Below are positions 1 through 64,000 of a stretch of DNA of 64,000 nucleotides, one piece after another (within the stretch, counting starts at the first letter, position 1; each line of letters starts with the position of its first letter). A program made the position numbers and the translations under genes. The notes beneath the pieces were generated by a model that saw nothing but the letters and a program-made list of their open reading frames with translations, had not been told where the DNA came from and made no database searches. The DNA lies in contig JBNRMN010000068.1 in NCBI GenBank assembly GCA_050309605.1, forward strand, positions 1-64,000, read 5' to 3'. Source of the stretch: Anaerohalosphaeraceae bacterium. GTDB taxonomy: Bacteria; Planctomycetota; Phycisphaerae; Sedimentisphaerales; Anaerohalosphaeraceae.

Positions 1-129
1 CAGATTGTTCCGTGCGTTGTTTCATTACACGAAACAATACTCAAAATACAGGATGGCGCAAGTCTAAAATATGAATTTTTCAAAGAATTTTTAAAATTTT
101 TGCTTCAAACGGCTAAAATCTTACAAAGA

Positions 130-157
130 GGACAAAAGAGCGTCTTCTCTTTTGTCC
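130..157. terminator. Perfect 11-bp inverted repeat downstream of the FGE-domain gene; likely terminator hairpin
   Basis: GGACAAAAGAG-cgtctt-CTCTTTTGTCC, about 45 bp past the stop of the minus-strand gene at 204..1271. Confidence 0.55.
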
Positions 158-203
158 CCTGGTGCAAAGGAAAGGGTCAGTTAATTGGGATTCCGCCGGT
201 CGC

Positions 204-1271
204 TTAACGGCATACCCGAAATCCGATATGGCTTAACGTGCTGGCGGCACGGACGAAAAACGGCAGCGAAATGGAACAATGAAAATCGCAATGAAGCCAA
301 CTGCCGCCATGCAGAATGCGATAATGGTCCGACTCGGAGCTTGTCCACTCCCATACATTTCCCGCCATATCCGCCAGCCCGAATCCATACATTCCAAATT
401 CTCCTACCGCCGTGGTGCCGTGCGGATGTTTGGAGTCTCGATAGTTGGCGATTTTGCTGTTAATCCGCGGTCCGCATCCATACTTATAGGTGTCGTCGTA
501 ACGTGCCGCCGCTTTCCATTCGCGATCGGTGGGCAAACGATAGCCGTAGTAGTTACAGAAAGCGGTCGCACCGTACCAACTGACGTAAGTAACGGGATGT
601 TCCCGAAAATCATCAACGACACTGAATGAATAGCCGCTGAAATGGATTCTTGAGGCGCCGCCGTAATTGACTTCAAATCCGTTCCAGCCTGTGCCCGCTA
701 AATTATAATACACCTGGCCTATAAAACTTTTAGGAGTAACGGAACTGCCGGCTCCTTTGACATGATTGCAGTCCACAATAATGTCGCCGGTGGACAAAGC
801 CGCGTTGAGAAACGTACAAAATTGTGAATTGGTAACCAGAAATTGACTCATTTGTCCTGTAAACTCGGAGAGATTGAGGTGTACCCATTCCATCCCGCCC
901 GGCCCGCCGTCGTCCACCAGAATCCTGACTTGAAAATTTCCATCGACATGATCGACCAGGTCGAGTTTGCTTTTCCAGATAATATGCTTGTTGCCGGGGC
1001 CGATATGACTGCCGACGTCGCCTAAAAGTGCTTTGCGCGACGGGGTGATATTCCAGGTTTTCCCGTTGTCGCTGCTGATAATGATATTCACCGTACAGAC
1101 ATCATCTCGTCCGTCGATAAGCGTATAATGAATATCAACAAGCCCGCTTTCATCAGGCCGTGGACAGAACGCAACTTCGCTCACGTGCGGAGGAGTATGT
1201 GCATTCAGCCGCGGATGGAAAAAAGAAAAGCTCCTCAACAAAGCCGCAATATGGTATGAAAACTTAATCAT
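204..1271 (-). CDS. Formylglycine-generating enzyme (FGE-sulfatase/SUMF1) domain protein with an N-terminal beta-rich domain
   Basis: Motifs PVTYVSWYGATAFC, YRLPTDREW, GLADMAGNVWEW, GGSW and C-terminal IGFRVCR. Confidence 0.85.
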   Translation of the reverse strand: MIKFSYHIAALLRSFSFFHPRLNAHTPPHVSEVAFCPRPDESGLVDIHYTLIDGRDDVCTVNIIISSDNGKTWNITPSRKALLGDVGSHIGPGNKHIIWKSKLDLVDHVDGNFQVRILVDDGGPGGMEWVHLNLSEFTGQMSQFLVTNSQFCTFLNAALSTGDIIVDCNHVKGAGSSVTPKSFIGQVYYNLAGTGWNGFEVNYGGASRIHFSGYSFSVVDDFREHPVTYVSWYGATAFCNYYGYRLPTDREWKAAARYDDTYKYGCGPRINSKIANYRDSKHPHGTTAVGEFGMYGFGLADMAGNVWEWTSSESDHYRILHGGSWLHCDFHCSISLPFFVRAASTLSHIGFRVCR

Positions 1272-1299
1272 CGTATCTAAGTGTCCAAATAAAAACGAG

Positions 1300-1743
1300 T
1301 TATGTATTATGTGGCTGCGTCGGTCTCAGTATGCGCCCCGGTCTTCCTGTGCCAGCCATGAAAGCGCTGTATTGACGATCTTCCTGTTGGATATGTTGAA
1401 TTAACTCGCAGTTGAAAAAATCGATCATTTTCTTGATCGAATCTTTTTCGTCGATATTCAGTGTGTCTATTGCCTGAAATGCCTTACTTAAGAGAAGTTG
1501 ATGCTTGGCCTGATGGTCTGCAAGGTGCGGAAAACCGATTTCCGCCATCAGCGATTCTTCGGTACAAATGTGCTTGTGAATGTACGTCATGATTCCCCGA
1601 AGAAGCGATTCAACAAGCAGATGCGATTTGGACATCTCTATCGTATCAAAAAACAGATTGACAAGAGAGAAGATTTTTCTATGTTGGCGGTCAATCGTAT
1701 CGATGCCAAGCAGATACTCATTTTTCCATTCAACATTATGCAT
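1300..1743 (-). CDS. Bacteriohemerythrin (single domain)
   Basis: W..EY.LGID.ID.QH, H...EE.LM, H...H and HI..ED iron-ligand pattern; ATG at 1743 preferred over the TTG at 1770. Confidence 0.9.
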   Translation of the reverse strand: MHNVEWKNEYLLGIDTIDRQHRKIFSLVNLFFDTIEMSKSHLLVESLLRGIMTYIHKHICTEESLMAEIGFPHLADHQAKHQLLLSKAFQAIDTLNIDEKDSIKKMIDFFNCELIQHIQQEDRQYSAFMAGTGRPGRILRPTQPHNT

Positions 1744-2111
1744 AAATAACCCTTCACGTATGCCGGACAATGGAACTGATATCGGATTGGGATTGAGGCG
1801 GTGCGGTCATAGGCATCATCCTGTCGTCCTTTCTGAATAATTTCGTTTTTTTTTACAGGAGCTTGCCTTACTGTATCGCTATCGGAGTATGATAAGAGGC
1901 GGGCAAGGAAGGATTTCCTTCTTTTTAGTGCAAAAAATCCTTCGCTTTAAGTGGGTAGTGTTTTATTTAACTCATTATATAAGAAGAAGTTAAAGTCAGT
2001 CCATCCGGTTGCCGAACATTTTGTCGATTGGTTCGCATTAACTTACAGCGGCACGGATGAAGTCTTTTGCTTTATACCAGTGCCAAGTCGGATTAGTGAA
2101 AGGCATGACGT

Positions 2112-2780
2112 ATGAAAAACATCAAGGTACTCCTCGTCGATGATCATGATCTTGTTCGATATGCACTGAGGCATTGGTTCAACACAAATTCGGATGAGTT
2201 TCATTTGACCGTCATCGGTGAAGCGGACAATGGTCGAACGGCGGTGGAACTGGCCTCTCGGCTTAGTCCGGATTTGATTTTTATGGATGTGAAGATGCCG
2301 CTGATGAATGGTATTGAAGCGACCCATCAGATTCGTTCGCGCTGCCCCCATTGCCGCATTATCATTTTGACAGCGTATAATCGTCGCAACTATTTGCGTG
2401 AGTTGATCAAGTTCGGCGTTTCAGGATACGTACTCAAGTCCCACGCCCTTGAGCATTTGCCGTTGGCCATACAGGCCGCGTTGGCCGGCGAGATTTATCT
2501 GTGTACACGAGCGGCCCAACTTATGGCGGAGGACTACGCCGAGATGATTGATCATGTCGGTTCCCAAACGGTTTCACATAAACTGACCGGACATCAGACA
2601 GAAGTACTCCAGTTAATGGTGGAAGGCAAAACGACCAAAGAGATTGCCGCGATGCTGCATGTTTCCCCCAAGGCGATTGAATCGGTGCGGCATCGGATTA
2701 TGCAAAAGCTGGAGATGGACAACCTGGCGGATTTGACCAAGTATGCGATACAGGAGGGTATCACAATGCTGGATTTTTAA
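2112..2780 (+). CDS. NarL/LuxR-family response regulator (REC plus LuxR HTH)
   Basis: LLVDDH, MDVKMPLMNG, GYVLK; C-terminal GKTTKEIAAMLHVSPKAIE..R.RIM.KL. Confidence 0.93.
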   Translation: MKNIKVLLVDDHDLVRYALRHWFNTNSDEFHLTVIGEADNGRTAVELASRLSPDLIFMDVKMPLMNGIEATHQIRSRCPHCRIIILTAYNRRNYLRELIKFGVSGYVLKSHALEHLPLAIQAALAGEIYLCTRAAQLMAEDYAEMIDHVGSQTVSHKLTGHQTEVLQLMVEGKTTKEIAAMLHVSPKAIESVRHRIMQKLEMDNLADLTKYAIQEGITMLDF

Positions 2781-2925
2781 TCGATGGGATATCGAGCGAT
2801 GCGGCCAAGGGGATCATGGATGCTGTATTGCAGGGTTTTCAGACACACTGTGTCCGGTTCAAAAAAAATGGAGTTCTCCGGATTTCGGCTGGGTTAAGTG
2901 CCGGCGGAGCAAGAGATAGAAAAGG

Positions 2926-3120
2926 TTAATGATTGTTGGCGACTTTTTGGCCCTCTTTTTCTTTTTGGATCGCCAGATAGATTTCCTTCCGATGAACGGC
3001 GATGCTGCGCGGGGCGTTGATGCCCAGTCGCACCTTGTCGCCGCGTACATCAACAATGACGATCTCGACATCGTCGCCGATCATAATCGACTCATCCTTT
3101 TGTCTGCTTAAAACCAACAT
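2926..3120 (-). CDS. csrA: Carbon storage regulator CsrA
   Basis: [18 protein letters not shown]...[25 protein letters not shown] Shine-Dalgarno upstream. Confidence 0.97.
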
Positions 3121-3163
3121 CCGTAACTCCTTTGCTTATGCCGGTCGGATTCGTGAAATTTGA

Positions 3164-3178
3164 ACAAAAACCGTGCCA
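3164..3178 (-). promoter_or_regulatory. Possible sigma54 (-24/-12) promoter of csrA
   Basis: Minus strand reads TGGCACG-GTTT-TTGT against consensus TGGCACG-N4-TTGC, with one mismatch at the -12 C. Confidence 0.4.
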
Positions 3179-3441
3179 TACAGCCTTTTTCAACATTTTA
3201 TACGTCGATTTGCCCTGCATTGAGCGAAATATTTTAATCCTACATCGTATTTGCCCTTTGCGGGACGCCCATTTTTTCGGCAATTGGCAGGCTCCGGCGT
3301 AATGAAAAAATGCAAAAGACGCAAAAAAACTTATCGGAAACAGCCGGTTTAGATGTAACTTCTTTATTTAAATGAACTTAATGATGTTTTGAAAAGGCGT
3401 CCAAACCGGCGGCAGCAGGAAACGGGCAGACTTATCGGACG

Positions 3442-4422
3442 TTAATGTGTCTTCCATGTGGGATGGTGGAATTTAACGGCCATCCAATACCCGGTAACCG
3501 CACCGAGTACGGCAAAGGCCACCATTTGCAGGGGCGTAATGGCGTTGACGGCGTGATTGAAATAGGCAATTGGCCAATTTCCGGCAAGATGAGCCAGCGT
3601 ATCACCGCGAAGCAGTTGAGTTGCTCCCACAAATGTCAGTACAACCGAGGCGGCTGCGACCGGCAAATAACCGATTTTAAGAGTATGTTTGACCAAATAC
3701 GCGGCAATGCAAAATGTCGTAAATACGCCGAAGGCAATCTGTCGATTTCCGGGTTGGCCGACGACCATACCGAGCCGGGCGTCGGGCTGGTGGATGTCCT
3801 GAACAAATACACCCAAGGCAAACCAGCCGATAAGAACCGTCACGCCCATGGCCAACAAGACATGGGTCATAATGGTTATGCCCTTGGGTTTATCGCTGTC
3901 GAATTGACCGAGAATGACAATTTTGGAGCCTGCCAGCCGTGAAGCGGCCAGAACACCCAGATAGCCCGCCGCACAAATCAGCAGCCAAAAAAATCCTTCC
4001 CATCGCAGCGCCGCGTAAAGCGCCTGACGCTGGGCCGGCGGATGATGATCCAGCAGGAGCCGATGCATATTGCCGCTGGTCATCGCCCAGATGGCCAGCC
4101 CCGTCGGTGCGGCATAGGGGGCCAGGATTTTACCCGCCGGCCATGAGACAAAAAACGCAAGAAAACCTGCCGCAAACGCCAATAACACACACAATACCGC
4201 GCCGGATACGCTGACAGAGCCGTTGACAAGCGTGATCGCCGCAATTGGCAGCTCCGGACGCACCAGCGGCCAGCCCAGCCCGCCGACCAGCAGTGCACCA
4301 ACCGCCAAAGCCGCGATGGCGCGAATGCGCATCAGCCAGTGGATATTAAACAGCCCAAGCCCGAAATAGATCAGCGCAACCGCTGCGATAATCCGCAAGG
4401 CCGCAGGAAACAATACATCCAT
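3442..4422 (-). CDS. Multi-pass membrane protein of unknown function
   Basis: About 9-10 hydrophobic segments; GAAAGGA SD before the ATG at 4422. Confidence 0.75.
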   Translation of the reverse strand: MDVLFPAALRIIAAVALIYFGLGLFNIHWLMRIRAIAALAVGALLVGGLGWPLVRPELPIAAITLVNGSVSVSGAVLCVLLAFAAGFLAFFVSWPAGKILAPYAAPTGLAIWAMTSGNMHRLLLDHHPPAQRQALYAALRWEGFFWLLICAAGYLGVLAASRLAGSKIVILGQFDSDKPKGITIMTHVLLAMGVTVLIGWFALGVFVQDIHQPDARLGMVVGQPGNRQIAFGVFTTFCIAAYLVKHTLKIGYLPVAAASVVLTFVGATQLLRGDTLAHLAGNWPIAYFNHAVNAITPLQMVAFAVLGAVTGYWMAVKFHHPTWKTH

Positions 4423-4511
4423 AACAGCAATTCCTTTCAATTGATCGGCGTCAGATTAACACGCATCGGTCAATCGGTCAAGGGCAAAGCGTCTCGATGA
4501 AAGAAAAATCG

Positions 4512-5489
4512 TTAGAGTAATTCCAGTTCTGATTCGGTGAACGTGGTATGCTTCAAGGCCGCCAGATTGTCCAGCAGTTGTTTGGGACGGCTGGCGCCGA
4601 TCAGGGCACTGGTGACCGCCGGTTGGCGCAATACCCACGCCAGAGCCATCTGAGCCAGTGTCTGGCCGCGTTCGGCGGCGATAGTGTTCAGGGCATTCAG
4701 CTTTTTGACAAGGTCCGGCGTGATGGTTTCTTTTTTAAGAAAACCGGTCGCTTTGGCCGCACGAGAGTCGGCGGGAATTGTCTGAAGATATGTGTCGGTC
4801 AACAGCCCCTGCGCCAGCGGACTAAAGCAGATACAGCCTATCTCCAGATCATTGAGCGTGTCCAGCAGCCCGTTGGTTTCGATGTCCCGTGCCAGCAGCG
4901 AATAACGCGGCTGATGAATCAGCAGGTCGATGCCGCGTTCTTTGAGCAGGGCGGCGGCCCGGCGGGTCAGGTCGGCTGGATAATTCGATATGCCGACATA
5001 CAGGGCCTTGCCCAGCCGCACGGCTTGGGCCAGGGCGTCCATCGTTTCTTCCAGCGGCGTTTCAGGATCCGGACGGTGCGAGTAGAAAATGTCAACATAC
5101 TCCAGTCCCATCCGTCGAAGGGATTGATCCAGGCTGCTGAGGAGATATTTGCGTGAGCCGCCGTCGCCATAGGGGCCGGGCCACATCAGATACCCGGCCT
5201 TGGTGCTGATAATCAGTTCATCGCGCCAGGCCGCCAGATCGGATTTAAGAATACGGCCGAACGTGTCCTCGGCACTGCCCGGCGGCGGACCGTAGTTGTT
5301 GGCCAGATCAAAGTGAGTGATGCCGTGGTCCAGCGCGGTATGAATCAGATCACGGGCGGTTTCGAATGCATCGACGCCGCCGAAGTTATGCCAAAGCCCC
5401 AGCGACAAGGCCGGCAGTTTCAGCCCGCTTCGACCGCAGCGGCGATACTCCATATTGGCATAGCGTTCGGTACTGGGTGTATAGGACAT
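4512..5489 (-). CDS. mgrA: Aldo/keto reductase, L-glyceraldehyde 3-phosphate reductase (YghZ/MgrA) family
   Basis: YRRCGRSGLKLPALSLGLWHNFG, HFDLANNYGPPPGSAE, STKAGY.MWPGPYG, FYSHRPD. Confidence 0.9.
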   Translation of the reverse strand: MSYTPSTERYANMEYRRCGRSGLKLPALSLGLWHNFGGVDAFETARDLIHTALDHGITHFDLANNYGPPPGSAEDTFGRILKSDLAAWRDELIISTKAGYLMWPGPYGDGGSRKYLLSSLDQSLRRMGLEYVDIFYSHRPDPETPLEETMDALAQAVRLGKALYVGISNYPADLTRRAAALLKERGIDLLIHQPRYSLLARDIETNGLLDTLNDLEIGCICFSPLAQGLLTDTYLQTIPADSRAAKATGFLKKETITPDLVKKLNALNTIAAERGQTLAQMALAWVLRQPAVTSALIGASRPKQLLDNLAALKHTTFTESELELL

Positions 5490-5510
5490 ACGTCTCTCCC
5501 TGCATGACAT

Positions 5511-5536
5511 AAAAAAGACGGAGCCAAGTCCGTCTT
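5511..5536 (-). terminator. Intrinsic terminator at the end of the chaperone operon
   Basis: AAGACGGA-gccaag-TCCGTCTT stem followed by a T-run on the minus strand, at the stop of the FmdB-family gene. Confidence 0.65.
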
Positions 5537-5852
5537 ACGATTGATTGTTTGCTGATTGGTTTGTCGTTGTCTTGGTCTCGGTTTTTGCGGCCGCGGGCGA
5601 CTCTTTTTTGTCTGCTGACTTTGTTTCCGCGGCGGGCTTGTCTTTTTGGGCGGCCTGGGTATAGCTTTCCGAACGATAGTCGGTTTGATAGAAGCCGCTG
5701 CCCTTGAAAATCAGCCCGGCGCCGGTTCCCAGCAGGCGTTTCAGCTTGAGTTTGTCGCAGCGGGGGCATTTTTTCAGCGGCGAGGCGGTAATGGACTGGA
5801 ATTGTTCAAACGCATGGCCGCAGGCGTCGCATCGATAATCATACGTCGGCAT
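5535..5852 (-). CDS. FmdB-family zinc-ribbon protein
   Basis: MPTYDYRCDACGHAFE...CPRC...GLIFKGSGFY.TDY. Confidence 0.92.
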   Translation of the reverse strand: MPTYDYRCDACGHAFEQFQSITASPLKKCPRCDKLKLKRLLGTGAGLIFKGSGFYQTDYRSESYTQAAQKDKPAAETKSADKKESPAAAKTETKTTTNQSANNQS

Positions 5853-6466
5853 TATGGGTTCTCCGGTTCAATGTCAGTGGGTTCATCAACGGGTTCCGAG
5901 ATGTCGGTATTAGCTTCGACCGACGGCTCAGGCCTTTCTTCTTCGGCAGGGGCCGGCTCAGGTGTCTTGTTGACGATGACTTTGGCCGGGCGCAGTACCT
6001 CTCCGCCCAGCAGATAGCACGACTGGTATTCTTCCAGCACGACGCCGTTTTCTTTGTTCGGTTCGCTGCGCTGCATCATCGCCTCATGTCGCGCCGGGTC
6101 GAAGGGCTGCCCCACGGAGGCTGCCTTTTCCACACCCAGCGATTTCAGCGCATCGAGCATATGGTCAAAGACCAGTTGGATACCTTTGATGATATTTTCA
6201 AGCGCTTCGGGGCCTTCCGCGGCCGCGGCGCCGGCAAGAGCATGTTCGAAATTATCCAGCGACGGCAGCAGCGAACGAAGGATCTTTTTCTTTTCGTACA
6301 TCACCGTGTCGGCGATTTGCCGGGGGACGCGCTTTTGGTAGTTGATATAGTCGGCGCTGAGCCGCTGGAGTTTTTCGAGCAGTTCCTGTTTTTCCGTGCT
6401 GAGCTGCTCAAGCTGCTGCTCAAGCTCGTTGATGTGTTTGTCGATTTTTTTATCTTTGGCGCTCAT
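5852..6466 (-). CDS. grpE: Nucleotide exchange factor GrpE
   Basis: RL.ADY.NY.KR, LLP.LDNFE.AL, FDP..HEAM, LRPAKVIV. Confidence 0.95.
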   Translation of the reverse strand: MSAKDKKIDKHINELEQQLEQLSTEKQELLEKLQRLSADYINYQKRVPRQIADTVMYEKKKILRSLLPSLDNFEHALAGAAAAEGPEALENIIKGIQLVFDHMLDALKSLGVEKAASVGQPFDPARHEAMMQRSEPNKENGVVLEEYQSCYLLGGEVLRPAKVIVNKTPEPAPAEEERPEPSVEANTDISEPVDEPTDIEPENP

Positions 6467-6483
6467 GGGATGACCCTGAATTT

Positions 6484-7632
6484 TTATTTGTTCCCGAAAT
6501 GCTGTTTAATCCGTTCGAAAAAACTCTTGCTTTCGGAATTGACCTCAAGTTCTTCCGTTTTGGCATATTCACGCAGCAGCGTTTCCTGCTGAGACGTCAG
6601 GCGTTTGGGGATTTCAACGGCCGTTTGAACCAGCAGATCGCCTTTGCGACCGCTGCGAATATCCGGCAGTCCCTGTTCCCGAATGCGCAGCACGGTGCCG
6701 TGCTGTGTGCCGGGGGGGATGCGAAGGGTTCGCGTTCCGTTCAATGTCGGCACATCGATGGCGGCGCCCAGTGCCAGTTGGGTAAAACTCAGCGGCACCG
6801 TCACCACCAGATTGGCGCCGTCGCGCATCAGGAACGGATGCGCTTTGATCCGCACATAGCAGTACAAATCCCCGCGCGGTCCGTTGTTGCGCCCCGGCTC
6901 GCCTTCGCCGGCAACACGGATGGCCTGGCCTTCATGTACACCGGCCGGTATCCTGACGCTGAGCATCCGTTTTTTGGGAATCAGTCCCTTGCCGCGGCAT
7001 TTTCGACAGGGGTCGGTGATAATCTGGCCGGCGCCGTGGCACTGGGGGCAGGTCGAGACCATCTGAAAAAAGCCGCCCAATCCGGCCCGCTGAACCTGGC
7101 CGCTGCCGCCGCATACGTTACAGCGCGACGGCGCCCGTCCCTGCGCGGCGCCCGAACCGGAGCAGTCCGGGCACGTATCCTGACGGGTAAACTCGATGGT
7201 TTTTTCAACGCCGCGAGCCACTTCCTCCAGTGTCAATTCCACTGTTGTTTCAAGGTCATAGCCCCGCGCTACGTGACGCGCCCCGCCGCCGCGCCGCGAA
7301 GAACGCCGCGAACCGAAAATGTCCCCGAACATATCCCCGAAGATATCTCCGAAAATATCGCTGATATCGTTGACATTCATATGTGAATAGTCGTGAACGC
7401 CCGCGCCGCGCAGCCCTTCATGACCGAATTGGTCGTAGCGTTTGCGCTTGTCCGGGTCGCTCAGGACTTCATACGCCTCGGCGCATTCCTTGAACTTGGC
7501 CTCGGCTTCTTTATTGCCGGGGTTCTTGTCGGGGTGGTACTTGATGGCCAATCGACGATAGGCCCGCTTGATATCGTCCGCAGAGGCCTTCCTATCCACT
7601 CCCAGCACGTCGTAGTAATCGCGTTTGGCCAT
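6484..7632 (-). CDS. dnaJ: Chaperone DnaJ
   Basis: J-domain HPD motif, G/F-rich region, four CxxCxGxG repeats. Confidence 0.97.
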
Positions 7633-7682
7633 AACTACCCGATTGTCAAAAAGTCAACATTCCAATGATTCGTCGAGTCAAA

Positions 7683-7711
7683 GAACAGGGGCGAACACTG
7701 ATTCGCCCCTG
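7683..7711 (-). terminator. Intrinsic terminator/attenuator between groEL and dnaJ
   Basis: CAGGGGCGAA-cactga-TTCGCCCCTG perfect 10-bp stem followed by TTCTTT on the minus strand. Confidence 0.7.
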
Positions 7712-7741
7712 ACTTATGTCTTCTGACCGGTTTGATCGGTC

Positions 7742-9358
7742 TTAGCAGACCGCGCCTGAAACGACATTTTCTTTTTTGTCGTCCTTGATGCCGGTAATCA
7801 CCACGTTGGTCGTCAGCATCAATCCCGCCACCGATGCGGCGTTTTGCAGCGCAACCCGCGCGACCTTGGCCGGATCGATGATACCGGCCTTGACCATATC
7901 TTCATATTCGCCGGTATTGGCGTTATACCCGATATTGCCGCTTTTTTCAAGCAGCTCGGCCACCACGACATCGCCGTGTCCGCCGCCGTTTTCGACGATC
8001 TGACGGGTCGGCGCCTTCAGGGCGCCGATGAGAATATCATAGCCGATTTTCTCGTCGCCCCTGGCTTTGGCTCTGGCCTCAGTCACTTTGGCAATCGCAC
8101 GCAGAAAAATTACGCCGCCGCCGGGAATGATGCCTTCCTGTGCTGCGGCCTTGGTGGCGTGCAGGGCATCTTCCAGCAGGTCTTTGCGCTCTTTCATCTC
8201 CGTCTCGGTGGCCGCGCCGGCCTTAATGACCGCCACGCCGCCGGTCAGCTTGGCCAGCCGTTCCTGGAGCTTCTCGCGGTCATAGTCGCTGGTGGTCTTT
8301 TCAATCTGGGTGCGCATCTGGTCGCAGCGGGCCTTGATGTCTTTTTTCTTGCCGGCGCCTTCGATGATCGTGGTGGTTTCTTTGCCGACGACAACTTTTT
8401 TGGCCTGGCCGAGCTGAGACAGTTCGATGCTTTCCAGCTTGATGCCCAAATCCTCGGTAATGACCGTGCCGCCGGTCAGAACGGCGATGTCCTGCAACAT
8501 GGCCTTGCGCCGGTCGCCGAAGCCCGGCGCCTTGACCGCACAGACTTTCAGGACGCCCTGAAGCCGGTTGATCACCAGTGCCGCCAGTGCTTCGCCTTCC
8601 ACTTCCTCGGAGATAATCACCAGCGGAGCACCCATATGAGCAACTTTTTCCAGCAGCGGAAGCAGCTCCCGCAGGTTGCTGATTTTCTTTTCATGAAGCA
8701 GGATATAGGCGTCTTCAAGAACCGCCTCGAGTGTATCCGGGTTGGTCATAAAGTAGGGCGATTGATACCCTTTATCAAACTGCATCCCCTCAACCACGGT
8801 CAGCTCGGTTTCCATGCCCTTGCCTTCTTCGACTTCAATGACGCCTTCTTTGCCGACTTTGTCCATCGCGTCGGCCAGAATCTGTCCGATCTCCGGATTG
8901 TTGTTGGCGCTGATGGCGGCGACTTTGGCGATGTCGTCGTGACCTTTGACGGGTTTGGCCGCATCATTGATAAAGTCGGTAACCACCTCGGCTGCCTTGG
9001 TGATGCCGCGCTGCAGAGCGACGGGATTGACGCCGGCGGCCACATATTTCAGTCCCTCGTTGTAAATTGCCTCAGCCAGCACCGTTGCCGTCGTCGTGCC
9101 GTCGCCGACCCGATCGCTGGTCTTGCTGGCCACCTGATTGACCATCTTGGCGCCGATATTCTTAAACGGTTCGGGCAGCTCAATTTCTTTGCTGACCGAC
9201 ACGCCGTCTTTGGTGATTTTCGGCGAGCCGAAGCTCTTGTGCAGCAGCACATTGCGCCCGGTCGGCCCCATCGTCACCTTGACGGCGTTGGCCAGTTGGC
9301 TCAGTCCGTCTTTCAGATGTGCCCGAGCGGTTTCCTGAAACATCATTTGTTTTGCCAT
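7742..9358 (-). CDS. groL: Chaperonin GroEL (second copy, no GGM tail)
   Basis: [49 protein letters not shown]. Confidence 0.97.
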
Positions 9359-9407
9359 AAGTATTAGTCCTCCCGACTGTTCAGTCGTTGGTTGTTCTTA
9401 AAACCGG

Positions 9408-9698
9408 TTACTTTTCCACGATACCGAGCACTTCGCTTTCGCGGAGTATCTTGTAATCCTCGCCGTCGATTTCGATGTCGCTGCCGCTGTATTTGCCGTA
9501 CAGGACCACATCATTCTTTTTGACGTTCATTGCGGCCCGATTGCCGTTGTCCAGCAGCTTGCCGGAGCCAACAGCGATGACGGTTCCCATCAGCGGTTTT
9601 TCGCGCGCGGTATCCGGCAGGACGATTCCCCCGGCGGTTTTTTCTTCGGCTTCCTGCGGTTTGACAACAATGCGATCTTCAAGAGGTACCAGTTTCAT
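9408..9698 (-). CDS. groS: Co-chaperonin GroES
   Basis: PLEDRIVV, TAGGIVLPDTA.EKP, KYSG. Confidence 0.97.
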   Translation of the reverse strand: MKLVPLEDRIVVKPQEAEEKTAGGIVLPDTAREKPLMGTVIAVGSGKLLDNGNRAAMNVKKNDVVLYGKYSGSDIEIDGEDYKILRESEVLGIVEK

Positions 9699-9758
9699 CG
9701 TTTATTCTCCTGTCAATGAGTTTATCGTTTGTTTATGGTTGTGCCGCACACTGTGCGA

Positions 9759-11402
9759 TTACATCATATCCATATCATCCATACCGTTCATATCGCCGGG
9801 CATTTGGCCTGCGTCTTTATCTTTGGGTTTTTCGGTGACCACGCAGTCGGTCGTCAGCAGCAGCCCCGCCACGGATGCGGCGTTCTGCAGGGCGATACGG
9901 GGCACTTTCACCGGATCAATGACGCCGGACTCGAAAAGGTCTTCGTATTTATCTTTGTCGGCGTTGTAGCCGAAACCATCTTTGCCCTGAGCGACTTTGT
10001 TGACGACGATATTGCCGACCGCGCCGGCGTTTTCCGCAATCGTATAGCAGGGCATACGCAGGGCGTTGGCAACGATGTCCGCGCCGGTTTTTTCGTCGCC
10101 GGACAGCGTCAGCGCCTTGACGGCCTCAATGCAGCGCATCAGTGCGACGCCTCCGCCGGCAACGATACCTTCTTCAATAGCCGCACGGGTGGCGTGCAGG
10201 GCGTCTTCGATGCGGGCTTTCTTTTCTTTCATTTCCGCTTCACTGGCGGCCCCGACATTGATACGTGCCACGCCGCCGGTCAGCTTGGCCAGGCGTTCCT
10301 GAAGTTTTTCGCGGTCGTAGTCGCTGGTGGTGATTTCGATTTCGCTGCGAATCTGGGCGATTCGGCCCTGAATGGCCTCGTGTGAGCCGGCGCCCTCAAT
10401 AATAGTGGTATTGTCATTGTCGATGTTGACCTTTTTGGCCTGGCCGAGCTGGGAAACGCTGACCTTGTCCAGCTCGATGCCCAAATCCTTAAAGATCGGT
10501 TCGGCGCCGGTCAGGATGGCAATGTCTTCAAGCATGGCCTTGCGGCGATCGCCGTAACCGGGGGCCTTGACCGCGGCAACCTGAAGGATGCCGCGCAGCT
10601 TGTTGACCACCAAGGTCGCCAGTGCTTCGCCTTCGACGTCTTCGGCAATAATCAGCAGCGGTCGCTTGCTCTTGGCCACGGCCTCAAGCAGGGGAACCAG
10701 TTTGGTTACATTGCTGATCTTCTCTTCAAAGACCAGAATGAACGGCTTTTCCAGTTCGCAGACCATGGTGTCCTGGTTGGTCACAAAATGCGGCGACAGA
10801 TACCCTCTGTCAAACTGCATTCCTTCGACGTAATCGACGGTGGTATCCAGACTCTTGCCTTCTTCAACAGTGATCACGCCGTCTTTGCCGACTTTCATAA
10901 AGGCCTCGGCCATTTTCTTGCCGATGTCAAAGTCGTTGTTGGCGCTGATGGCGGCGACATTGACAATGCTGTCTTTTTTGCTGATATCGACCGGCTTGGC
11001 CAGTGTAGTCAGTTTGTCAACCGCGGCGGCGACGGCCTTTTGAATGCCGCGATTCAGACTCATCGCATCGGCGCCGGCGGCCAGATTCTTGAAAGCTTCT
11101 CTGAAAAAAGCTTCGGCCAGCACCGTCGCGGTGGTGGTCCCGTCGCCGGCGATTTTAGAGGTCTTGCTGGCCGCTTCGCGAACGAGCTTGGCGCCCATAT
11201 TTTCGGCTTTGTCCAGCAGTTCGATTTCTTCGGCGACGGTCACGCCGTCTTTGGTTACCGTCGGTCCTCCCCATCCTTTGTCGATGATGGCGCAGCGGCC
11301 GCGCGGGCCGAGGGTCGATTTGACCGCAGAGGACAGCTTTTCCACCCCGGCCAGTAAGGCGCTGCGGGCATCGCTTTCAAACGCTAAATTTTTTGCTGCC
11401 AT
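9759..11402 (-). CDS. groL: Chaperonin GroEL (first copy, D/M-rich tail)
   Basis: [34 protein letters not shown]-terminus GMDDMDMM. Confidence 0.97.
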
Positions 11403-11489
11403 AGTTGTCGCTTCTCCTCATATTTAGGTTTCGTTACATCTTTTATGAGTCCGTTTTTATACACCGTCTCTACACAGGGACTTATGTTA

Positions 11490-11505
11490 TGCAAATAAGA
11501 TACCA
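11490..11505 (-). promoter_or_regulatory. Sigma54-type (-24/-12) promoter of the groEL operon
   Basis: Minus strand reads TGGTATC-TTAT-TTGCA: the invariant GG and GC are correctly spaced, about 90 bp upstream of the groEL ATG. Confidence 0.55.
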
Positions 11506-11708
11506 GATGGATGACAAGGTTATCGACAATGCGCCTAAGTATTTTTTTTGAATAAACTTATATATTATTCAAAGGGCCGTTAAATGGACAGACAAACCCT
11601 TTGCCTGCCAAGATTCGACGTCTGTTCGGATCACGAACACGCCAACTTGGCAGGCTGCTTACCGGCGATGGGGTTAGCGCAAAAGTCGGTAACGAAGGCG
11701 GCTGTCGT

Positions 11709-12428
11709 TTATTGGGCCAGATTCGCGGCCGCAAATTCCCAGTTCAGCAGTTTGTCGATGACCTCGGCCACATGGTCGCCGCGTCGATTCTGATAATCCA
11801 GATAATACGCGTGTTCCCAGACGTCAATGGTCAACAATGGTTTCAATCCGCCAGTCAGCGGCATCTCGGCGTTGGGTGTCTTGACGATTGTCAGTCTGTC
11901 TCCGTCGGCTGCCAGCCAGGCCCAGCCGCTGGCAAACTGGGTTACCGCCGCGTTGGCCAATTGTTGTTTGCATGCCTCAAGACTGCCGAAGCTGGCTTCA
12001 ATTTTCGCACGCAGCCCGGCCGGAACCTTGCCGCCACCCGGCGTGAGAGAATGCCAGTAAAAGGTATGATTCCAGACTTGAGCCGCATTGTTGAACAGCC
12101 CGCTCTTGTCGGGATCCCCGGCAGTCTGAACAATGATCTGTTCCAGCGGCATGGACGCATACGGCGTGTTTTCAACGAGCTTGTTCAGGTTGTTTACGTA
12201 GCCGCGATGGTGTTTGTCGTAATGAAAGCTCAGGGTGCGCGCCGAGATCACCGGTTCCAGGGCATCGTCGGCAAACGGCAGCGATTCCAATGCAAACGGG
12301 GCAATCGTTGTTTCCGATCGCCCAACCGGGGACACACCCGTTAATATGGCGGCGGCGGTTATTTTGCCTGTGGTGTCCAAAAATTCTCGGCGACTCATAC
12401 CTGTCTTGTTTTGCTTGATCTGTTTCAT
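11709..12428 (-). CDS. sodB: Fe/Mn superoxide dismutase (Fe-type signature) with a twin-arginine signal peptide
   Basis: [30 protein letters not shown]-terminal SRREFL; CAGGAG SD before the ATG at 12428. Confidence 0.92.
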
Positions 12429-12572
12429 AGTTTTCTCCTGTCTTAAATAGGGTAACATCACAAGTCATTGTATTCCAACAGGTACACCGCTTCAATAGTG
12501 TTTTGCCTGTTTTGCCGGAATTGATTTTTTTCGGCTTTATTGGGCAAACTCGGCAATTTTATTGAATCCGAC

Positions 12573-12600
12573 TTGAGAAACCCAAATGGAAAGGTATAAT
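12573..12600 (+). promoter_or_regulatory. Sigma70-like promoter of hisHF
   Basis: TTGAGA-N16-TATAAT. Confidence 0.45.
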
Positions 12601-12647
12601 GCGGGCTTGTGAGTTTAGAAAAACTTATCTTTTAATGAATTATATTT

Positions 12648-13259
12648 ATGCTTATAATCATTGATTATGGTGCAGGAAATATCCGAAGTGTGGTCAATGC
12701 ATTCCGATACATTGGTTCGGATGTTCGGATAAGCAGTGATCCGGCAGATTTTCGTCAAGCCGAGGGGCTGATATTGCCGGGGGTAGGCGCCAGCGGCTAC
12801 GCGATGCGGAAACTGGCGCCGTTTGCCGAGACAATCTGCAGCGAGGTGCGGGCCGGCAAGCCGTTGTTGGGCATTTGCCTTGGATTCCAGTTGTTGTTTG
12901 ACGAAAGCCATGAGTTGGGCCTCACCCGGTGCCTGGGGCTGATCGGCGGCCGGGTCATCCCGATTCCGCCAGGACGCACGATACCGCATATGGGCTGGAA
13001 TTATGTCGAAGTGCCGGATCAGATGCGGCTGATGAACGGCCTGAAGCCCGGCCGGCACTTTGCGTTCGTCCATTCCTTCTATGCAGAGGTCGCCGATTCA
13101 GATGCGACAGTGGCGCAGGTCGAATACGAAGGACTGATCTTGGCCGCGGCCATCGAAAAGGGCAATCTGTTCGGCTGCCAGTTTCATCCGGAAAAAAGCG
13201 GTGATGACGGACTGCAAATGCTCCGCAACTTCGTTGACATATGCAGGGAGAAACGCTGA
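12648..13259 (+). CDS. hisH: Imidazole glycerol phosphate synthase, glutaminase subunit
   Basis: [36 protein letters not shown]. Confidence 0.95.
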
Positions 13260-14026
13260 TGCTGACCAAACGCATTATTCCGTGTCTGGATGTCAAAGAC
13301 AACCGCGTTGTCAAAGGCGTCAACTTCCTGAATCTGCGCGACGCCGGCGATCCGGTCGAATTGGGCGCCCGTTACAGCGAGCAGGGAGCCGATGAGTTGG
13401 TCTTTCTGGATATCACCGCCACAATTCGCTCCAAAAAAACCATTGTCGAAATGGTGGAACGGGTCGCCGAGCGGATTTTTATCCCCTTTACCGTCGGCGG
13501 CGGCATTTCCACCGCCGATCAGATCGGGCTGCTGCTTCGCAGCGGGGCGGATAAGTGTTCCATCAATACCGCTGCCGTGCAGAATCCCGATTTGATTCGC
13601 GAGTCCGCCGAACGCTTCGGCAGTCAGTGTGTGGTGCTGGCCATTGACGCCCGCCGCAAAAAAGACCAGGCCAATCAGTGGGTTGTAACCGTCAAGGCCG
13701 GTTCAGAGCCGACGGATCTGGACGCGATCCGGTGGGCACAGCGGGCACAGGAGCTTGGAGCCGGTGAGATTTTGCTGACCAGTATGGACGCCGACGGCAC
13801 GCAGACCGGCTATGACATCGAATTGACTCGTGCGGTGGCCGAGGCGGTCGATATTCCCGTCATCGCCTCCGGCGGCGCGGGAACACTTCAGTCGCTGCTG
13901 GACGTATTGCAGCACGGCAAGGCCGATGCCGTGTTGGCAGCCTCAATTTTTCACTACGGCACCTACTCCATTGCTCAGACAAAAGAATTCCTTGCTCAGC
14001 ACGGCGTGCCGGTTCGACCGGTTTAA
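13259..14026 (+). CDS. hisF: Imidazole glycerol phosphate synthase, cyclase subunit
   Basis: [44 protein letters not shown]; start overlaps the hisH stop. Confidence 0.97.
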
Positions 14027-14047
14027 CGGCGTGGCGGGTGCTGCGGA

Positions 14048-14695
14048 CTAATAAGCACTTTCCAGCAGGAAGGGATTGTGGCGTTTTTCCGTGCGGATAG
14101 TCGTTGCAGGCCCGTGTCCGGGATAGACGCGGGTCGGATCCGGTAAAATCAGCAGTTTATGCTTGATGCGGTCGATCAGCAGTTCGTGATTGCCTCCGGG
14201 AAAGTCCGACCGTCCAACCGAGCCGGCAAACAAGGTATCGCCGCAAAAAAGCACTTCTTCATCGGAATTATACAGACAAATTCCCCCCGGCGTATGGCCG
14301 GGCGTATGAATGATCTCAAACCGCAGGCCCGCGGCTTCGAAATATCGTTGGCTGTTGTTAAAGCGAATCTCTGCCGGTCGCGCCTGGACCATGACCTCGG
14401 CCAGCATGGACAGATTTTTGGCCGGATCCGTCAGCATCGCGGCGTCGTCGTTGGAGATGGCAACCTCAACCGCCGGCCAGTGCTGACGAACCGTCTCGAC
14501 GCCGCCGATGTGGTCGGCGTGGCCGTGGGTCAAAACGACAGCCTCCGGCGTCAGGTTGTTTCGCCGCAAAAAGTGAATCAGCGGCTCAGGATTTAACCCC
14601 GGATCAATCAGCAAACACGTGCTTGCCTTTTCATCAGTTCGCACGCAAAAGCAATTCGCCTCAAGGTCACCTAACACAATGGTATCAATTTTCAT
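14048..14695 (-). CDS. MBL-fold metallo-hydrolase (glyoxalase II/YcbL-like)
   Basis: THGHADH, PGHTPG, GDTLF.GSVGRSD, PGHG. Confidence 0.9.
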   Translation of the reverse strand: MKIDTIVLGDLEANCFCVRTDEKASTCLLIDPGLNPEPLIHFLRRNNLTPEAVVLTHGHADHIGGVETVRQHWPAVEVAISNDDAAMLTDPAKNLSMLAEVMVQARPAEIRFNNSQRYFEAAGLRFEIIHTPGHTPGGICLYNSDEEVLFCGDTLFAGSVGRSDFPGGNHELLIDRIKHKLLILPDPTRVYPGHGPATTIRTEKRHNPFLLESAY

Positions 14696-14811
14696 AAACG
14701 ACTCCCGCGCACTATCAACCCGATTGCTCGGCCAATGTAACAGAAAACGCCACTTCGCGAAAGCACTTTTTAACGCAAAAAGGAGTCGAAAACGATGCCC
14801 CCCCCGGCGGC

Positions 14812-15060
14812 CTATTTCCGTTTGAGGCGTTCTTCAATTTGTCCGCGGCACAGATGGATCCTGTATTTCAATTCAGATAAATATCGCCTTAAAACCGGAT
14901 TGGATGTGTCGTCGTTTGAAACACGTTCCACTTTGTTGAGTGTCCGTGTCAGTTCAGCCGATTCAATCCGCATTTGTATGGGTTCCAGACGCCACTCGTC
15001 GAGCAACTGTTCGAGTCGTCTCAGATAACAATCAATTTGTTCCGCTTCAAACCATGTCAT
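14812..15060 (-). CDS. Small hypothetical alpha-helical protein
   Basis: GGGAG SD before the ATG at 15060; fills the gap between two co-oriented genes. Confidence 0.55.
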   Translation of the reverse strand: MTWFEAEQIDCYLRRLEQLLDEWRLEPIQMRIESAELTRTLNKVERVSNDDTSNPVLRRYLSELKYRIHLCRGQIEERLKRK

Positions 15061-15145
15061 CGTGAACTCCCGTACGAATACTCGGTACTCCTTCAATACG
15101 TACCGTGTATCAGCAAGACAAGTTCACGGATTTTACGACAGACGG

Positions 15146-15538
15146 TCAAAGTTCGTCCGCATCGTCTCCGACCAGCGGGCGGACCTGATCAATGCGAAAG
15201 AAAACCAAAAACTTATCGGAATCATCTTCTTCCGGGTAAATGGACGGCTGCTTTTTGCGCAGTGCTGCCACGAGGCTGCGATTTGTCTCTTGGCGAATCA
15301 TTGTCAGGTACATTCTCAGGCCTTTATCCGTGTGGCCATTTTCGATAAACATATACGCGGCCTGAAGGTTGGCACGCAGATTTTGATGGCTCCGCCGCTG
15401 TTTCATCACAAAAGCGACGGTATTCTCATCGATAAAATGCGGTTTTGCGTAAATCGCCGCGTCCACCTTGTGCCCCGGATCACAGGTGGCCAAGACGCCG
15501 ATCCCCGTTTGGTTGGCAAAATAATCGGCAAGATTCAT
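15146..15538 (-). CDS. Pyridoxamine 5'-phosphate oxidase-like (FMN-binding split barrel) protein
   Basis: GVLAT, AIYAKPH, S..NL..N..A.Y.F, GLR.YL, VRPL pattern. Confidence 0.75.
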   Translation of the reverse strand: MNLADYFANQTGIGVLATCDPGHKVDAAIYAKPHFIDENTVAFVMKQRRSHQNLRANLQAAYMFIENGHTDKGLRMYLTMIRQETNRSLVAALRKKQPSIYPEEDDSDKFLVFFRIDQVRPLVGDDADEL

Positions 15539-15766
15539 CGTGTTACACCCCTGATTGGTTATGGTACCGGATTATTGTTCGGCTGTTCGTCAGCGCAGCC
15601 ACGTCGGCTGCTCGGCAATCGCCGATTGCTATGGGTGTTGCTACCCGATATTTTCAGACTTGTCAAGAGTTGAATTTTGTCTATAATCGTGATAGATTGG
15701 TCAAATCAAGAAGCGCATTGCTGCCAAAGGGCAACGGTGCGGCCATCAATTGACAAAGGTATTGAT

Positions 15767-16297
15767 ATGACAGAGCCTGATTTAGCACAATATGACGTAT
15801 CCATCATCCGTCCGGCGGTATCACACGACCAGATTGCATTTCGCGGCCGTGATCTGTCTCCAACAGAACGCGCCAAAGTCAAAAAGGCACTGCGCACGCT
15901 GCACTCGCTGGAAATTATGGCGGTGAACACCTATCGTTTTCAGGTCACGCGACGGGATGAGCCGCTCAATCGCGATTTGATCGCGGCGATGTGCAACGAG
16001 ATGACTCATATGCAGGATTTTGCCGTCAAACTCTATGAATACGGCCTGCGTCCCAGCCTTTTTCGATGGGCCTGGTGGCTGGTCGGATTTGCCATCGGTT
16101 TTGGGTCGCGTCTGATGGGAAAAACGGCGATTCTGAAAACCGGCGTCTTTGTCGAAACCAAGGCGGTGCATCATTATGCCGAATTGCTCAACGCCGCCGA
16201 CTGGGACGAGGCAACCCGTCGCGTCATTGAGAAGGACCAGGCCGACGAGGGTGGCCATATTCAAACCTGGTCGCGGTATCTCAGTGAGCTGTCCTGA
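15767..16297 (+). CDS. COQ7-like (demethoxyubiquinone hydroxylase family) di-iron protein
   Basis: E..A...Y..Q, NEMTH, VE..AVHHY and DEGGH ferritin-like di-iron ligands. Confidence 0.8.
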   Translation: MTEPDLAQYDVSIIRPAVSHDQIAFRGRDLSPTERAKVKKALRTLHSLEIMAVNTYRFQVTRRDEPLNRDLIAAMCNEMTHMQDFAVKLYEYGLRPSLFRWAWWLVGFAIGFGSRLMGKTAILKTGVFVETKAVHHYAELLNAADWDEATRRVIEKDQADEGGHIQTWSRYLSELS

Positions 16298-16328
16298 ACC
16301 GGCCGGTCGGAACAAAAAGGAATCCGTA

Positions 16329-16790
16329 ATGAAATTTAAATCGCTCCGGGACATCCTGATATTCGCGATGGCCAAAGAAGAATCCTCGGTTCGATTTTAC
16401 AAAAAGCTTGCTGTCATGGTCCAAAAGACCGAAACGGCGATGATTTTTGAAAACTTGGCGCGCCGGGAACAGGAGCATAGTGAGGCGGTTCGGCTGGAAC
16501 TGTTCAAGCAGGGCTTTACCCTGGACGATTCGACCGCCGAGGATGCCGAGCGGGACAGTGAAATCTATGTTGAGTTGGACCAGACCGCCGGTCGGATGAG
16601 TTATCTTGATGCGCTTCGCGTGGGGGTTCAGAAAGAGCGGGCGTCGTTTAAGCTGTACGCCGAATTGATGGCTCTGGCCGAAGACCTTGAGTCCAGAAAG
16701 ATGTTTCTGGAGCTGGCTGAAGAAGAAATGCGACACCTGCTTCAGTTGGAACGCGAAATCGAAGTCATGACCGGCCCTCATCGCTCATAA
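16329..16790 (+). CDS. Rubrerythrin-like ferritin-family protein (no rubredoxin domain)
   Basis: Two repeats: KEE.S..FY...LA..E.EH and KE....LY...LAEEE.RH; AAAGGA SD. Confidence 0.85.
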   Translation: MKFKSLRDILIFAMAKEESSVRFYKKLAVMVQKTETAMIFENLARREQEHSEAVRLELFKQGFTLDDSTAEDAERDSEIYVELDQTAGRMSYLDALRVGVQKERASFKLYAELMALAEDLESRKMFLELAEEEMRHLLQLEREIEVMTGPHRS

Positions 16791-16942
16791 TGCGGCATCG
16801 TTGGAAGCTGTACCAAGGGGCGACATTATCTTTATTACAGACCAGCAGACCGTGGCCCTGTATGGAAGGGAATAAAATCTGACAAAAATCAAATAAACGC
16901 CGGAGATTCAGCTCCGCAGGCGGATTCATTACAATTGCGGCT

Positions 16943-18163
16943 ATGTCCAACTATAAACAAGCGATGCAGGTCATCAAACGACTGCGGCGGCAGGGTCATC
17001 AGGCGCTGCTGGCCGGCGGGTGTGTGCGGGATAAGTTGCTGGGGCGTCCGGCCAGTGATTACGATGTTGCCACCAGCGCCGTACCGGATGAGGTGGTTGC
17101 GCTGTTTCGACGCACACTGAAAATCGGCGCCCGCTTCGGCGTCGTGATGGTGATGATGGACGGCAAACAGGTCGAGGTGGCGACGTTTCGCACCGAAGGC
17201 GGCTATCAGGATGGCAGACGTCCCGACCATGTTGCGTTTGCCTCGGCTCGTGAAGATGCCCGACGGCGTGATTTTACCGTCAATGGGATGTTTTATGACC
17301 CGATTGAAAAAAAGCTGTACGATTTCGTCGGCGGACAGGCTGATTTGCAGGCCGGGACGCTTCGCACCATCGGCCATTCTGACCAGCGGTTTTCCGAGGA
17401 TTATCTGCGGATGCTGCGGGCGATACGGTTTGCCGTCAAACTGAATTTTGTGATTGAGCCGAAAACCTGGCGTTCGATGCGGGCACACGCCGGCAAAATT
17501 GCCCTTATCAGCGCCGAGCGCATCGCGGTTGAGCTGGAAGACATTTTGACCCATCCCAATCGCCGCCGCGGCGTCGAATTACTCATCGACTCCGGCTTGG
17601 CGCAAGCCATTTTTCCTGAGCTTTCGCAGGAGGCCGGACACGACGCAATAAAGGCAATCGACGAGCTGCCTGACGCGGTGGATTTCGGTCTGGCCATGGC
17701 GACATGTTGCGCAGGGTTGCCTGCCGAGACGGCCATGGCGATGTGCAAACGACTGAAACTCAGCACCGCCCGCCTGAAACATATTCGGTTTCTGCTTACG
17801 CATCGCGGCGCGCTGTGTGATGCACACATGCCGTTGAGTCGCCTGAAACTGCTGATGCATGAGCCGTACTTTAACGACCTGATGACGTTTCAAAAAGCCA
17901 TACTGAAGGCCGAAGGCAAATCGCCGCACCCACTGACCGCGGTGAAAAAAAGAGCCGAAGCGATGGATCCGTCCGTCGTTCATCCCGAACCGCTGCTGGA
18001 CGGACATACACTGATTGCATTGGGCGCCGTCCCCGGCCCGATGGTCGGCACACTGACCAGAGAATTGTACATTGCCCAACTTGAAGACCACCTCAAGACC
18101 CCCGAACAGGCCAAACAATGGGCTGTCCGCTGGCTGGAAAAACACAAAACCGAGTCATCATAA
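16943..18163 (+). CDS. cca: Class II CCA tRNA nucleotidyltransferase (poly(A) polymerase family)
   Basis: GGCVRD, DYDVAT, EVATFR.E, EDARRRDFTVN, F.EDYLRMLRA.RF, SAERI. Confidence 0.88.
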   Translation: MSNYKQAMQVIKRLRRQGHQALLAGGCVRDKLLGRPASDYDVATSAVPDEVVALFRRTLKIGARFGVVMVMMDGKQVEVATFRTEGGYQDGRRPDHVAFASAREDARRRDFTVNGMFYDPIEKKLYDFVGGQADLQAGTLRTIGHSDQRFSEDYLRMLRAIRFAVKLNFVIEPKTWRSMRAHAGKIALISAERIAVELEDILTHPNRRRGVELLIDSGLAQAIFPELSQEAGHDAIKAIDELPDAVDFGLAMATCCAGLPAETAMAMCKRLKLSTARLKHIRFLLTHRGALCDAHMPLSRLKLLMHEPYFNDLMTFQKAILKAEGKSPHPLTAVKKRAEAMDPSVVHPEPLLDGHTLIALGAVPGPMVGTLTRELYIAQLEDHLKTPEQAKQWAVRWLEKHKTESS

Positions 18164-18213
18164 GCGTCTTAGGCCTGCGGGAGGGACGGCTCGCCCGCCA
18201 TAACAGAGGGCAC

Positions 18214-18744
18214 TTATCGGGGCTTTATTTTCCGCAGGACGGCCTCGAACACCTCGTAGGCGTTTTGGTCATACAGGCAAAAAACAATATGTTTGAGACC
18301 GGTTGAGTCCTGTACATAATCCGCGACGGTGGTGAGCATTATCTCCGCACAGCGGTCAATCGGATAGCCAAAAATGCCGGTACTGATTGCACAAAATGCG
18401 ATACTTCGCAAAGCATGCTCGTCGGCCAGACGCAGGCTGCTGAGGGTGGCGCTTTGCAGTTTCGCGTCTTCATCTCCTTCTCCCATCCGCGGCCCGACGG
18501 CATGAATCACATACCGGCACTTGAGATGGCCGGCCCCCGTCATGGCGGCTTGACCGACCGGAACGGGTGCAATTCGATTGCTTTCCTCCTGAATTGTACG
18601 ACCGCCTTTATGAACGATTGCCCCGGCCACGCCGCCGCCGTGTTGAAGTTGGCTGTTGGCCGCGTTGACTATCGCATCGGTGTGCATTTTGGTGATGTCC
18701 CCCTCAATCAGCTCCACGCGGGTGTGGCCTATGGTGATTTGCAT
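18214..18744 (-). CDS. Macro-domain protein (YmdB/MacroD-like O-acetyl-ADP-ribose deacetylase)
   Basis: GDIT, DAIVNAAN..L..GGGVAGAI, VIHAVGP, AISTGIFGYP; CAGGAG SD before the ATG at 18744. Confidence 0.92.
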   Translation of the reverse strand: MQITIGHTRVELIEGDITKMHTDAIVNAANSQLQHGGGVAGAIVHKGGRTIQEESNRIAPVPVGQAAMTGAGHLKCRYVIHAVGPRMGEGDEDAKLQSATLSSLRLADEHALRSIAFCAISTGIFGYPIDRCAEIMLTTVADYVQDSTGLKHIVFCLYDQNAYEVFEAVLRKIKPR

Positions 18745-18869
18745 GGCAGTGTCTCCTGTTTCCGGTTCACGAATGACCATAGTATAGCCGGCACCGGCAA
18801 CGCATGGGTACAAAAAAATGATTTTCTTGCATATATCCGCGGCAATCGGTATAGTTTCGGCAGCTTTCG

Positions 18870-18944
18870 CGGGGTGTAGCTCAGCTTGGCTAGAGCGTCT
18901 GGTTTGGGACCAGAAGGCCGCAGGTTCGAATCCTGTCACCCCGA
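18870..18944 (+). tRNA. tRNA-Pro (anticodon UGG), 3' CCA not encoded
   Basis: Acceptor stem CGGGGTG/CACCCCG, D-arm AGCTCAGCTTGGCTAGAGC, anticodon arm TCTGG-TTTGGGA-CCAGA, T-loop GGTTCGAATCC. Confidence 0.97.
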
Positions 18945-19039
18945 CTTATTGAGCTTGGGGTTTGGGGTAATTTGCAACATCATATATTTCAAGCACTTAT
19001 GAATGAGGTTCAAACGAAGGCCGGTTGCCCCGACTGCCT

Positions 19040-20479
19040 TTAGCTGCCTACGCGTGGAGGCATATCCTGAGTCTGTTCGATTTGTGTGCGAATAGAGACC
19101 AGATCAAAATAGCGTTTGGCGATCAGAACCCCCAGCGGCAGCAGACAAATCAGATTAAAAAAGATCGGCATCAGTAAAACAGGGGCGCTGTAATGCGAAT
19201 CGAAGACATTGACGATCCCCAAAGGGCTAAACAGATACATCATTTCGTTCTCAAAAATCCCGCCCAGGATAAACGGCAACACCAGATATAAGACCGCGAG
19301 GAAGCCGAGCAGATAGCCGATTTTTTCATTTTTCGGCTGCCAGACGGCGGAGGTTTCTACCAGCGCCCAAATCACCAGCAGGGCACTGAAGGAGATCATT
19401 GCCAGCCACAGCAGCTCTGCGGCATCGGCCTGAGCCGTTACGCCGGCGGCAATCGCAAACGCCAGCCAGATGACAAACAGCATCAACCCGCCGGTGAGAT
19501 TGGAATGGATCAGCAGCCGACCGAACAGACCTTCAACCCGATGAGCGGTACGGCTGGTTTCGAGGTACCGATCAAAACCGCGTATTGCAAACAGCGGTAC
19601 AATCGCTGCGGGCAGCAGCCCCAGCATCCAAAATACGCGCGCCGGGTCCGGATCATTTGCCTCCAGCAGATAGACGTAAAACAATCCGCCAAGCATCACC
19701 AGATATGTCAGCATAAACAGGCCCGACCCTGTCCGGCTGAACAATGCCTCATATTCATACGTAAATCGCCGAAGTACACCGATGTAGGCCCAAAATGCAA
19801 CGAACAGCGCACAAAACGCGATCAAATAAAGCACCGGTATCTCTAATGTGTAAAAATAAGCAGTGGTCGTTTCGAGTTTTTGCGTGCCGATGGAATCAAT
19901 CAGCCCTCCCATCACCGGTCCGAATGCAAACATCCCAATCACCAGCAGCACGGGAATACTTGTATTTTTGGTTTTCTTGTAGTTCAGAATCGAAAACATC
20001 AGCGCCAGCAGATTCAGCGCCAGCGTCAAGGCTGCCAGAGTCGTCAGCATCTGTACGATGAACTGTCCGGACAGTTTACCGCCGAACGCAAACAACAGGC
20101 AGAACGCCAAATTCACCCCCGCCACCAGCAGACAGAACAGATTGCGGCCGATGAGTATGCCGACGGCTTTTTTGGCCGCGCTTAAGGGCAGCATTCGAAA
20201 AAAGTCAAACGATTTATCCGCAATCTCCCGCGCGACCACTGTCGAACAGTTGGCCGGACACAGCAGCCACAGCAAAAAAATCTCCAGAATCGCAAACTGA
20301 ACAAACAGCCCTTTATATAAATGTGTCACCTCCAGATAGGTCTGGCCGTAACGGTAGATGGAGCTGTTGATAAAAAGCACCAGCAGCACAACAGCCGCAT
20401 AGACCCCGCCGAACACCCAGGCTTGTTGGGGGCGAAGCTGGCTGAAACGATAACGACGAATAATCGGATTGGCAATCAT
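19040..20479 (-). CDS. Multi-pass membrane protein, probable ABC-2-type permease
   Basis: N-terminal NPIIRR, ..RE....SFDF.RM.PLS motif, about 12 TM segments; directly follows an ABC ATPase. Confidence 0.75.
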   Translation of the reverse strand: MIANPIIRRYRFSQLRPQQAWVFGGVYAAVVLLVLFINSSIYRYGQTYLEVTHLYKGLFVQFAILEIFLLWLLCPANCSTVVAREIADKSFDFFRMLPLSAAKKAVGILIGRNLFCLLVAGVNLAFCLLFAFGGKLSGQFIVQMLTTLAALTLALNLLALMFSILNYKKTKNTSIPVLLVIGMFAFGPVMGGLIDSIGTQKLETTTAYFYTLEIPVLYLIAFCALFVAFWAYIGVLRRFTYEYEALFSRTGSGLFMLTYLVMLGGLFYVYLLEANDPDPARVFWMLGLLPAAIVPLFAIRGFDRYLETSRTAHRVEGLFGRLLIHSNLTGGLMLFVIWLAFAIAAGVTAQADAAELLWLAMISFSALLVIWALVETSAVWQPKNEKIGYLLGFLAVLYLVLPFILGGIFENEMMYLFSPLGIVNVFDSHYSAPVLLMPIFFNLICLLPLGVLIAKRYFDLVSIRTQIEQTQDMPPRVGS

Positions 20480-20491
20480 GGCAACCTCCCG

Positions 20492-21433
20492 TTAGCTGAT
20501 GTGCATATTCTTTTCGACCGACAGTGTCATAAACAGATCTTCCAGGCTGGTTTTCTGCCGTGCCAGTTCCACCACCGGGATGTCCGCGGCGACCAGCCGT
20601 CGGTTGATCTGGGCCACTGCTTCCGGTCCGCCGGGGCAGATCAGCGTAAACGTGCCCTCGCCGGCGGTTTTAATCTCGATGCCTTCAATCTCGCGCAACA
20701 CCGCCTCGGCCTGTGCTGCCTCGCCGAGAACCTTGACCATGACGGCCTGCTGACCGGCGATTTGCTGTTCGATGTCTTCGACGCTGCCGTACATCACCAG
20801 TTGTCCGCGATTCATAATCGCCAGGTGGCTGCAGAATCCCGCCAATTCAGACAAAATGTGCGATGAAATGATGATGGTCTTGCCCTCACGCGCCAGCCGA
20901 CGCAGGATATCGCGAAGCTGAATCCGGGCCATGGGGTCCAGCCCCGAAGCCGGCTCGTCAAGCAAAAACACCGTCGGCTCCCGGACCAGCAGCGTTGCCA
21001 GTCCCAGCCGCTGCACCATGCCCCGCGACAAATGGCGAATCAGACTGTGTTTTTTGCCGTCCAGCGAAACCGTCTTGAGAGCCGCATCGACCCGACCGGC
21101 GACCTCCGAGGAGGGGATATGATACGCTCGTGCGAAGAAGTCCAGACACTCCCGCAGTGTCAAATCCGGATACAGGTTGAAAAAGTCGGGCAGATAGCCG
21201 ATGCTTCGACGAATCAGCAGCGGTTTTTTACGCAGGTCGGCACCGCAAATCGCAGCCGTACCGTCGGTTGGCGGCAGCAGGGTCGCCAGCATACGAAGCA
21301 GAGTTGTCTTGCCTGCCCCGTTTGGGCCGATCAGCCCGACCACCTGCCCCGAATCGGCTTCAAACGAAACGTCATCGACCGCCACCAGAGAGGAAAACTC
21401 CTTCCGCAGAGCGTTCAGTTGCAGAATACCCAT
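20492..21433 (-). CDS. ABC transporter ATP-binding protein
   Basis: GPNGAGKTT, LSRGM, LLDEPASGLD, SSH; start at MGILQ (21433) with SD. Confidence 0.95.
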   Translation of the reverse strand: MGILQLNALRKEFSSLVAVDDVSFEADSGQVVGLIGPNGAGKTTLLRMLATLLPPTDGTAAICGADLRKKPLLIRRSIGYLPDFFNLYPDLTLRECLDFFARAYHIPSSEVAGRVDAALKTVSLDGKKHSLIRHLSRGMVQRLGLATLLVREPTVFLLDEPASGLDPMARIQLRDILRRLAREGKTIIISSHILSELAGFCSHLAIMNRGQLVMYGSVEDIEQQIAGQQAVMVKVLGEAAQAEAVLREIEGIEIKTAGEGTFTLICPGGPEAVAQINRRLVAADIPVVELARQKTSLEDLFMTLSVEKNMHIS

Positions 21434-21793
21434 CGTCTGTCCCTTCCGAAATAAAGACATATCCCGCCGTCGGCCATCGCCTGGCGACCGATCAATACCG
21501 TTAAAGTTATATAATCTGTCAGTTTCCGTCAAATTAATTTTCTTACAAATTTCAGCCTGAACAATCCGTTTGGATCTCAGCGTATTTGTTATCAATGGTT
21601 GCAGTTATGGAAGCAGCGCCAATACGCTTTGTTTGAATCCCCGGCCAAGTCAGGTCAACAACCCATTTATTCGATATGATGCCGTGAACACGCAAGTTAC
21701 AGGACCAGGCAGGTCTTTTGTTTCTTGTTGTTGACTTTCGGATAATCACGGGGTAAACTCATCGTTTTCTCTAAATTGACAAGGAAGATTGGG

Positions 21794-23434
21794 ATGATAG
21801 TAACGCGGTTTGCACCTTCTCCGACCGGTTATCTGCACATCGGCGGGGCGCGCACAGCATTGTTTAACTGGCTGCTGGCCCGGCGGATGGGCGGCCGATT
21901 TCTGCTGCGCATCGAAGATACCGATCTGAAACGCAACACGCCGACGGCTGCACAGCGGGTTCTGGATGATTTGCGGTGGCTGGGGATAGACTGGGATGAA
22001 GGCCCGGATATTGGCGGCCCGAACGGCCCGTACCTGCAATCCGAGCGGCGGGAGATATACGATACGTATATTCGCCGACTGCTCGATGCCGGCAAGGCGT
22101 ATTATTGTTTCGATACGCCCGAAGAATTGCTTGCGATGCGGGAAAAAGCCCAGGCCGACAAAACCTGCAACCTGTATCCGCGGCCGGAGCGGTTTCCGGA
22201 TGAATCGGACGCAGCCAGGGCACGAGCCGAGGGCCGGCCGGTTACCGTGCGGTTTGCGGTGGAGGCTGATGAGCCGATTGTGGTCGAAGATATTGTGCGG
22301 GGGGCGGTGACCTTCGACCCGGCCGAGATGAGCGATTTTGTGATTCAGAAAAGCGACGGCTTTCCGACCTATCATTTTGCCGTGGTGGTCGATGATGAAT
22401 TGATGGGCGTAACCCACGTCATCCGCGGCCAGGAACACCTGATGAACACGCCCGCACACCAGCTTCTACAAAAGGCGCTGGGGTTTCGCACGCCGCAGTA
22501 TGCCCATATGTCGGTTACAGTCAGCGAGTCCGGCGGCAAACTGAGCAAACGCGAACGTCCTCGGGCGCTTCGTCAAGCCATTGAAGCAATGGAGCAAAAG
22601 GCCGCCCCGATTGACAGGGACACGCTGGCTGAGGCCGCCGGGATCAGTCGCGATGAACTGGATGCCTTTCTGGCGGGTCAGGCGATGCCGGATATGCCCG
22701 CGATTGACGCGATGGCGGATTGGCTGGGCGTGCATCTGCCGGAAATCAATGTCGTGGACTTTTTTCGCAGCGGCTATCTGCCCGAAGCGATGGTCAACTT
22801 TTTGGCGCTGCTGGGTTGGAATCCGGGCGACGGCAGAGAGATGATGGATCGCGATGAGCTGATTGCGGCCTTTGACCTGTCGCGCGTCAGCAAAAGCAAC
22901 AGCCTGTTCGATCGCGGCAAGCTGCTGGCGTTCAACACCGAACATTTCAAGCGCGTTCCGATGCCGACGCTGGTACGTCATTTTCGTGCTTTTCTGCAAG
23001 AGATTCATTCTCCGGTCGCCGCTGCCGAAGACGCGATGCTCGAACGCATATTGAAAATGAACGAGGGCGCCCGCACACTTGAACAAGTTGAGCAAAAAAC
23101 ACGATTTGCCTATATTGCCGACGAGGCGTATGACTACGATCCGACGGCGGTTCGAAAAGTCCTGCTCAAACACGACGGTCTGGCGATTTTGGCGGAGGTC
23201 GGCCGGCGTCTGGCGGCCCTGACGGACGTGACGCCGCAGGCCGTTGAGCAGCTCCTGCGCCAGTTGGCCGAAGAACGACAGCTCGGTCTGGGCAAGGTGG
23301 CCCAGCCGCTGCGCGTTGCCATCACCGGGACGACGATCAGTCCGCCGATCTTTGACGCCGTCGAAATGCTCGGCCTGCCGCGGACGCTGACACGTATAGA
23401 ACGCACACTGAAACAATTTGAACACGCATCATAA
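21794..23434 (+). CDS. gltX: Glutamate--tRNA ligase carrying an inserted HTH-like domain
   Basis: RFAPSPTGYLHIGGAR, LRIEDTD, PTYHFAVVVDD, THVIRG, KLSKR, GYLPEA..NFLALLGW, PLRVA.TG. Confidence 0.96.
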   Translation: MIVTRFAPSPTGYLHIGGARTALFNWLLARRMGGRFLLRIEDTDLKRNTPTAAQRVLDDLRWLGIDWDEGPDIGGPNGPYLQSERREIYDTYIRRLLDAGKAYYCFDTPEELLAMREKAQADKTCNLYPRPERFPDESDAARARAEGRPVTVRFAVEADEPIVVEDIVRGAVTFDPAEMSDFVIQKSDGFPTYHFAVVVDDELMGVTHVIRGQEHLMNTPAHQLLQKALGFRTPQYAHMSVTVSESGGKLSKRERPRALRQAIEAMEQKAAPIDRDTLAEAAGISRDELDAFLAGQAMPDMPAIDAMADWLGVHLPEINVVDFFRSGYLPEAMVNFLALLGWNPGDGREMMDRDELIAAFDLSRVSKSNSLFDRGKLLAFNTEHFKRVPMPTLVRHFRAFLQEIHSPVAAAEDAMLERILKMNEGARTLEQVEQKTRFAYIADEAYDYDPTAVRKVLLKHDGLAILAEVGRRLAALTDVTPQAVEQLLRQLAEERQLGLGKVAQPLRVAITGTTISPPIFDAVEMLGLPRTLTRIERTLKQFEHAS

Positions 23435-23449
23435 AGGAGACCTGCAGGG

Positions 23450-24355
23450 ATGTCATTACTGGTTACCGGTTCGATAGGAATTGATACCATTCGCACGCCG
23501 TATGGACACAACAAGGATTGCCTGGGCGGCTCGGCGGTGCATTTTTCGATGGGCGCCGGGATGTTTGCACACGTCAAGTTTCTCGGCGTGATGGGCGAAG
23601 ATTGCCCGTTTAACCTTCAAGATATCTTTGCCGGTCGCGACGTGGACTTCGAAGGCCTTGAGCTGCGCAAAGGCAGCAAGACCTTTCGCTGGAGCGGTTC
23701 GTATGAAGGCGATATGAACGAAGCCCAAACCGACGCGGTGGAGCTGAATGTACTGGCCGAAACCCCGCCGCCGATACCGGACAGCTACCGCGATTGCGAG
23801 TTTGTTTTTTTGGCCAATACCGCTCCCGAATTGCAGATGAAGCTGCTTGACCAGCTCGGCTCGCCGACCTTTGTCGCCGCCGATACGATGAATCACTGGA
23901 TCGTGACGAAAAAGGACGATTTGCTTGACCTGCTTGATCGAATTGATATGCTGATCGTCAACGAAGGGGAGGCTCGATTGCTGACCGGTCAGCGAAATCT
24001 GATCACCGCGGCCGAAAAGATACTCGATTTAGGGCCGCGTTTCGTGATTATCAAAAAGGGTGAATACGGCGCGATGCTGCACGACGCCAACGGCGATACT
24101 TTTTTGCTGCCGGCCTATCCGACGCCGATTGTGATTGACCCGACCGGTGCAGGCGATTCGTTCGCCGGCGGCCTGATGGGGTATCTGGCTCAGTCCGGAA
24201 ATGTGGATTTGACGACGCTGCGGAACGCCATGGTCTATGGGACGGTGGTGGCGTCGTTTACCATCGGCGATTTTTCCATTCACGGGATTCGCTCGGCGAC
24301 GCGCGAGATGATTGAGGCACGTTTCGACCGGATGCGGCAGGTCACGCAGTTTTAA
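23450..24355 (+). CDS. PfkB-family carbohydrate/nucleoside kinase
   Basis: GGSA, DTMN.WI, N..EA, KKGE.GA, DPTGAGDSFAGG. Confidence 0.92.
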   Translation: MSLLVTGSIGIDTIRTPYGHNKDCLGGSAVHFSMGAGMFAHVKFLGVMGEDCPFNLQDIFAGRDVDFEGLELRKGSKTFRWSGSYEGDMNEAQTDAVELNVLAETPPPIPDSYRDCEFVFLANTAPELQMKLLDQLGSPTFVAADTMNHWIVTKKDDLLDLLDRIDMLIVNEGEARLLTGQRNLITAAEKILDLGPRFVIIKKGEYGAMLHDANGDTFLLPAYPTPIVIDPTGAGDSFAGGLMGYLAQSGNVDLTTLRNAMVYGTVVASFTIGDFSIHGIRSATREMIEARFDRMRQVTQF

Positions 24356-24382
24356 TCTTTCAGGTTAAGGTGTGGGTTTGTT

Positions 24383-24946
24383 ATGATGCGATTATTTGTG
24401 GCGCTGGATATGGATGCGGCGGTGCTGGAACGTTTGGGCGCCGTCCAGAAATCGCTGCGCCAACAAACCGGACTGAGCGGACGCGAAGTCAAATGGGTGC
24501 GTCCCGAACAGATGCATCTGACGCTGAAGTTTCTCGGGCCTGTTGAGGACAACGATGTAACGCGGGTGTGTGCAATGGTTCAGCAGACAGCCAATCGCCA
24601 TGAGGCGTTTGAGCTGTCCTGTCGGGGCGTCGGCGTCTTCGGTCGCCCGGCACGGGTGGTGTGGGCCGCCGCCGAGGGCGGGCAGACACTGACCGCGATG
24701 CAGCGGGAACTGGACGCGCGTTTTACGCAGGCCGGTTGGGCGGCGGAAAATCGAGCGTTTACCGCGCATTTGACGCTGTGCCGGGTCAAATCCGCCGCCG
24801 CAGGACGCACATTGGCCGAGGCCATTGTTCCGTTTGAGCAGGACGTGTTCGGCAGCGTCTGGGTCGATTCGATCGCGGTTTATGAAAGCCGTCTCAGCGC
24901 CGCCGGCCCGACGTATCATGTCGTGAGCCGCTCGCCGCTGCGATAA
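24383..24946 (+). CDS. thpR: RNA 2',3'-cyclic phosphodiesterase (2H family)
   Basis: MRLFVAL, two HLTL motifs, RVVWA, YES.L...GP.Y. Confidence 0.92.
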   Translation: MMRLFVALDMDAAVLERLGAVQKSLRQQTGLSGREVKWVRPEQMHLTLKFLGPVEDNDVTRVCAMVQQTANRHEAFELSCRGVGVFGRPARVVWAAAEGGQTLTAMQRELDARFTQAGWAAENRAFTAHLTLCRVKSAAAGRTLAEAIVPFEQDVFGSVWVDSIAVYESRLSAAGPTYHVVSRSPLR

Positions 24947-25041
24947 GAAACAGGACTTTTTTGATGAGGGTTAATCGGCGGGTATAAACGTCTATATAGG
25001 AAATCGAAGAGAATCACTCCATTTTGTTTTGAGAAATAATT

Positions 25042-26850
25042 ATGCTGAAACGAACAGAGTATTGCGGACGACTTCGTACAGAGCACATCGGCCAAACCGT
25101 AATCGTCAACGGCTGGGTCAATTCCTATCGGGATCACGGCAATTTGGTGTTTATTGATTTGCGGGATCGCGAAGGTCTGGTGCAATTGGTCTTTGACCCC
25201 GAATTGCATCCGGACGCCCATAAGCTGGCTCGTACCGTGCGCTGTGAATGGGTGCTCGGCGCTCGCGGCACGGTGCGTCCGCGCGGCGACGGACTGGAAA
25301 ACCCCCGCCTGCCTACCGGCAAGATTGAGGTGGTTGTGCAGGAACTGGAGGTGTTCAATCAGGCCAAGACGCCGCCGTTCGAGATTGATACCGCCGCTCA
25401 GGTCAATGAGGAATTGCGGCTTCAGTACCGTTATATCGATCTGCGTCGGCCGAGTATGCTCAGTCGGCTTGCCGTGCGCCACCGCGTGACCAAGCTGACG
25501 CGGGATTTCTTCGACGCCCAGGGCTTTTGGGAGATTGAAACACCCATGCTCGGCAAGAGTACGCCCGAAGGGGCACGCGATTACCTGGTGCCCAGTCGGT
25601 TGTACAAGGGCTGCTTTTATGCGTTGCCTCAGTCGCCGCAATTGTTCAAGCAGATTCTGATGGTTGCCAATACGGATCGGTATTTTCAGATTGTTCGGTG
25701 TTTTCGCGACGAGGATCCGCGGGCGGACCGTCAGGCCGAATTCACACAGATTGATGTGGAAATGAGTTTTGTTCAGGCCGAGGATGTGATGCGCACCAAT
25801 GAGGCACTGGTCGCCCGGATTTTCAAAGAGATTCTGGGGGTGGAGGTGTCGCTGCCGATTCGCCAGATGACCTATCAGCAGGCGATGGACGACTACGGGA
25901 TTGATCGTCCGGATTTGCGGTTCGAGATGAAACTGAAAGACCTGTCCGATATTGCGGCTGCATGTCAGTTTCAGGTGTTTACCTCGGCGGTTTCCAGAGG
26001 GGGCATTGTCAAGGGACTTTGCGCTCCCGGCGGCGAAACGTATTCCCGCAGCGATATTGAAAAAACGCTCACCCAATTTGTCGGTGATTTTGGTGCAAAG
26101 GGTCTGGCCTGGTTCAAAGTCGCGTCGAACGAATCCGGATCGGGGCTGGAACTGAAAAGCAGCATTGCCAAATTTTTCACGGACGCCCAGCAGCAGGAGA
26201 TCATTCGCCGTTTCGGTGCGTCCGCGGGCGACCTGATCTTGATGGTGGCCGACAGCGCCGAGGTGGTCAATAAATCGCTGGCGCCGCTGCGCGTCCGGCT
26301 GGGCAAAGAGCTAAGATTGTGCCGGCCGGATCAGTTTGAATTTGTCTGGGTGGTGGATTTTCCGCTGTTCGAATGGAACGCGGATGAAAAACGCTATGAC
26401 TCGCTGCATCACCCGTTTACCTCCCCGGTGCCGGAGGATTTGCCCAAACTGGAAAGCGATCCGGCCCATATCCGTTCGCAGGCGTATGATCTGGTCGTCA
26501 ACGGCTCGGAAATCGGCGGCGGCTCGGTACGTATTCATGACCCGAAGGTACAGGCGAAGGTCTTTGATCTGCTCAACATCTCGCGCAAGCAGGCTGAGGA
26601 GCGTTTCGGCTTTTTCCTCAAGGCTCTTGAATACGGTGCACCGCCGCACGGCGGAATTGCTTTCGGGCTGGATCGGCTCGTGATGCTGCTGACGCAAACC
26701 GACAACATTCGCGACGTAATCGCGTTTCCCAAAACGCAGCGGGGCCAGTGTCTGCTGACCGATGCGCCGTCCGATGTCGATCAAAAACAGCTTGATGAAT
26801 TGAATCTTCGCGTCCAAAAACATCTGCGTCAACTGGAACAAGAATCCTGA
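25042..26850 (+). CDS. aspS: Aspartate--tRNA ligase
   Basis: RDHG...FIDLRD, STPEGARDYLVPSR, PQSPQLFKQ, FRDED.RADRQ.EFTQ, HHPFT, GAPPHGG. Confidence 0.98.
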   Translation: MLKRTEYCGRLRTEHIGQTVIVNGWVNSYRDHGNLVFIDLRDREGLVQLVFDPELHPDAHKLARTVRCEWVLGARGTVRPRGDGLENPRLPTGKIEVVVQELEVFNQAKTPPFEIDTAAQVNEELRLQYRYIDLRRPSMLSRLAVRHRVTKLTRDFFDAQGFWEIETPMLGKSTPEGARDYLVPSRLYKGCFYALPQSPQLFKQILMVANTDRYFQIVRCFRDEDPRADRQAEFTQIDVEMSFVQAEDVMRTNEALVARIFKEILGVEVSLPIRQMTYQQAMDDYGIDRPDLRFEMKLKDLSDIAAACQFQVFTSAVSRGGIVKGLCAPGGETYSRSDIEKTLTQFVGDFGAKGLAWFKVASNESGSGLELKSSIAKFFTDAQQQEIIRRFGASAGDLILMVADSAEVVNKSLAPLRVRLGKELRLCRPDQFEFVWVVDFPLFEWNADEKRYDSLHHPFTSPVPEDLPKLESDPAHIRSQAYDLVVNGSEIGGGSVRIHDPKVQAKVFDLLNISRKQAEERFGFFLKALEYGAPPHGGIAFGLDRLVMLLTQTDNIRDVIAFPKTQRGQCLLTDAPSDVDQKQLDELNLRVQKHLRQLEQES

Positions 26851-26881
26851 ATTCGGTTTTTGTGCCGTCTTGAGGGGCATT

Positions 26882-28555
26882 ATGTTAAGACGCTATCAGC
26901 GATGGATCAAACCGGTTCTTGCACGGATTCAGCGCAAGCCGCTTTCGCTGGCGGAGAAATGCCGTCTGCAATTCGGCGCGGCGGTGCTGTTCAGTCTGGT
27001 GCTGGCGCTGCTGATTCCGTATCTCTGGATGGGTAAACTGACGGAAAAAGCGGCGCTGGATGCCGGACGCGCCGTGGCCGAGACGGTCTATGAGCGGCAC
27101 TTCAAACTGGAACCGCTGTCTGCGAGTGAATTGCCCCGGTTGGCCGATAATGGGCAGATCCGCGAGGATAATGACCGTATTATCGTATGGCATCGTACCG
27201 GCACAAGCCCGGACGATATGGAGCACGTCTTGACCGACTCCCAGAAAGAAAAAATCGAATGGCTGCGTTCGGGGTCGCGCGGCGGCGAAATCGGCTGGAT
27301 TGAACGCCTTCCAAACCGTTCCTCTCAAAATGCCTACGTGCGCGTCGTGCAGGCCGATGAAAATTGCCTGCGCTGTCATTATCCGCAGGGCACGGCGCCG
27401 GCCTTCAATCTCAATCAGGAAATCGGCGTTCTGGCGGTACGCACGCCGACTCATGAGCTGGAACGAACGTTGTTTTTGAATCGTTTATGGGTGGTGGTGG
27501 CCGGTTTGCTGGCCGGCATCGGAGCGATGGTGGCGTTCTATACGATTACACAGCGGGTCATTCTGCGTCCCATTCGCCAGCTTCGGGCCTTGGTCAACAA
27601 TGTGGCTGAGGGCAATTATGATATTCGCAGTTCCATTCGCACCGGTGACGAATATGAAAAGCTCTCGGCGGCCTTTAATCATATGCTGGACAATCTGATG
27701 GAATCGCAGCATAAGCTGGAACGTGCCAATCAGCAGTTGGATCACAAAATCGTACAGCTTTCGCAAAAGAACATTGAACTCTACCAGGCCAACAAGCTCA
27801 AGAGCGAATTTCTGGCCAATATGTCCCACGAATTCCGCACGCCGCTGAACGCCATTCTTGGATTTGCCGAGCTGCTGCGGGAAAAGCCCGACGCAGAGAC
27901 CGAAAAGACACGCCGCTGGGCCGAAAATATCATTTCCAGCGGACGGTCGCTGCTGAATATGATCAACGATTTGCTCGACTTGGCCAAGGCCGAGGCGGGC
28001 AAAATGGAATTGCGGGTCGAAAAGACCAGCGTCCAGCAATTGCTCGAGGGACTCGCGGCCTTCTTCTCGCCCCTGACCGAGCAGAAACGGATCAAGGTCC
28101 GGCTGCAAATGGCCGACTCTATTCCACTGATTCAGACGGACGCGGGAAAGCTGCAGCAGATTCTCTACAATCTGCTCAGCAACGCCATCAAATTTACCCC
28201 GGAAAACGGCCGTATCGTTATACAAGCGTATAAGCTGGACGATGTCACCGTGCGGATTTCGGTTTCGGACACCGGGCCGGGAATTTCCGAAGAAGACCAG
28301 ACGAAAATTTTTGAAAAATTCCGTCAACTGGACGGCTCATTGACCCGCAAAGAGCCGGGAACAGGGCTGGGACTGGCGATCTGCAGGCAGCTTTCTGAAT
28401 TATTGGCCGCGACCATCGGTGTGGAAAGCACATTAGGCGAAGGTTCGACCTTTTATCTGGATTTGCCGGTCAATCTAAGCCGGGCGTCTGAGGCGGCTGA
28501 GCAACCCACAATTCCGGACAGATTTCCGAGTAATGGCGACAATACACCCCGATGA
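26882..28555 (+). CDS. Membrane sensor histidine kinase (periplasmic CxxCH domain, HAMP, HisKA, HATPase)
   Basis: Two TM segments, CLRCH, SHEFRTPLN, NLLSNAIKF, DTGPG, GTGLGL. Confidence 0.93.
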   Translation: MLRRYQRWIKPVLARIQRKPLSLAEKCRLQFGAAVLFSLVLALLIPYLWMGKLTEKAALDAGRAVAETVYERHFKLEPLSASELPRLADNGQIREDNDRIIVWHRTGTSPDDMEHVLTDSQKEKIEWLRSGSRGGEIGWIERLPNRSSQNAYVRVVQADENCLRCHYPQGTAPAFNLNQEIGVLAVRTPTHELERTLFLNRLWVVVAGLLAGIGAMVAFYTITQRVILRPIRQLRALVNNVAEGNYDIRSSIRTGDEYEKLSAAFNHMLDNLMESQHKLERANQQLDHKIVQLSQKNIELYQANKLKSEFLANMSHEFRTPLNAILGFAELLREKPDAETEKTRRWAENIISSGRSLLNMINDLLDLAKAEAGKMELRVEKTSVQQLLEGLAAFFSPLTEQKRIKVRLQMADSIPLIQTDAGKLQQILYNLLSNAIKFTPENGRIVIQAYKLDDVTVRISVSDTGPGISEEDQTKIFEKFRQLDGSLTRKEPGTGLGLAICRQLSELLAATIGVESTLGEGSTFYLDLPVNLSRASEAAEQPTIPDRFPSNGDNTPR

Positions 28556-29426
28556 TGCGCATCGCGAACAGAAAAAACGCCGCGCCCGCAAGCCGCAGAA
28601 CAAGCAATCCCAGTGCGGCGGCCGTTCCGGCGTCGCCTTGGGACACAAACAGTCCCATGCTCAAAAAGACCACTCCAAAAGCAGCCAGTGCCATCAACGT
28701 CGTAAATACATACGGCCGACATGTCTTGACGATTGCCCGAATCAGCAGATCGTAGCGAAAGATACGCCACCACGGCACTTCCAGCGCAATGATCGCCAGG
28801 TTCATCGGCCACAGCAGCAAACATAACAGAACGAGGACGTAATAGAGCCATCCCAGGCCGATCCCGAAAAATTCAAACCACGCGCTGATCAACGACGCCG
28901 GCAGCAGGGCCGCAAGCAGCGCAACTAAAAACAAATAGCAGGATTTGATCACGTTCCAAAGAAACTCAAACCCTGCGCCGAGTTCCACCGCCGGCAGCGA
29001 TTCGCCGTCCATTCGTGCATCAAGAAGGGTTTCCATACTGTACCATGCAAAGCAACCAAAGGTGATGAGGGTAACCGCCCAGCCGATCAGCAGCGGCGGA
29101 CGAAATCCCGGCAGTGTAAACGACAGATCTTTATCGCCCAGCAGAAAGTGAAACACGACCAGGGCTGCGCAGAAAATCAAACCCACACGACTTTCCCGAT
29201 GCACAAATGCCTTGAATGATCCTTTCAGGGCGTTGCCGTAAAAGCCGGGCCGGGCTTTTGCCGTCTGAGGCTTGAGCGGGCGGGCCGGACGGCCGCTTTC
29301 GGATGGAATGACAAAGCGGGTATGACAATTCAGACAGCGAGCAACGCGCCCGGCGAATCGGCTCTTGAACCCGCATATCCGCCCGCAATGCGGGCAATCA
29401 CATTGAATCGTCGTCTCTTCGCTCAT
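28470..29426 (-). CDS. Zinc-ribbon membrane protein (paralog 2)
   Basis: CPHCG...GR.ARC..C...F.IP followed by about 6 TM segments; ATGA overlap with the upstream paralog. Confidence 0.75.
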   Translation of the reverse strand: MSEETTIQCDCPHCGRICGFKSRFAGRVARCLNCHTRFVIPSESGRPARPLKPQTAKARPGFYGNALKGSFKAFVHRESRVGLIFCAALVVFHFLLGDKDLSFTLPGFRPPLLIGWAVTLITFGCFAWYSMETLLDARMDGESLPAVELGAGFEFLWNVIKSCYLFLVALLAALLPASLISAWFEFFGIGLGWLYYVLVLLCLLLWPMNLAIIALEVPWWRIFRYDLLIRAIVKTCRPYVFTTLMALAAFGVVFLSMGLFVSQGDAGTAAALGLLVLRLAGAAFFLFAMRIIGVYCRHYSEICPELWVAQPPQTPGLD

Positions 29427-30328
29427 GGCAGATAACACCCGTAATGACGATAAAACAGACCGGCAGTTCGTGCTGTCATAATCCCCAGCCCCGTACCCAG
29501 GATATGAAAGAGGATGTCACGTCCAACTGTTTCAGCCGGCGCTCTCAGACGGTACAGCGACGCGGTCCATAACAGACCCACGATAGCCACCACCTGGATA
29601 TACAGCATGAGGTGCGGCCAAAACGCTTTCAGAGATGCACGCAGGATGTAATCGAACCGCAGTGCAAGCAATAGATCACGCGAGTAGGCATAAATCGTGA
29701 GCGACAGAGGAAAAAAGAACAATCCGACTGCGGCTGCCGCTGCAATCGGCCATTGAAGTCCGAGGCCGCTTAAATGGACAATCCACCACACCGCACCCGC
29801 CGGTGCAATACAGATTGCAAACAAGAGTGCCAGTGCATACGCGCCGGCAATGGAAGCGAATAACCGATCTGCCGTTCCCTCGTCAAACGGCCACGGCAGC
29901 GGTTCGTTCTGGTCGGCGGTGGATTGGATGACATCAAAAAGACAGCGGCATTGAAAGCCAACGGTCAGCGCGGTGACAAAAATTCCCACCGGAACCGGCA
30001 ACATGACGAAGAAAAAGGGGATATGAATAGCAAAAAAAGGATGTCCGAAGCAATAACGAATTATCGAAGAAAACACCAGCAAACCCGCCACGACCAGGCT
30101 GACGGGATTCAGCAGGGCGTTGGGACTTTGCCGCACCAGAGCCGTCCAAAATCCTGACCATGGCCCCTCATCCACATAGACCGGCTTAAGTGCTTTGGCG
30201 GCCTGCCCGGCCGGTGGAATCAGAAATTGTGTATTGCATTGGGTACAGCGCGCCCGCCGCCCAATATAACGGTCATGAAAACCGCATATTTGTCCGCAGC
30301 GGGGACATTGAAATTCCACTGTCGCCAT
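29423..30328 (-). CDS. Zinc-ribbon membrane protein (paralog 1)
   Basis: CPRCG...GRRARC..C...F.IP followed by about 6 TM segments; C-terminal G..YRHY. Confidence 0.75.
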   Translation of the reverse strand: MATVEFQCPRCGQICGFHDRYIGRRARCTQCNTQFLIPPAGQAAKALKPVYVDEGPWSGFWTALVRQSPNALLNPVSLVVAGLLVFSSIIRYCFGHPFFAIHIPFFFVMLPVPVGIFVTALTVGFQCRCLFDVIQSTADQNEPLPWPFDEGTADRLFASIAGAYALALLFAICIAPAGAVWWIVHLSGLGLQWPIAAAAAVGLFFFPLSLTIYAYSRDLLLALRFDYILRASLKAFWPHLMLYIQVVAIVGLLWTASLYRLRAPAETVGRDILFHILGTGLGIMTARTAGLFYRHYGCYLP

Positions 30329-31477
30329 TTATTCGACTTCCGGGTCGGTTTTCAGAGCATCCTGGAAGCTCTTCATATCATTGGCCCATTTCTGGGCTTC
30401 GAGCAAATCGACGAGGCCGCGTTTGACCAATATCGCCAGATGCCGCTCGAAGGTAATCATCTTTTCATCGGGCTGATTTTTGGTCTTGACCTGCATCTGG
30501 GAGTAAATCTGTTCGAGTTTGCCTTTGCGGATCAGATTGGCCACGGCATAATTGCTGTTGAGGATTTCCATCGCGACCAGTCGCCCGTTGCCGTCTTTTC
30601 GCGGCAGCAGTTTCTGACAGACGATATAGCGCAGCCCCAGTGAAAGCTGATTGCGTACTTCGTCTTGCCGTTCGGTGGGGAAAAAGTCGAGGATTCGCGT
30701 CAGCGTTCCGGTCACGTCGCGTGTATGCAGTGTCGAAAAGACCAGATGTCCCGTCTCGGCGGCGGTCAGCACCAGTGATACCGTCTCGGCATCGCGCATC
30801 TCGCCGACAAAAATGACATCGGGATCTTCCCGCATCATCGACCGCAGCCCCGAGGCAAACCGCATGACATCACGTCCGATCTCGCGTTGGGAAATCATTG
30901 AATTGTGTTGTGGAAAGATGTATTCAATCGGGTCTTCCAGCGTAATAATCCGACAGGCCCGATTTTCATTGATCCGCTGAATCAGTGAGGCGATGGTGGT
31001 GCTTTTACCGGCGCCGGTGATGCCGGTAAACAGGCACAGCCCCTGTTTGCGGCGGACGATGTCCTGCCAGCAGGTGTTGGGGAAACCGATTTTTTCAGGT
31101 ACCGGAATGTCATTGCCCAACGCGCGGATGGCGGCGGTCAGCCCGTCGTTGTCCTGAAACGCATTGATGCGAAATTGCAGCGAGCCGTATTTGTACGAGC
31201 AATCCACCGTACAGTCGCGCTTAAGGGCGGCGATATTCTTCTCTCCGAGCAGTGGATAGATCAGTCCTTCGGCGACCGCTTTGGTTACGATGCCGCCTTT
31301 GAGCCGCACCAGATCGCCGTCGATGCGGTATGCCGGCTGGGTACCGATTTTGATATGCAGGTCAGAGACCCGCATGGCCCCCATTTTCTCAAAATACGCC
31401 AGCATATCCGTAATGCTTAAAAACGCCCCTTCGCCGGCCGGATAAATTTTGGCATCCGCTAACAGTGGTTGTTCCAT
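30329..31477 (-). CDS. pilT: PilT/PilU-family ATPase
   Basis: SDLHI, GITGAGKSTT, EDPIE, REDPD, GEMRD, ETGHLVFSTLH. Confidence 0.88.
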   Translation of the reverse strand: MEQPLLADAKIYPAGEGAFLSITDMLAYFEKMGAMRVSDLHIKIGTQPAYRIDGDLVRLKGGIVTKAVAEGLIYPLLGEKNIAALKRDCTVDCSYKYGSLQFRINAFQDNDGLTAAIRALGNDIPVPEKIGFPNTCWQDIVRRKQGLCLFTGITGAGKSTTIASLIQRINENRACRIITLEDPIEYIFPQHNSMISQREIGRDVMRFASGLRSMMREDPDVIFVGEMRDAETVSLVLTAAETGHLVFSTLHTRDVTGTLTRILDFFPTERQDEVRNQLSLGLRYIVCQKLLPRKDGNGRLVAMEILNSNYAVANLIRKGKLEQIYSQMQVKTKNQPDEKMITFERHLAILVKRGLVDLLEAQKWANDMKSFQDALKTDPEVE

Positions 31478-31676
31478 TCAAGCCTCGCTCAATCAAACAT
31501 TCCAATCGGTTTTCACTGCCTATTTTAACCGCGGTGTGCCCAAAAGAAAAGCACAGAGCCAAAAAAACCTTCGCGCTCCGCGACCGATTCAGCACGTGTC
31601 AGGTCGGCGCCGAGCGGCCGAAAAGGCATCCGGCCCGACCGCTTGCGCCAGGGCGGCTTTTTGCTGATAATGTCGG

Positions 31677-31705
31677 TTGACAGGGGGGGGCTTGCTGCCT
31701 ATGAT
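31677..31705 (+). promoter_or_regulatory. Sigma70-like promoter of the kdsB operon
   Basis: TTGACA-N17-TATGAT. Confidence 0.55.
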
Positions 31706-31774
31706 AGGCGGGCAGTGGTCGATACGGTTTCATGAATCGCCTGAATCGTCATTATCACTGCAAGGAACAAAGAC

Positions 31775-32515
31775 GTGAAAATAATGGTGGTCATTCCCGC
31801 CCGTTACGGGTCCAGTCGGATGGCGGGCAAGGTTCTGGCTAAAGAAACGGGCAAATATCTTGTTCAGCATACGTATGAACGCGCGCTGGGCGCCGAGCGT
31901 GTCAGCGAGGTGGTCATTGCCGCCGATGATGAGCGGGTTGCGGCCGCCTGTCGGGCGTTTGGCGCGCCGTGTGTGATGACCTGCCCGACCCATCCGAGCG
32001 GCACTGACCGTATCGCCGAGGCGGCGGCCAATCGCCCCTGCGATATTGTGGTCAACCTGCAGGCCGATGAGCCGGAAATCGCCCCGGCATATATTGATCG
32101 CGTAGCGGAGCTGCTCGTGCAAAATCCCGATGCGCAAATGGCGACATTGCTGGCGCCTTTCCAAACGCTCGAGGAAGTAGCCAACCCCAATATCGTCAAA
32201 TGTATTACAGATAAAAACGGACGAGCATTGTACTTTTCGCGTTCGCCGGTTCCTTATGACCGAGAAAACGGGGGCGTGGGAGAGGTGAGCCTCTATCGCC
32301 GGCATTTGGGGATTTACGCCTACCGAAAAGAGTTTTTGCTGGTGTATGCGACGCTGCCGCCCAGTCGGCTCGAACAGTGCGAAAAACTCGAACAGCTTCG
32401 CGCTCTGGACAACGGGTTTACCATTTTAACCGATACGGTCGAACGTGCCTGGGACGGGATCGACACCCCCGAACAGTATGCAGCGTTTGTGGCACGGCAA
32501 GATAACGTTGAATAA
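31775..32515 (+). CDS. kdsB: 3-deoxy-manno-octulosonate cytidylyltransferase
   Basis: IPARYGSSR..GK, SGTDRI, VNLQ.DEP, ALYFSR, HLGIYAY, E.LEQLRAL. Confidence 0.96.
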   Translation: MKIMVVIPARYGSSRMAGKVLAKETGKYLVQHTYERALGAERVSEVVIAADDERVAAACRAFGAPCVMTCPTHPSGTDRIAEAAANRPCDIVVNLQADEPEIAPAYIDRVAELLVQNPDAQMATLLAPFQTLEEVANPNIVKCITDKNGRALYFSRSPVPYDRENGGVGEVSLYRRHLGIYAYRKEFLLVYATLPPSRLEQCEKLEQLRALDNGFTILTDTVERAWDGIDTPEQYAAFVARQDNVE

Positions 32516-32524
32516 AGGTGAGCT

Positions 32525-33682
32525 ATGTACGTTTCCGGCCTTAGTTTGCAGAATTGGAAAAATTTTAGAAAAGTGGATGTGAAACTTCGCAGACGGATGT
32601 TTCTTGCGGGTCCGAATGCGAGCGGGAAATCCAATTTTCTGGATGTTTTTCGTTTTCTAAGAGATATTGTGAAGGCCGGCGGCGGACTCCAGCAGGCTGT
32701 GCAGGATCGGGGCGGCCTGTCAAAGATTCGATGTTTGGCGGCACGCCAGGAACCGGACATTGAAATTGAAGTCCATTTATCCGATACGGAATTGGGTGGA
32801 ACTGTCCCTGTGTGGAAATATGCAATCGGGATTAAGCAGCAGCCCCGTGGACATCGGCAACCCTATCTCAGTTTTGAACGTATTTGGTACCGTGGTGAAC
32901 GGATTTTGAACCGACCGGATGATTCAGACCGGCAAGACGATCTCCGCCTGACCCAAACACATTTGGAACAAATCAGTGCAAATGAAAAGTTCAGGGCGAT
33001 TTCCAATTTTTTTAACAGTGTTTCATACTTGCATTTAGTGCCGCAGTTGGTTCGAAACCCGGAGGCATTTTCCGGCTCCAATATTGCGGGCGATCCTTAT
33101 GGCCGCAACTTTCTGGAACGTGTCGCCAGAACCACGGAAAAGACGCGCAGGGCGAGACTTCGTAAAATTGAACAAGCTCTGGTCAAAGCTGTTCCGCAAT
33201 TGAAACACGTGACAGATATAAAAGACGAAGCGGGAATTCCTCACCTGGAAGCTGTTTATGAACATTGGCGACCACGAGGCGCAAAGCAAAGAGAAGATCA
33301 GTTTTCCGATGGAACCCTTCGGCTGATCGCTTTTTTCTGGAGTTTGATGGAAAGTGACAATTTGCTCTTGATGGAAGAGCCGGAATTGTCCTTAAATGCG
33401 GCAATCGTAAAACTTTTGCCTTCTATTATACATCGATTTCAAAAGAAGAAAACAAGGCAAGTGATTCTGAGCACTCACAGCGCCGAATTGTTGGACGATA
33501 AAGGGATTGACGGCAGTGAAGTGCTTGTTTTGACGCCCGCTGTCGAAGGAACTGAAATCAAAGTTGCCTCTGATATTGAAGAAGTTCGCCTGCTTCTTGA
33601 GGGAGGGTTTACAATTGCCGAGGCGGTTTTGCCCAGAACGGAACCCAAGGCAATGCAACAGGGATTTTTATTTGATGTCTAA
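32525..33682 (+). CDS. Soluble ABC-type (AAA_21-like) ATPase
   Basis: Walker A GPNASGKSN, signature FSDGTLR, Walker B LLLMEEPE, H-loop STHS; no TM segments. Confidence 0.9.
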   Translation: MYVSGLSLQNWKNFRKVDVKLRRRMFLAGPNASGKSNFLDVFRFLRDIVKAGGGLQQAVQDRGGLSKIRCLAARQEPDIEIEVHLSDTELGGTVPVWKYAIGIKQQPRGHRQPYLSFERIWYRGERILNRPDDSDRQDDLRLTQTHLEQISANEKFRAISNFFNSVSYLHLVPQLVRNPEAFSGSNIAGDPYGRNFLERVARTTEKTRRARLRKIEQALVKAVPQLKHVTDIKDEAGIPHLEAVYEHWRPRGAKQREDQFSDGTLRLIAFFWSLMESDNLLLMEEPELSLNAAIVKLLPSIIHRFQKKKTRQVILSTHSAELLDDKGIDGSEVLVLTPAVEGTEIKVASDIEEVRLLLEGGFTIAEAVLPRTEPKAMQQGFLFDV

Positions 33683-34271
33683 TCGGCCCATCAATCTTAT
33701 TTTTGAGGATGACCTGTCCGGAGCGGTATTGCGACGATTGTTCTCCGAGATCAGGCCCGATTGTGAGATTGGCCTTGCCTATCGCACTGGCGGAAAGGGA
33801 AATATTAAACGCAGATTGAGGGGTTTCAATCATGCCGCCAAGGGAATGGCATATTTTATTTTGGTGGATTTAGATGCGGACTATGCGTGTCCGCCGGCAT
33901 TGCTTCAAGATTGGTTTGAGCATGACAAGCATCCGAATTTGCATTTTCGCATAGCTGTTAGAGAAGTAGAGTCCTGGTTGTTGGCGTCTCGATGTGCATT
34001 TTCTAATTATTTTGGAATATCAAAAAAAATAATCCCTGAAATTCCGGATCAGGTATCAGATCCCAAAGAATTGCTATTGAAAATTGCGGGGAAATCCAGA
34101 AAGAAAAGTCTTCGGGATGATATCGTACCACAGATAAGAACAACGGCAAGGGTTGGTCCAAATTACAATGCCAGATTGGAAGAGTTTGTCAGTCAGCGGT
34201 GGGACTACCAGGAGGCAATATCGTCTTCAGAAAGCCTTCGGCGCACGGTTGAATATTTGAAAAAAATGTAA
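33675..34271 (+). CDS. TOPRIM-like protein (DUF4276-like), partner of the ATPase
   Basis: N-terminal strand then FEDD, DLD, EVESWLL, DPKE; ATG overlaps the ATPase stop by 8 nt. Confidence 0.75.
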   Translation: MSNRPINLIFEDDLSGAVLRRLFSEIRPDCEIGLAYRTGGKGNIKRRLRGFNHAAKGMAYFILVDLDADYACPPALLQDWFEHDKHPNLHFRIAVREVESWLLASRCAFSNYFGISKKIIPEIPDQVSDPKELLLKIAGKSRKKSLRDDIVPQIRTTARVGPNYNARLEEFVSQRWDYQEAISSSESLRRTVEYLKKM

Positions 34272-34301
34272 GCATTCATTACCCGATTTCAAGAAGATAT
34301 T

Positions 34302-36071
34302 ATGAAAGAAAGCAGAGAATTACTGGCGCAGGCAGCCGAAACGTCAACGGATGAGTTTTTTCTGCCGCTGCCCGACGGCTACCAAAAGGGGAAAACACGC
34401 TATGTCATTGTGATGGGCACGGTAATGAGCGGTTTGGGCAAGGGCATTTTTTCGTCCTGTCTGGCCAAGCTCCTGCAGGATAAGGGACTGAAGGTCGCCC
34501 CCATCAAACTGGAAGGGTATCTGAATATCGATTCGGGAACGCTCAATCCGTTTCGTCACGGCGAAGTGTTTGTGCTGGATGACGGGATGGAGACCGATAT
34601 GGATCTGGGGACCTATGAGCGAATGCTTGATCAGAACCTCAGCCGGGCGAATTTTTCCACCAGCGGCCAGATTTATCGCTCTGTTCTGGACAAAGAGCGG
34701 CACGGCGAATATCTGGGCCGCGATGTGCAGATGATTCCGCATGTCACCGGCGAGGTCAAGCTGCGTCTGCGCGAACTGGCGGTCAAAACCGATGCCGATG
34801 TGGTCTTCGTGGAAATCGGCGGGACGGTCGGCGATCTGGAAAATGCGTTTTATATTGAGGCCATGCGCGAATTGGCCTATGAGGAAGGCCCGCATAGCTG
34901 CTGCTTTGTCGCACTGACTTATATTCTTGAGCCGCACGCCCTCGGCGAACAGAAATCCAAGGCCGCCCAATTGGGCATCAAACAATTAATGCAGACCGGC
35001 ATTCAGCCGGATATCATTGCCTGCCGAGCGGAAAATCCGGTCTCCGAAACCGCGCTGCAGAAAATCAGTGTATTCGGCAACGTGCCGGCCGAGCGTGTCT
35101 TTAGTATGCACGATTCGGCCAGCATCTATTCCATTCCGGCGATGCTGCGTGACTGTGGGCTGGATTTTGAGGTGTTGCGATTGCTGCGGATTGAAGACCG
35201 CACCAAACTGCGCTATGAACGCAAGGAATGGGAACGATGGTGCGATTTTACCGACAAGATCGGCAAAGAAGACAAAGAAGTGACCATCGGCGTTACCGGC
35301 AAGTACACCTCTGTGCGCGACAGCTATGCCTCGATTCTGAACGCGCTGGAGCACGCCGGGATTCATCTGGCCTGCAAGGTCCACGTGGAATGGATTGAAA
35401 CGACCGATCTGACGGACCATAACGCCGATCAATGGCTAAAGAATGTGGACGGCATTATTGTGCCCGGAGGGTTCGGGGCCAGGGGTCTGGAGGGTAAAAT
35501 CTCAAGCGTTCGCTACACACGCGAACACAACATTCCTTATCTGGGGTTGTGTCTGGGCTTCCAGGCGGCGGTGATCGAGTATGCCCGCAATGTCTGCGGC
35601 CTGAGCGGCGCCAATACCACCGAGGTCGATCCGAAATGCCCTGAACCGTTGATTGACGTGCTGCCCGAACAGAAAAAAATCGAAGGTCTGGGCGGCAATA
35701 TGCGGCTGGGCGGACAGGATGTTGCTATTAAACCCGACACCCTTGCCTGGCGATTGTTCGGTCGGGCAGAGTCGGTCCGTCTGCGATTTCGACATCGCTA
35801 CGAAGTCGATCCTAACTATATCCCCTTGCTTGAGCAGCACGGCCTTGTCTTTTCGGGTAAATCGCCGGTCCAGCCGATTATGCAGATTCTTGAACTGCCC
35901 GGCCATCCGTTTTATATGGGCACGCAGGCCCACCCGGAATTGACCAGCCGACCGCTGCGTCCGCAGCCGATGTTTGTGGCGCTGGTAGCTGCAGCGATCC
36001 GAAAACGGTATGCCGACACCGCTCACGCCGCCCCTGAAAAAGCGGTACAGGCGGTTTGTCGAACGGTATAG
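34302..36071 (+). CDS. pyrG: CTP synthase
   Basis: V.SGLGKG, YLNID.GT..PF.HGEVFV, IEIGGTVGD-like EIGGTVGD, GKY, PGGFG, GLCLG.Q, RHRYE, HPE. Confidence 0.97.
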   Translation: MKESRELLAQAAETSTDEFFLPLPDGYQKGKTRYVIVMGTVMSGLGKGIFSSCLAKLLQDKGLKVAPIKLEGYLNIDSGTLNPFRHGEVFVLDDGMETDMDLGTYERMLDQNLSRANFSTSGQIYRSVLDKERHGEYLGRDVQMIPHVTGEVKLRLRELAVKTDADVVFVEIGGTVGDLENAFYIEAMRELAYEEGPHSCCFVALTYILEPHALGEQKSKAAQLGIKQLMQTGIQPDIIACRAENPVSETALQKISVFGNVPAERVFSMHDSASIYSIPAMLRDCGLDFEVLRLLRIEDRTKLRYERKEWERWCDFTDKIGKEDKEVTIGVTGKYTSVRDSYASILNALEHAGIHLACKVHVEWIETTDLTDHNADQWLKNVDGIIVPGGFGARGLEGKISSVRYTREHNIPYLGLCLGFQAAVIEYARNVCGLSGANTTEVDPKCPEPLIDVLPEQKKIEGLGGNMRLGGQDVAIKPDTLAWRLFGRAESVRLRFRHRYEVDPNYIPLLEQHGLVFSGKSPVQPIMQILELPGHPFYMGTQAHPELTSRPLRPQPMFVALVAAAIRKRYADTAHAAPEKAVQAVCRTV

Positions 36072-36092
36072 GACATAACGGGCGTGGTTTGA

Positions 36093-36446
36093 CTACGGGG
36101 ATTGCACTTGTTCAAGCTGTTGTTTGAGCCGTTCGTTTTCCTGGCGGAGCGTGTCGGCTCGTTGTTCGGCTTCGGCGGTCATTTGCAGCAGACGAAAAGT
36201 CGTTTCGTCGGTTTGCTCGGAGATGTGTTGTTTTTCCTGTTTGAGTTGTTCGATTTGTTTCTCGAGTTGCGCGATGTGTTTGTCTTTTTCCTCGAGCTGT
36301 TTTTTCAGCGCGATATTTTCATTGGCGACCAAGCGTGCCCGACGGATCAGTGCGGCATCCGATTCGGGGTCCCCGCAGCCCGATGCCAAAAGAATCAAGC
36401 TAAAAAGCAGCCCCAAGCTTATCACGACACGATACATCGTTTTCAT
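36093..36446 (-). CDS. Putative lipoprotein with a coiled coil
   Basis: Signal peptide with lipobox LASGC, heptad-rich Q/E/K body, CAGGAG SD. Confidence 0.7.
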   Translation of the reverse strand: MKTMYRVVISLGLLFSLILLASGCGDPESDAALIRRARLVANENIALKKQLEEKDKHIAQLEKQIEQLKQEKQHISEQTDETTFRLLQMTAEAEQRADTLRQENERLKQQLEQVQSP

Positions 36447-36572
36447 AGTGGTCTCCTGAAATTAATCGGTTCACAACACCGCACTAAGCGGTATTGTACC
36501 CGTCGGCTATTTCAGGGGCAATCTTAATTTATCTAACCTGTCGTCTTGGGATTGAGAAAGGCGAATAAACCG

Positions 36573-38777
36573 ATGGACTCTGTTAAATCAGCCGCATCAG
36601 GCGAATCGAGTGCGAAGTTTGGGACGTTCGGCGGCGTCTTTACGCCCAGTGTGCTGACAATCCTGGGGGTGATTATGTTTTTGCGATTTCCCGCGGTGGT
36701 CGGATATGCCGGGCTGTGGGGTGCTTTAATCATTCTATTGTCGGCAAAGATTATCACGATAACAACCGCCCTGTCTCTGTCTTCCATATCAACCAATATG
36801 ACCGTCAAAGGCGGCGGGGCGTATTATCTCATCAGCCGGAGTCTTGGCGTGGAATTCGGGGCAATGATCGCCGTGTTCTTTTTCGTTGCCCAGGCGGTGG
36901 CTGTAACCCTCTATATCGTCGGCTTCACCGAAGCGGTCTTTTCGGCATTTCCGACAATTGATCTGTCCTTTCGAACACTGGCCACAATCACCAATCTGCT
37001 TGTATTTGTGTGCGTGTACATCGGTGCGGGCTGGACCATTCGAATTCAATACGGCATTCTCATCATTTTATTGGTGTCCATTGCATCGTTTTTTATCGGC
37101 GCCGGTCAACAGTTCTCAGTAGCCGTATTGTCCGATAATGTGACACCTCGCTGGACCGACGTTTACACCCCGTATGCCGTCTTTGCCCTGTTTTTCCCGG
37201 CGGTAACGGGGATTATGGCGGGTGTGAATATGTCCGGCAATCTGAAAGATCCCAGCCGTTCAATGCCTCGCGGAACCTTTGCGGCAATAGGGTTTACGAT
37301 GGTGGTGTACAGTGGTATCGCATTGTGTTTGGCGGCGAGCAACACCCGGTCGGTCCTGACAGGAGAGGGGTTTGTTATGATGCAGACAGCTCGCTGGGGC
37401 GGATTGATTTACGCCGGAGTCATCTCCGCTACATTGTCATCAGCGCTGAGCAGTATGATGGGAGCGCCGCGGATTTTGCAGGCCTTTGCCCAGGACAATG
37501 TGGTTTCATGGCTTCGATGGGCCGGTCGGGTCAGCGGATTTGCCAGCGAGCCGCGACGGGCTATTGTGATTACATTCCTGATCGCACAAGTCGGGATACT
37601 GGTCGGCGATCTGGACAGTATCGCACCGATTATCACGATGTTTTTTTTATTAACATACGGGACGATTAACCTGGCATGTTTTTTTGAGAGTGTAACGCGC
37701 AATCCCAGTTTTCGTCCGACCTTTAAATTAAATCACTGGTCGATTGCGTTGTTCGGGGCGCTGAGCTGTCTGGCGGTGATGTTTTTGGTCAATGTCGTGT
37801 GGGCAACGGCGGCGATTGTTCTGGCCGCGGGATTGTTTTTTGTGATTAAACGGGCCGAAATTGTAGTTCATTGGGGTGATTTAAGCAGCGGGTTGGCATT
37901 TCAGCGTGCGCGTAATGCGCTGTTGCGTCTGGAAAAGGAGCGATATCATCCCAAAAACTGGCGTCCGTCGATTTTAACGCTGAGTGCCAACCCCAAAAAT
38001 CGGCTGCATTTGCTTAAATACGCCTGTTTGCTCTCGGCTGACCGTGGGATTGTCTCACTGTGTCAGGTCATTTCCGGTCGCCTGGAAGAGCATCTGGACC
38101 GTCAGATTGAGGGGGAAAAGGTGCTGCGAAAATATATCGCCAAAGAAGGGCTGGCCGCATTTCCGGCGGTCGTCGTGGATGAGAGTTTTGCCGACGGCCT
38201 TAAATCACTGATGCAATGTCACGGTATCGGCGGACTGCGGTCGAATACGGTCCTGATGGGCTGGAGTGAAGATCCGTCAAAATCGGAAATCATTTCAATC
38301 ATCCTGCGTCTTGTCGAAAAAATGAAGCGCAATGTTCTGATTGTGCGGTCACAGCGGCAAGCGGAACAATGGGATATGCCGACAGGCTGCATCAATATCT
38401 GGTGGACGGATTCAACCAACGGTCCGATGATGCTTTTGCTTGGATTTCTCTTGAAAGAAAATCGCCTATGGCAGGATTGTCCGTTGCGTGTGTTGCGTCC
38501 GGTGCCGCTCAAGGCCGATGTGGATAATGTGACCGCCGAGATGGAACACATCCTCGAAGCTGCGCGTATTCGAGCCGAGCTGGCGGTATTGCCGACGGAC
38601 ACGCCCCTTCAAGCCGTCAAAGAAGCCATGCATCCTTCGGCAGTTCTGTTTGCGGGGCTGGAACCGATAGAGAATCAGAATCTCTGTACATGGATTCCGT
38701 CAATGCAGACGGTTGTTGACTTGCCCGGTGATGTGATTTTGGTTTACAATGCAAGTGATATCTCTTTGCTGGCCTGA
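36573..38777 (+). CDS. APC-superfamily transporter, cation-chloride cotransporter (SLC12)-like
   Basis: FGTFGGVF.P..LTILGVIMFLR, GGGAYYLISRSLG.EFG, FFPAVTGIMAG, PSFRPTF, KNWRP, soluble C-terminal domain. Confidence 0.88.
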   Translation: MDSVKSAASGESSAKFGTFGGVFTPSVLTILGVIMFLRFPAVVGYAGLWGALIILLSAKIITITTALSLSSISTNMTVKGGGAYYLISRSLGVEFGAMIAVFFFVAQAVAVTLYIVGFTEAVFSAFPTIDLSFRTLATITNLLVFVCVYIGAGWTIRIQYGILIILLVSIASFFIGAGQQFSVAVLSDNVTPRWTDVYTPYAVFALFFPAVTGIMAGVNMSGNLKDPSRSMPRGTFAAIGFTMVVYSGIALCLAASNTRSVLTGEGFVMMQTARWGGLIYAGVISATLSSALSSMMGAPRILQAFAQDNVVSWLRWAGRVSGFASEPRRAIVITFLIAQVGILVGDLDSIAPIITMFFLLTYGTINLACFFESVTRNPSFRPTFKLNHWSIALFGALSCLAVMFLVNVVWATAAIVLAAGLFFVIKRAEIVVHWGDLSSGLAFQRARNALLRLEKERYHPKNWRPSILTLSANPKNRLHLLKYACLLSADRGIVSLCQVISGRLEEHLDRQIEGEKVLRKYIAKEGLAAFPAVVVDESFADGLKSLMQCHGIGGLRSNTVLMGWSEDPSKSEIISIILRLVEKMKRNVLIVRSQRQAEQWDMPTGCINIWWTDSTNGPMMLLLGFLLKENRLWQDCPLRVLRPVPLKADVDNVTAEMEHILEAARIRAELAVLPTDTPLQAVKEAMHPSAVLFAGLEPIENQNLCTWIPSMQTVVDLPGDVILVYNASDISLLA

Positions 38778-38827
38778 GTGGCGGATTTTATTGCGGATTT
38801 TGAGGCGATTGGCCGATAAAAAAGTAA

Positions 38828-39979
38828 ATGCGGAACCAATTTCAACACATGGAAAGTGAACGCTGGATTGAATCGGTCGTTATTACCCTGATGGCCATCG
38901 GGACGGTGTTTGTCTATTCGGCCGGGGCGACCGTTACCGGCGGTTATGACTTGTCGCGTTTTTACGATTCGACCGTCCTCAAACAGCTTGTCTTTTTTCC
39001 GCTGGCAGTGGGTGTGATGTATCTGGTCTCTCTGGTTCCGTATCAGTGGTATCGACTGGAGCCGGGTCGGGCAGGCCGATCGCTGGTGCCGTATTTGTTC
39101 GTTATCAGTCTCCTGCTGCTGGTTGCGGTGCTGATCTGGGGTGTGGAGCGAAACTATTCCAAACGCTGGCTGGATATTGCGCCGGGGCCGGCGTATGTCA
39201 GTTTTCAGCCGTCGGAGCTGGCCAAGTGGGTGGTCATCATTTTTCTGGCGGCATATGCAGATCGATTTGCCGGCAGTATCCATCTGTATTGGAAACGATT
39301 TGTGCCTGCTTGTACAGCGACGGCTTTGGTAGTGGGGTTGATCATCATCGAAGATTTCGGGACGGCGGCTTTCATCGCGCTAATGGCGTTTGTGATGCTC
39401 TGGCTCGGCGGGGCGTTGTGGTGGCATTTTTTGACGCCGCTGCCGGTGCTGGTGCCGGGCTTTTTGGCGGCGATCGTGTCCAGTCCGACTCGAATGAATC
39501 GAATTAAAGACTTCATAAACCCTGAAACAATCCCTTATCAGGCCCGTCAATCACTGATCGCGATAGCGACCGGCGGTCTATGGGGCAAGGGACTGGGGCG
39601 CGGCATCCTCAAATACGGGCATTTGCCGGAAGATACCACCGATTTTATTTTTGCAATTATCGCTGAAGAGTTGGGCTTTGCCGCCTGCGCCCTGGTTATT
39701 GTCTTGTTTATCCTGTTTGCATTGTGGGGATTGGTCGCTGCATGGCGCTGTCAAGACCGCTTCGGGCGATTGCTGGCCGCGGGGATTGTTCTGGCGATTA
39801 CGTGTCAGGCGGCTTTTAACATCGGGGTAGTGACGGTTGTCTTGCCGACCAAAGGGATTCCCTTGCCGTTTATCAGCGCCGGCGGGACAAGCCTGCTCTT
39901 AACCAGCGCAGCGGTCGGCATCGTCCTTAACGTCGCTCGACAAGAGCGAACAATTTCCCGATCATTCATACCGCAATGA
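38828..39979 (+). CDS. ftsW: SEDS-family peptidoglycan glycosyltransferase FtsW
   Basis: RW, FQPSELAK, DFGT, GGLWGKG, LPE..TDFIFAIIAEELG, PTKG..LPFISAGG; overlaps murG. Confidence 0.9.
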   Translation: MRNQFQHMESERWIESVVITLMAIGTVFVYSAGATVTGGYDLSRFYDSTVLKQLVFFPLAVGVMYLVSLVPYQWYRLEPGRAGRSLVPYLFVISLLLLVAVLIWGVERNYSKRWLDIAPGPAYVSFQPSELAKWVVIIFLAAYADRFAGSIHLYWKRFVPACTATALVVGLIIIEDFGTAAFIALMAFVMLWLGGALWWHFLTPLPVLVPGFLAAIVSSPTRMNRIKDFINPETIPYQARQSLIAIATGGLWGKGLGRGILKYGHLPEDTTDFIFAIIAEELGFAACALVIVLFILFALWGLVAAWRCQDRFGRLLAAGIVLAITCQAAFNIGVVTVVLPTKGIPLPFISAGGTSLLLTSAAVGIVLNVARQERTISRSFIPQ

Positions 39980-41115
39980 GGCAAGCAGACGTGACAAATA
40001 TGGAAATGCAGCGAACACAATTTTTCTTTTCAGGCGGCGGCACCGGCGGACATATTTACCCTGCGCTGGCGATTGCAGAGGAACTGACGCGGCGGTGTCC
40101 AAAGGCCCAGCCGGTTTTTTTTTGCAGCAGCCGAGCCGTCGATGCGCGGATCTTAGCCCGGACGGCGTATGAATTTTTTCCGCTCCCGGCCGAAGGATTT
40201 TCATCCAATCCGATTCAGGCCATCCGTTTTGGCGCCCAATTCCTGAAAAGCTACGCTTTTGCCAAACAGATCCTCCAGGCCGTCCGCCGGCAGGCGGTGG
40301 TTATGGGAACAGGCGGGTTTGTCTCGGCGCCGGTGATCCTTGCTGCCCATTCACTTAAGATACCTATATATATCCTCAATGTCGATTATGTGCCGGGCAA
40401 GGCCAACCGCCTGTTGGCGCGTTTTGCCCAAAACATCTTTACGCAGTTCAGCGATACGGCGAATGATTTGCCCAAACACAAAGAACGGATTACCGCGGTC
40501 GGCTGTCCGCTGCGCAGCAGCTTTGCCTCCCCCCATCCGGAAAACGCCCGTCGTACGCTTGGATTGGATGCGGACAAAAAAATCCTTCTTGTAACCGGTG
40601 CGTCCAGCGGCTCGCTGAGTATCAATCAGGCGATGGTCAGGCTTTTGCCGAAACTGGCCGACCTTGCGGGCTGCTGGCAGGTGGTGCATCTGACCGGACA
40701 GGCCCATTATGAAACCATGAAAGCCGCCGCGGCAAATGCGGCAATAGCGTACCATATCGTGGATTATTTTGATGAGATGGCGGATTTATATGCGGCCTCG
40801 GATATTATTATCGGACGTTCCGGCGCGGTCAGTGTCGCCGAGTACGCCGCGGCGGGGCGGGCGGCGATTTGTCTGCCTTATCCTTATCATAAAGATAAGC
40901 ATCAGCACTTGAACGCCTCCGGCCTGGTCAAGGCCGGCGGGGCGGTGATCGTAGAAGATAGGGTCGGCGATGTGGACACAACCGCTGTCGTTTTGCTGGA
41001 GGCCTTGCGCGCCCTGATGACAAATGATTCCCTTCGTGCGCAGATGGCCGCTGCCGCCGGTACGTGTGCTCGCCTGGATGCCGCCGCCCAGATTGCCGAC
41101 AGACTGTTGAGATAA
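39976..41115 (+). CDS. murG: MurG N-acetylglucosaminyl transferase
   Basis: GGGTGGHIYPA, GTGGFVS.P, PGKANR, G.S.GS..IN, RSGA, HQ..NA; exact start uncertain. Confidence 0.92.
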   Translation: MRQADVTNMEMQRTQFFFSGGGTGGHIYPALAIAEELTRRCPKAQPVFFCSSRAVDARILARTAYEFFPLPAEGFSSNPIQAIRFGAQFLKSYAFAKQILQAVRRQAVVMGTGGFVSAPVILAAHSLKIPIYILNVDYVPGKANRLLARFAQNIFTQFSDTANDLPKHKERITAVGCPLRSSFASPHPENARRTLGLDADKKILLVTGASSGSLSINQAMVRLLPKLADLAGCWQVVHLTGQAHYETMKAAAANAAIAYHIVDYFDEMADLYAASDIIIGRSGAVSVAEYAAAGRAAICLPYPYHKDKHQHLNASGLVKAGGAVIVEDRVGDVDTTAVVLLEALRALMTNDSLRAQMAAAAGTCARLDAAAQIADRLLR

Positions 41116-41223
41116 TCGATTCGAACGACGAGCTCTCTGAAATCTTCTTGATTTTTGCGTTCACACAGTTTAATGTATCTGTTTTGTCGGATGTCGGAAA
41201 TCAGCGTCTTGTATGGGGCGACA

Positions 41224-41727
41224 ATGAATGTGTGCGATTTTTCAAATTCCATCCACGATGACGAACGCTATATGCGGATGGCGATTGATCAGGCCTATAT
41301 TGCCGAGGAAAACGGCGATGTCCCCATCGGGTGTGTGGTCGTCTTTGAAGGCCGGGCTATCGCCAAGGCGTACAATCAGCGTCAACAGCTTCATGATCCG
41401 ACCGCGCACGCCGAGATTATCGCCTTGACTCAGGCATCGGAGTTCATCGGCAACTGGCGACTGCACGGCTGTACGATTTATGTGACGCTCGAGCCGTGTC
41501 CGATGTGTGCCGGGGCGCTGGTTCTGGCTCGTTTGGACAGGCTGGTCTATGGGACGGATGACCCAAAAACAGGAGCCTGTGGATCGCTTTACAATATCGT
41601 GCAGGACTCCCGCCTGAACCATCGCCTGGAAGTGCAATCGGGCATCTTGCAGCAGGATTGCAGGCAGCAGCTTCAGGCCTTTTTTCAGCGTCGTCGTCAA
41701 GAGAACGCCGGTTATCCCGGTGATTGA
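41224..41727 (+). CDS. tadA: tRNA adenosine(34) deaminase
   Basis: VPIG, DPTAHAE, WRL, TLEPCPMCAGA, DPKTGA, FF..RR. Confidence 0.93.
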   Translation: MNVCDFSNSIHDDERYMRMAIDQAYIAEENGDVPIGCVVVFEGRAIAKAYNQRQQLHDPTAHAEIIALTQASEFIGNWRLHGCTIYVTLEPCPMCAGALVLARLDRLVYGTDDPKTGACGSLYNIVQDSRLNHRLEVQSGILQQDCRQQLQAFFQRRRQENAGYPGD

Positions 41728-41858
41728 ACAGAGCCGATAAAACGTTGTTTTTTTCGGTTTGTCGTGGTATAAAAGACAGAAACACCTCGGTCCGGATCGG
41801 TTCAGGTCCGGTCCGTGAAATACAATGTCAGGCGTCATTAACCGAAAGGAGGCTCCCG

Positions 41859-43175
41859 TTGGCGGGCCGATATTCGCTGCGTACAATATGGGAAGATTTG
41901 GCACTGCCGGAGCTGGCGTATGCGTTTAAGCTGGCGGTCGGCCCGATCAAGCTCACGATTGCGTTTGCGGCGGTGGCGTCAATCTGCCTGGCCGGCTACC
42001 TGCTGGATCGATGCACGCGAACGGTCGTGGTTACGCCGGATTCTGTACAGCGACCGGTCGGACACGTCGGCTCGGTCATGCTGAGGGGGATCACCGAACT
42101 TGAGATGTACTTGATCTCTCCTGAACAGGTCAGTGAGTTTCTGAATCGCTATGAGGGACAGGCGCCGGGTCAGGGCGTGTTTTCGACGTTATGGACGTTT
42201 ACCGCCGGGCGGTTCAACGACGCCAGCAAGCAGTTGTTTAATCTGGGGCGGGCCAGTTTCTTCAGCAATATGGAATATGTTTTTGTCAACTTGTGGCTGT
42301 GTCTTCGGGCGATTGTCTGGGCCGTTCGGTTTCATCCCTGGTACAGTGCGATTTTTTTTACCTTTTCGTTTGTGGTATTGTGTTTTGCAGGGGGTGCGGT
42401 GTGCCGATGTGCGGCCCTGGAGTATGCCCGGAATGAAAAGCCGGGACTCTTTGAGGCGATTGAATTTGCCAGGGGAAAATTCCGTTCGCTGATATCAGCG
42501 CCGCTGCTGCCGGCAGTGCTGATGCTGGTTCCTGCGGCACTGGTGCTGGCGGCGGGAATGCTGGCGGCGGTTCCCCGGCTGGGCGAATTGGTCATCGGTC
42601 TGCTGTTCGGTCTGCTGGTGCTGTTCGGACTGGCGGTGGTCGGCATGATCCTGGGAGCTACAGCCGGCGGGCTGTTGCTGTTTCCTGCAGTGGCCTATGA
42701 GGCGACCACCGGGCGAGATGCCATCGGCAGAGCGGTCAGCTATGTGCTGAATCGGCCGCTGTGGATGCTGTTTTATCTCTTTGTCGCCGGCGTATTCGGA
42801 ACATTTTTTTATGTCCTGATTCGGCTGGTTGTTTATTTTGTCTTGAAGGTCGTCTATGGGCTGCTGGCCGGCGGGATGCTGCTGGTCAGCGGGAACATTG
42901 ATAAATTGCATCGGCTCTGGACAGGACCGGCATTATTTTCGTTGATGAGCCAGTCCAGCAACGCCGCCACGGGGTCCGAATCGGTCGGTGCATTCTTTAT
43001 TTATCTGTTTTTTCTGATTCTCATTGGAGTGCTGGCGGCCTACATTATCAGCTACGTGTTCTGTGCGTCCACTATCGTCTATGCCCTGGTCAGGAAAAAA
43101 GTTGACGGGGTGGCGGCCGAGACCGTTTATGTACCGCTTGCGTATGAACGCGCTAAAAATAATCCGAAACCGTAA
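41859..43175 (+). CDS. Multi-pass membrane protein of unknown function
   Basis: About 7 TM segments; AAAGGAGG SD before the in-frame TTG at 41859. Confidence 0.75.
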   Translation: MAGRYSLRTIWEDLALPELAYAFKLAVGPIKLTIAFAAVASICLAGYLLDRCTRTVVVTPDSVQRPVGHVGSVMLRGITELEMYLISPEQVSEFLNRYEGQAPGQGVFSTLWTFTAGRFNDASKQLFNLGRASFFSNMEYVFVNLWLCLRAIVWAVRFHPWYSAIFFTFSFVVLCFAGGAVCRCAALEYARNEKPGLFEAIEFARGKFRSLISAPLLPAVLMLVPAALVLAAGMLAAVPRLGELVIGLLFGLLVLFGLAVVGMILGATAGGLLLFPAVAYEATTGRDAIGRAVSYVLNRPLWMLFYLFVAGVFGTFFYVLIRLVVYFVLKVVYGLLAGGMLLVSGNIDKLHRLWTGPALFSLMSQSSNAATGSESVGAFFIYLFFLILIGVLAAYIISYVFCASTIVYALVRKKVDGVAAETVYVPLAYERAKNNPKP

Positions 43176-43201
43176 CTCGACCGAAGCGGGGATTTTCAAC
43201 C

Positions 43202-45370
43202 ATGCCGGACAACACAACACCGTCAAATGATACGGACTCAAACAACCGCGTGATGGCTGACCCATCCATACGCGATCTGCCGAAGGGATTGCTCCGATTT
43301 CGTCGGTGTCTGATTATGCTGGCCCACCTGGCCTGTTTTGTCGCGGCACTGGGATTGGCGTTTCTGTTTGCATTCAATATGCAGATTCTGCGAAAATGGT
43401 TCATCTACCAGTTTCCGATTCTGTTGGTGTTCTTTATTCCCGTTAAACTGATTGTCTTTGGCTGGTTTCGGCAGTACAGCGGATGGTGGCGGTATGTGGG
43501 GCTGTCGGATTTGCTGCAAATTGCCAAGGCCTCGCTGGTCAGCAGTATTGTGCTGATGGTCCTGTGGTATGGCTATGGTTTATTCGGGCAGCACGTCGTT
43601 CCGGATTCGGCGATTGAGGCGGTCAATGCCCGAACGACAGAGCTTGCACAGCGGATTGCAGAAGCGGTCAGCGATGAACAGACGCTTCAGCTGCGACAGG
43701 AATTATCGAACCTCAAAGGCCTTGAGGATATCCTTGAAGTCAGTCGTATTACACAGATTGTGGCCGAGGCCGAACTGCATCCGGTCAATAGTGAACAGCG
43801 TCTGGAACTGGTCCAGCGGCATCTTGAGCTGAAAGAGACGCAGCGCAAAATTGAAGGCGTCATCATGCTCGACTTGCTCACGACGATTATGCTGCTGGCC
43901 GGTTTGCGCATGCTGGTGCGGCTGTATCATGAGGAGTTTTTCTCCGAGACGCGCGGCTCGGCCCGACGCTTTTTGATCGTGGGGGCGGGCAATGCCGGCG
44001 AGGCGCTTCTGCGCGAGATGCTGCGGCGAAAAGACGTCCAGTATGAGGTGGTCGGATTCATTGACGATAACCCGGCCAAGATTGGAATGAGCATCCACGG
44101 CATTGAGGTACTGGGCAACGTTGATCAGATGCCGGCGATCTGCAAAAAAAACGATATTGACGAAATTGCCATCGCCATCCCCAGCGCCAGCCGAAAACAG
44201 CTTCGTCGCGTGGTGCAGGTGTGTGAAGGCACCAAGCTGCGATTCAGTATGGTGCCGTCACTGACGGATATCGCCTCCGGCAAGCTGCGGGTTTCGCAGA
44301 TGCGCGATGTGGACATCAACGATCTGCTCGGACGCGACGAGGTCAAACTGGATCTGGGTGACATAGAAAAATACCTCAAAGGGCGAACGATTCTGGTGAC
44401 CGGCGCCGGCGGTTCTATCGGCTCGGAAATGTGTCGGCAGGTCTGCGCCTTTGCGCCCAAGACGCTGCTGCTGGTCGAACAGGCCGAAAACCCCCTGTTT
44501 TATGTTGAACGGGAACTGCTCCGAAAATTTCCCGGTGTACCGATGCGTTCTCTTATTTGCGATATTACCGACAAGGGGCGTGTCGAGCAGCTTTTTTCAC
44601 AGTATCATCCGGAGATTGTCATTCACGCCGCCGCCCATAAACACGTCCCGCTGATGGAAAACAATCCCGGCGAGGCGGTCAAGAACAATGTCCTGGGTAC
44701 GTGCACCGTGGCCGATGCCGCCGATGCGCACGGCACGGCCGGCTTCGTGATGATCAGCACCGATAAAGCCGTCAACCCCACCAGTATCATGGGGGCCACC
44801 AAACGTGTGGCGGAGATGTATATCCAGGACTTGAACAATACCAGCAAGACGCGGTTTGTAACGGTGCGATTCGGCAATGTGCTCGGCTCCAACGGGTCGG
44901 TCGTTCCGATTTTCAAGCAGCAGATCGTCGGCGGCGGGCCGGTGACCGTGACCCACCCGGAAATGCGGCGCTATTTTATGACGATTCCCGAAGCCAGCCA
45001 GTTGGTACTTCAGGCCGCGGCGATGGGGCAGGGCGGCGAAATTTTTGTATTGGATATGGGGGAACCGGTCAAAATTGTGGATTTGGCACGGGAACTGATT
45101 ACGTTGAGCGGTTTTCGTCCCGGTGAGGATATTGAGATCGAGTTTTCCGGATTGCGACCCGGCGAAAAGTTATTTGAAGAGCTGAGCATTGAAGGCGAGG
45201 ACATGCTCCAGACCCGCCATCCCAAAATCGCCGTCTGGAAAAATATCCCCAAAGATCGCGAGACCTTACGTAAGAGTATTGCAGAACTCGTAAAGATCGC
45301 ACCTACACAAGACCGTCAAAAAATTATCGATGCCATCCGCACACTCGTGCCTGAGTTTATCTGTCAATAA
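43202..45370 (+). CDS. CapD/PglF-like membrane-bound nucleoside-diphosphate sugar 4,6-dehydratase
   Basis: GAGNAG, DINDLLGR, TGAGGSIGSE, HAAAHKHVP, STDKAVNP, MGATK, RFGNVLGS.GSV, RPGEKL.EEL. Confidence 0.93.
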   Translation: MPDNTTPSNDTDSNNRVMADPSIRDLPKGLLRFRRCLIMLAHLACFVAALGLAFLFAFNMQILRKWFIYQFPILLVFFIPVKLIVFGWFRQYSGWWRYVGLSDLLQIAKASLVSSIVLMVLWYGYGLFGQHVVPDSAIEAVNARTTELAQRIAEAVSDEQTLQLRQELSNLKGLEDILEVSRITQIVAEAELHPVNSEQRLELVQRHLELKETQRKIEGVIMLDLLTTIMLLAGLRMLVRLYHEEFFSETRGSARRFLIVGAGNAGEALLREMLRRKDVQYEVVGFIDDNPAKIGMSIHGIEVLGNVDQMPAICKKNDIDEIAIAIPSASRKQLRRVVQVCEGTKLRFSMVPSLTDIASGKLRVSQMRDVDINDLLGRDEVKLDLGDIEKYLKGRTILVTGAGGSIGSEMCRQVCAFAPKTLLLVEQAENPLFYVERELLRKFPGVPMRSLICDITDKGRVEQLFSQYHPEIVIHAAAHKHVPLMENNPGEAVKNNVLGTCTVADAADAHGTAGFVMISTDKAVNPTSIMGATKRVAEMYIQDLNNTSKTRFVTVRFGNVLGSNGSVVPIFKQQIVGGGPVTVTHPEMRRYFMTIPEASQLVLQAAAMGQGGEIFVLDMGEPVKIVDLARELITLSGFRPGEDIEIEFSGLRPGEKLFEELSIEGEDMLQTRHPKIAVWKNIPKDRETLRKSIAELVKIAPTQDRQKIIDAIRTLVPEFICQ

Positions 45371-45431
45371 GGGCAATGGACCAGAGCGTACAGTGGACAG
45401 CGCGCCTGCGCGGGAAGCATAATCGCGCACC

Positions 45432-46490
45432 CTATAACAGGCGTTTGACGATACTGCCCTGGACTTTGAGGCGGTCTTGACTGAACAGGGTAATGGCCTG
45501 GGGATAGGCGATGCATTCCTGTTCGAAGACGCGGTCGGCCAGCGTATCGGGGGTGTCGTCGTCGCGAACCTCACAGGCGCGCTGGATAATGATGGGGCCG
45601 GCGTCATACTCGTTGGTGCAAAAGTGCACCGTGCAGCCGCTGATCTTGCAGCCGGCTTTGAGTACCGCTTCATGGACGTGATGGCCCCACATTCCCTGTC
45701 CGCCAAACGACGGCAGCAGGGCCGGATGAATATTCATCACGCGATTGTTGTAGTGCGACGGGATATGCCATAGGCACAGCCAGCCGGCCTGAACGACCAG
45801 ATCGACCTGGGCCGCATCCAGTGTCTCGGTCAGGCGGGCGCTGAACGATTCAACATCAGAAAAATCCTTGCGTCGGATAATCTTTGGCTCAATCCCGATT
45901 TCACGTGCCCGCTTGACACCGGCAACCGTGGAGCGTGAACTGATGACCTGCACGATCTCGCTGTTGAGCCGTCCGGCGGCGATTTCATGGTGAATGTTCA
46001 GCAGGGTGCGTCCGCTACCGCTGAGCAGAATACCCAGACGAAGCGTTTTGCCGGACAATTCGGCCGGTGTCCGGTCGATGTCATGCTGAGCGTCCATCGC
46101 CATATTGGCCAATTGGTCGGCCTCGGCGTTTTGCTCGCGCGGCACATGGATGATGCGCCACGACTCAAAGCCGTTAAGCAGTTCCATACACCGCCGATAC
46201 AGCGGGCCGATGACGTCGCTTTTGACCTTGAAGCGGCCGTTGAGCTGCTGAACGATTAGATTGCTGTCGCTGTACAGCTCCACCTCACGGACGCCGAGCT
46301 GTTGGGCGTGTCGCAGGGCCTTGCCGACGGCGGTATATTCGGCGTAATTGTTGGTGACGTTACCCAGAAAAAAACCGCACGCCGCCAGCCGACGACCGCC
46401 GGTCTCGTCAATGGTGTAACCGGCCGCACCCGGCCCCGGATTGCCGCGGCTGCCGCCGTCGGTATGGATGATGACTTTCTGGATGCTCAC
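45432..46490 (-). CDS. purN: Ribonuclease HI - phosphoribosylglycinamide formyltransferase (PurN) fusion
   Basis: N-terminal TDGGSRGNPG, TNNYAEY, SDS, HVPRE.N..AD; C-terminal LSGSG, NIHPALLP.FGG, GCTVHF, YDAGPII; GTG start overlaps the upstream stop. Confidence 0.9.
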   Translation of the reverse strand: MSIQKVIIHTDGGSRGNPGPGAAGYTIDETGGRRLAACGFFLGNVTNNYAEYTAVGKALRHAQQLGVREVELYSDSNLIVQQLNGRFKVKSDVIGPLYRRCMELLNGFESWRIIHVPREQNAEADQLANMAMDAQHDIDRTPAELSGKTLRLGILLSGSGRTLLNIHHEIAAGRLNSEIVQVISSRSTVAGVKRAREIGIEPKIIRRKDFSDVESFSARLTETLDAAQVDLVVQAGWLCLWHIPSHYNNRVMNIHPALLPSFGGQGMWGHHVHEAVLKAGCKISGCTVHFCTNEYDAGPIIIQRACEVRDDDTPDTLADRVFEQECIAYPQAITLFSQDRLKVQGSIVKRLL

Positions 46491-47221
46491 GATTCGTGAT
46501 TTTTCAAATATAAAATCCGCGTGCAGTTGCTGCAGCGGATAATCTCGTCTTTGCCGGACAGGATGTTGACCACTTCGGCGGGGATGCCCATAAAACAACC
46601 CCCGCAATTGTACGCGATGGAACTTTCATCAACTTGCTCAACGGCCGCCATGGCTTCGCCGTCGTACGTCTCAGCAACCCGCTTGAAGATATTCAACGCT
46701 GCGACGGGCACTTTTTCGGCGGCGATGTCCCATTCTCGCTGGATTTCATCAATTTCCTTTTCAAGCTCCGCGGCCTTGGCGTCCACGTCCTGACGCACTT
46801 GATCCAGTTTGACCTTCTGTTCTTCTATCTGCGTTTGTATCTCAACGCAGGCGGCTTGATCGGTCTCGATATTTTTCATCAGATCAAGAACCTGACTTTC
46901 CAGCTTTGAATCATCGGCTTTAGCGGTATTCAATTCGGTCAAAATGGCTGAATACTCTTTGTTGGTGCGGGCCAGGTTCAGGGCGTTGCGGAGTTTGGTG
47001 ATCTGCTCATCGCGGCTTTTCAATTCAAGTTCAAGGCGATCGGCCTGGATTTTCCCCATTTTGATTTCCTCCTGCTTGACTTCCAGCCCGTTTTGGAGAG
47101 TGCGGAGTTGGTTTTCCTGGAAAAGCACGCTCCTTCGACAGCGCGCCAATTTGGCTTTCACCGCTCGAAGCCGGTTTTCCACCCGTTGTAGGTTCATTAA
47201 ACCATGCAATATCGGTCCCAT
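46487..47221 (-). CDS. C4-type zinc-ribbon/coiled-coil protein (DUF164/CT398-like)
   Basis: Long coiled coil, NKEY.A...E, CGGCF and C.NC.RILY. Confidence 0.9.
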   Translation of the reverse strand: MGPILHGLMNLQRVENRLRAVKAKLARCRRSVLFQENQLRTLQNGLEVKQEEIKMGKIQADRLELELKSRDEQITKLRNALNLARTNKEYSAILTELNTAKADDSKLESQVLDLMKNIETDQAACVEIQTQIEEQKVKLDQVRQDVDAKAAELEKEIDEIQREWDIAAEKVPVAALNIFKRVAETYDGEAMAAVEQVDESSIAYNCGGCFMGIPAEVVNILSGKDEIIRCSNCTRILYLKNHES

Positions 47222-47375
47222 TGCCCGTCCCTTTTCACTTTTTAATGCAACACCTGTCGTCAAAACCTTAATTATGAAGGCAAATTTATCTCTCTGCAAC
47301 AAAAATCCGAAAAAAACCGGATTCCAGGCCGCAGTTTGGCTTTTCTTTTGGGCGGCTGTCAGTATGATGTCGGCT

Positions 47376-48497
47376 ATGAAAACCCTGTTAAAACAACTGG
47401 TGGCCGCTGCGCCGACCGCGGACAACGGCGAACGGGCGGCCGCGGAAATACTGAAAGCGTACTTAACGCAGCACGGCCTGACGGCGGAAATCGACATCTG
47501 GGACGGCAAGCGGGCCAATGTGTGGGCCTATCTGAAAGCCGAGCGGGATGCGCGCTGCGCCCCGCTGCTGGTGGCGGGACACCTGGATGTGGTTCCCGCT
47601 GCGCCTGAGAAATGGACAACGCCGCCGTTTAAGGCGGACGAACGCGATGGACGACTCTACGGCCGCGGAACCAACGATATGCTCGGCGGGGTCACGGCGG
47701 TTGCAGCGGCATTGGTTCAGGCGGCTCGGCATCGCGACCGGCTGGGCGGCGATATCCTTTTTGCCGCAACCGCGGGTGAAGAGACCGACAGTTGCGGTAC
47801 AGCACGTTTCGTCCGGATGTATCGCAGCCGCTTTGCCGAGCCGGTGGGGGTGTTGATTCCCGAACCGACTGATTCACGGATCCTGCGGGCGCATCGGGGG
47901 ATTTTATGGCTGAAAATCGCCGCGCACGGCCGCACGGCGCACGGATCAATGCCGCATCTGGGCGTCAACGCCATCCTGAAAATCAATGCGGTGCTGAACC
48001 GGCTGGCCGCGTTGACCCTTCCCCATATGCCGCATCCGCTGCTGGGCGGCTGCTCGATGAGCGTCAACCGCATCGCCGGCGGTTCGGGGACCAATATTGT
48101 GCCGGAGTATTGTGCAATCGAAATCGACATCCGCACGCTGCCGGATCAGTCGCCTGAGGCTGTGGTCGAGCAGGTCAAGGCACTGCTGACCGAAATCGCC
48201 GAGGACGACCCGCAGTTTGAGGCCGAGGTGTCTGTTTTGCGTCGTGTGGACGCACTGGAAACCTCTGAGGACAGTCCTTTCGTCCGAGCCGTCTGTCGGA
48301 CGGTCGGGGACGATCAAACCGCCGCGGCGGGGTTTACCACCGATGGGCCGTATTTCGCGCCCTTGGGGCCGGTGCTGATCGTCGGACCGGGCAAGCCGGA
48401 ACTGTGCCACAAGCCGGATGAATACATCACGACCGATGCGCTGGAACAGGGCAAGGCGATGTATCTTCGAATCTTTCAGAATCGGTTGTCGCAATAA
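47376..48497 (+). CDS. M20-family metallopeptidase (ArgE/DapE-like)
   Basis: GHLDVVP, GRGTNDM.GG, GEE, EPT, AHGSMP..G.NAI, H.PDE. Confidence 0.9.
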   Translation: MKTLLKQLVAAAPTADNGERAAAEILKAYLTQHGLTAEIDIWDGKRANVWAYLKAERDARCAPLLVAGHLDVVPAAPEKWTTPPFKADERDGRLYGRGTNDMLGGVTAVAAALVQAARHRDRLGGDILFAATAGEETDSCGTARFVRMYRSRFAEPVGVLIPEPTDSRILRAHRGILWLKIAAHGRTAHGSMPHLGVNAILKINAVLNRLAALTLPHMPHPLLGGCSMSVNRIAGGSGTNIVPEYCAIEIDIRTLPDQSPEAVVEQVKALLTEIAEDDPQFEAEVSVLRRVDALETSEDSPFVRAVCRTVGDDQTAAAGFTTDGPYFAPLGPVLIVGPGKPELCHKPDEYITTDALEQGKAMYLRIFQNRLSQ

Positions 48498-48527
48498 GCA
48501 AGTGGTGGCTTTAGAACGGGAGTTGTT

Positions 48528-49211
48528 ATGCTTAAAGCCGTTATTTTTGATTTTGACGGTGTGATTTGTGATTCCGAAGCACTGCACTATCGGGCGCTGA
48601 ATACGGTGTTTAACCGGTACGGCGTAGATGTCCCCAAGGCGGTGCATTGGGATCGCTATCTGGGGTTCAGCGACCGGGAGAATATCGAAGCGGTTAATCA
48701 GGATTATCGGATGGGGCTGGATGCGGCCGGTGTGCGGCGTTTGATGGCTGAGAAAAAGGAGGTGTTCGAAGCGCTGGTCAGGGCCGAGCCGCTGCTCATT
48801 GACGGCGTTCAGGCGTTCGTCCGGATGCTGGTTGAGCACGGCGTTCGGCGGGCGATATGTTCAGGGGCGCTGCGTAGCGACATCGATCTGATGCTTGCCG
48901 GATCGGGGCTTGACGAGGCATTTGAGGCGATTGTCACCGCCGACGATGTCACCTGTGGTAAGCCCGATCCTGAAGGGTATCTGCTCGCATTGCAGGAGCT
49001 GAACAAACGAGACGAACATACCATAAAACCGTCGGAATGTGTCGTCATTGAAGATTCGCATTGGGGTATTGAGGCGGCATCGGCCGCGGGAATGCATCCG
49101 ATTGCGGTGACGAATACCTATAGTCGGCAAGCACTGGAGGTCAAGGCGGAGCTTGTTTTAGATAATTTGGGTCATATAACAATGGAAACACTTCGCCGAT
49201 TGTGTGAATAA
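48528..49211 (+). CDS. HAD-family phosphatase (beta-PGM-like)
   Basis: FDFDGVI.DSE, KPDPEGY, IEDS..GIEAA. Confidence 0.92.
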   Translation: MLKAVIFDFDGVICDSEALHYRALNTVFNRYGVDVPKAVHWDRYLGFSDRENIEAVNQDYRMGLDAAGVRRLMAEKKEVFEALVRAEPLLIDGVQAFVRMLVEHGVRRAICSGALRSDIDLMLAGSGLDEAFEAIVTADDVTCGKPDPEGYLLALQELNKRDEHTIKPSECVVIEDSHWGIEAASAAGMHPIAVTNTYSRQALEVKAELVLDNLGHITMETLRRLCE

Positions 49212-49330
49212 GAAGATATTGCACGGTCAGTTTTTGGTTCTTGACGGCCGGATGTCCTGAAAAGCCAAGTGTCCAGAAGTATATAAAAGCAGGTTTTTCA
49301 GTATTTCAAGGGCATTTCTTGGGGGTTGAC

Positions 49331-49358
49331 TTGACTTTTTTCCAAATGGGTCTATACT
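49331..49358 (+). promoter_or_regulatory. Sigma70-like promoter of dnaG-rpoD
   Basis: TTGACT-N16-TATACT in an AT-rich gap. Confidence 0.55.
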
Positions 49359-49439
49359 TTAATTGTCTTGAAAAATTCCAATGACTTTGGTGTTGCAGCC
49401 GGCAAGACCGGTGCGAAGAGTGTACGCAAAAGGATATAT

Positions 49440-49472
49440 GTCGGGTCCTCAAGCGGGGGTCCGACTTTTGTT
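49440..49472 (+). terminator. Intrinsic terminator-like hairpin within the dnaG leader
   Basis: GTCGGGTCCTC-aagc-GGGGGTCCGAC (11 bp, three G-U pairs) followed by TTTTGTT. Confidence 0.65.
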
Positions 49473-49509
49473 GTCTGTAAAGGGATTGTAAATACGCTAA
49501 GGAGAGATT

Positions 49510-51330
49510 TTGGTCGGTAAATGGGATGACAGTTTAATCAGCCGGATTCAACAGGCGAACGACATTGTCGATATTATATCGGAGTATCTGAGCCTGACGA
49601 ATCGCGGCAAGGAGTTTGTGGGGCTGTGTCCGTTTCACGCCGACCATCGTCCGAGTATGTATGTCAGCCCGGCCAAGCAGATATTTAAGTGTTTTGCCTG
49701 CGGGGCGGGCGGAGATGTGCTTAAATTCGTCCAGATGAAGGAAAACCTGACCTTCGTCCAGGCGGTCGAGCGTCTGGCGCAGCGGGCGGGTATTGCTCTG
49801 CCGTCCTTTCGGTCCCGGCAGACCGAGCGGCACGAGGGGACGCTCAGCCCGGCGGAGTTGGCCAAAATCAATGCCTGGGCGATGAAACACTGGACGGCGA
49901 ATTTATGGGATGAAACAAAAGGCGCCGCAGCGCGTCAGTATCTTGCGCAGCGCAGGATTTCAGAAGACACCGCTCGCACATGGATGCTTGGGCTGGCGCT
50001 GGACAGTTGGGATAATCTGCTCAGAAAGGCGGCTCAGGATAAGATAGCGGAAAAAACGCTCATTGAGGCCGGTCTGGCGGTTCCTCGAGAGGGGGCCGGC
50101 GGTTGTTACGATAAATTTCGTCATCGGCTGATGTTTCCGATTGCCGATGTGACCGGTCGGGTAGCCGGCTTCGGCGGTCGGACGCTCGGACAGGATCCGG
50201 CCAAATATATGAATTCACCGGCTACGGCGCTGTTCGATAAAGGCCAACTGCTGTACGGCCTGCGGCAGGGGCGTGACGCGATTGTCAAGGCCGGCCAGGC
50301 GGTCGTGGTCGAAGGTTACACCGATGTACTGATGGCGCATCAGCATGGCTTGAAGACGGTGGTAGCGGCGCTGGGGACGAGTTTGACCGATGAACATACG
50401 CGCATCCTGCGTCGGTACGCTGAGCGCATCGTACTGGTTTTTGACAGTGATGTGGCCGGTCGGGCGGCCGCCGGTCGGGCGCTGGCGGTCTGTCTGAGCG
50501 GCAAGGTGGAGATTCGTCTGGCGTTTGTGCCGGAAGGCAAGGACCCCTGCGATTTTTTGATCGAGGCCGGAACCGAGGCCTTCGAGTCGGTCGTTGCCAA
50601 CGCCGAGGATGTTCTCTCGTTCAAATGGAAGCAGCTTAAAGAGGAGATAGCCGATCAGGATAATCTGCCGAAACGGGCCGAGGCGGTCAGTCAGTTTCTA
50701 AAGACCGTCGCGGCGGCGGTTCAGGCCGGTCAGACCGATTCGCTGGCACTGGCGGTGCTTATCGGACGGCTCAGCACGCTGCTTCAGACGCCTAAGTCGC
50801 GTATTGATGAGGAATTACAAAAGCTGCTCAAACAAAAACCGACCGCAGCACGTACAAAAGAGCAATCCGCGGTGATGGCCAAGAGCGACGATCGTGAAGA
50901 AAACGCCGTGATGAAGGCGCGCCGAGAAATCCTTGAAGTGCTTATTCAGGAGCCGGGGCTGTATGCTGCCGTGTTTGGGCGGCTGACGCTGGAGGATTTC
51001 GGGGCGGACGGCCCATTGCGTGACATCGCTGAGGCGGTGCTTCCGTCTTTGGATGCGGGCAATGACCTGCAGGCCGCTCGGCTGTACCGGCAAATTGAAT
51101 CGCTCGAAACAGCGGCCGTTCTGACAAAAATGACCTCCGCTGTCGGCCCCAAAGGGGCCGGAGCGCGGCGGCTGAGCGATGCGCTGGCTGTGCTTGAGCA
51201 GGATCGGCACCAACGCGATATTGACGCGCACAAAGACCGGTTGACGGATGATGCAACCGACGCTTTGCTGCGTATCGACGGCTATCTGAAACAGCACAAG
51301 GGCAATCCCCGCTGCGGCGGCTTGTACTAA
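49510..51330 (+). CDS. dnaG: DNA primase
   Basis: CPFH...CFAC zinc finger, FGGR, KYMNSP, VEGY.D, FDSD.AG, KDP; TTG start with TAAGGAG SD. Confidence 0.96.
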   Translation: MVGKWDDSLISRIQQANDIVDIISEYLSLTNRGKEFVGLCPFHADHRPSMYVSPAKQIFKCFACGAGGDVLKFVQMKENLTFVQAVERLAQRAGIALPSFRSRQTERHEGTLSPAELAKINAWAMKHWTANLWDETKGAAARQYLAQRRISEDTARTWMLGLALDSWDNLLRKAAQDKIAEKTLIEAGLAVPREGAGGCYDKFRHRLMFPIADVTGRVAGFGGRTLGQDPAKYMNSPATALFDKGQLLYGLRQGRDAIVKAGQAVVVEGYTDVLMAHQHGLKTVVAALGTSLTDEHTRILRRYAERIVLVFDSDVAGRAAAGRALAVCLSGKVEIRLAFVPEGKDPCDFLIEAGTEAFESVVANAEDVLSFKWKQLKEEIADQDNLPKRAEAVSQFLKTVAAAVQAGQTDSLALAVLIGRLSTLLQTPKSRIDEELQKLLKQKPTAARTKEQSAVMAKSDDREENAVMKARREILEVLIQEPGLYAAVFGRLTLEDFGADGPLRDIAEAVLPSLDAGNDLQAARLYRQIESLETAAVLTKMTSAVGPKGAGARRLSDALAVLEQDRHQRDIDAHKDRLTDDATDALLRIDGYLKQHKGNPRCGGLY

Positions 51331-51380
51331 GAAACCGAAAAAACACAGAGTGAAGATCAAACGCAATCATAAGGATAGGT

Positions 51381-53306
51381 ATGGCAAGCAGGAAGAGAAA
51401 AAAAGACAATGAGATGATGGAACAGGGGTCGTTTACGTCCGACGAGCTGGACCAGTTGGACGATCTGGATGATCTGGACCTCGACGAACAGGAGGATGAG
51501 CAAGAGGATATCGACATGGACGATCCGCACGAGGCGGACGATCTGTCCGATCCTGCTGCGGACCAGGAGCAGTCGAAAGAACCGACCGCTTCGGTCGATG
51601 AGGATGATGAAGTGAACGTGATCGCCGGCCGCAAAGAAAAGATCGAGCAGGTCATCAGCGGAATCATCAAAAAAGGGCGTGAAAAAGGGTATCTCACGTA
51701 TGAAGAGATCAATGACGCGCTGCCCGATGAGATCATCAGTCCGGCCCGCCTTGACAGCCTTTTGATGACACTGGACGAACTGGGTGTGCAGATTCTGGAC
51801 GAAGCCGACGTCGAGAAAGACACCGACGACGATTTCGAGGATACGGATAAGGTGGGTCGCGGCGACGATGAAGACCTCGAAGAAGATATGCAGGTTGAAG
51901 AGGAACTCGTTGAGTCCGAAGGCCGCAAGATCGACGATCCGATACGGATGTATCTGACGCAAATGGGTGAAATTCCGCTGCTGACGCGCGAGGAGGAAAT
52001 CAGTCTGGCCCGAAAGATTGAACTGACGCGAATCGCGTTTCGCCGGAAAGTCCTTGAGAGCGACTATTGCGCCCGCACGGCGATTGAGATTCTCCAGCAG
52101 GTGGATGAAGGAGCGCTGCCGTTTGATCGCACCATGAAGATGAGCAGCGGCGAAGGGCAGGAGCGAATGGTGGTCAAGAACCGCCTGCCGGCCAACATTG
52201 AGACAGTGACCAAACTGCTGGATCGCAATACCGATTTGTTTGACCAATCCAGGAGCGCCGACGGTGTTGACAAGCTTAAAGGAATTGTGCGTCAGATTCA
52301 CCGCAACCGCCGCAAAATCGCGACGCTGCTGGAGGAACTGACGCTGCGCACCAGTCGGATTCAGCCGATGATGAAGAAACTGCAGGGCATTCAGCTTAAG
52401 ATGCACCAGCTTCAGGCCATCATCGACGCCGGACCGGGCGGCGATTATACGACCGAAGATATCGAGGCGATCAAGCAGGAGCTGGAAGGCCTGCAGGATC
52501 TGGTGCTCGAAACGCCCAAACAGTTGGACAAGCGGCTGCGGGCGATTGAAGCGGTGTACGCCCAGTATGAAGAAGCCAAGCGGCGTCTGTCCGGCGGCAA
52601 CCTGCGGCTGGTGGTCTCCATCGCCAAAAAATACCGCAATCGCGGCTTGAGCTTTCTGGATATTATCCAAGAGGGCAACACCGGCCTGATGCGGGCCGTC
52701 GATAAGTACGAATACCGTCGCGGCTACAAGTTCAGCACGTATGCGACGTGGTGGATTCGACAGGCCATCACCCGCGCCATCGCCGACCACGCCCGCACGA
52801 TTCGGATTCCCGTGCATATGATTGAGACCATGAGCAAGCTGCGCACGATCAGCAAAAATCTGCTGCAGGAACTCGGACGTGAGCCGACGATTGATGAAAT
52901 CGCCAAAGAAGCCGAGATGAGTGTGGCCGAGACCCGCCGTGTGCTGAAAATCAGCAAGCATCCGTTCAGTCTCGACCGTCCCATTGGCGAAAGCGAAGAC
53001 AGTTATTTCGGCGACTTCATCGAGGATGACCGCGCCGAATCGCCCGTCCAGTCGGCCACTCAGGAGATGCTCAAAGACCGCATCGACCAGGTGCTCAAGA
53101 CGCTGACCTATCGCGAGCGCGAAATCATCAAACTGCGCTACGGCATCGGCGACGGCTACACCTATACGCTCGAAGAGGTCGGACGCATCTTCAAGGTCAC
53201 CCGCGAGCGCGTCCGCCAGGTCGAGGCCAAGGCCATCCGGAAACTTCAGCACCCCGTCCGCGCCCGCAAACTGGAAGGCTTTTTAGACAACAAATCCGTG
53301 GTGTAA
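51381..53306 (+). CDS. rpoD: Primary sigma factor RpoD
   Basis: [53 protein letters not shown]; long acidic N-terminus. Confidence 0.97.
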
Positions 53307-53343
53307 GCGGCTTTGTCTGATCTTGCACGAATACCCTGTGCTG

Positions 53344-53378
53344 GAATTCGAATTCTGAATTCTAAATTCTGAATTCTA
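53344..53378. repeat. Short tandem repeat (RAATTCT)n, about 5 units
   Basis: gaattc gaattct gaattct aaattct gaattct, between the convergent rpoD and lpxI ends. Confidence 0.7.
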
Positions 53379-54224
53379 AACGCCCACCACGGCGATGCCG
53401 AGTTTGTCGGCCAGGGCCAGTGTGTCGGGTTTATCGATGATCAGGGTGCGCTCTTTCTCCACAGCCAGACACGCGGCCTTATGGCGTTTGAGGCTCTCGA
53501 TGGTGTCCGGCCCGACGCAGGGCACATCAAACCGCATATCCTGGTTGGGTTTGGCGGCCTTGAGCAGTGTCCAGCCGCCTTTTTTGCACAGTACCCCGGC
53601 CCGCTCAATCATCTCGGCGGTGCCTTCGATGGCCTCAACGGCGATAATCTCCCGCTCGCGCACGGCGATGGCCTGTCCGATATCCAGCCGTCCGATCTCC
53701 AGCACCATCGGCCAGCCGAACTCAATGTCCGCCCGGACAGAAGCTGACGGTTGTGTGCGGGTCATCACGCCTTCATGTGCCATATGGTCTTTGCAATACA
53801 TCATCGAATTCTCCAGAATGATCCCGCCGGAGGCAAATTCCTCGGCAATGGCGTTGAGCACTGAATCGTTGCGTTTGTCCCTGCCCCGCAGCCGTACATA
53901 CCAGATCCGCAGCGCCCGCCAATCGGGCAGATATTTGAGAATCCGCCACGGCGTAAAGAGGCGGGTTTTGGCGACGCGCCCGACCATAATCGCGCGGCTC
54001 ACACCGCAGCGCCGCAGCTTTCGCAGCCAGCCGCCCGGACGGGCAATCGCCCCGCGAAAAAACACATCGACGTGCTTGGCCAGATCCGGCGAGGCATTGT
54101 CGGCCAGGCCCACACAGACCACCTTCAATCCCGCCCGCCGGGCACCGTCGGCAACCATAAACGGCAGGCGTCCTTCGCCGGCGATCAGTCCCAAAACCGG
54201 AGTATCAGTTTCCGTCCGAGCCAC
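53376..54224 (-). CDS. lpxI: UDP-2,3-diacylglucosamine diphosphatase, LpxI family
   Basis: LGLIAG.G.LP, G.V.K, DIGQ, AVEAIEGT, KPNQDMRFDVP.VG..T; GTG start at 54224 inferred. Confidence 0.9.
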   Translation of the reverse strand: MARTETDTPVLGLIAGEGRLPFMVADGARRAGLKVVCVGLADNASPDLAKHVDVFFRGAIARPGGWLRKLRRCGVSRAIMVGRVAKTRLFTPWRILKYLPDWRALRIWYVRLRGRDKRNDSVLNAIAEEFASGGIILENSMMYCKDHMAHEGVMTRTQPSASVRADIEFGWPMVLEIGRLDIGQAIAVREREIIAVEAIEGTAEMIERAGVLCKKGGWTLLKAAKPNQDMRFDVPCVGPDTIESLKRHKAACLAVEKERTLIIDKPDTLALADKLGIAVVGV

Positions 54225-55242
54225 GGTCGCGCTTGTCCATCCTGCGTTCAAGGTCTCTGATCTTCTTGCGGAGTTCCGGCAGGTACTCGATGAGGCTGTA
54301 GGCGCGTCGGGCCTTGCCGGCATCGATGGCCGGAGCGCCGACAAGGGTCGCCCCGTCCGGCACGTCGTTAATCACCCCGGCCTGCGCCCCGATCCGCACG
54401 CCGTTTCCGATTTTTATGTGGCCGACCACGCCCGCCTGGCCGCCGAGGACACAGTGATGGCCGAGGGTAGCCGATCCGGATATCCCCACCTGCGGCACCA
54501 GCAGACAGTACGGTCCGATCCGCGCGCCGTGGCCGATGGCGACCGCGTCACCGATCTTGCTGCCTTGGCCGATGACGGTGTCGTCCAGCGTGCCGCGCTC
54601 AATGGCGCAGCCGGCGCCGATTTCCACGTCATCTTCCAGAACCACCCCTCCGATTTGCGGAATCTTGTGATGCACCCCTTTGTGTGTGGCAAAACCAAAC
54701 CCGTCTTGCCCAACCGAGGCGTTGGATTGGATAATGACCCGATGACCGATGCGGCAGCCGTCATAAATCACCGCATTCGGATAAAAAATACAGTCATCGC
54801 CGATCTGGACATTCGGTCCGATGCTCACGCCGGGGTAAAAATAGCAGTTGCAGCCGACCGTGACATTCTGGCCGATACTGACAAACGCCGCCGCCTGAGT
54901 GCCTTTGCCTAAACGGGCCGACGGGGCGATGTCGGCCTTGTCGGACACACCGACGGGAGGGTGTTCCCGATGGCCGTGCAGCAGGACGACCACCTGCATA
55001 AAGGCGTAGTACGGATCGTCGGTAATGATCTGAACCGCCGAGGTCGTCACCGGCATCGACACCAGCACCGCCGCCGCCTGAGTGGCCTGCACCTTGGGGG
55101 TGTATTTGGGGTTGCTCAAAAAAGTAATCTGCCCCGGCCCGGCGCTGTCCAGCGTCGAGGCGGCACGGATGGTGACCGATTCACTGCCCAGCACCCGACC
55201 GCCGACATAATCGGCGATTTCTCTTACGGTTTTTGTCTGCAT
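54205..55242 (-). CDS. lpxD: UDP-3-O-(3-hydroxymyristoyl)glucosamine N-acyltransferase
   Basis: ITFL.N.KY, DPY.AF, hexapeptide repeats, DGFGF, KIPQ.G.V, IGH. Confidence 0.95.
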   Translation of the reverse strand: MQTKTVREIADYVGGRVLGSESVTIRAASTLDSAGPGQITFLSNPKYTPKVQATQAAAVLVSMPVTTSAVQIITDDPYYAFMQVVVLLHGHREHPPVGVSDKADIAPSARLGKGTQAAAFVSIGQNVTVGCNCYFYPGVSIGPNVQIGDDCIFYPNAVIYDGCRIGHRVIIQSNASVGQDGFGFATHKGVHHKIPQIGGVVLEDDVEIGAGCAIERGTLDDTVIGQGSKIGDAVAIGHGARIGPYCLLVPQVGISGSATLGHHCVLGGQAGVVGHIKIGNGVRIGAQAGVINDVPDGATLVGAPAIDAGKARRAYSLIEYLPELRKKIRDLERRMDKRDRGSDGN

Positions 55243-55521
55243 TCCGAATCATTTCTGTCTGAATAATCTCATTTTTCGCTGATTATACCGATTTTTGTCG
55301 TATCGTCAAACGCCTGTGCTCGCGAAATCTTGACAGGGCGTGCAAGTGCGACTGCCTTATACCGGTTTGCCCTCGTGCTTAAACCGATCGAGTCATCGCA
55401 AGCGAAGATGATTGTCAGATAAATTTGTATAAATTCAAAATTTTTTTGGCTAAGTATGTTCTGAAAAATAAAACATAAGTCATTTTATATAAATTATTTA
55501 AAAATATCTGCTTCATTGGGC

Positions 55522-55549
55522 TTGACATAAATAAAAATTTAATTAGAAT
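55522..55549 (+). promoter_or_regulatory. Sigma70-like promoter with an AT-rich upstream region
   Basis: TTGACA-N16-TAGAAT. Confidence 0.55.
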
Positions 55550-55589
55550 AGAAGAGACATTAGGGAACATTATTTGCTAAAAATAAATT

Positions 55590-56050
55590 TGTGAGTCCTC
55601 CTGATGAGCCGGATGACACGATACAGTGTGAAGCGGTTTATACGCGTCGTTCGGACTCATTTGTGAGCGTTGAATACACAGGAGTATTTGTGGGATTTTA
55701 CGTCGTCTATAACATGTTCTTTCGGCTTGTTCGGCGCGTCGTTTGGCTGATTGATTGGCGCGCCGTACGCCGCGGCGATTCCCGCGTGTGTATTTCGTTT
55801 GCTTATATCCCGAAGGGCTTGCAGCATCACAGTGCCATGTTGTTTTCCGGTATGTCGCCGCCGAAGTTTGAATGCCAGCTTCGTTAGTGCCCCGGCGGCA
55901 GGTCGGCAGCGTATCTGAATTGCCTTTCGTTTCGACTCGATAAGGATGCAGCGGACAGTCTCTGCGCACAGCACATCACCGGACTGACCGTACGTTTGGC
56001 CCCAAGGACAAAGGTTGCGTCCTGCGCCCTACCCCGAACAGTCAGCCGGT
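55590..56050 (+). ncRNA. Candidate structured non-coding RNA or long 5' leader (family unassigned)
   Basis: Six or more consecutive stems with G-U pairs on the + strand; no convincing ORF; lies just after a promoter. Confidence 0.4.
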
Positions 56051-56137
56051 TTATGCCGCCGATACATCGCCGACGAAATAAAACTTCGACACAACAATAA
56101 TCAGAAAGCAACTGTTGCGTTGATACCGGAGGTTACA

Positions 56138-56368
56138 ATGATGGACAAATGGAGTATTTCCATAAGGACGCTGGATGAAGAATTGATTCATAAGAATATC
56201 ATTGAAGCAGCGGATTTGGCAACTGCAAAACAACAATGTCTGAATATCTGCAAAGATCAGTTTAAAGACAAGGATAGGCTATATCTTGAATCGCGAGGCA
56301 AAGGACGCTATGTGATTGTCTCAGACCTGGACGACGTCGGGCAGGTCAGAATTGAACGTATGAACTGA
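56138..56368 (+). CDS. Small hypothetical protein (76 aa)
   Basis: GGAGG SD before ATGATG; globular alpha/beta-like composition. Confidence 0.7.
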   Translation: MMDKWSISIRTLDEELIHKNIIEAADLATAKQQCLNICKDQFKDKDRLYLESRGKGRYVIVSDLDDVGQVRIERMN

Positions 56369-56492
56369 CAGGGTTCATTAAAAAAACACAGGCCGACAGA
56401 TGCCTTATCCATAACGCATTGATGCGCAAGATGACAAAGCAGAAAAACCTGGTTTCACACGGCATTCAAACTTTAATTATGAGGCGAAGCCC

Positions 56493-56915
56493 ATGATCAA
56501 ATGTGAAAATAAACCCAGTGTTATCAAAAGACCGCCGATTCTGTCGGAGATGGATTATTACCGACTATTATCCACGATTCAGCATGAAAAACAACGCGGC
56601 ACAACCAGCAGACGACGTTTGAGCCGGTTCCGTCATCTGCTTAAGAATGTGCATATGTATCCGATCCGTTGGTTTCCGGTGGATGTCGTTTCAATGAATT
56701 CGGTCTTTGAGTTGACCGTCTCAGGCGATGCTCTGTATATCGTGCGGCTGGTCTATCCGCACGAGGCAAATTTTAAAGAGCGGAAACTATCCGTCTTGTC
56801 AAGTTTGGGGATGCGACTGTTCGGCAGACGAACGGGTGATTCCCTGCGCTGCGGTCAGCTTCGTATCGGAAAAATTTTGTATCAACCGGAACTGTACGAC
56901 CAATTTGATTTGTAA
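56493..56915 (+). CDS. Rnk-like protein (GreA/GreB C-terminal domain)
   Basis: DVVSMNS, LVYP.EA, LSVLS.LG..LFG...GD, ILYQPE. Confidence 0.8.
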   Translation: MIKCENKPSVIKRPPILSEMDYYRLLSTIQHEKQRGTTSRRRLSRFRHLLKNVHMYPIRWFPVDVVSMNSVFELTVSGDALYIVRLVYPHEANFKERKLSVLSSLGMRLFGRRTGDSLRCGQLRIGKILYQPELYDQFDL

Positions 56916-57193
56916 GCCGGACGGTTTTCAGGCGATCCAATGGATTCGGGTACACAAAGCTGCCGGTTTTCTGAAAGATCACTGTCTGAAATTGAGGCAA
57001 TATGATGAATAACAAGACACCATTCAGGACACATTACCCTCCGGCCGGTTGGCGGCTCTGTCGGAGATGCCCTGCCTTTCGATCCGGCTGCGGCCGCGTT
57101 GAGCGCCGTTCGGGAATGTGTGGACGTCCGTTACCGACATCGCAAAGCGGCGAAACAGCCGCAGCAGTGACCCACCGGCATTCAAGTTGACAG

Positions 57194-58225
57194 TCAATGT
57201 ATCTCCAGTCGCGTTGCACCAAGCTGGCCGCAGGCGGCTTTGATAGATCGCCCCCGGCGATACCGGATGACGGCCTCAATGCCGGCGTTTGCCAGAATGT
57301 CAGCGAATGCCCGAATTCGGCGGGGCGGCGAAGGGGCGAACGGACAGCCGGCAAACGGATTCATCTCGATCAGGTTGACATTGACGTTGAGGCCTTTGAG
57401 CAGGTCCGTCAGCAAGCGGGCCTGGTCGTTGCTGTCATTGACGGTATGAACCAAACAGTATTCAATCGTTATCCGCCGTCTGGTTTGCCGCTGGTAGTTC
57501 CTCAAGGCCTCCAGCAACCGGCCAAGCGGGTATTTTTTGCCGATGCGCATCAGTTTTTGCCGGGTGGAGTCATCGGCGGCGTGCAGCGAGACCGCCAGTC
57601 GGGGATGCAAAGACCACCCGGCCAGTGTGTCGATGCCTTCCGGCAGGCCGCAGGTCGAGAGGGTAATGCGGCGAATGCCGATGTCAGCGCCGTGCCGGTC
57701 GTTGAGCAGTTCAACCGACCGCATCACCGCGTCAACATTGTCCAGCGGCTCGCCCATACCCATATAGACGACGTTGTGGATCGTTTGGCACACCCGCTGA
57801 GCCTGATAGACCTGATCGACGATCTCGGCGGACGTCAGATTGCGGTCGAAGTTCAGTTGGCCTGTCGCGCAGAACGCACAGCCCATCCGGCACCCGGCCT
57901 GCGTCGAAAGACACAGTGTATTCCGCCCGCGGTCGCTGAGCCGGACTGTCTCAATCCGACCGCCGCCGGGCAGGTCAATGACGAATTTTGTCGTGCCGTC
58001 AGGGTCGTCATGATGTTCAGCAAGTTGTAACGCCGAAATGAAGTAATCGTCCTGAACCAGCCGGTCTCGAAAGATCGCCGGCAGGGGGGTAATGTGCTTG
58101 AGGTCGGTGATGTGTTTTTGATGGATAAATGAAAACAGATAGTCCGCCAGAAATTGCTTCTGCCCATAAGAGGCAACCAGCCGACACAGCTCGGCCGGGC
58201 GATATTGTTTCAGGTCTTTATCCAT
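57194..58225 (-). CDS. rlmN: 23S rRNA/tRNA adenine C2-methyltransferase RlmN
   Basis: DGT.K, C.STQ.GCRMGCAFCATG, MGMGEPL.N, SLHA, EY, NLI..N, AACGQL. Confidence 0.93.
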   Translation of the reverse strand: MDKDLKQYRPAELCRLVASYGQKQFLADYLFSFIHQKHITDLKHITPLPAIFRDRLVQDDYFISALQLAEHHDDPDGTTKFVIDLPGGGRIETVRLSDRGRNTLCLSTQAGCRMGCAFCATGQLNFDRNLTSAEIVDQVYQAQRVCQTIHNVVYMGMGEPLDNVDAVMRSVELLNDRHGADIGIRRITLSTCGLPEGIDTLAGWSLHPRLAVSLHAADDSTRQKLMRIGKKYPLGRLLEALRNYQRQTRRRITIEYCLVHTVNDSNDQARLLTDLLKGLNVNVNLIEMNPFAGCPFAPSPPRRIRAFADILANAGIEAVIRYRRGRSIKAACGQLGATRLEIH

Positions 58226-58297
58226 CCCCGCACTATACAGCGCCGCGCGGGTCGATTCAATGGGAATTCGGCAGTCGCGACCTGCCGAAATGGAGCG

Positions 58298-58777
58298 TCA
58301 GGATCCTTTGCTAAGCTCGTTTTCAAGGTCGCTTTCAATATCAAACTCATCCGACGCCGAATCCAGAATCTCGGTCGTCTCGCTGTGGCTGGCGCCGGCG
58401 TCGTCGGATTCGCCAAAATCACCGGCGGAGGTCTTCTCCGCCGATTCGGCCGGGCCTTCGAGGTAGTTGTCAAACGATTCGGGCTTACCGTCGATTTGGA
58501 CGACAAATTTGACCGGCCCGATCTGCAGCAGGTCGCCGGCCTGGGCACGGGATTCATCGACTTTCTGGCCGTTCAGAAGGGTGCCGTTGCGGCTGTTCAG
58601 ATCGCGAACGAGCACCTGCCCGCGATCGATGTCAATCTCGCAGTGTTTTCGGGAGACCACGCCCAGAGGAAGGCAAAAATCACATTCCTGACGCCTGCCG
58701 ATGGAGGTAACCGTGCTGGGCAAGGGGAAACTTTTGGTCGTGCCGTCTTTCTTTAACAGAACCAGATTCACATTCAT
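58298..58777 (-). CDS. FHA-domain protein with an acidic tail
   Basis: IGR, VSRKH, DLNSRNGT..NG, GD...IG. Confidence 0.9.
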   Translation of the reverse strand: MNVNLVLLKKDGTTKSFPLPSTVTSIGRRQECDFCLPLGVVSRKHCEIDIDRGQVLVRDLNSRNGTLLNGQKVDESRAQAGDLLQIGPVKFVVQIDGKPESFDNYLEGPAESAEKTSAGDFGESDDAGASHSETTEILDSASDEFDIESDLENELSKGS

Positions 58778-59251
58778 CCGCAGTTCCTTTCAGAAAAAGG
58801 GGTTGGAAGACACTTTAATTGTAGGCGAATGTGTGGCCGAAAACAAGAGCAAAACCGGTATTTTTTTGTCTGGACAGCCCTATTTTTCGCCTTTTTATCC
58901 AGTTTTTTGAGCGGTTAACACGGCGCGATGTGCGGTTTCCATGCCGAAATTTCGGGCATTTTTTTCAAAACCATCGGAAAACCGCGGCGCAGCCGAATAA
59001 AAAAATAAATAAAAACAGATTTTTTTGTTTTTTGGCAATTCTTTAACTTCTTTTTTTACAATAAGATAGAACAAAGATATAAAAAATAGGGAGAATTACC
59101 CACTTGATTTTTTGAACCGAGATGCTAATATAGGACGTATAAAATGCTCAGAGTGTTTCTGACATTCGAACGTGAGGGGAGAAGCTGACCTGCCGGAAGG
59201 TTTCTCCACTATAAAAAGCCAATGGAGATATTTTGTTTAAGGAGTTGTATT

Positions 59252-60004
59252 ATGGAGACGAGAAAACTTTTGTTTACGTTAGGGCTTGTCGCCCTGTTTG
59301 TTGCGCCGGTAATGGCTGCGCCAACCAATGGTGCCGGGTATGATGGCGGAACGGCCAAAGTTACAAGACTCAGCGGGTATTATTCTGGTGACGGTGGTGA
59401 GTTTACGCTTTATGGACCCGATTTGCTCCTGTCCAATTCTGCCTACAGTAGCTTAACGAGTAATGTACACCATAATTATGCGGGTTCTTTCCAGACATTT
59501 TGCGTGGAAACATCGGAACACGTGCTACCTCCCAGCCAAGTGGGTGTCTGGGTGAGTACGCAATTTATAAAAGATGAAGACAAGGGTATTGCCGATGGAG
59601 ACCCCGGTTCTCACGCTTGGTATGGTGGAGTACCCAACGTTGGTAAAAATTTGGCGTCGGAGACAGCATGGCTTTATACCCAGTTTGCCAAGGGTACCTT
59701 GAGCGGTTACGATTATGATAATACCGCAGGTCGTGCAGCAAGTGCTGAAGCCCTTCAGCATGCGATCTGGTATTTTCAAGGACAATCGCATAATTATTCA
59801 ATTGGCGAGGATTTCATAGATTTGGCTAATGCAGCCTTAGCTGCGGGATGGACAGGCATAGGAAATGTCCGAATTTTGCAGTTATATGATGGCGATGGAT
59901 TTGTGCAAGACATGCTGTATCTTGTTCCGGCACCGGGTGCCATTCTTATGGCCGGTATTGGAACGACGTTGGTCGGTTGGCTCCGCCGTCGCAAAGCGGT
60001 GTAA
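59252..60004 (+). CDS. Secreted PEP-CTERM-type (VPAPG variant) surface protein
   Basis: Signal peptide; C-terminal VPAPGA, TM helix and RRRK; TAAGGAG SD. Confidence 0.88.
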   Translation: METRKLLFTLGLVALFVAPVMAAPTNGAGYDGGTAKVTRLSGYYSGDGGEFTLYGPDLLLSNSAYSSLTSNVHHNYAGSFQTFCVETSEHVLPPSQVGVWVSTQFIKDEDKGIADGDPGSHAWYGGVPNVGKNLASETAWLYTQFAKGTLSGYDYDNTAGRAASAEALQHAIWYFQGQSHNYSIGEDFIDLANAALAAGWTGIGNVRILQLYDGDGFVQDMLYLVPAPGAILMAGIGTTLVGWLRRRKAV

Positions 60005-60341
60005 CAGGCGTGGTGTAATTGCGTAGTAAATTGGTCGAAGTTAAGCATTTGACTTTAGAGGCTGCGGCGCAGAGTGTGCCGTGGCCTTTTTCTATATGTA
60101 TGTCATCCCGAATGAACGTGACAAATTCTCCTTGCCCTTCATGTTCTTCATGGTGAAAATCTTGTCATCCTTTCAAAATATCCTTGAGTGCCTCACCTCA
60201 ATCTGCGATAATAACGAGTGTGCTTTCGAATTATACTGTTACAAAGCGGTTAAAAATCAGTGTGAATCCGCGAAATCCGTGGTTTCTATTTTCTGAGATC
60301 TAACCTCTGTTCTCTGGCGCCGGCAGTAGTGAGCCGATACA

Positions 60342-60995
60342 ATGAATCTTCACCGTACCATTCTGTTGGGTCTGTTGGGTCTGGTCGTCGTTGCCGGGGC
60401 GGGAGCCTTTTACCACCGTCTGGCCGAAAAGTATGACAGACTCGCCTCCACCCCGCTGATGCCGTCTATACCACTGGAAAACTTCCCAATGATCTTGGGC
60501 CATTGGCAGGGCCAGGAGGTCCCCATCTCCGAAACCGTCCTCAAAGTCGCCGGCAATGACGACTATCTCAGCCGTTTTTACGCCCATCGCGATTTACGTC
60601 TCGCAGTCTCTTTTTATGTCGGTTATACTGCCGAACCCCGCCGAATGCTCGGCCATCGTCCCGAAGTCTGCTATGTCGGCAGCGGCTGGATCCACGGCGA
60701 AACGCGAAACGAAACCCTTCGTACCCAGGACGGAATCGACCTCGAGTGCCTGATCCACCGCTTTTATAAAACCGGCCTGGCCTATGAAGAAGTTTATGTC
60801 CTGAATTACTATGTCGTCAATGGCCAGTTGACCACCGATCACTCTATGTTTGACGGCCTGAGCTGGCGCCGCCCTAAACAAATAGAAGGCCGCCTGGCCT
60901 ACGTCGCCCAGGTACAGATCAGCGCTGCAAACGAGCAGGCCGTGCGGCTCTTTGGCTCACTGGCCGCCGACGAGCTGATGGACTATATGCCGTAA
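60342..60995 (+). CDS. EpsI-family exosortase-associated protein
   Basis: N-terminal TM, FP..LG.W.G, DDYL.R.Y, H.PEVCY.GSGW. Confidence 0.82.
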   Translation: MNLHRTILLGLLGLVVVAGAGAFYHRLAEKYDRLASTPLMPSIPLENFPMILGHWQGQEVPISETVLKVAGNDDYLSRFYAHRDLRLAVSFYVGYTAEPRRMLGHRPEVCYVGSGWIHGETRNETLRTQDGIDLECLIHRFYKTGLAYEEVYVLNYYVVNGQLTTDHSMFDGLSWRRPKQIEGRLAYVAQVQISAANEQAVRLFGSLAADELMDYMP

Positions 60996-61188
60996 GCCTT
61001 GCAATTCACACCTTAAATATACTAAATTTCCGCAGTTCAATCGCACAATCTTATCTTTGGGGCTAAAAACGCCGATAGTTTTCACCACATTTCTTTCAAA
61101 GACGGCCCTGCATGCGGCAGGTTTCTTGGCAGGTTTAGATTCGGAAATTATGCTTGACGCTGGATGAAGCTTGCAAAAAAACGTCTGC

Positions 61189-61217
61189 TTGCATTTTTCT
61201 GTTGTGGCGTATATACT
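61189..61217 (+). promoter_or_regulatory. Sigma70-like promoter of the pyr operon
   Basis: TTGCAT-N17-TATACT. Confidence 0.45.
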
Positions 61218-61290
61218 TCGACCTGTCATTTGATGAAACGAGAGACCGAAACGGCTTGCTAAAATAAAATTATAAATAGACCCAGAATTT

Positions 61291-61833
61291 ATGAAAACAC
61301 TACTTAATGCAGAGCAAATCCACGCCACCATAGAGAAATTGTTTAATAGCATTGCTGCTAACGTAAGCCCTGAATCCGATTTGGCGGTGATTGGCGTTCG
61401 CAGCCGCGGCGAAATATTGGCCAATCGGCTAACGAGAAAACTGGAAGAACGGCTCGGATACAAGATTCCCTGCGGCACGCTGGACATTACCTTATACAGG
61501 GATGATCTGCACGCCCCGCGGAGCGGTGCCCAGCCGACGGTGCGAACGACGGAAATCGAATTTGATGTGAATGACAAGTTTATTCTGCTGGTTGATGACG
61601 TGCTGCACACCGGTCGAAGTGTACGAGCGGCGATGGATGCGCTGACCGATCTGGGCCGGCCCCGTGCGGTGCGGCTGGCAGTGCTGGTTGATCGGGGCGA
61701 GCGGGAGTTGCCTATTCGTGCCGATTATGTCGGGCTTCGGGTTGAAGCCGACGCACACGAACTGGTCAAGGTACATCTGGTTGAGGAAGATGGTGTCGAT
61801 CAGGTAATTATTGAACACGCGGACGACGTATGA
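61291..61833 (+). CDS. pyrR: Bifunctional pyr regulator / uracil phosphoribosyltransferase PyrR
   Basis: LDITLYRDD, LVDDVL.TGRSVRAA.DAL, DRG.RELPI..DYVG. Confidence 0.95.
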   Translation: MKTLLNAEQIHATIEKLFNSIAANVSPESDLAVIGVRSRGEILANRLTRKLEERLGYKIPCGTLDITLYRDDLHAPRSGAQPTVRTTEIEFDVNDKFILLVDDVLHTGRSVRAAMDALTDLGRPRAVRLAVLVDRGERELPIRADYVGLRVEADAHELVKVHLVEEDGVDQVIIEHADDV

Positions 61834-62786
61834 AAAAAAACGCATTCCAATGGACACGCAAGCACTTGATCGGACTGAGGGACCTGAGCCGAGAGGAATT
61901 GGAATTTATTCTTGATACGGCCGAGGGGTTTGAAGAAATCAGCACACGTTCGATTAAGAAAGCGCCGCCGCTTCGGGGCAAGGTGGTGGTGAATATGTTT
62001 TTTGAGGACAGCACCCGCACGCGAAACAGTTTTACGCTTGCCGCCGGTCGGCTCAGTGCCGATGTGATTGAGTTTACCAAAAAGTCCAGCGCGGTCAACA
62101 AAGGGGAGACGCTGGTCGATACCGCCCGCAATCTGGAGGCGATGGGTGTGGATATTGTCGTGATTAGGCACAGTGCCGGCGGCGCTCCGGCATTGCTAAG
62201 CCGCAGCATCAATGCCTGTGTGGTCAACGCCGGCGACGGCTACCATGAACATCCCACCCAGGCGCTGCTGGATGTTTATACCATTCGCCAAGTGCGCGGC
62301 CGGCTGGATGGACTGAAGATCGGAATCGTCGGCGATATTGCCCATTCCCGCGTGGCGCGCAGCAACATTTACGCCATGACCAAACTCGGCGCCGAGGTCA
62401 CGCTGATCGGTCCGCCGACACTGATGCCGCCGCGGGTGCGCGATTTACCGGTTCGCGTGTCAAGCCGTCTTGACGATGTGATCGAAGAACTGGATGTCAT
62501 CAATATGCTGCGCATTCAGTTTGAGCGGATGGGCGGCAATCCCTTTCCTTCGGTGCGTGAGTATTCACACTTTTTCGCGCTGACTGTTGAGCGGATGAAA
62601 CGGGCCAAGCCCGATATCACTGTGATGCATCCGGGACCGATGAATCGCGGGGTTGAAATCGAGTCGGAAGTGGCCGACGGTCCCAACAGCGTCATTCTCA
62701 GACAGGTCGCCAACGGGCTGGCCATCCGTATGGCGGTGCTGTTTTTGGCCAATCAGGCTGCGCTGCAAACAGATGTGAGAAGTTAG
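61830..62786 (+). CDS. pyrB: Aspartate carbamoyltransferase catalytic subunit
   Basis: FFE.STRT, KGETL.DT, NAGDG..EHPTQALLD, GDI.HSRVARS, LRIQ.ER, MHPGP.NRG. Confidence 0.97.
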   Translation: MKKNAFQWTRKHLIGLRDLSREELEFILDTAEGFEEISTRSIKKAPPLRGKVVVNMFFEDSTRTRNSFTLAAGRLSADVIEFTKKSSAVNKGETLVDTARNLEAMGVDIVVIRHSAGGAPALLSRSINACVVNAGDGYHEHPTQALLDVYTIRQVRGRLDGLKIGIVGDIAHSRVARSNIYAMTKLGAEVTLIGPPTLMPPRVRDLPVRVSSRLDDVIEELDVINMLRIQFERMGGNPFPSVREYSHFFALTVERMKRAKPDITVMHPGPMNRGVEIESEVADGPNSVILRQVANGLAIRMAVLFLANQAALQTDVRS

Positions 62787-62902
62787 CGGCACAGGGTGCA
62801 GGCTCACGAAAGGATTTGTGAGATGTTAATCGTGTTCATTGAACGTGGTGAGCCAAACAGTTTAAGACAATAACTGTACTACTTTTACATTCGGCATTTG
62901 AT

Positions 62903-64000
62903 ATGGAAAAAATACTGATCACCGGCGGGCGGGTTATTGATCCGGCCAATCAGATGGACAAGCAGGCTGATGTGCTTCTGGCTGACGGCCAGGTGGCTCA
63001 GATCGGTCCCCGTCTGTCGGCTGCGGCGGATCGAACCTTTGACGCGACCGGCAAGATCGTCTGTCCCGGCCTGATTGACCTGCACGTGCATTTTCGCGAG
63101 CCGGGCGACGAGGAAGAAGAGACCATTGCGTCCGGTTCGGCCGCGGCGGTGGCAGGGGGGTTCACCTCGGTGGTGTGTATGCCCAACACGAATCCGCCGA
63201 TTGATGAGGCGACGGGTGTGGAATATGTCCACCGCATGGGACGACAGGCCCGCAAGACGTTTATTTATGTCATGGGGGCGCTGACCAAAGAGCGATCCGG
63301 TCAGGAACTTGCTGAAATTGGATTGATGCATCAGGCCGGGGCCATCGGCTTTACCGATGACGGCAGCGGCGTGCAGAACGCCGCCGTGATGCTGCGGGCG
63401 ATGAAGTACGCCTCCATGTTTGATACCGTGGTCGCTCAGCATTGCCAGGATAATGCGTTGGTTAAGAACGGCGTGATGAATGCCGGTTACAATTCAACGG
63501 TTTTGGGACTGCCGGGGATGGACCCGCTGGGCGAGGAACTGATGCTGTGGCGCGACGTGCAGTTGGTCAAAAAAACAGGCGTACACTATCACGCCCAGCA
63601 TATTTCAACCGCCGGCGCTGTTGAGATTATTCGTCAGGCCAAGCGAGACGGCCTGCCGGTGTCCTGTGAGGTGACGCCGCATCATTTGCTGTTGACCGAG
63701 GACTATGTTGTGGATTATGATACCTGTTACAAGGTCAATCCGCCGCTTCGGACCGCCGCCGATGTTCAGGCGCTCCAGGATGCCGTTCGTGAAGGGCTTG
63801 TCGATGCATTGGCGACCGACCACGCACCGCACCTGCAAAGTGAAAAAGAGCTGGAGTTTCTGGCTGCGCCGTTCGGCATTGCCAGCCTTGAGTGTGCCCT
63901 GCCGCTGTATGTCAAGGCGCTGATTGAGTCGGGCCTGACCGATTGGGCGGGGATGCTGTCGATGCTGACGTGGCGTCCGGCGCAGGTGATCGGCGTAGAT
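62903..64000 (+). CDS. pyrC: Dihydroorotase (partial, runs off the window end)
   Basis: Read from the DNA: MEKILITGGRVIDP, PGLIDLHVHFREPG, GGFT....MPNT.P, EVTPHH, KVNPPLR, ATDHAPH. Confidence 0.95.
   Translation, partial: MEKILITGGRVIDPANQMDKQADVLLADGQVAQIGPRLSAAADRTFDATGKIVCPGLIDLHVHFREPGDEEEETIASGSAAAVAGGFTSVVCMPNTNPPIDEATGVEYVHRMGRQARKTFIYVMGALTKERSGQELAEIGLMHQAGAIGFTDDGSGVQNAAVMLRAMKYASMFDTVVAQHCQDNALVKNGVMNAGYNSTVLGLPGMDPLGEELMLWRDVQLVKKTGVHYHAQHISTAGAVEIIRQAKRDGLPVSCEVTPHHLLLTEDYVVDYDTCYKVNPPLRTAADVQALQDAVREGLVDALATDHAPHLQSEKELEFLAAPFGIASLECALPLYVKALIESGLTDWAGMLSMLTWRPAQVIGVD

Follow-up and report, generated by a model that had tools for sequence, protein, structure and literature searches.

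The 582-nt leader at 55556-56137 of the window (the whole 64,000-nt stretch of DNA that was analysed) on balance probably acts in cis through a leader peptide. The leader is transcribed ahead of an operon that encodes a 76-aa protein and an Rnk-like protein, and within it lies a 65-codon upstream open reading frame (uORF) with a motif, F-x-G-x-S-P-P, that is conserved as peptide sequence and putatively pauses the ribosome. An upstream ORF in a leader is a classic regulatory device, and the conserved uORF with its proline-containing end points to a regulatory leader peptide rather than a new large structured RNA. The structured RNA had been the first choice of a preliminary description of this DNA; its fallback, a very long regulatory leader for the small ORF and the rnk-like gene, fits the conserved promoter, the RNA contigs and the conserved uORF. 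The features of the locus are as follows.

55522-55549, + strand: sigma-70-type promoter, TTGACA (55522-55527), 16-nt spacer, TAGAAT (55544-55549)
55556-55689, + strand: part of the 5' leader before the uORF, with the box GGGAACATTATTTGCT and the hairpin TGAGTCC/GGACTCA
55680-55684, + strand: Shine-Dalgarno sequence (SD) of the uORF, AGGAG, 5 nt ahead of the GTG start
55690-55887, + strand: uORF, 65 codons plus TAG, GTG start: MGFYVVYNMFFRLVRRVVWLIDWRAVRRGDSRVCISFAYIPKGLQHHSAMLFSGMSPPKFECQLR
55843-55863, + strand: motif codons F52-S-G-M-S-P-P58 (TTT TCC GGT ATG TCG CCG CCG), then a 7-codon variable tail
55888-56137, + strand: untranslated spacer from the uORF to the 76-aa gene, 250 nt, with the hairpin 55979-56049 and then TTTAT
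56128-56132, + strand: SD of the 76-aa gene, GGAGG, predicted to be mostly paired in the ensemble of leader folds (mean P(unpaired) 0.27)
56138-56368, + strand: gene of the 76-aa protein, family unassigned, first gene of the operon
56493-56915, + strand: Rnk-like gene, 140 aa, GreA/GreB C-terminal domain (PF01272, E 1.1e-08, 35.4 bits against a cut-off of 26.9)

The leader lies within the 896 nt between lpxD (54205-55242, - strand) and the next gene of annotated size (56138, + strand). The promoter TTGACA-N16-TAGAAT, with which the preliminary description began, was borne out: it has 11 of 12 matches and is retained as TTGACT/TAGATT at the aligned place in G002, a diverged relative of the same genus. 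Comparable TTGACA promoters were found before the leaders of G018 and L071, and the box GGGAACATTATTTGCT (55564-55579) is also conserved in G002. When a transcript was sought, RNA-library contigs (three RNA libraries, two studies) were found to run from 55556 through both downstream genes to 57032, with three gaps. The contig of run X15 starts at 55556, 7 nt past the -10 box, which is a weak hint of a transcript start because contigs cannot prove a start. RNA-library contigs were absent over 55174-55543, beyond 57032, and over lpxD and rlmN, an absence of cover that does not count as a finding. The X15 contig had a depth of 17.7 over the 76-aa gene versus 2.3-4 over the leader, and contig depths cannot rank regions; a higher depth on the gene than on the leader would be unexpected under simple attenuation.

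Relatives of the 76-aa protein occur in 22 of the 301 genomes of the order, and its 32 protein clusters are all 'hypothetical' and without Pfam assignment. AlphaFold predicted a beta-beta-alpha-beta-beta-beta arrangement with a pLDDT of 95, and fold searches gave no clear match: the best Foldseek E was 0.022, the best VIA-align Z (7.4, to AcrIE2) was within the noise range of the tool, and nothing above 0.83 was returned by Atlas. The 140-aa protein scored 48.8 bits against NF004396 ('nucleoside diphosphate kinase regulator'), below the cut-off of 109; because it missed the NCBIfam equivalog cut-off and matched the Pfam domain, it is named Rnk-like and not Rnk.

The stretch behind the promoter had been described as being without a credible ORF. 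This did not stand, given that the uORF at 55690-55887 has an SD and start that are conserved in G002 and four more lineages. At the position aligned to the SD and start of the uORF, G002 reads AAGGAG-N5-ATG; the other arrangements are AGGAGG-N7-ATG in G018, AGGGA-N5-ATG in G137, GGAAAGGA-N6-ATG in G089 and AAGGA-N7-ATG in the metagenome locus L068. Counting the lineage of the window's own genome (G000/G006), an SD, a start and an open frame of 49-66 codons were found in six lineages. The uORF frame gave the best cross-species match (46% identity over 67 aa to G002), and it alone was both open (58-107 codons) and conserved across the motif in all six. About one third of the supposedly non-coding stretch is a conserved small coding frame, and four of the six stem sets named in the preliminary description sit wholly or partly within it. 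The uORF matched no Pfam or NCBIfam family. When 1.84 billion representatives were searched exhaustively with HMMER, 3 hits were obtained, one of them a repetitive 674-aa protein, and the uORF family comprised only itself and the G002 type. By eye, its hydrophobic stretches are broken by Arg and Asp. An antisense gene over the motif was rejected, as the - strand frames there are not conserved as open (in L068 they shrink to 17-20 codons) and no Pfam family matched the 130-aa ORF of the - strand.

The motif, as F-[SAC]-G-[MYC]-S-P-P, was present in all six lineages, with Met at the fourth residue in G000, G002 and G018, Tyr in G137 and L068, and Cys in G089. Its codons vary synonymously (GGT/GGG/GGC/GGA, TCG/TCT/TCC, CCG/CCC and TTT/TTC); in the AT-rich L068 they read TTT GCA GGA TAT TCC CCG CCC. 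The pattern F.G.SPP was fixed on G000 and G002 and then sought in the sense-strand sequence ahead of the operon; across 22 other loci totalling 34.7 kb it occurred 4 times, compared with a mean of 0.043 and a maximum of 1 in 300 dinucleotide shuffles. Identity between G000 and G002 reached its peak in the leader, 80%, over 55813-55863, whereas the tail had 42% and the spacer 48%. Outside the motif, the length (49-66 aa), the N-terminal two thirds and the tail (3-9 codons) all drift. Over 57 codons, G000 and G002 differ at 22, 17 and 24 sites at codon positions 1, 2 and 3, respectively; this near-flat pattern implies that the bulk of the peptide evolves almost neutrally and that only about 7-15 residues are constrained.

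Among the genomes of the family that carry the 76-aa gene, a motif-bearing uORF heads the operon in six of seven, the seventh (G093) being cut by a contig end. In the G064/L069 lineage the homologous uORF ends in RCYPDID-stop without the motif, and the motif was sought in G273 and not found. An HMM of the uORF, run on 70 genomes from the family, gave good scores to the six training loci alone; among 12 further candidates, three weak matches (L042, L052 and G000 C22) were antisense inside large ORFs and were set down to chance, and the other nine, on inspection, were in unrelated frames. Across the G000 proteome (2,218 long ORFs), G[MYC]SPP was observed 0 times against 0.7 expected, a depletion test without power because the expectation is so low. 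RAPP (1 against 4.9 expected) and RGPP (0 against 3.4) were depleted there, as published.

A sister family has a different conserved uORF at the same place. It is about 56 codons long, is preceded by the SD GAGGTG and was found in 13 of 15 loci, 146-186 nt upstream of the 76-aa gene. Its motif, NKHP[HR]LPR[NS][ED]D (KHPHLPR), also shows codon switches (Arg AGA/CGA/CGC; Leu CTG/TTG/CTT), and differences among these uORFs amount to 0.289, 0.313 and 0.366 at codon positions 1, 2 and 3. In another relative, L071, a uORF of 23 codons ends in ...LYGYVP-stop, and a canonical terminator (8-bp stem, T8) follows 32 nt later; the 5' arm of an alternative hairpin (-14.4 kcal/mol, z -3.24) begins 4 nt past the stop. 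Judged from its sequence, this predicted terminator/antiterminator arrangement is a textbook attenuator layout.

These data bear on the first alternative, that the uORF encodes a free-standing small protein acting with the operon products, for instance a short linear-motif peptide to which the 76-aa or the Rnk-like protein binds. We regard this as doubtful, yet deserving of serious weight. It draws on the same conserved ORF, SD and motif as the leader-peptide reading, the uORF is always in one transcription unit with the two genes, and the codon data cannot separate a functional micro-protein from a regulatory nascent peptide. However, only about 7 residues of the C-terminal region are conserved while the remainder drifts, and 81-250 nt of untranslated RNA separate the uORF from the next gene across the lineages, unlike the usual packing of operons. 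Also against a small protein, the uORF of L071 has shrunk to 23 codons directly before the terminator/antiterminator pair, and the sequence conserved in this position in the sister family is altogether different, which is more easily explained for peptides that interact with the ribosomal tunnel than for the ligand of a conserved partner.

A second alternative is that the leader is mainly a structured RNA (riboswitch-like, a protein-binding attenuator or a stable ncRNA) and that the ORF is incidental. We consider this unlikely. The six stem sets of the preliminary description (55592-55659, 55732-55765, 55766-55792, 55821-55843, 55853-55900 and 55979-56049) all fold as described when excised. 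However, the minimum free energy of 55560-56137 was within the range of its shuffles, with a z-score of -1.28 on the + strand (8 of 100 shuffles as good) and -1.16 on the - strand (16 of 100), so that folding beyond chance was not found on either strand. In nineteen 120-nt windows of the leader, the lowest z-scores were -2.44 (+ strand) and -2.64 (- strand); two windows at -2.2 and -2.4 speak for structure. In the two flanking genes (13 windows each) the corresponding + strand values were -1.5 and -1.6. Hand-picked hairpins gave z-scores of -0.6 to -2.9 against mononucleotide shuffles, values that are biased because the hairpins had been picked.

Conservation of the stems was examined in G002, the one diverged relative that can be aligned to the window, which gives the test low power. 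For the six stem sets in the order above, 11/22, 4/12, 6/10, 2/7, 4/13 and 9/21 pairs were broken, and 3, 1, 1, 0, 2 and 3 were compensatory; overall, 36 of 85 pairs were broken, 10 were compensatory and 4 were gapped. The hairpin TGAGTCC/GGACTCA (55592-55659), which loses half of its pairs, had a window z-score of -2.17. The largest stem, 55979-56049 (-27.3 kcal/mol, z -1.54), lies where conservation in the leader is lowest, with 33-50% identity to G002. Rfam, which holds rnk-leader and greA-leader families, was also searched: across the whole window its covariance models matched only a tRNA at 18870, and over 55200-56600 with E up to 10 the only match was mir-6012 (E 4.7, 17.8 bits against a gathering threshold of 59, - strand), which is noise, with neither an rnk-leader nor a greA-leader match in the leader.

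Further points in favour of structure come from elsewhere. In 13 sister-family relatives, 10 pairs form a long-range helix in the spacer, and 7 of these pairs have changed on both sides. Its covariation score is 0.281; shuffles gave 0.191, with none of 500 attaining the observed score, and sliding the partners gave 0.119 at most. This helix cannot be aligned to the window. In addition, the available portion of PMC2965389 presents the rnk/greA leaders of other phyla as RNA attenuators. In the window, on the other hand, the best-conserved segment varies synonymously and keeps its frame, SD and start, which pairing does not explain. Taken together, a z-score near zero and a lack of covariation, two outcomes that the preliminary description had itself named as counting against a novel large structured ncRNA, are essentially what was found. 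That proposal is unsupported, since the leader matches no Rfam family, folds at chance level, has stems not kept in G002 and is one third conserved coding frame. The case also carries a caution: a GC-rich leader with many visible stems folded at chance level, and the actual signal was a short coding frame.

It is slightly less probable still that nothing here is functional and that a long, fast-evolving spacer in a variable insert of lower GC carries chance hairpins and a chance ORF. Chance-level folding and flat codon-position differences would be expected of such a spacer; the GC content is 0.37-0.52 at the leader/operon insert versus 0.58-0.65 in the flanks, and G003 lacks the operon here, its lpxD being followed by RHS-type genes. 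Against this stand the motif, at 4 occurrences in independent loci versus 0.043 expected, the SD and start kept in six lineages, the conserved promoter and the cover by RNA contigs. A remnant of a decayed protein-coding gene, to which a 98-aa protein predicted here by gene callers (P0003) and long open frames on both strands might point, is very improbable, as no tested frame matched Pfam or NCBIfam, the 1.84 billion representatives held no relative other than the same short ORF in G002, and six lineages keep an intact ORF together with its SD and start.

Several routes by which the uORF might be coupled to the downstream genes were examined. In G000, TTTCCGGTAT (55844-55853) is predicted to pair with ATACCGGAGG (56123-56132) at -16.8 kcal/mol, which ranks first among 463 windows, and in G018, G137 and G089 no segment is predicted to pair better with the downstream SD than the motif or its immediate surroundings. 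In G002 and L068 the motif is not the best partner; SD swaps between lineages were not significantly worse (158 of 720 permutations); and when the region of a stalled ribosome was masked, predicted SD accessibility was not appreciably raised in any of the 6 lineages (free/masked 0.27/0.22, 0.21/0.23, 0.33/0.37, 0.36/0.37, 0.31/0.25 and 0.25/0.22). A model in which ribosome stalling would release the SD of the 76-aa gene from pairing was therefore rejected. A C>G stretch at about 56028-56087 ranks in the top 1% of locus windows in G000, and a rut-like, Rho-loading tract in the spacer was likewise discarded as inconsistent across 14 loci. A terminator scan detected no canonical terminator in the spacer of the window; its sole + strand match in the leader, 55771-55786, is within the uORF. 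Because the anti-SD, rut and terminator tests gave nothing consistent, coupling to the downstream genes is left unsupported.

Under the leader-peptide reading, transcription from the promoter at 55522-55549 would produce the leader together with the 76-aa and Rnk-like genes, and the functional core of the leader would be the presumably translated uORF rather than a large RNA fold. As the nascent F-S-G-M-S-P-P brings Pro-Pro to the peptidyl-transferase centre, the ribosome may slow or arrest 7 codons before the stop. Its dwell time could then set how much transcription or translation reaches the two genes, in a direction and by a route that we can only infer; the spacer RNA might be remodelled, or the 250-nt spacer might be a site of attenuation or of access for Rho. 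At a guess, the signal sensed would be general elongation capacity, EF-P or prolyl-tRNA status. More tentatively, F-x-G-x-S-P-P and KHPHLPR may together represent a new class of arrest or pausing leader peptides in Phycisphaerae that reports elongation capacity (EF-P or prolyl-tRNA sufficiency, or general ribosome stress) and sets the levels of the Rnk-like and 76-aa proteins, a possibility that we hold with rather low confidence. GreA/Rnk-family factors are thought to act in the secondary channel of RNA polymerase. If a Pro-Pro leader peptide does precede genes of this family, it would link ribosome performance to secondary-channel factors in a poorly studied, mostly uncultured lineage, and a new class of the kind proposed would mean that the ribosome feeds back directly on the transcription-elongation machinery.

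Among known systems, the tna leader has a uORF in which a Pro close to the end is conserved, followed by an untranslated spacer of about 200-250 nt. The uORF described here likewise has a conserved Pro near its end and a long untranslated spacer before the first structural gene. TnaC and toiL-type uORFs sense ribosome stalling and act through Rho, according to the accessible parts of PMC8429421 and PMC12121999; unlike these, the stall proposed here would occur 7 codons before the stop and not at the stop, and no consistent rut-like C-rich tract accompanies it.

Genes of the greA/rnk type are among those most often preceded by attenuators, and a long 5' leader before an rnk/greA-family gene is common to the window and to the attenuators of Proteobacteria and Firmicutes (Naville & Gautheret 2010, PMC2965389, in the portion available). 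The L071 relative, with its clear terminator/antiterminator pair, resembles these attenuators (PMC2965389, same portion). In that portion a terminator and antiterminator are described, and no conserved peptide-coding ORF is named. The window differs from them in having no Rfam match and no canonical terminator in its spacer, and in its leader length of 582 nt. Nor does the uORF follow attenuators of the trpL/hisL type: it has just two adjacent Pro codons, its conserved residues are mostly not Pro, and a terminator/antiterminator pair is found only in L071. In a full-text literature search, no paper was found that connects a uORF or leader peptide ahead of rnk-type genes with Phycisphaerae or Anaerohalosphaeraceae; arrest-peptide surveys might list such uORFs in their supplements, which were outside the scope of the search.

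Known bacterial arrest peptides mostly guard protein-export genes, and Sakiyama in 2021 reportedly described ribosome arrest peptides with C-terminal Pro-Pro motifs. The mark of such a peptide is a conserved C-terminal motif, often with Pro-Pro, encoded by a small uORF; one group, LPPP (uA_LPPP), occurs in Phycisphaerales, in the same bacterial class as the uORF (Fujiwara 2024, PMC10987492, and Fujiwara 2025, PMC12992588, as far as their available text goes). An N-terminal signal or transmembrane segment is a criterion for Sec/YidC force-sensing 'monitoring substrates' and not for all arrest peptides (PMC10987492, available text). In RAPP-like peptides, Arg (or Gln/His) stands three residues before the second Pro (R/Q/H-[AGS]-P-P); the uORFs read [MYC]-S-P-P and are not filed as RAPP-like because Met, Tyr or Cys replaces the defining Arg. 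The targets also differ, being Sec/YidC components for the arrest peptides and, for the putative arrest proposed here, the 76-aa protein and a factor of the Rnk-like, RNA-polymerase-channel type. Pro-Pro uORFs have been suggested before genes of many other functions, and few have been worked out, as stated in the available part of PMC12992588. With RAPP-like ApdA/ApdP, SecM (RAGP) and uA_LPPP, as these are described in the source text at hand, the uORF shares a small size, the lack of an annotated function, a position at the head of controlled genes, a near-C-terminal Pro-Pro motif with few unconserved codons after it and a variable N-terminal part. In six lineages, a small uORF without known function lies directly upstream of the genes that it putatively controls, with a conserved C-terminal sequence and a variable remainder.

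The region 55556-56137 is a transcribed leader of about 580 nt for an operon made up of a 76-aa gene and an Rnk-like gene, and the conserved element within it is a short upstream coding frame (uORF) with a Pro-Pro motif. The features of the locus, in which an intergenic gap of 896 nt separates lpxD from the 76-codon ORF, are listed below.

Features of the locus
54205-55242, - strand: lpxD (Pfam LpxD and hexapeptide repeats)
55522-55549, + strand: promoter TTGACA-16-TAGAAT, score 11/12
55564-55579: box GGGAACATTATTTGCT, just past the predicted transcription start (version in the diverged same-genus relative G002, GGGAACGTTATTTGCT)
55690-55887, + strand: uORF, 65 codons, AGGAG-N5-GTG
56138-56368, + strand: 76-codon ORF
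56493-56915, + strand: gene of the 140-aa Rnk-like protein, with a GreA/GreB C-terminal domain
57194-58225, - strand: rlmN, convergent with the Rnk-like gene

When 55243-57193 was compared with 40 related genomes, the region was found in three of the same genus: G006 matched the entire query at 98%, G002 at about 69% across both genes plus one 82-nt island (76%) within the supposedly non-coding stretch, and G003 over only 46 nt adjoining lpxD. G002 and the window are collinear, running from lpxD across a gap of ~940 nt through the 76-aa and Rnk-like genes to rlmN. In G003, the operon is absent at lpxD, and RHS-type (RHS-repeat-type) genes lie 3' of lpxD instead. GC content is 0.37-0.52 over 55300-57000 versus 0.58-0.65 in the flanks, and the uORF/76-aa/Rnk-like unit (55243-57193) has the look of a variable insertion separating lpxD from rlmN. 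Directed at lpxD is a divergent promoter-like site, TTGACG-16-TATAAT (55282-55309, - strand, 11/12 matches); the sequence around it (55258-55332) is 63-77% identical to G002, above its neighbours.

The promoter named in the preliminary description was borne out (11/12), and pairwise alignment showed that its hexamers are retained in G002. Directly after it, the genome holding the window (G000) and G002 share the aligned box GGGAAC[A/G]TTATTTGCT, which is conserved whereas its flanks are not. RNA contigs on the locus came from three RNA libraries of two studies: 55556-55775, 55805-55956, 56072-56630 and 56834-57032 from X15, 55618-55892 from X19, and 56048-56299 and 56782-56967 from X18. Leader sequence is thus present in RNA libraries. 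The first X15 contig starts 7 nt past the -10 hexamer; since contigs prove neither start nor strand, and RNA libraries may contain DNA, this is only a hint of a transcription start near 55556.

The same stretch (55522-56137) had been proposed to be an ORF-free, hairpin-dense candidate for a novel large structured RNA, a reading that was not supported. Each of the six stem sets folded as described once excised. Over 55560-56137, MFE z-scores were -1.28 on the + strand and -1.16 on the - strand, with 8/100 and 16/100 shuffles as stable, respectively, so that the leader is not unusually structured overall. Among nineteen 120-nt windows, the lowest + strand z-scores were -2.44 (55680-55799) and -2.17 (55560-55679); flanking-gene controls (13 windows per gene) went down to -1.5 and -1.6. 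Rfam searches gave no match in 55522-56137 at gathering thresholds and, with E relaxed to 10 across 55200-56600, only a noise-level mir-6012 on the - strand. Moreover, many stem pairs are lost in G002 (11/22, 4/12, 6/10, 2/7, 4/13, and 9/21), and the large hairpin 55979-56049 sits at the lowest G000-G002 identity, 33-50%.

The accompanying claim that the stretch holds no credible ORF is contradicted by the 65-codon frame at 55690-55887, which is conserved with its Shine-Dalgarno (SD) sequence and start: at the same place, G002 carries a 66-codon frame in which AGGAG is followed five bases on by ATG (GTG in G000). When ORFs from all six frames were compared pairwise between the species, this one matched best, at 46% identity across 67 residues; matches of 33 and 56 residues in two frames overlapping it were discounted as by-products of DNA similarity. 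The two peptides agree chiefly near the end (...A.IP.GLQ.H.A..FSGMSPP), and their tails of 7 (G000) and 8 (G002) residues after FSGMSPP are unrelated. Between G000 and G002, the leader is also at its most conserved in the C-terminal part of the uORF (80% versus 42% for the tail and 48% for the spacer). The main rival to a regulatory role takes this conserved frame for a free-standing micro-protein. G000-G002 differences by codon position were nearly flat (22, 17, and 24 at 57 codons), which means that most of the peptide is without strong purifying selection; this result alone would not establish that the uORF is coding. No family beyond the uORF and its G002 counterpart emerged from Pfam, NCBIfam, or exhaustive HMMER searching of 1.84 billion representatives.

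Comparable frames were found in three further genomes of the family and at an independent metagenome locus of an AT-rich lineage.

uORF ends in other lineages
G018: operon-head short frame, ends ...HKLFSGMSPPVGA, then stop
G137: operon-head short frame, ends ...ALFAGYSPPVRLPSMV, then stop
G089: operon-head short frame, ends ...VFCGCSPPASRPLARLS, then stop
L068 (metagenome locus): AAGGA-N7-ATG, 54 codons, ends ...CVFFAGYSPPLRTV, then stop

The frames in G018, G137, and G089 (49-65 codons) each have an SD and ATG, and that of L068 lies ~115 nt 5' of its first Rnk-like gene. Across lineages the motif reads F-[SAC]-G-[MYC]-S-P-P, with synonymous codons at Gly (GGT/GGG/GGC/GGA), Ser (TCG/TCT/TCC), Pro (CCG/CCC), and Phe (TTT/TTC). 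The pattern F.G.SPP, set from G000 and G002 only, was observed 4 times in 34.7 kb of sense-strand sequence lying 5' of the operon at 22 other loci, versus a mean of 0.043 and a maximum of 1 in 300 dinucleotide shuffles. The uORF frame is the sole frame open over the motif in all six lineages; in L068, antisense frames there are shortened to 17-32 codons. Relatives of the 76-aa protein occurred in 22/301 sampled genomes of the order, 7 of them from the family of the window and 15 from a sister family, and the motif-bearing uORF was present in 6 of those 7, the seventh being interrupted by a contig end. An HMM of five peptides, run against all 70 genomes of the family, gave high scores for the training loci alone; the weak extra matches that were inspected lay antisense inside large ORFs. 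An exact FSGMSPP also occurs on G000 contig C22 (L076:1105-1239), where its 44-codon frame runs antisense to a 514-aa ORF, and was judged a chance match, though an exact 7-mer is not often expected. In the further lineage G064/L069, the uORF matches L068 in its upstream DNA and its HSIR segment but ends RCYPDID-stop, without the motif; a search of G273 did not find the motif. Joint alignment weakly suggests a shared His ~10 residues before Pro-Pro. We consider it very likely that the uORF is a real, selected coding element.

A second uORF type (~56 codons, SD GAGGTG) is conserved in 13 of the 15 sister-family loci (L014-L016, L018-L026, and L028), 146-186 nt 5' of the 76-aa gene (general position, about 150-250 nt). 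Its form is ...NC.YPCNPAGPAF..KHP[HR]LPR[NS][ED]D, after which the tail varies; it carries the motif NKHP[HR]LPR[NS][ED]D and shows codon switches at Arg (AGA/CGA/CGC/AGG) and Leu (CTG/TTG/CTT). In the spacer between this uORF and the 76-aa gene, a long-range helix (alignment A5, columns 91-103 with 182-195) comprises 10 pairs, 7 of them changed on both sides; its covariation was 0.281 versus at most 0.119 in slid controls, and was above shuffled controls too. The helix is not alignable to the window. RNA structure is probably part of the mechanism in relatives.

Of the downstream products, the 140-aa protein contains a GreA/GreB C-terminal domain (35.4 bits against a cut-off of 26.9) and is labelled "Rnk-like" because it scored 48.8 against the NCBIfam Rnk equivalog, below the cut-off of 109. 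The domain occurs in four G000 genes. Two of them form a tandem Rnk-like pair on contig C34 (L072:1150-2243), which has a TTGACA-N17-TACTAT promoter and a ~130-nt leader with only mini-ORFs, and no F.G.SPP uORF was seen ahead of it. The 76-aa protein represents an unannotated, Phycisphaerae-restricted family (32 clusters) that always adjoins Rnk-like paralogues; operons of other genera are larger, the typical order being Rnk-like, 76-aa, Rnk-like, Rnk-like. The very confident predicted model of the 76-aa protein (pLDDT 95) is beta-beta-alpha-beta-beta-beta, for which no convincing structural relative was found (best E of 0.022 with Foldseek; best Z of 7.4 with VIA, within noise).

The full reading, that the uORF is a cis-regulatory leader peptide of the pausing type, seems to us somewhat probable. 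In the metagenome relative L071 (1669-1900), the sequence points to a complete attenuator: a TTGACA-17-TATATT promoter, a 23-codon uORF ending LYGYVP-stop, a predicted terminator (8-bp stem plus T8) 32 nt downstream of the uORF, and a putative antiterminator hairpin with its 5' arm from 4 nt past the stop (-14.4 kcal/mol, z -3.24). No canonical terminator was found in the window's uORF-to-gene spacer, and C-rich, G-poor tracts in the spacer were inconsistent across lineages. Release of the downstream SD by a stalled ribosome was not supported: the best predicted SD partner is the motif codons in G000, and overlaps or adjoins the motif in G018, G137, and G089, but this fails in G002 and L068, SD swaps among lineages were not significantly worse (158/720), and masking by a stalled ribosome in a partition-function model did not free the SD.

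The motif and the target genes of this leader are new, and its lineage is understudied. No published description of a Phycisphaerae F-x-G-x-S-P-P leader was found in full-text literature searches; supplements of arrest-peptide surveys might list such a uORF. Regulatory nascent peptides have the same layout as the window's leader, in which the conserved Pro-Pro motif of a small uORF precedes a variable end by a few codons, and a long untranslated spacer and the first gene follow. In published work, exactly these layout features are listed as arrest-peptide search criteria, and an LPPP class of arrest peptides is described in Phycisphaerales (PMC10987492); RAPP-like motifs are reported upstream of functionally varied genes (PMC12992588), and greA/rnk genes are among those most frequently preceded by attenuators (PMC2965389).
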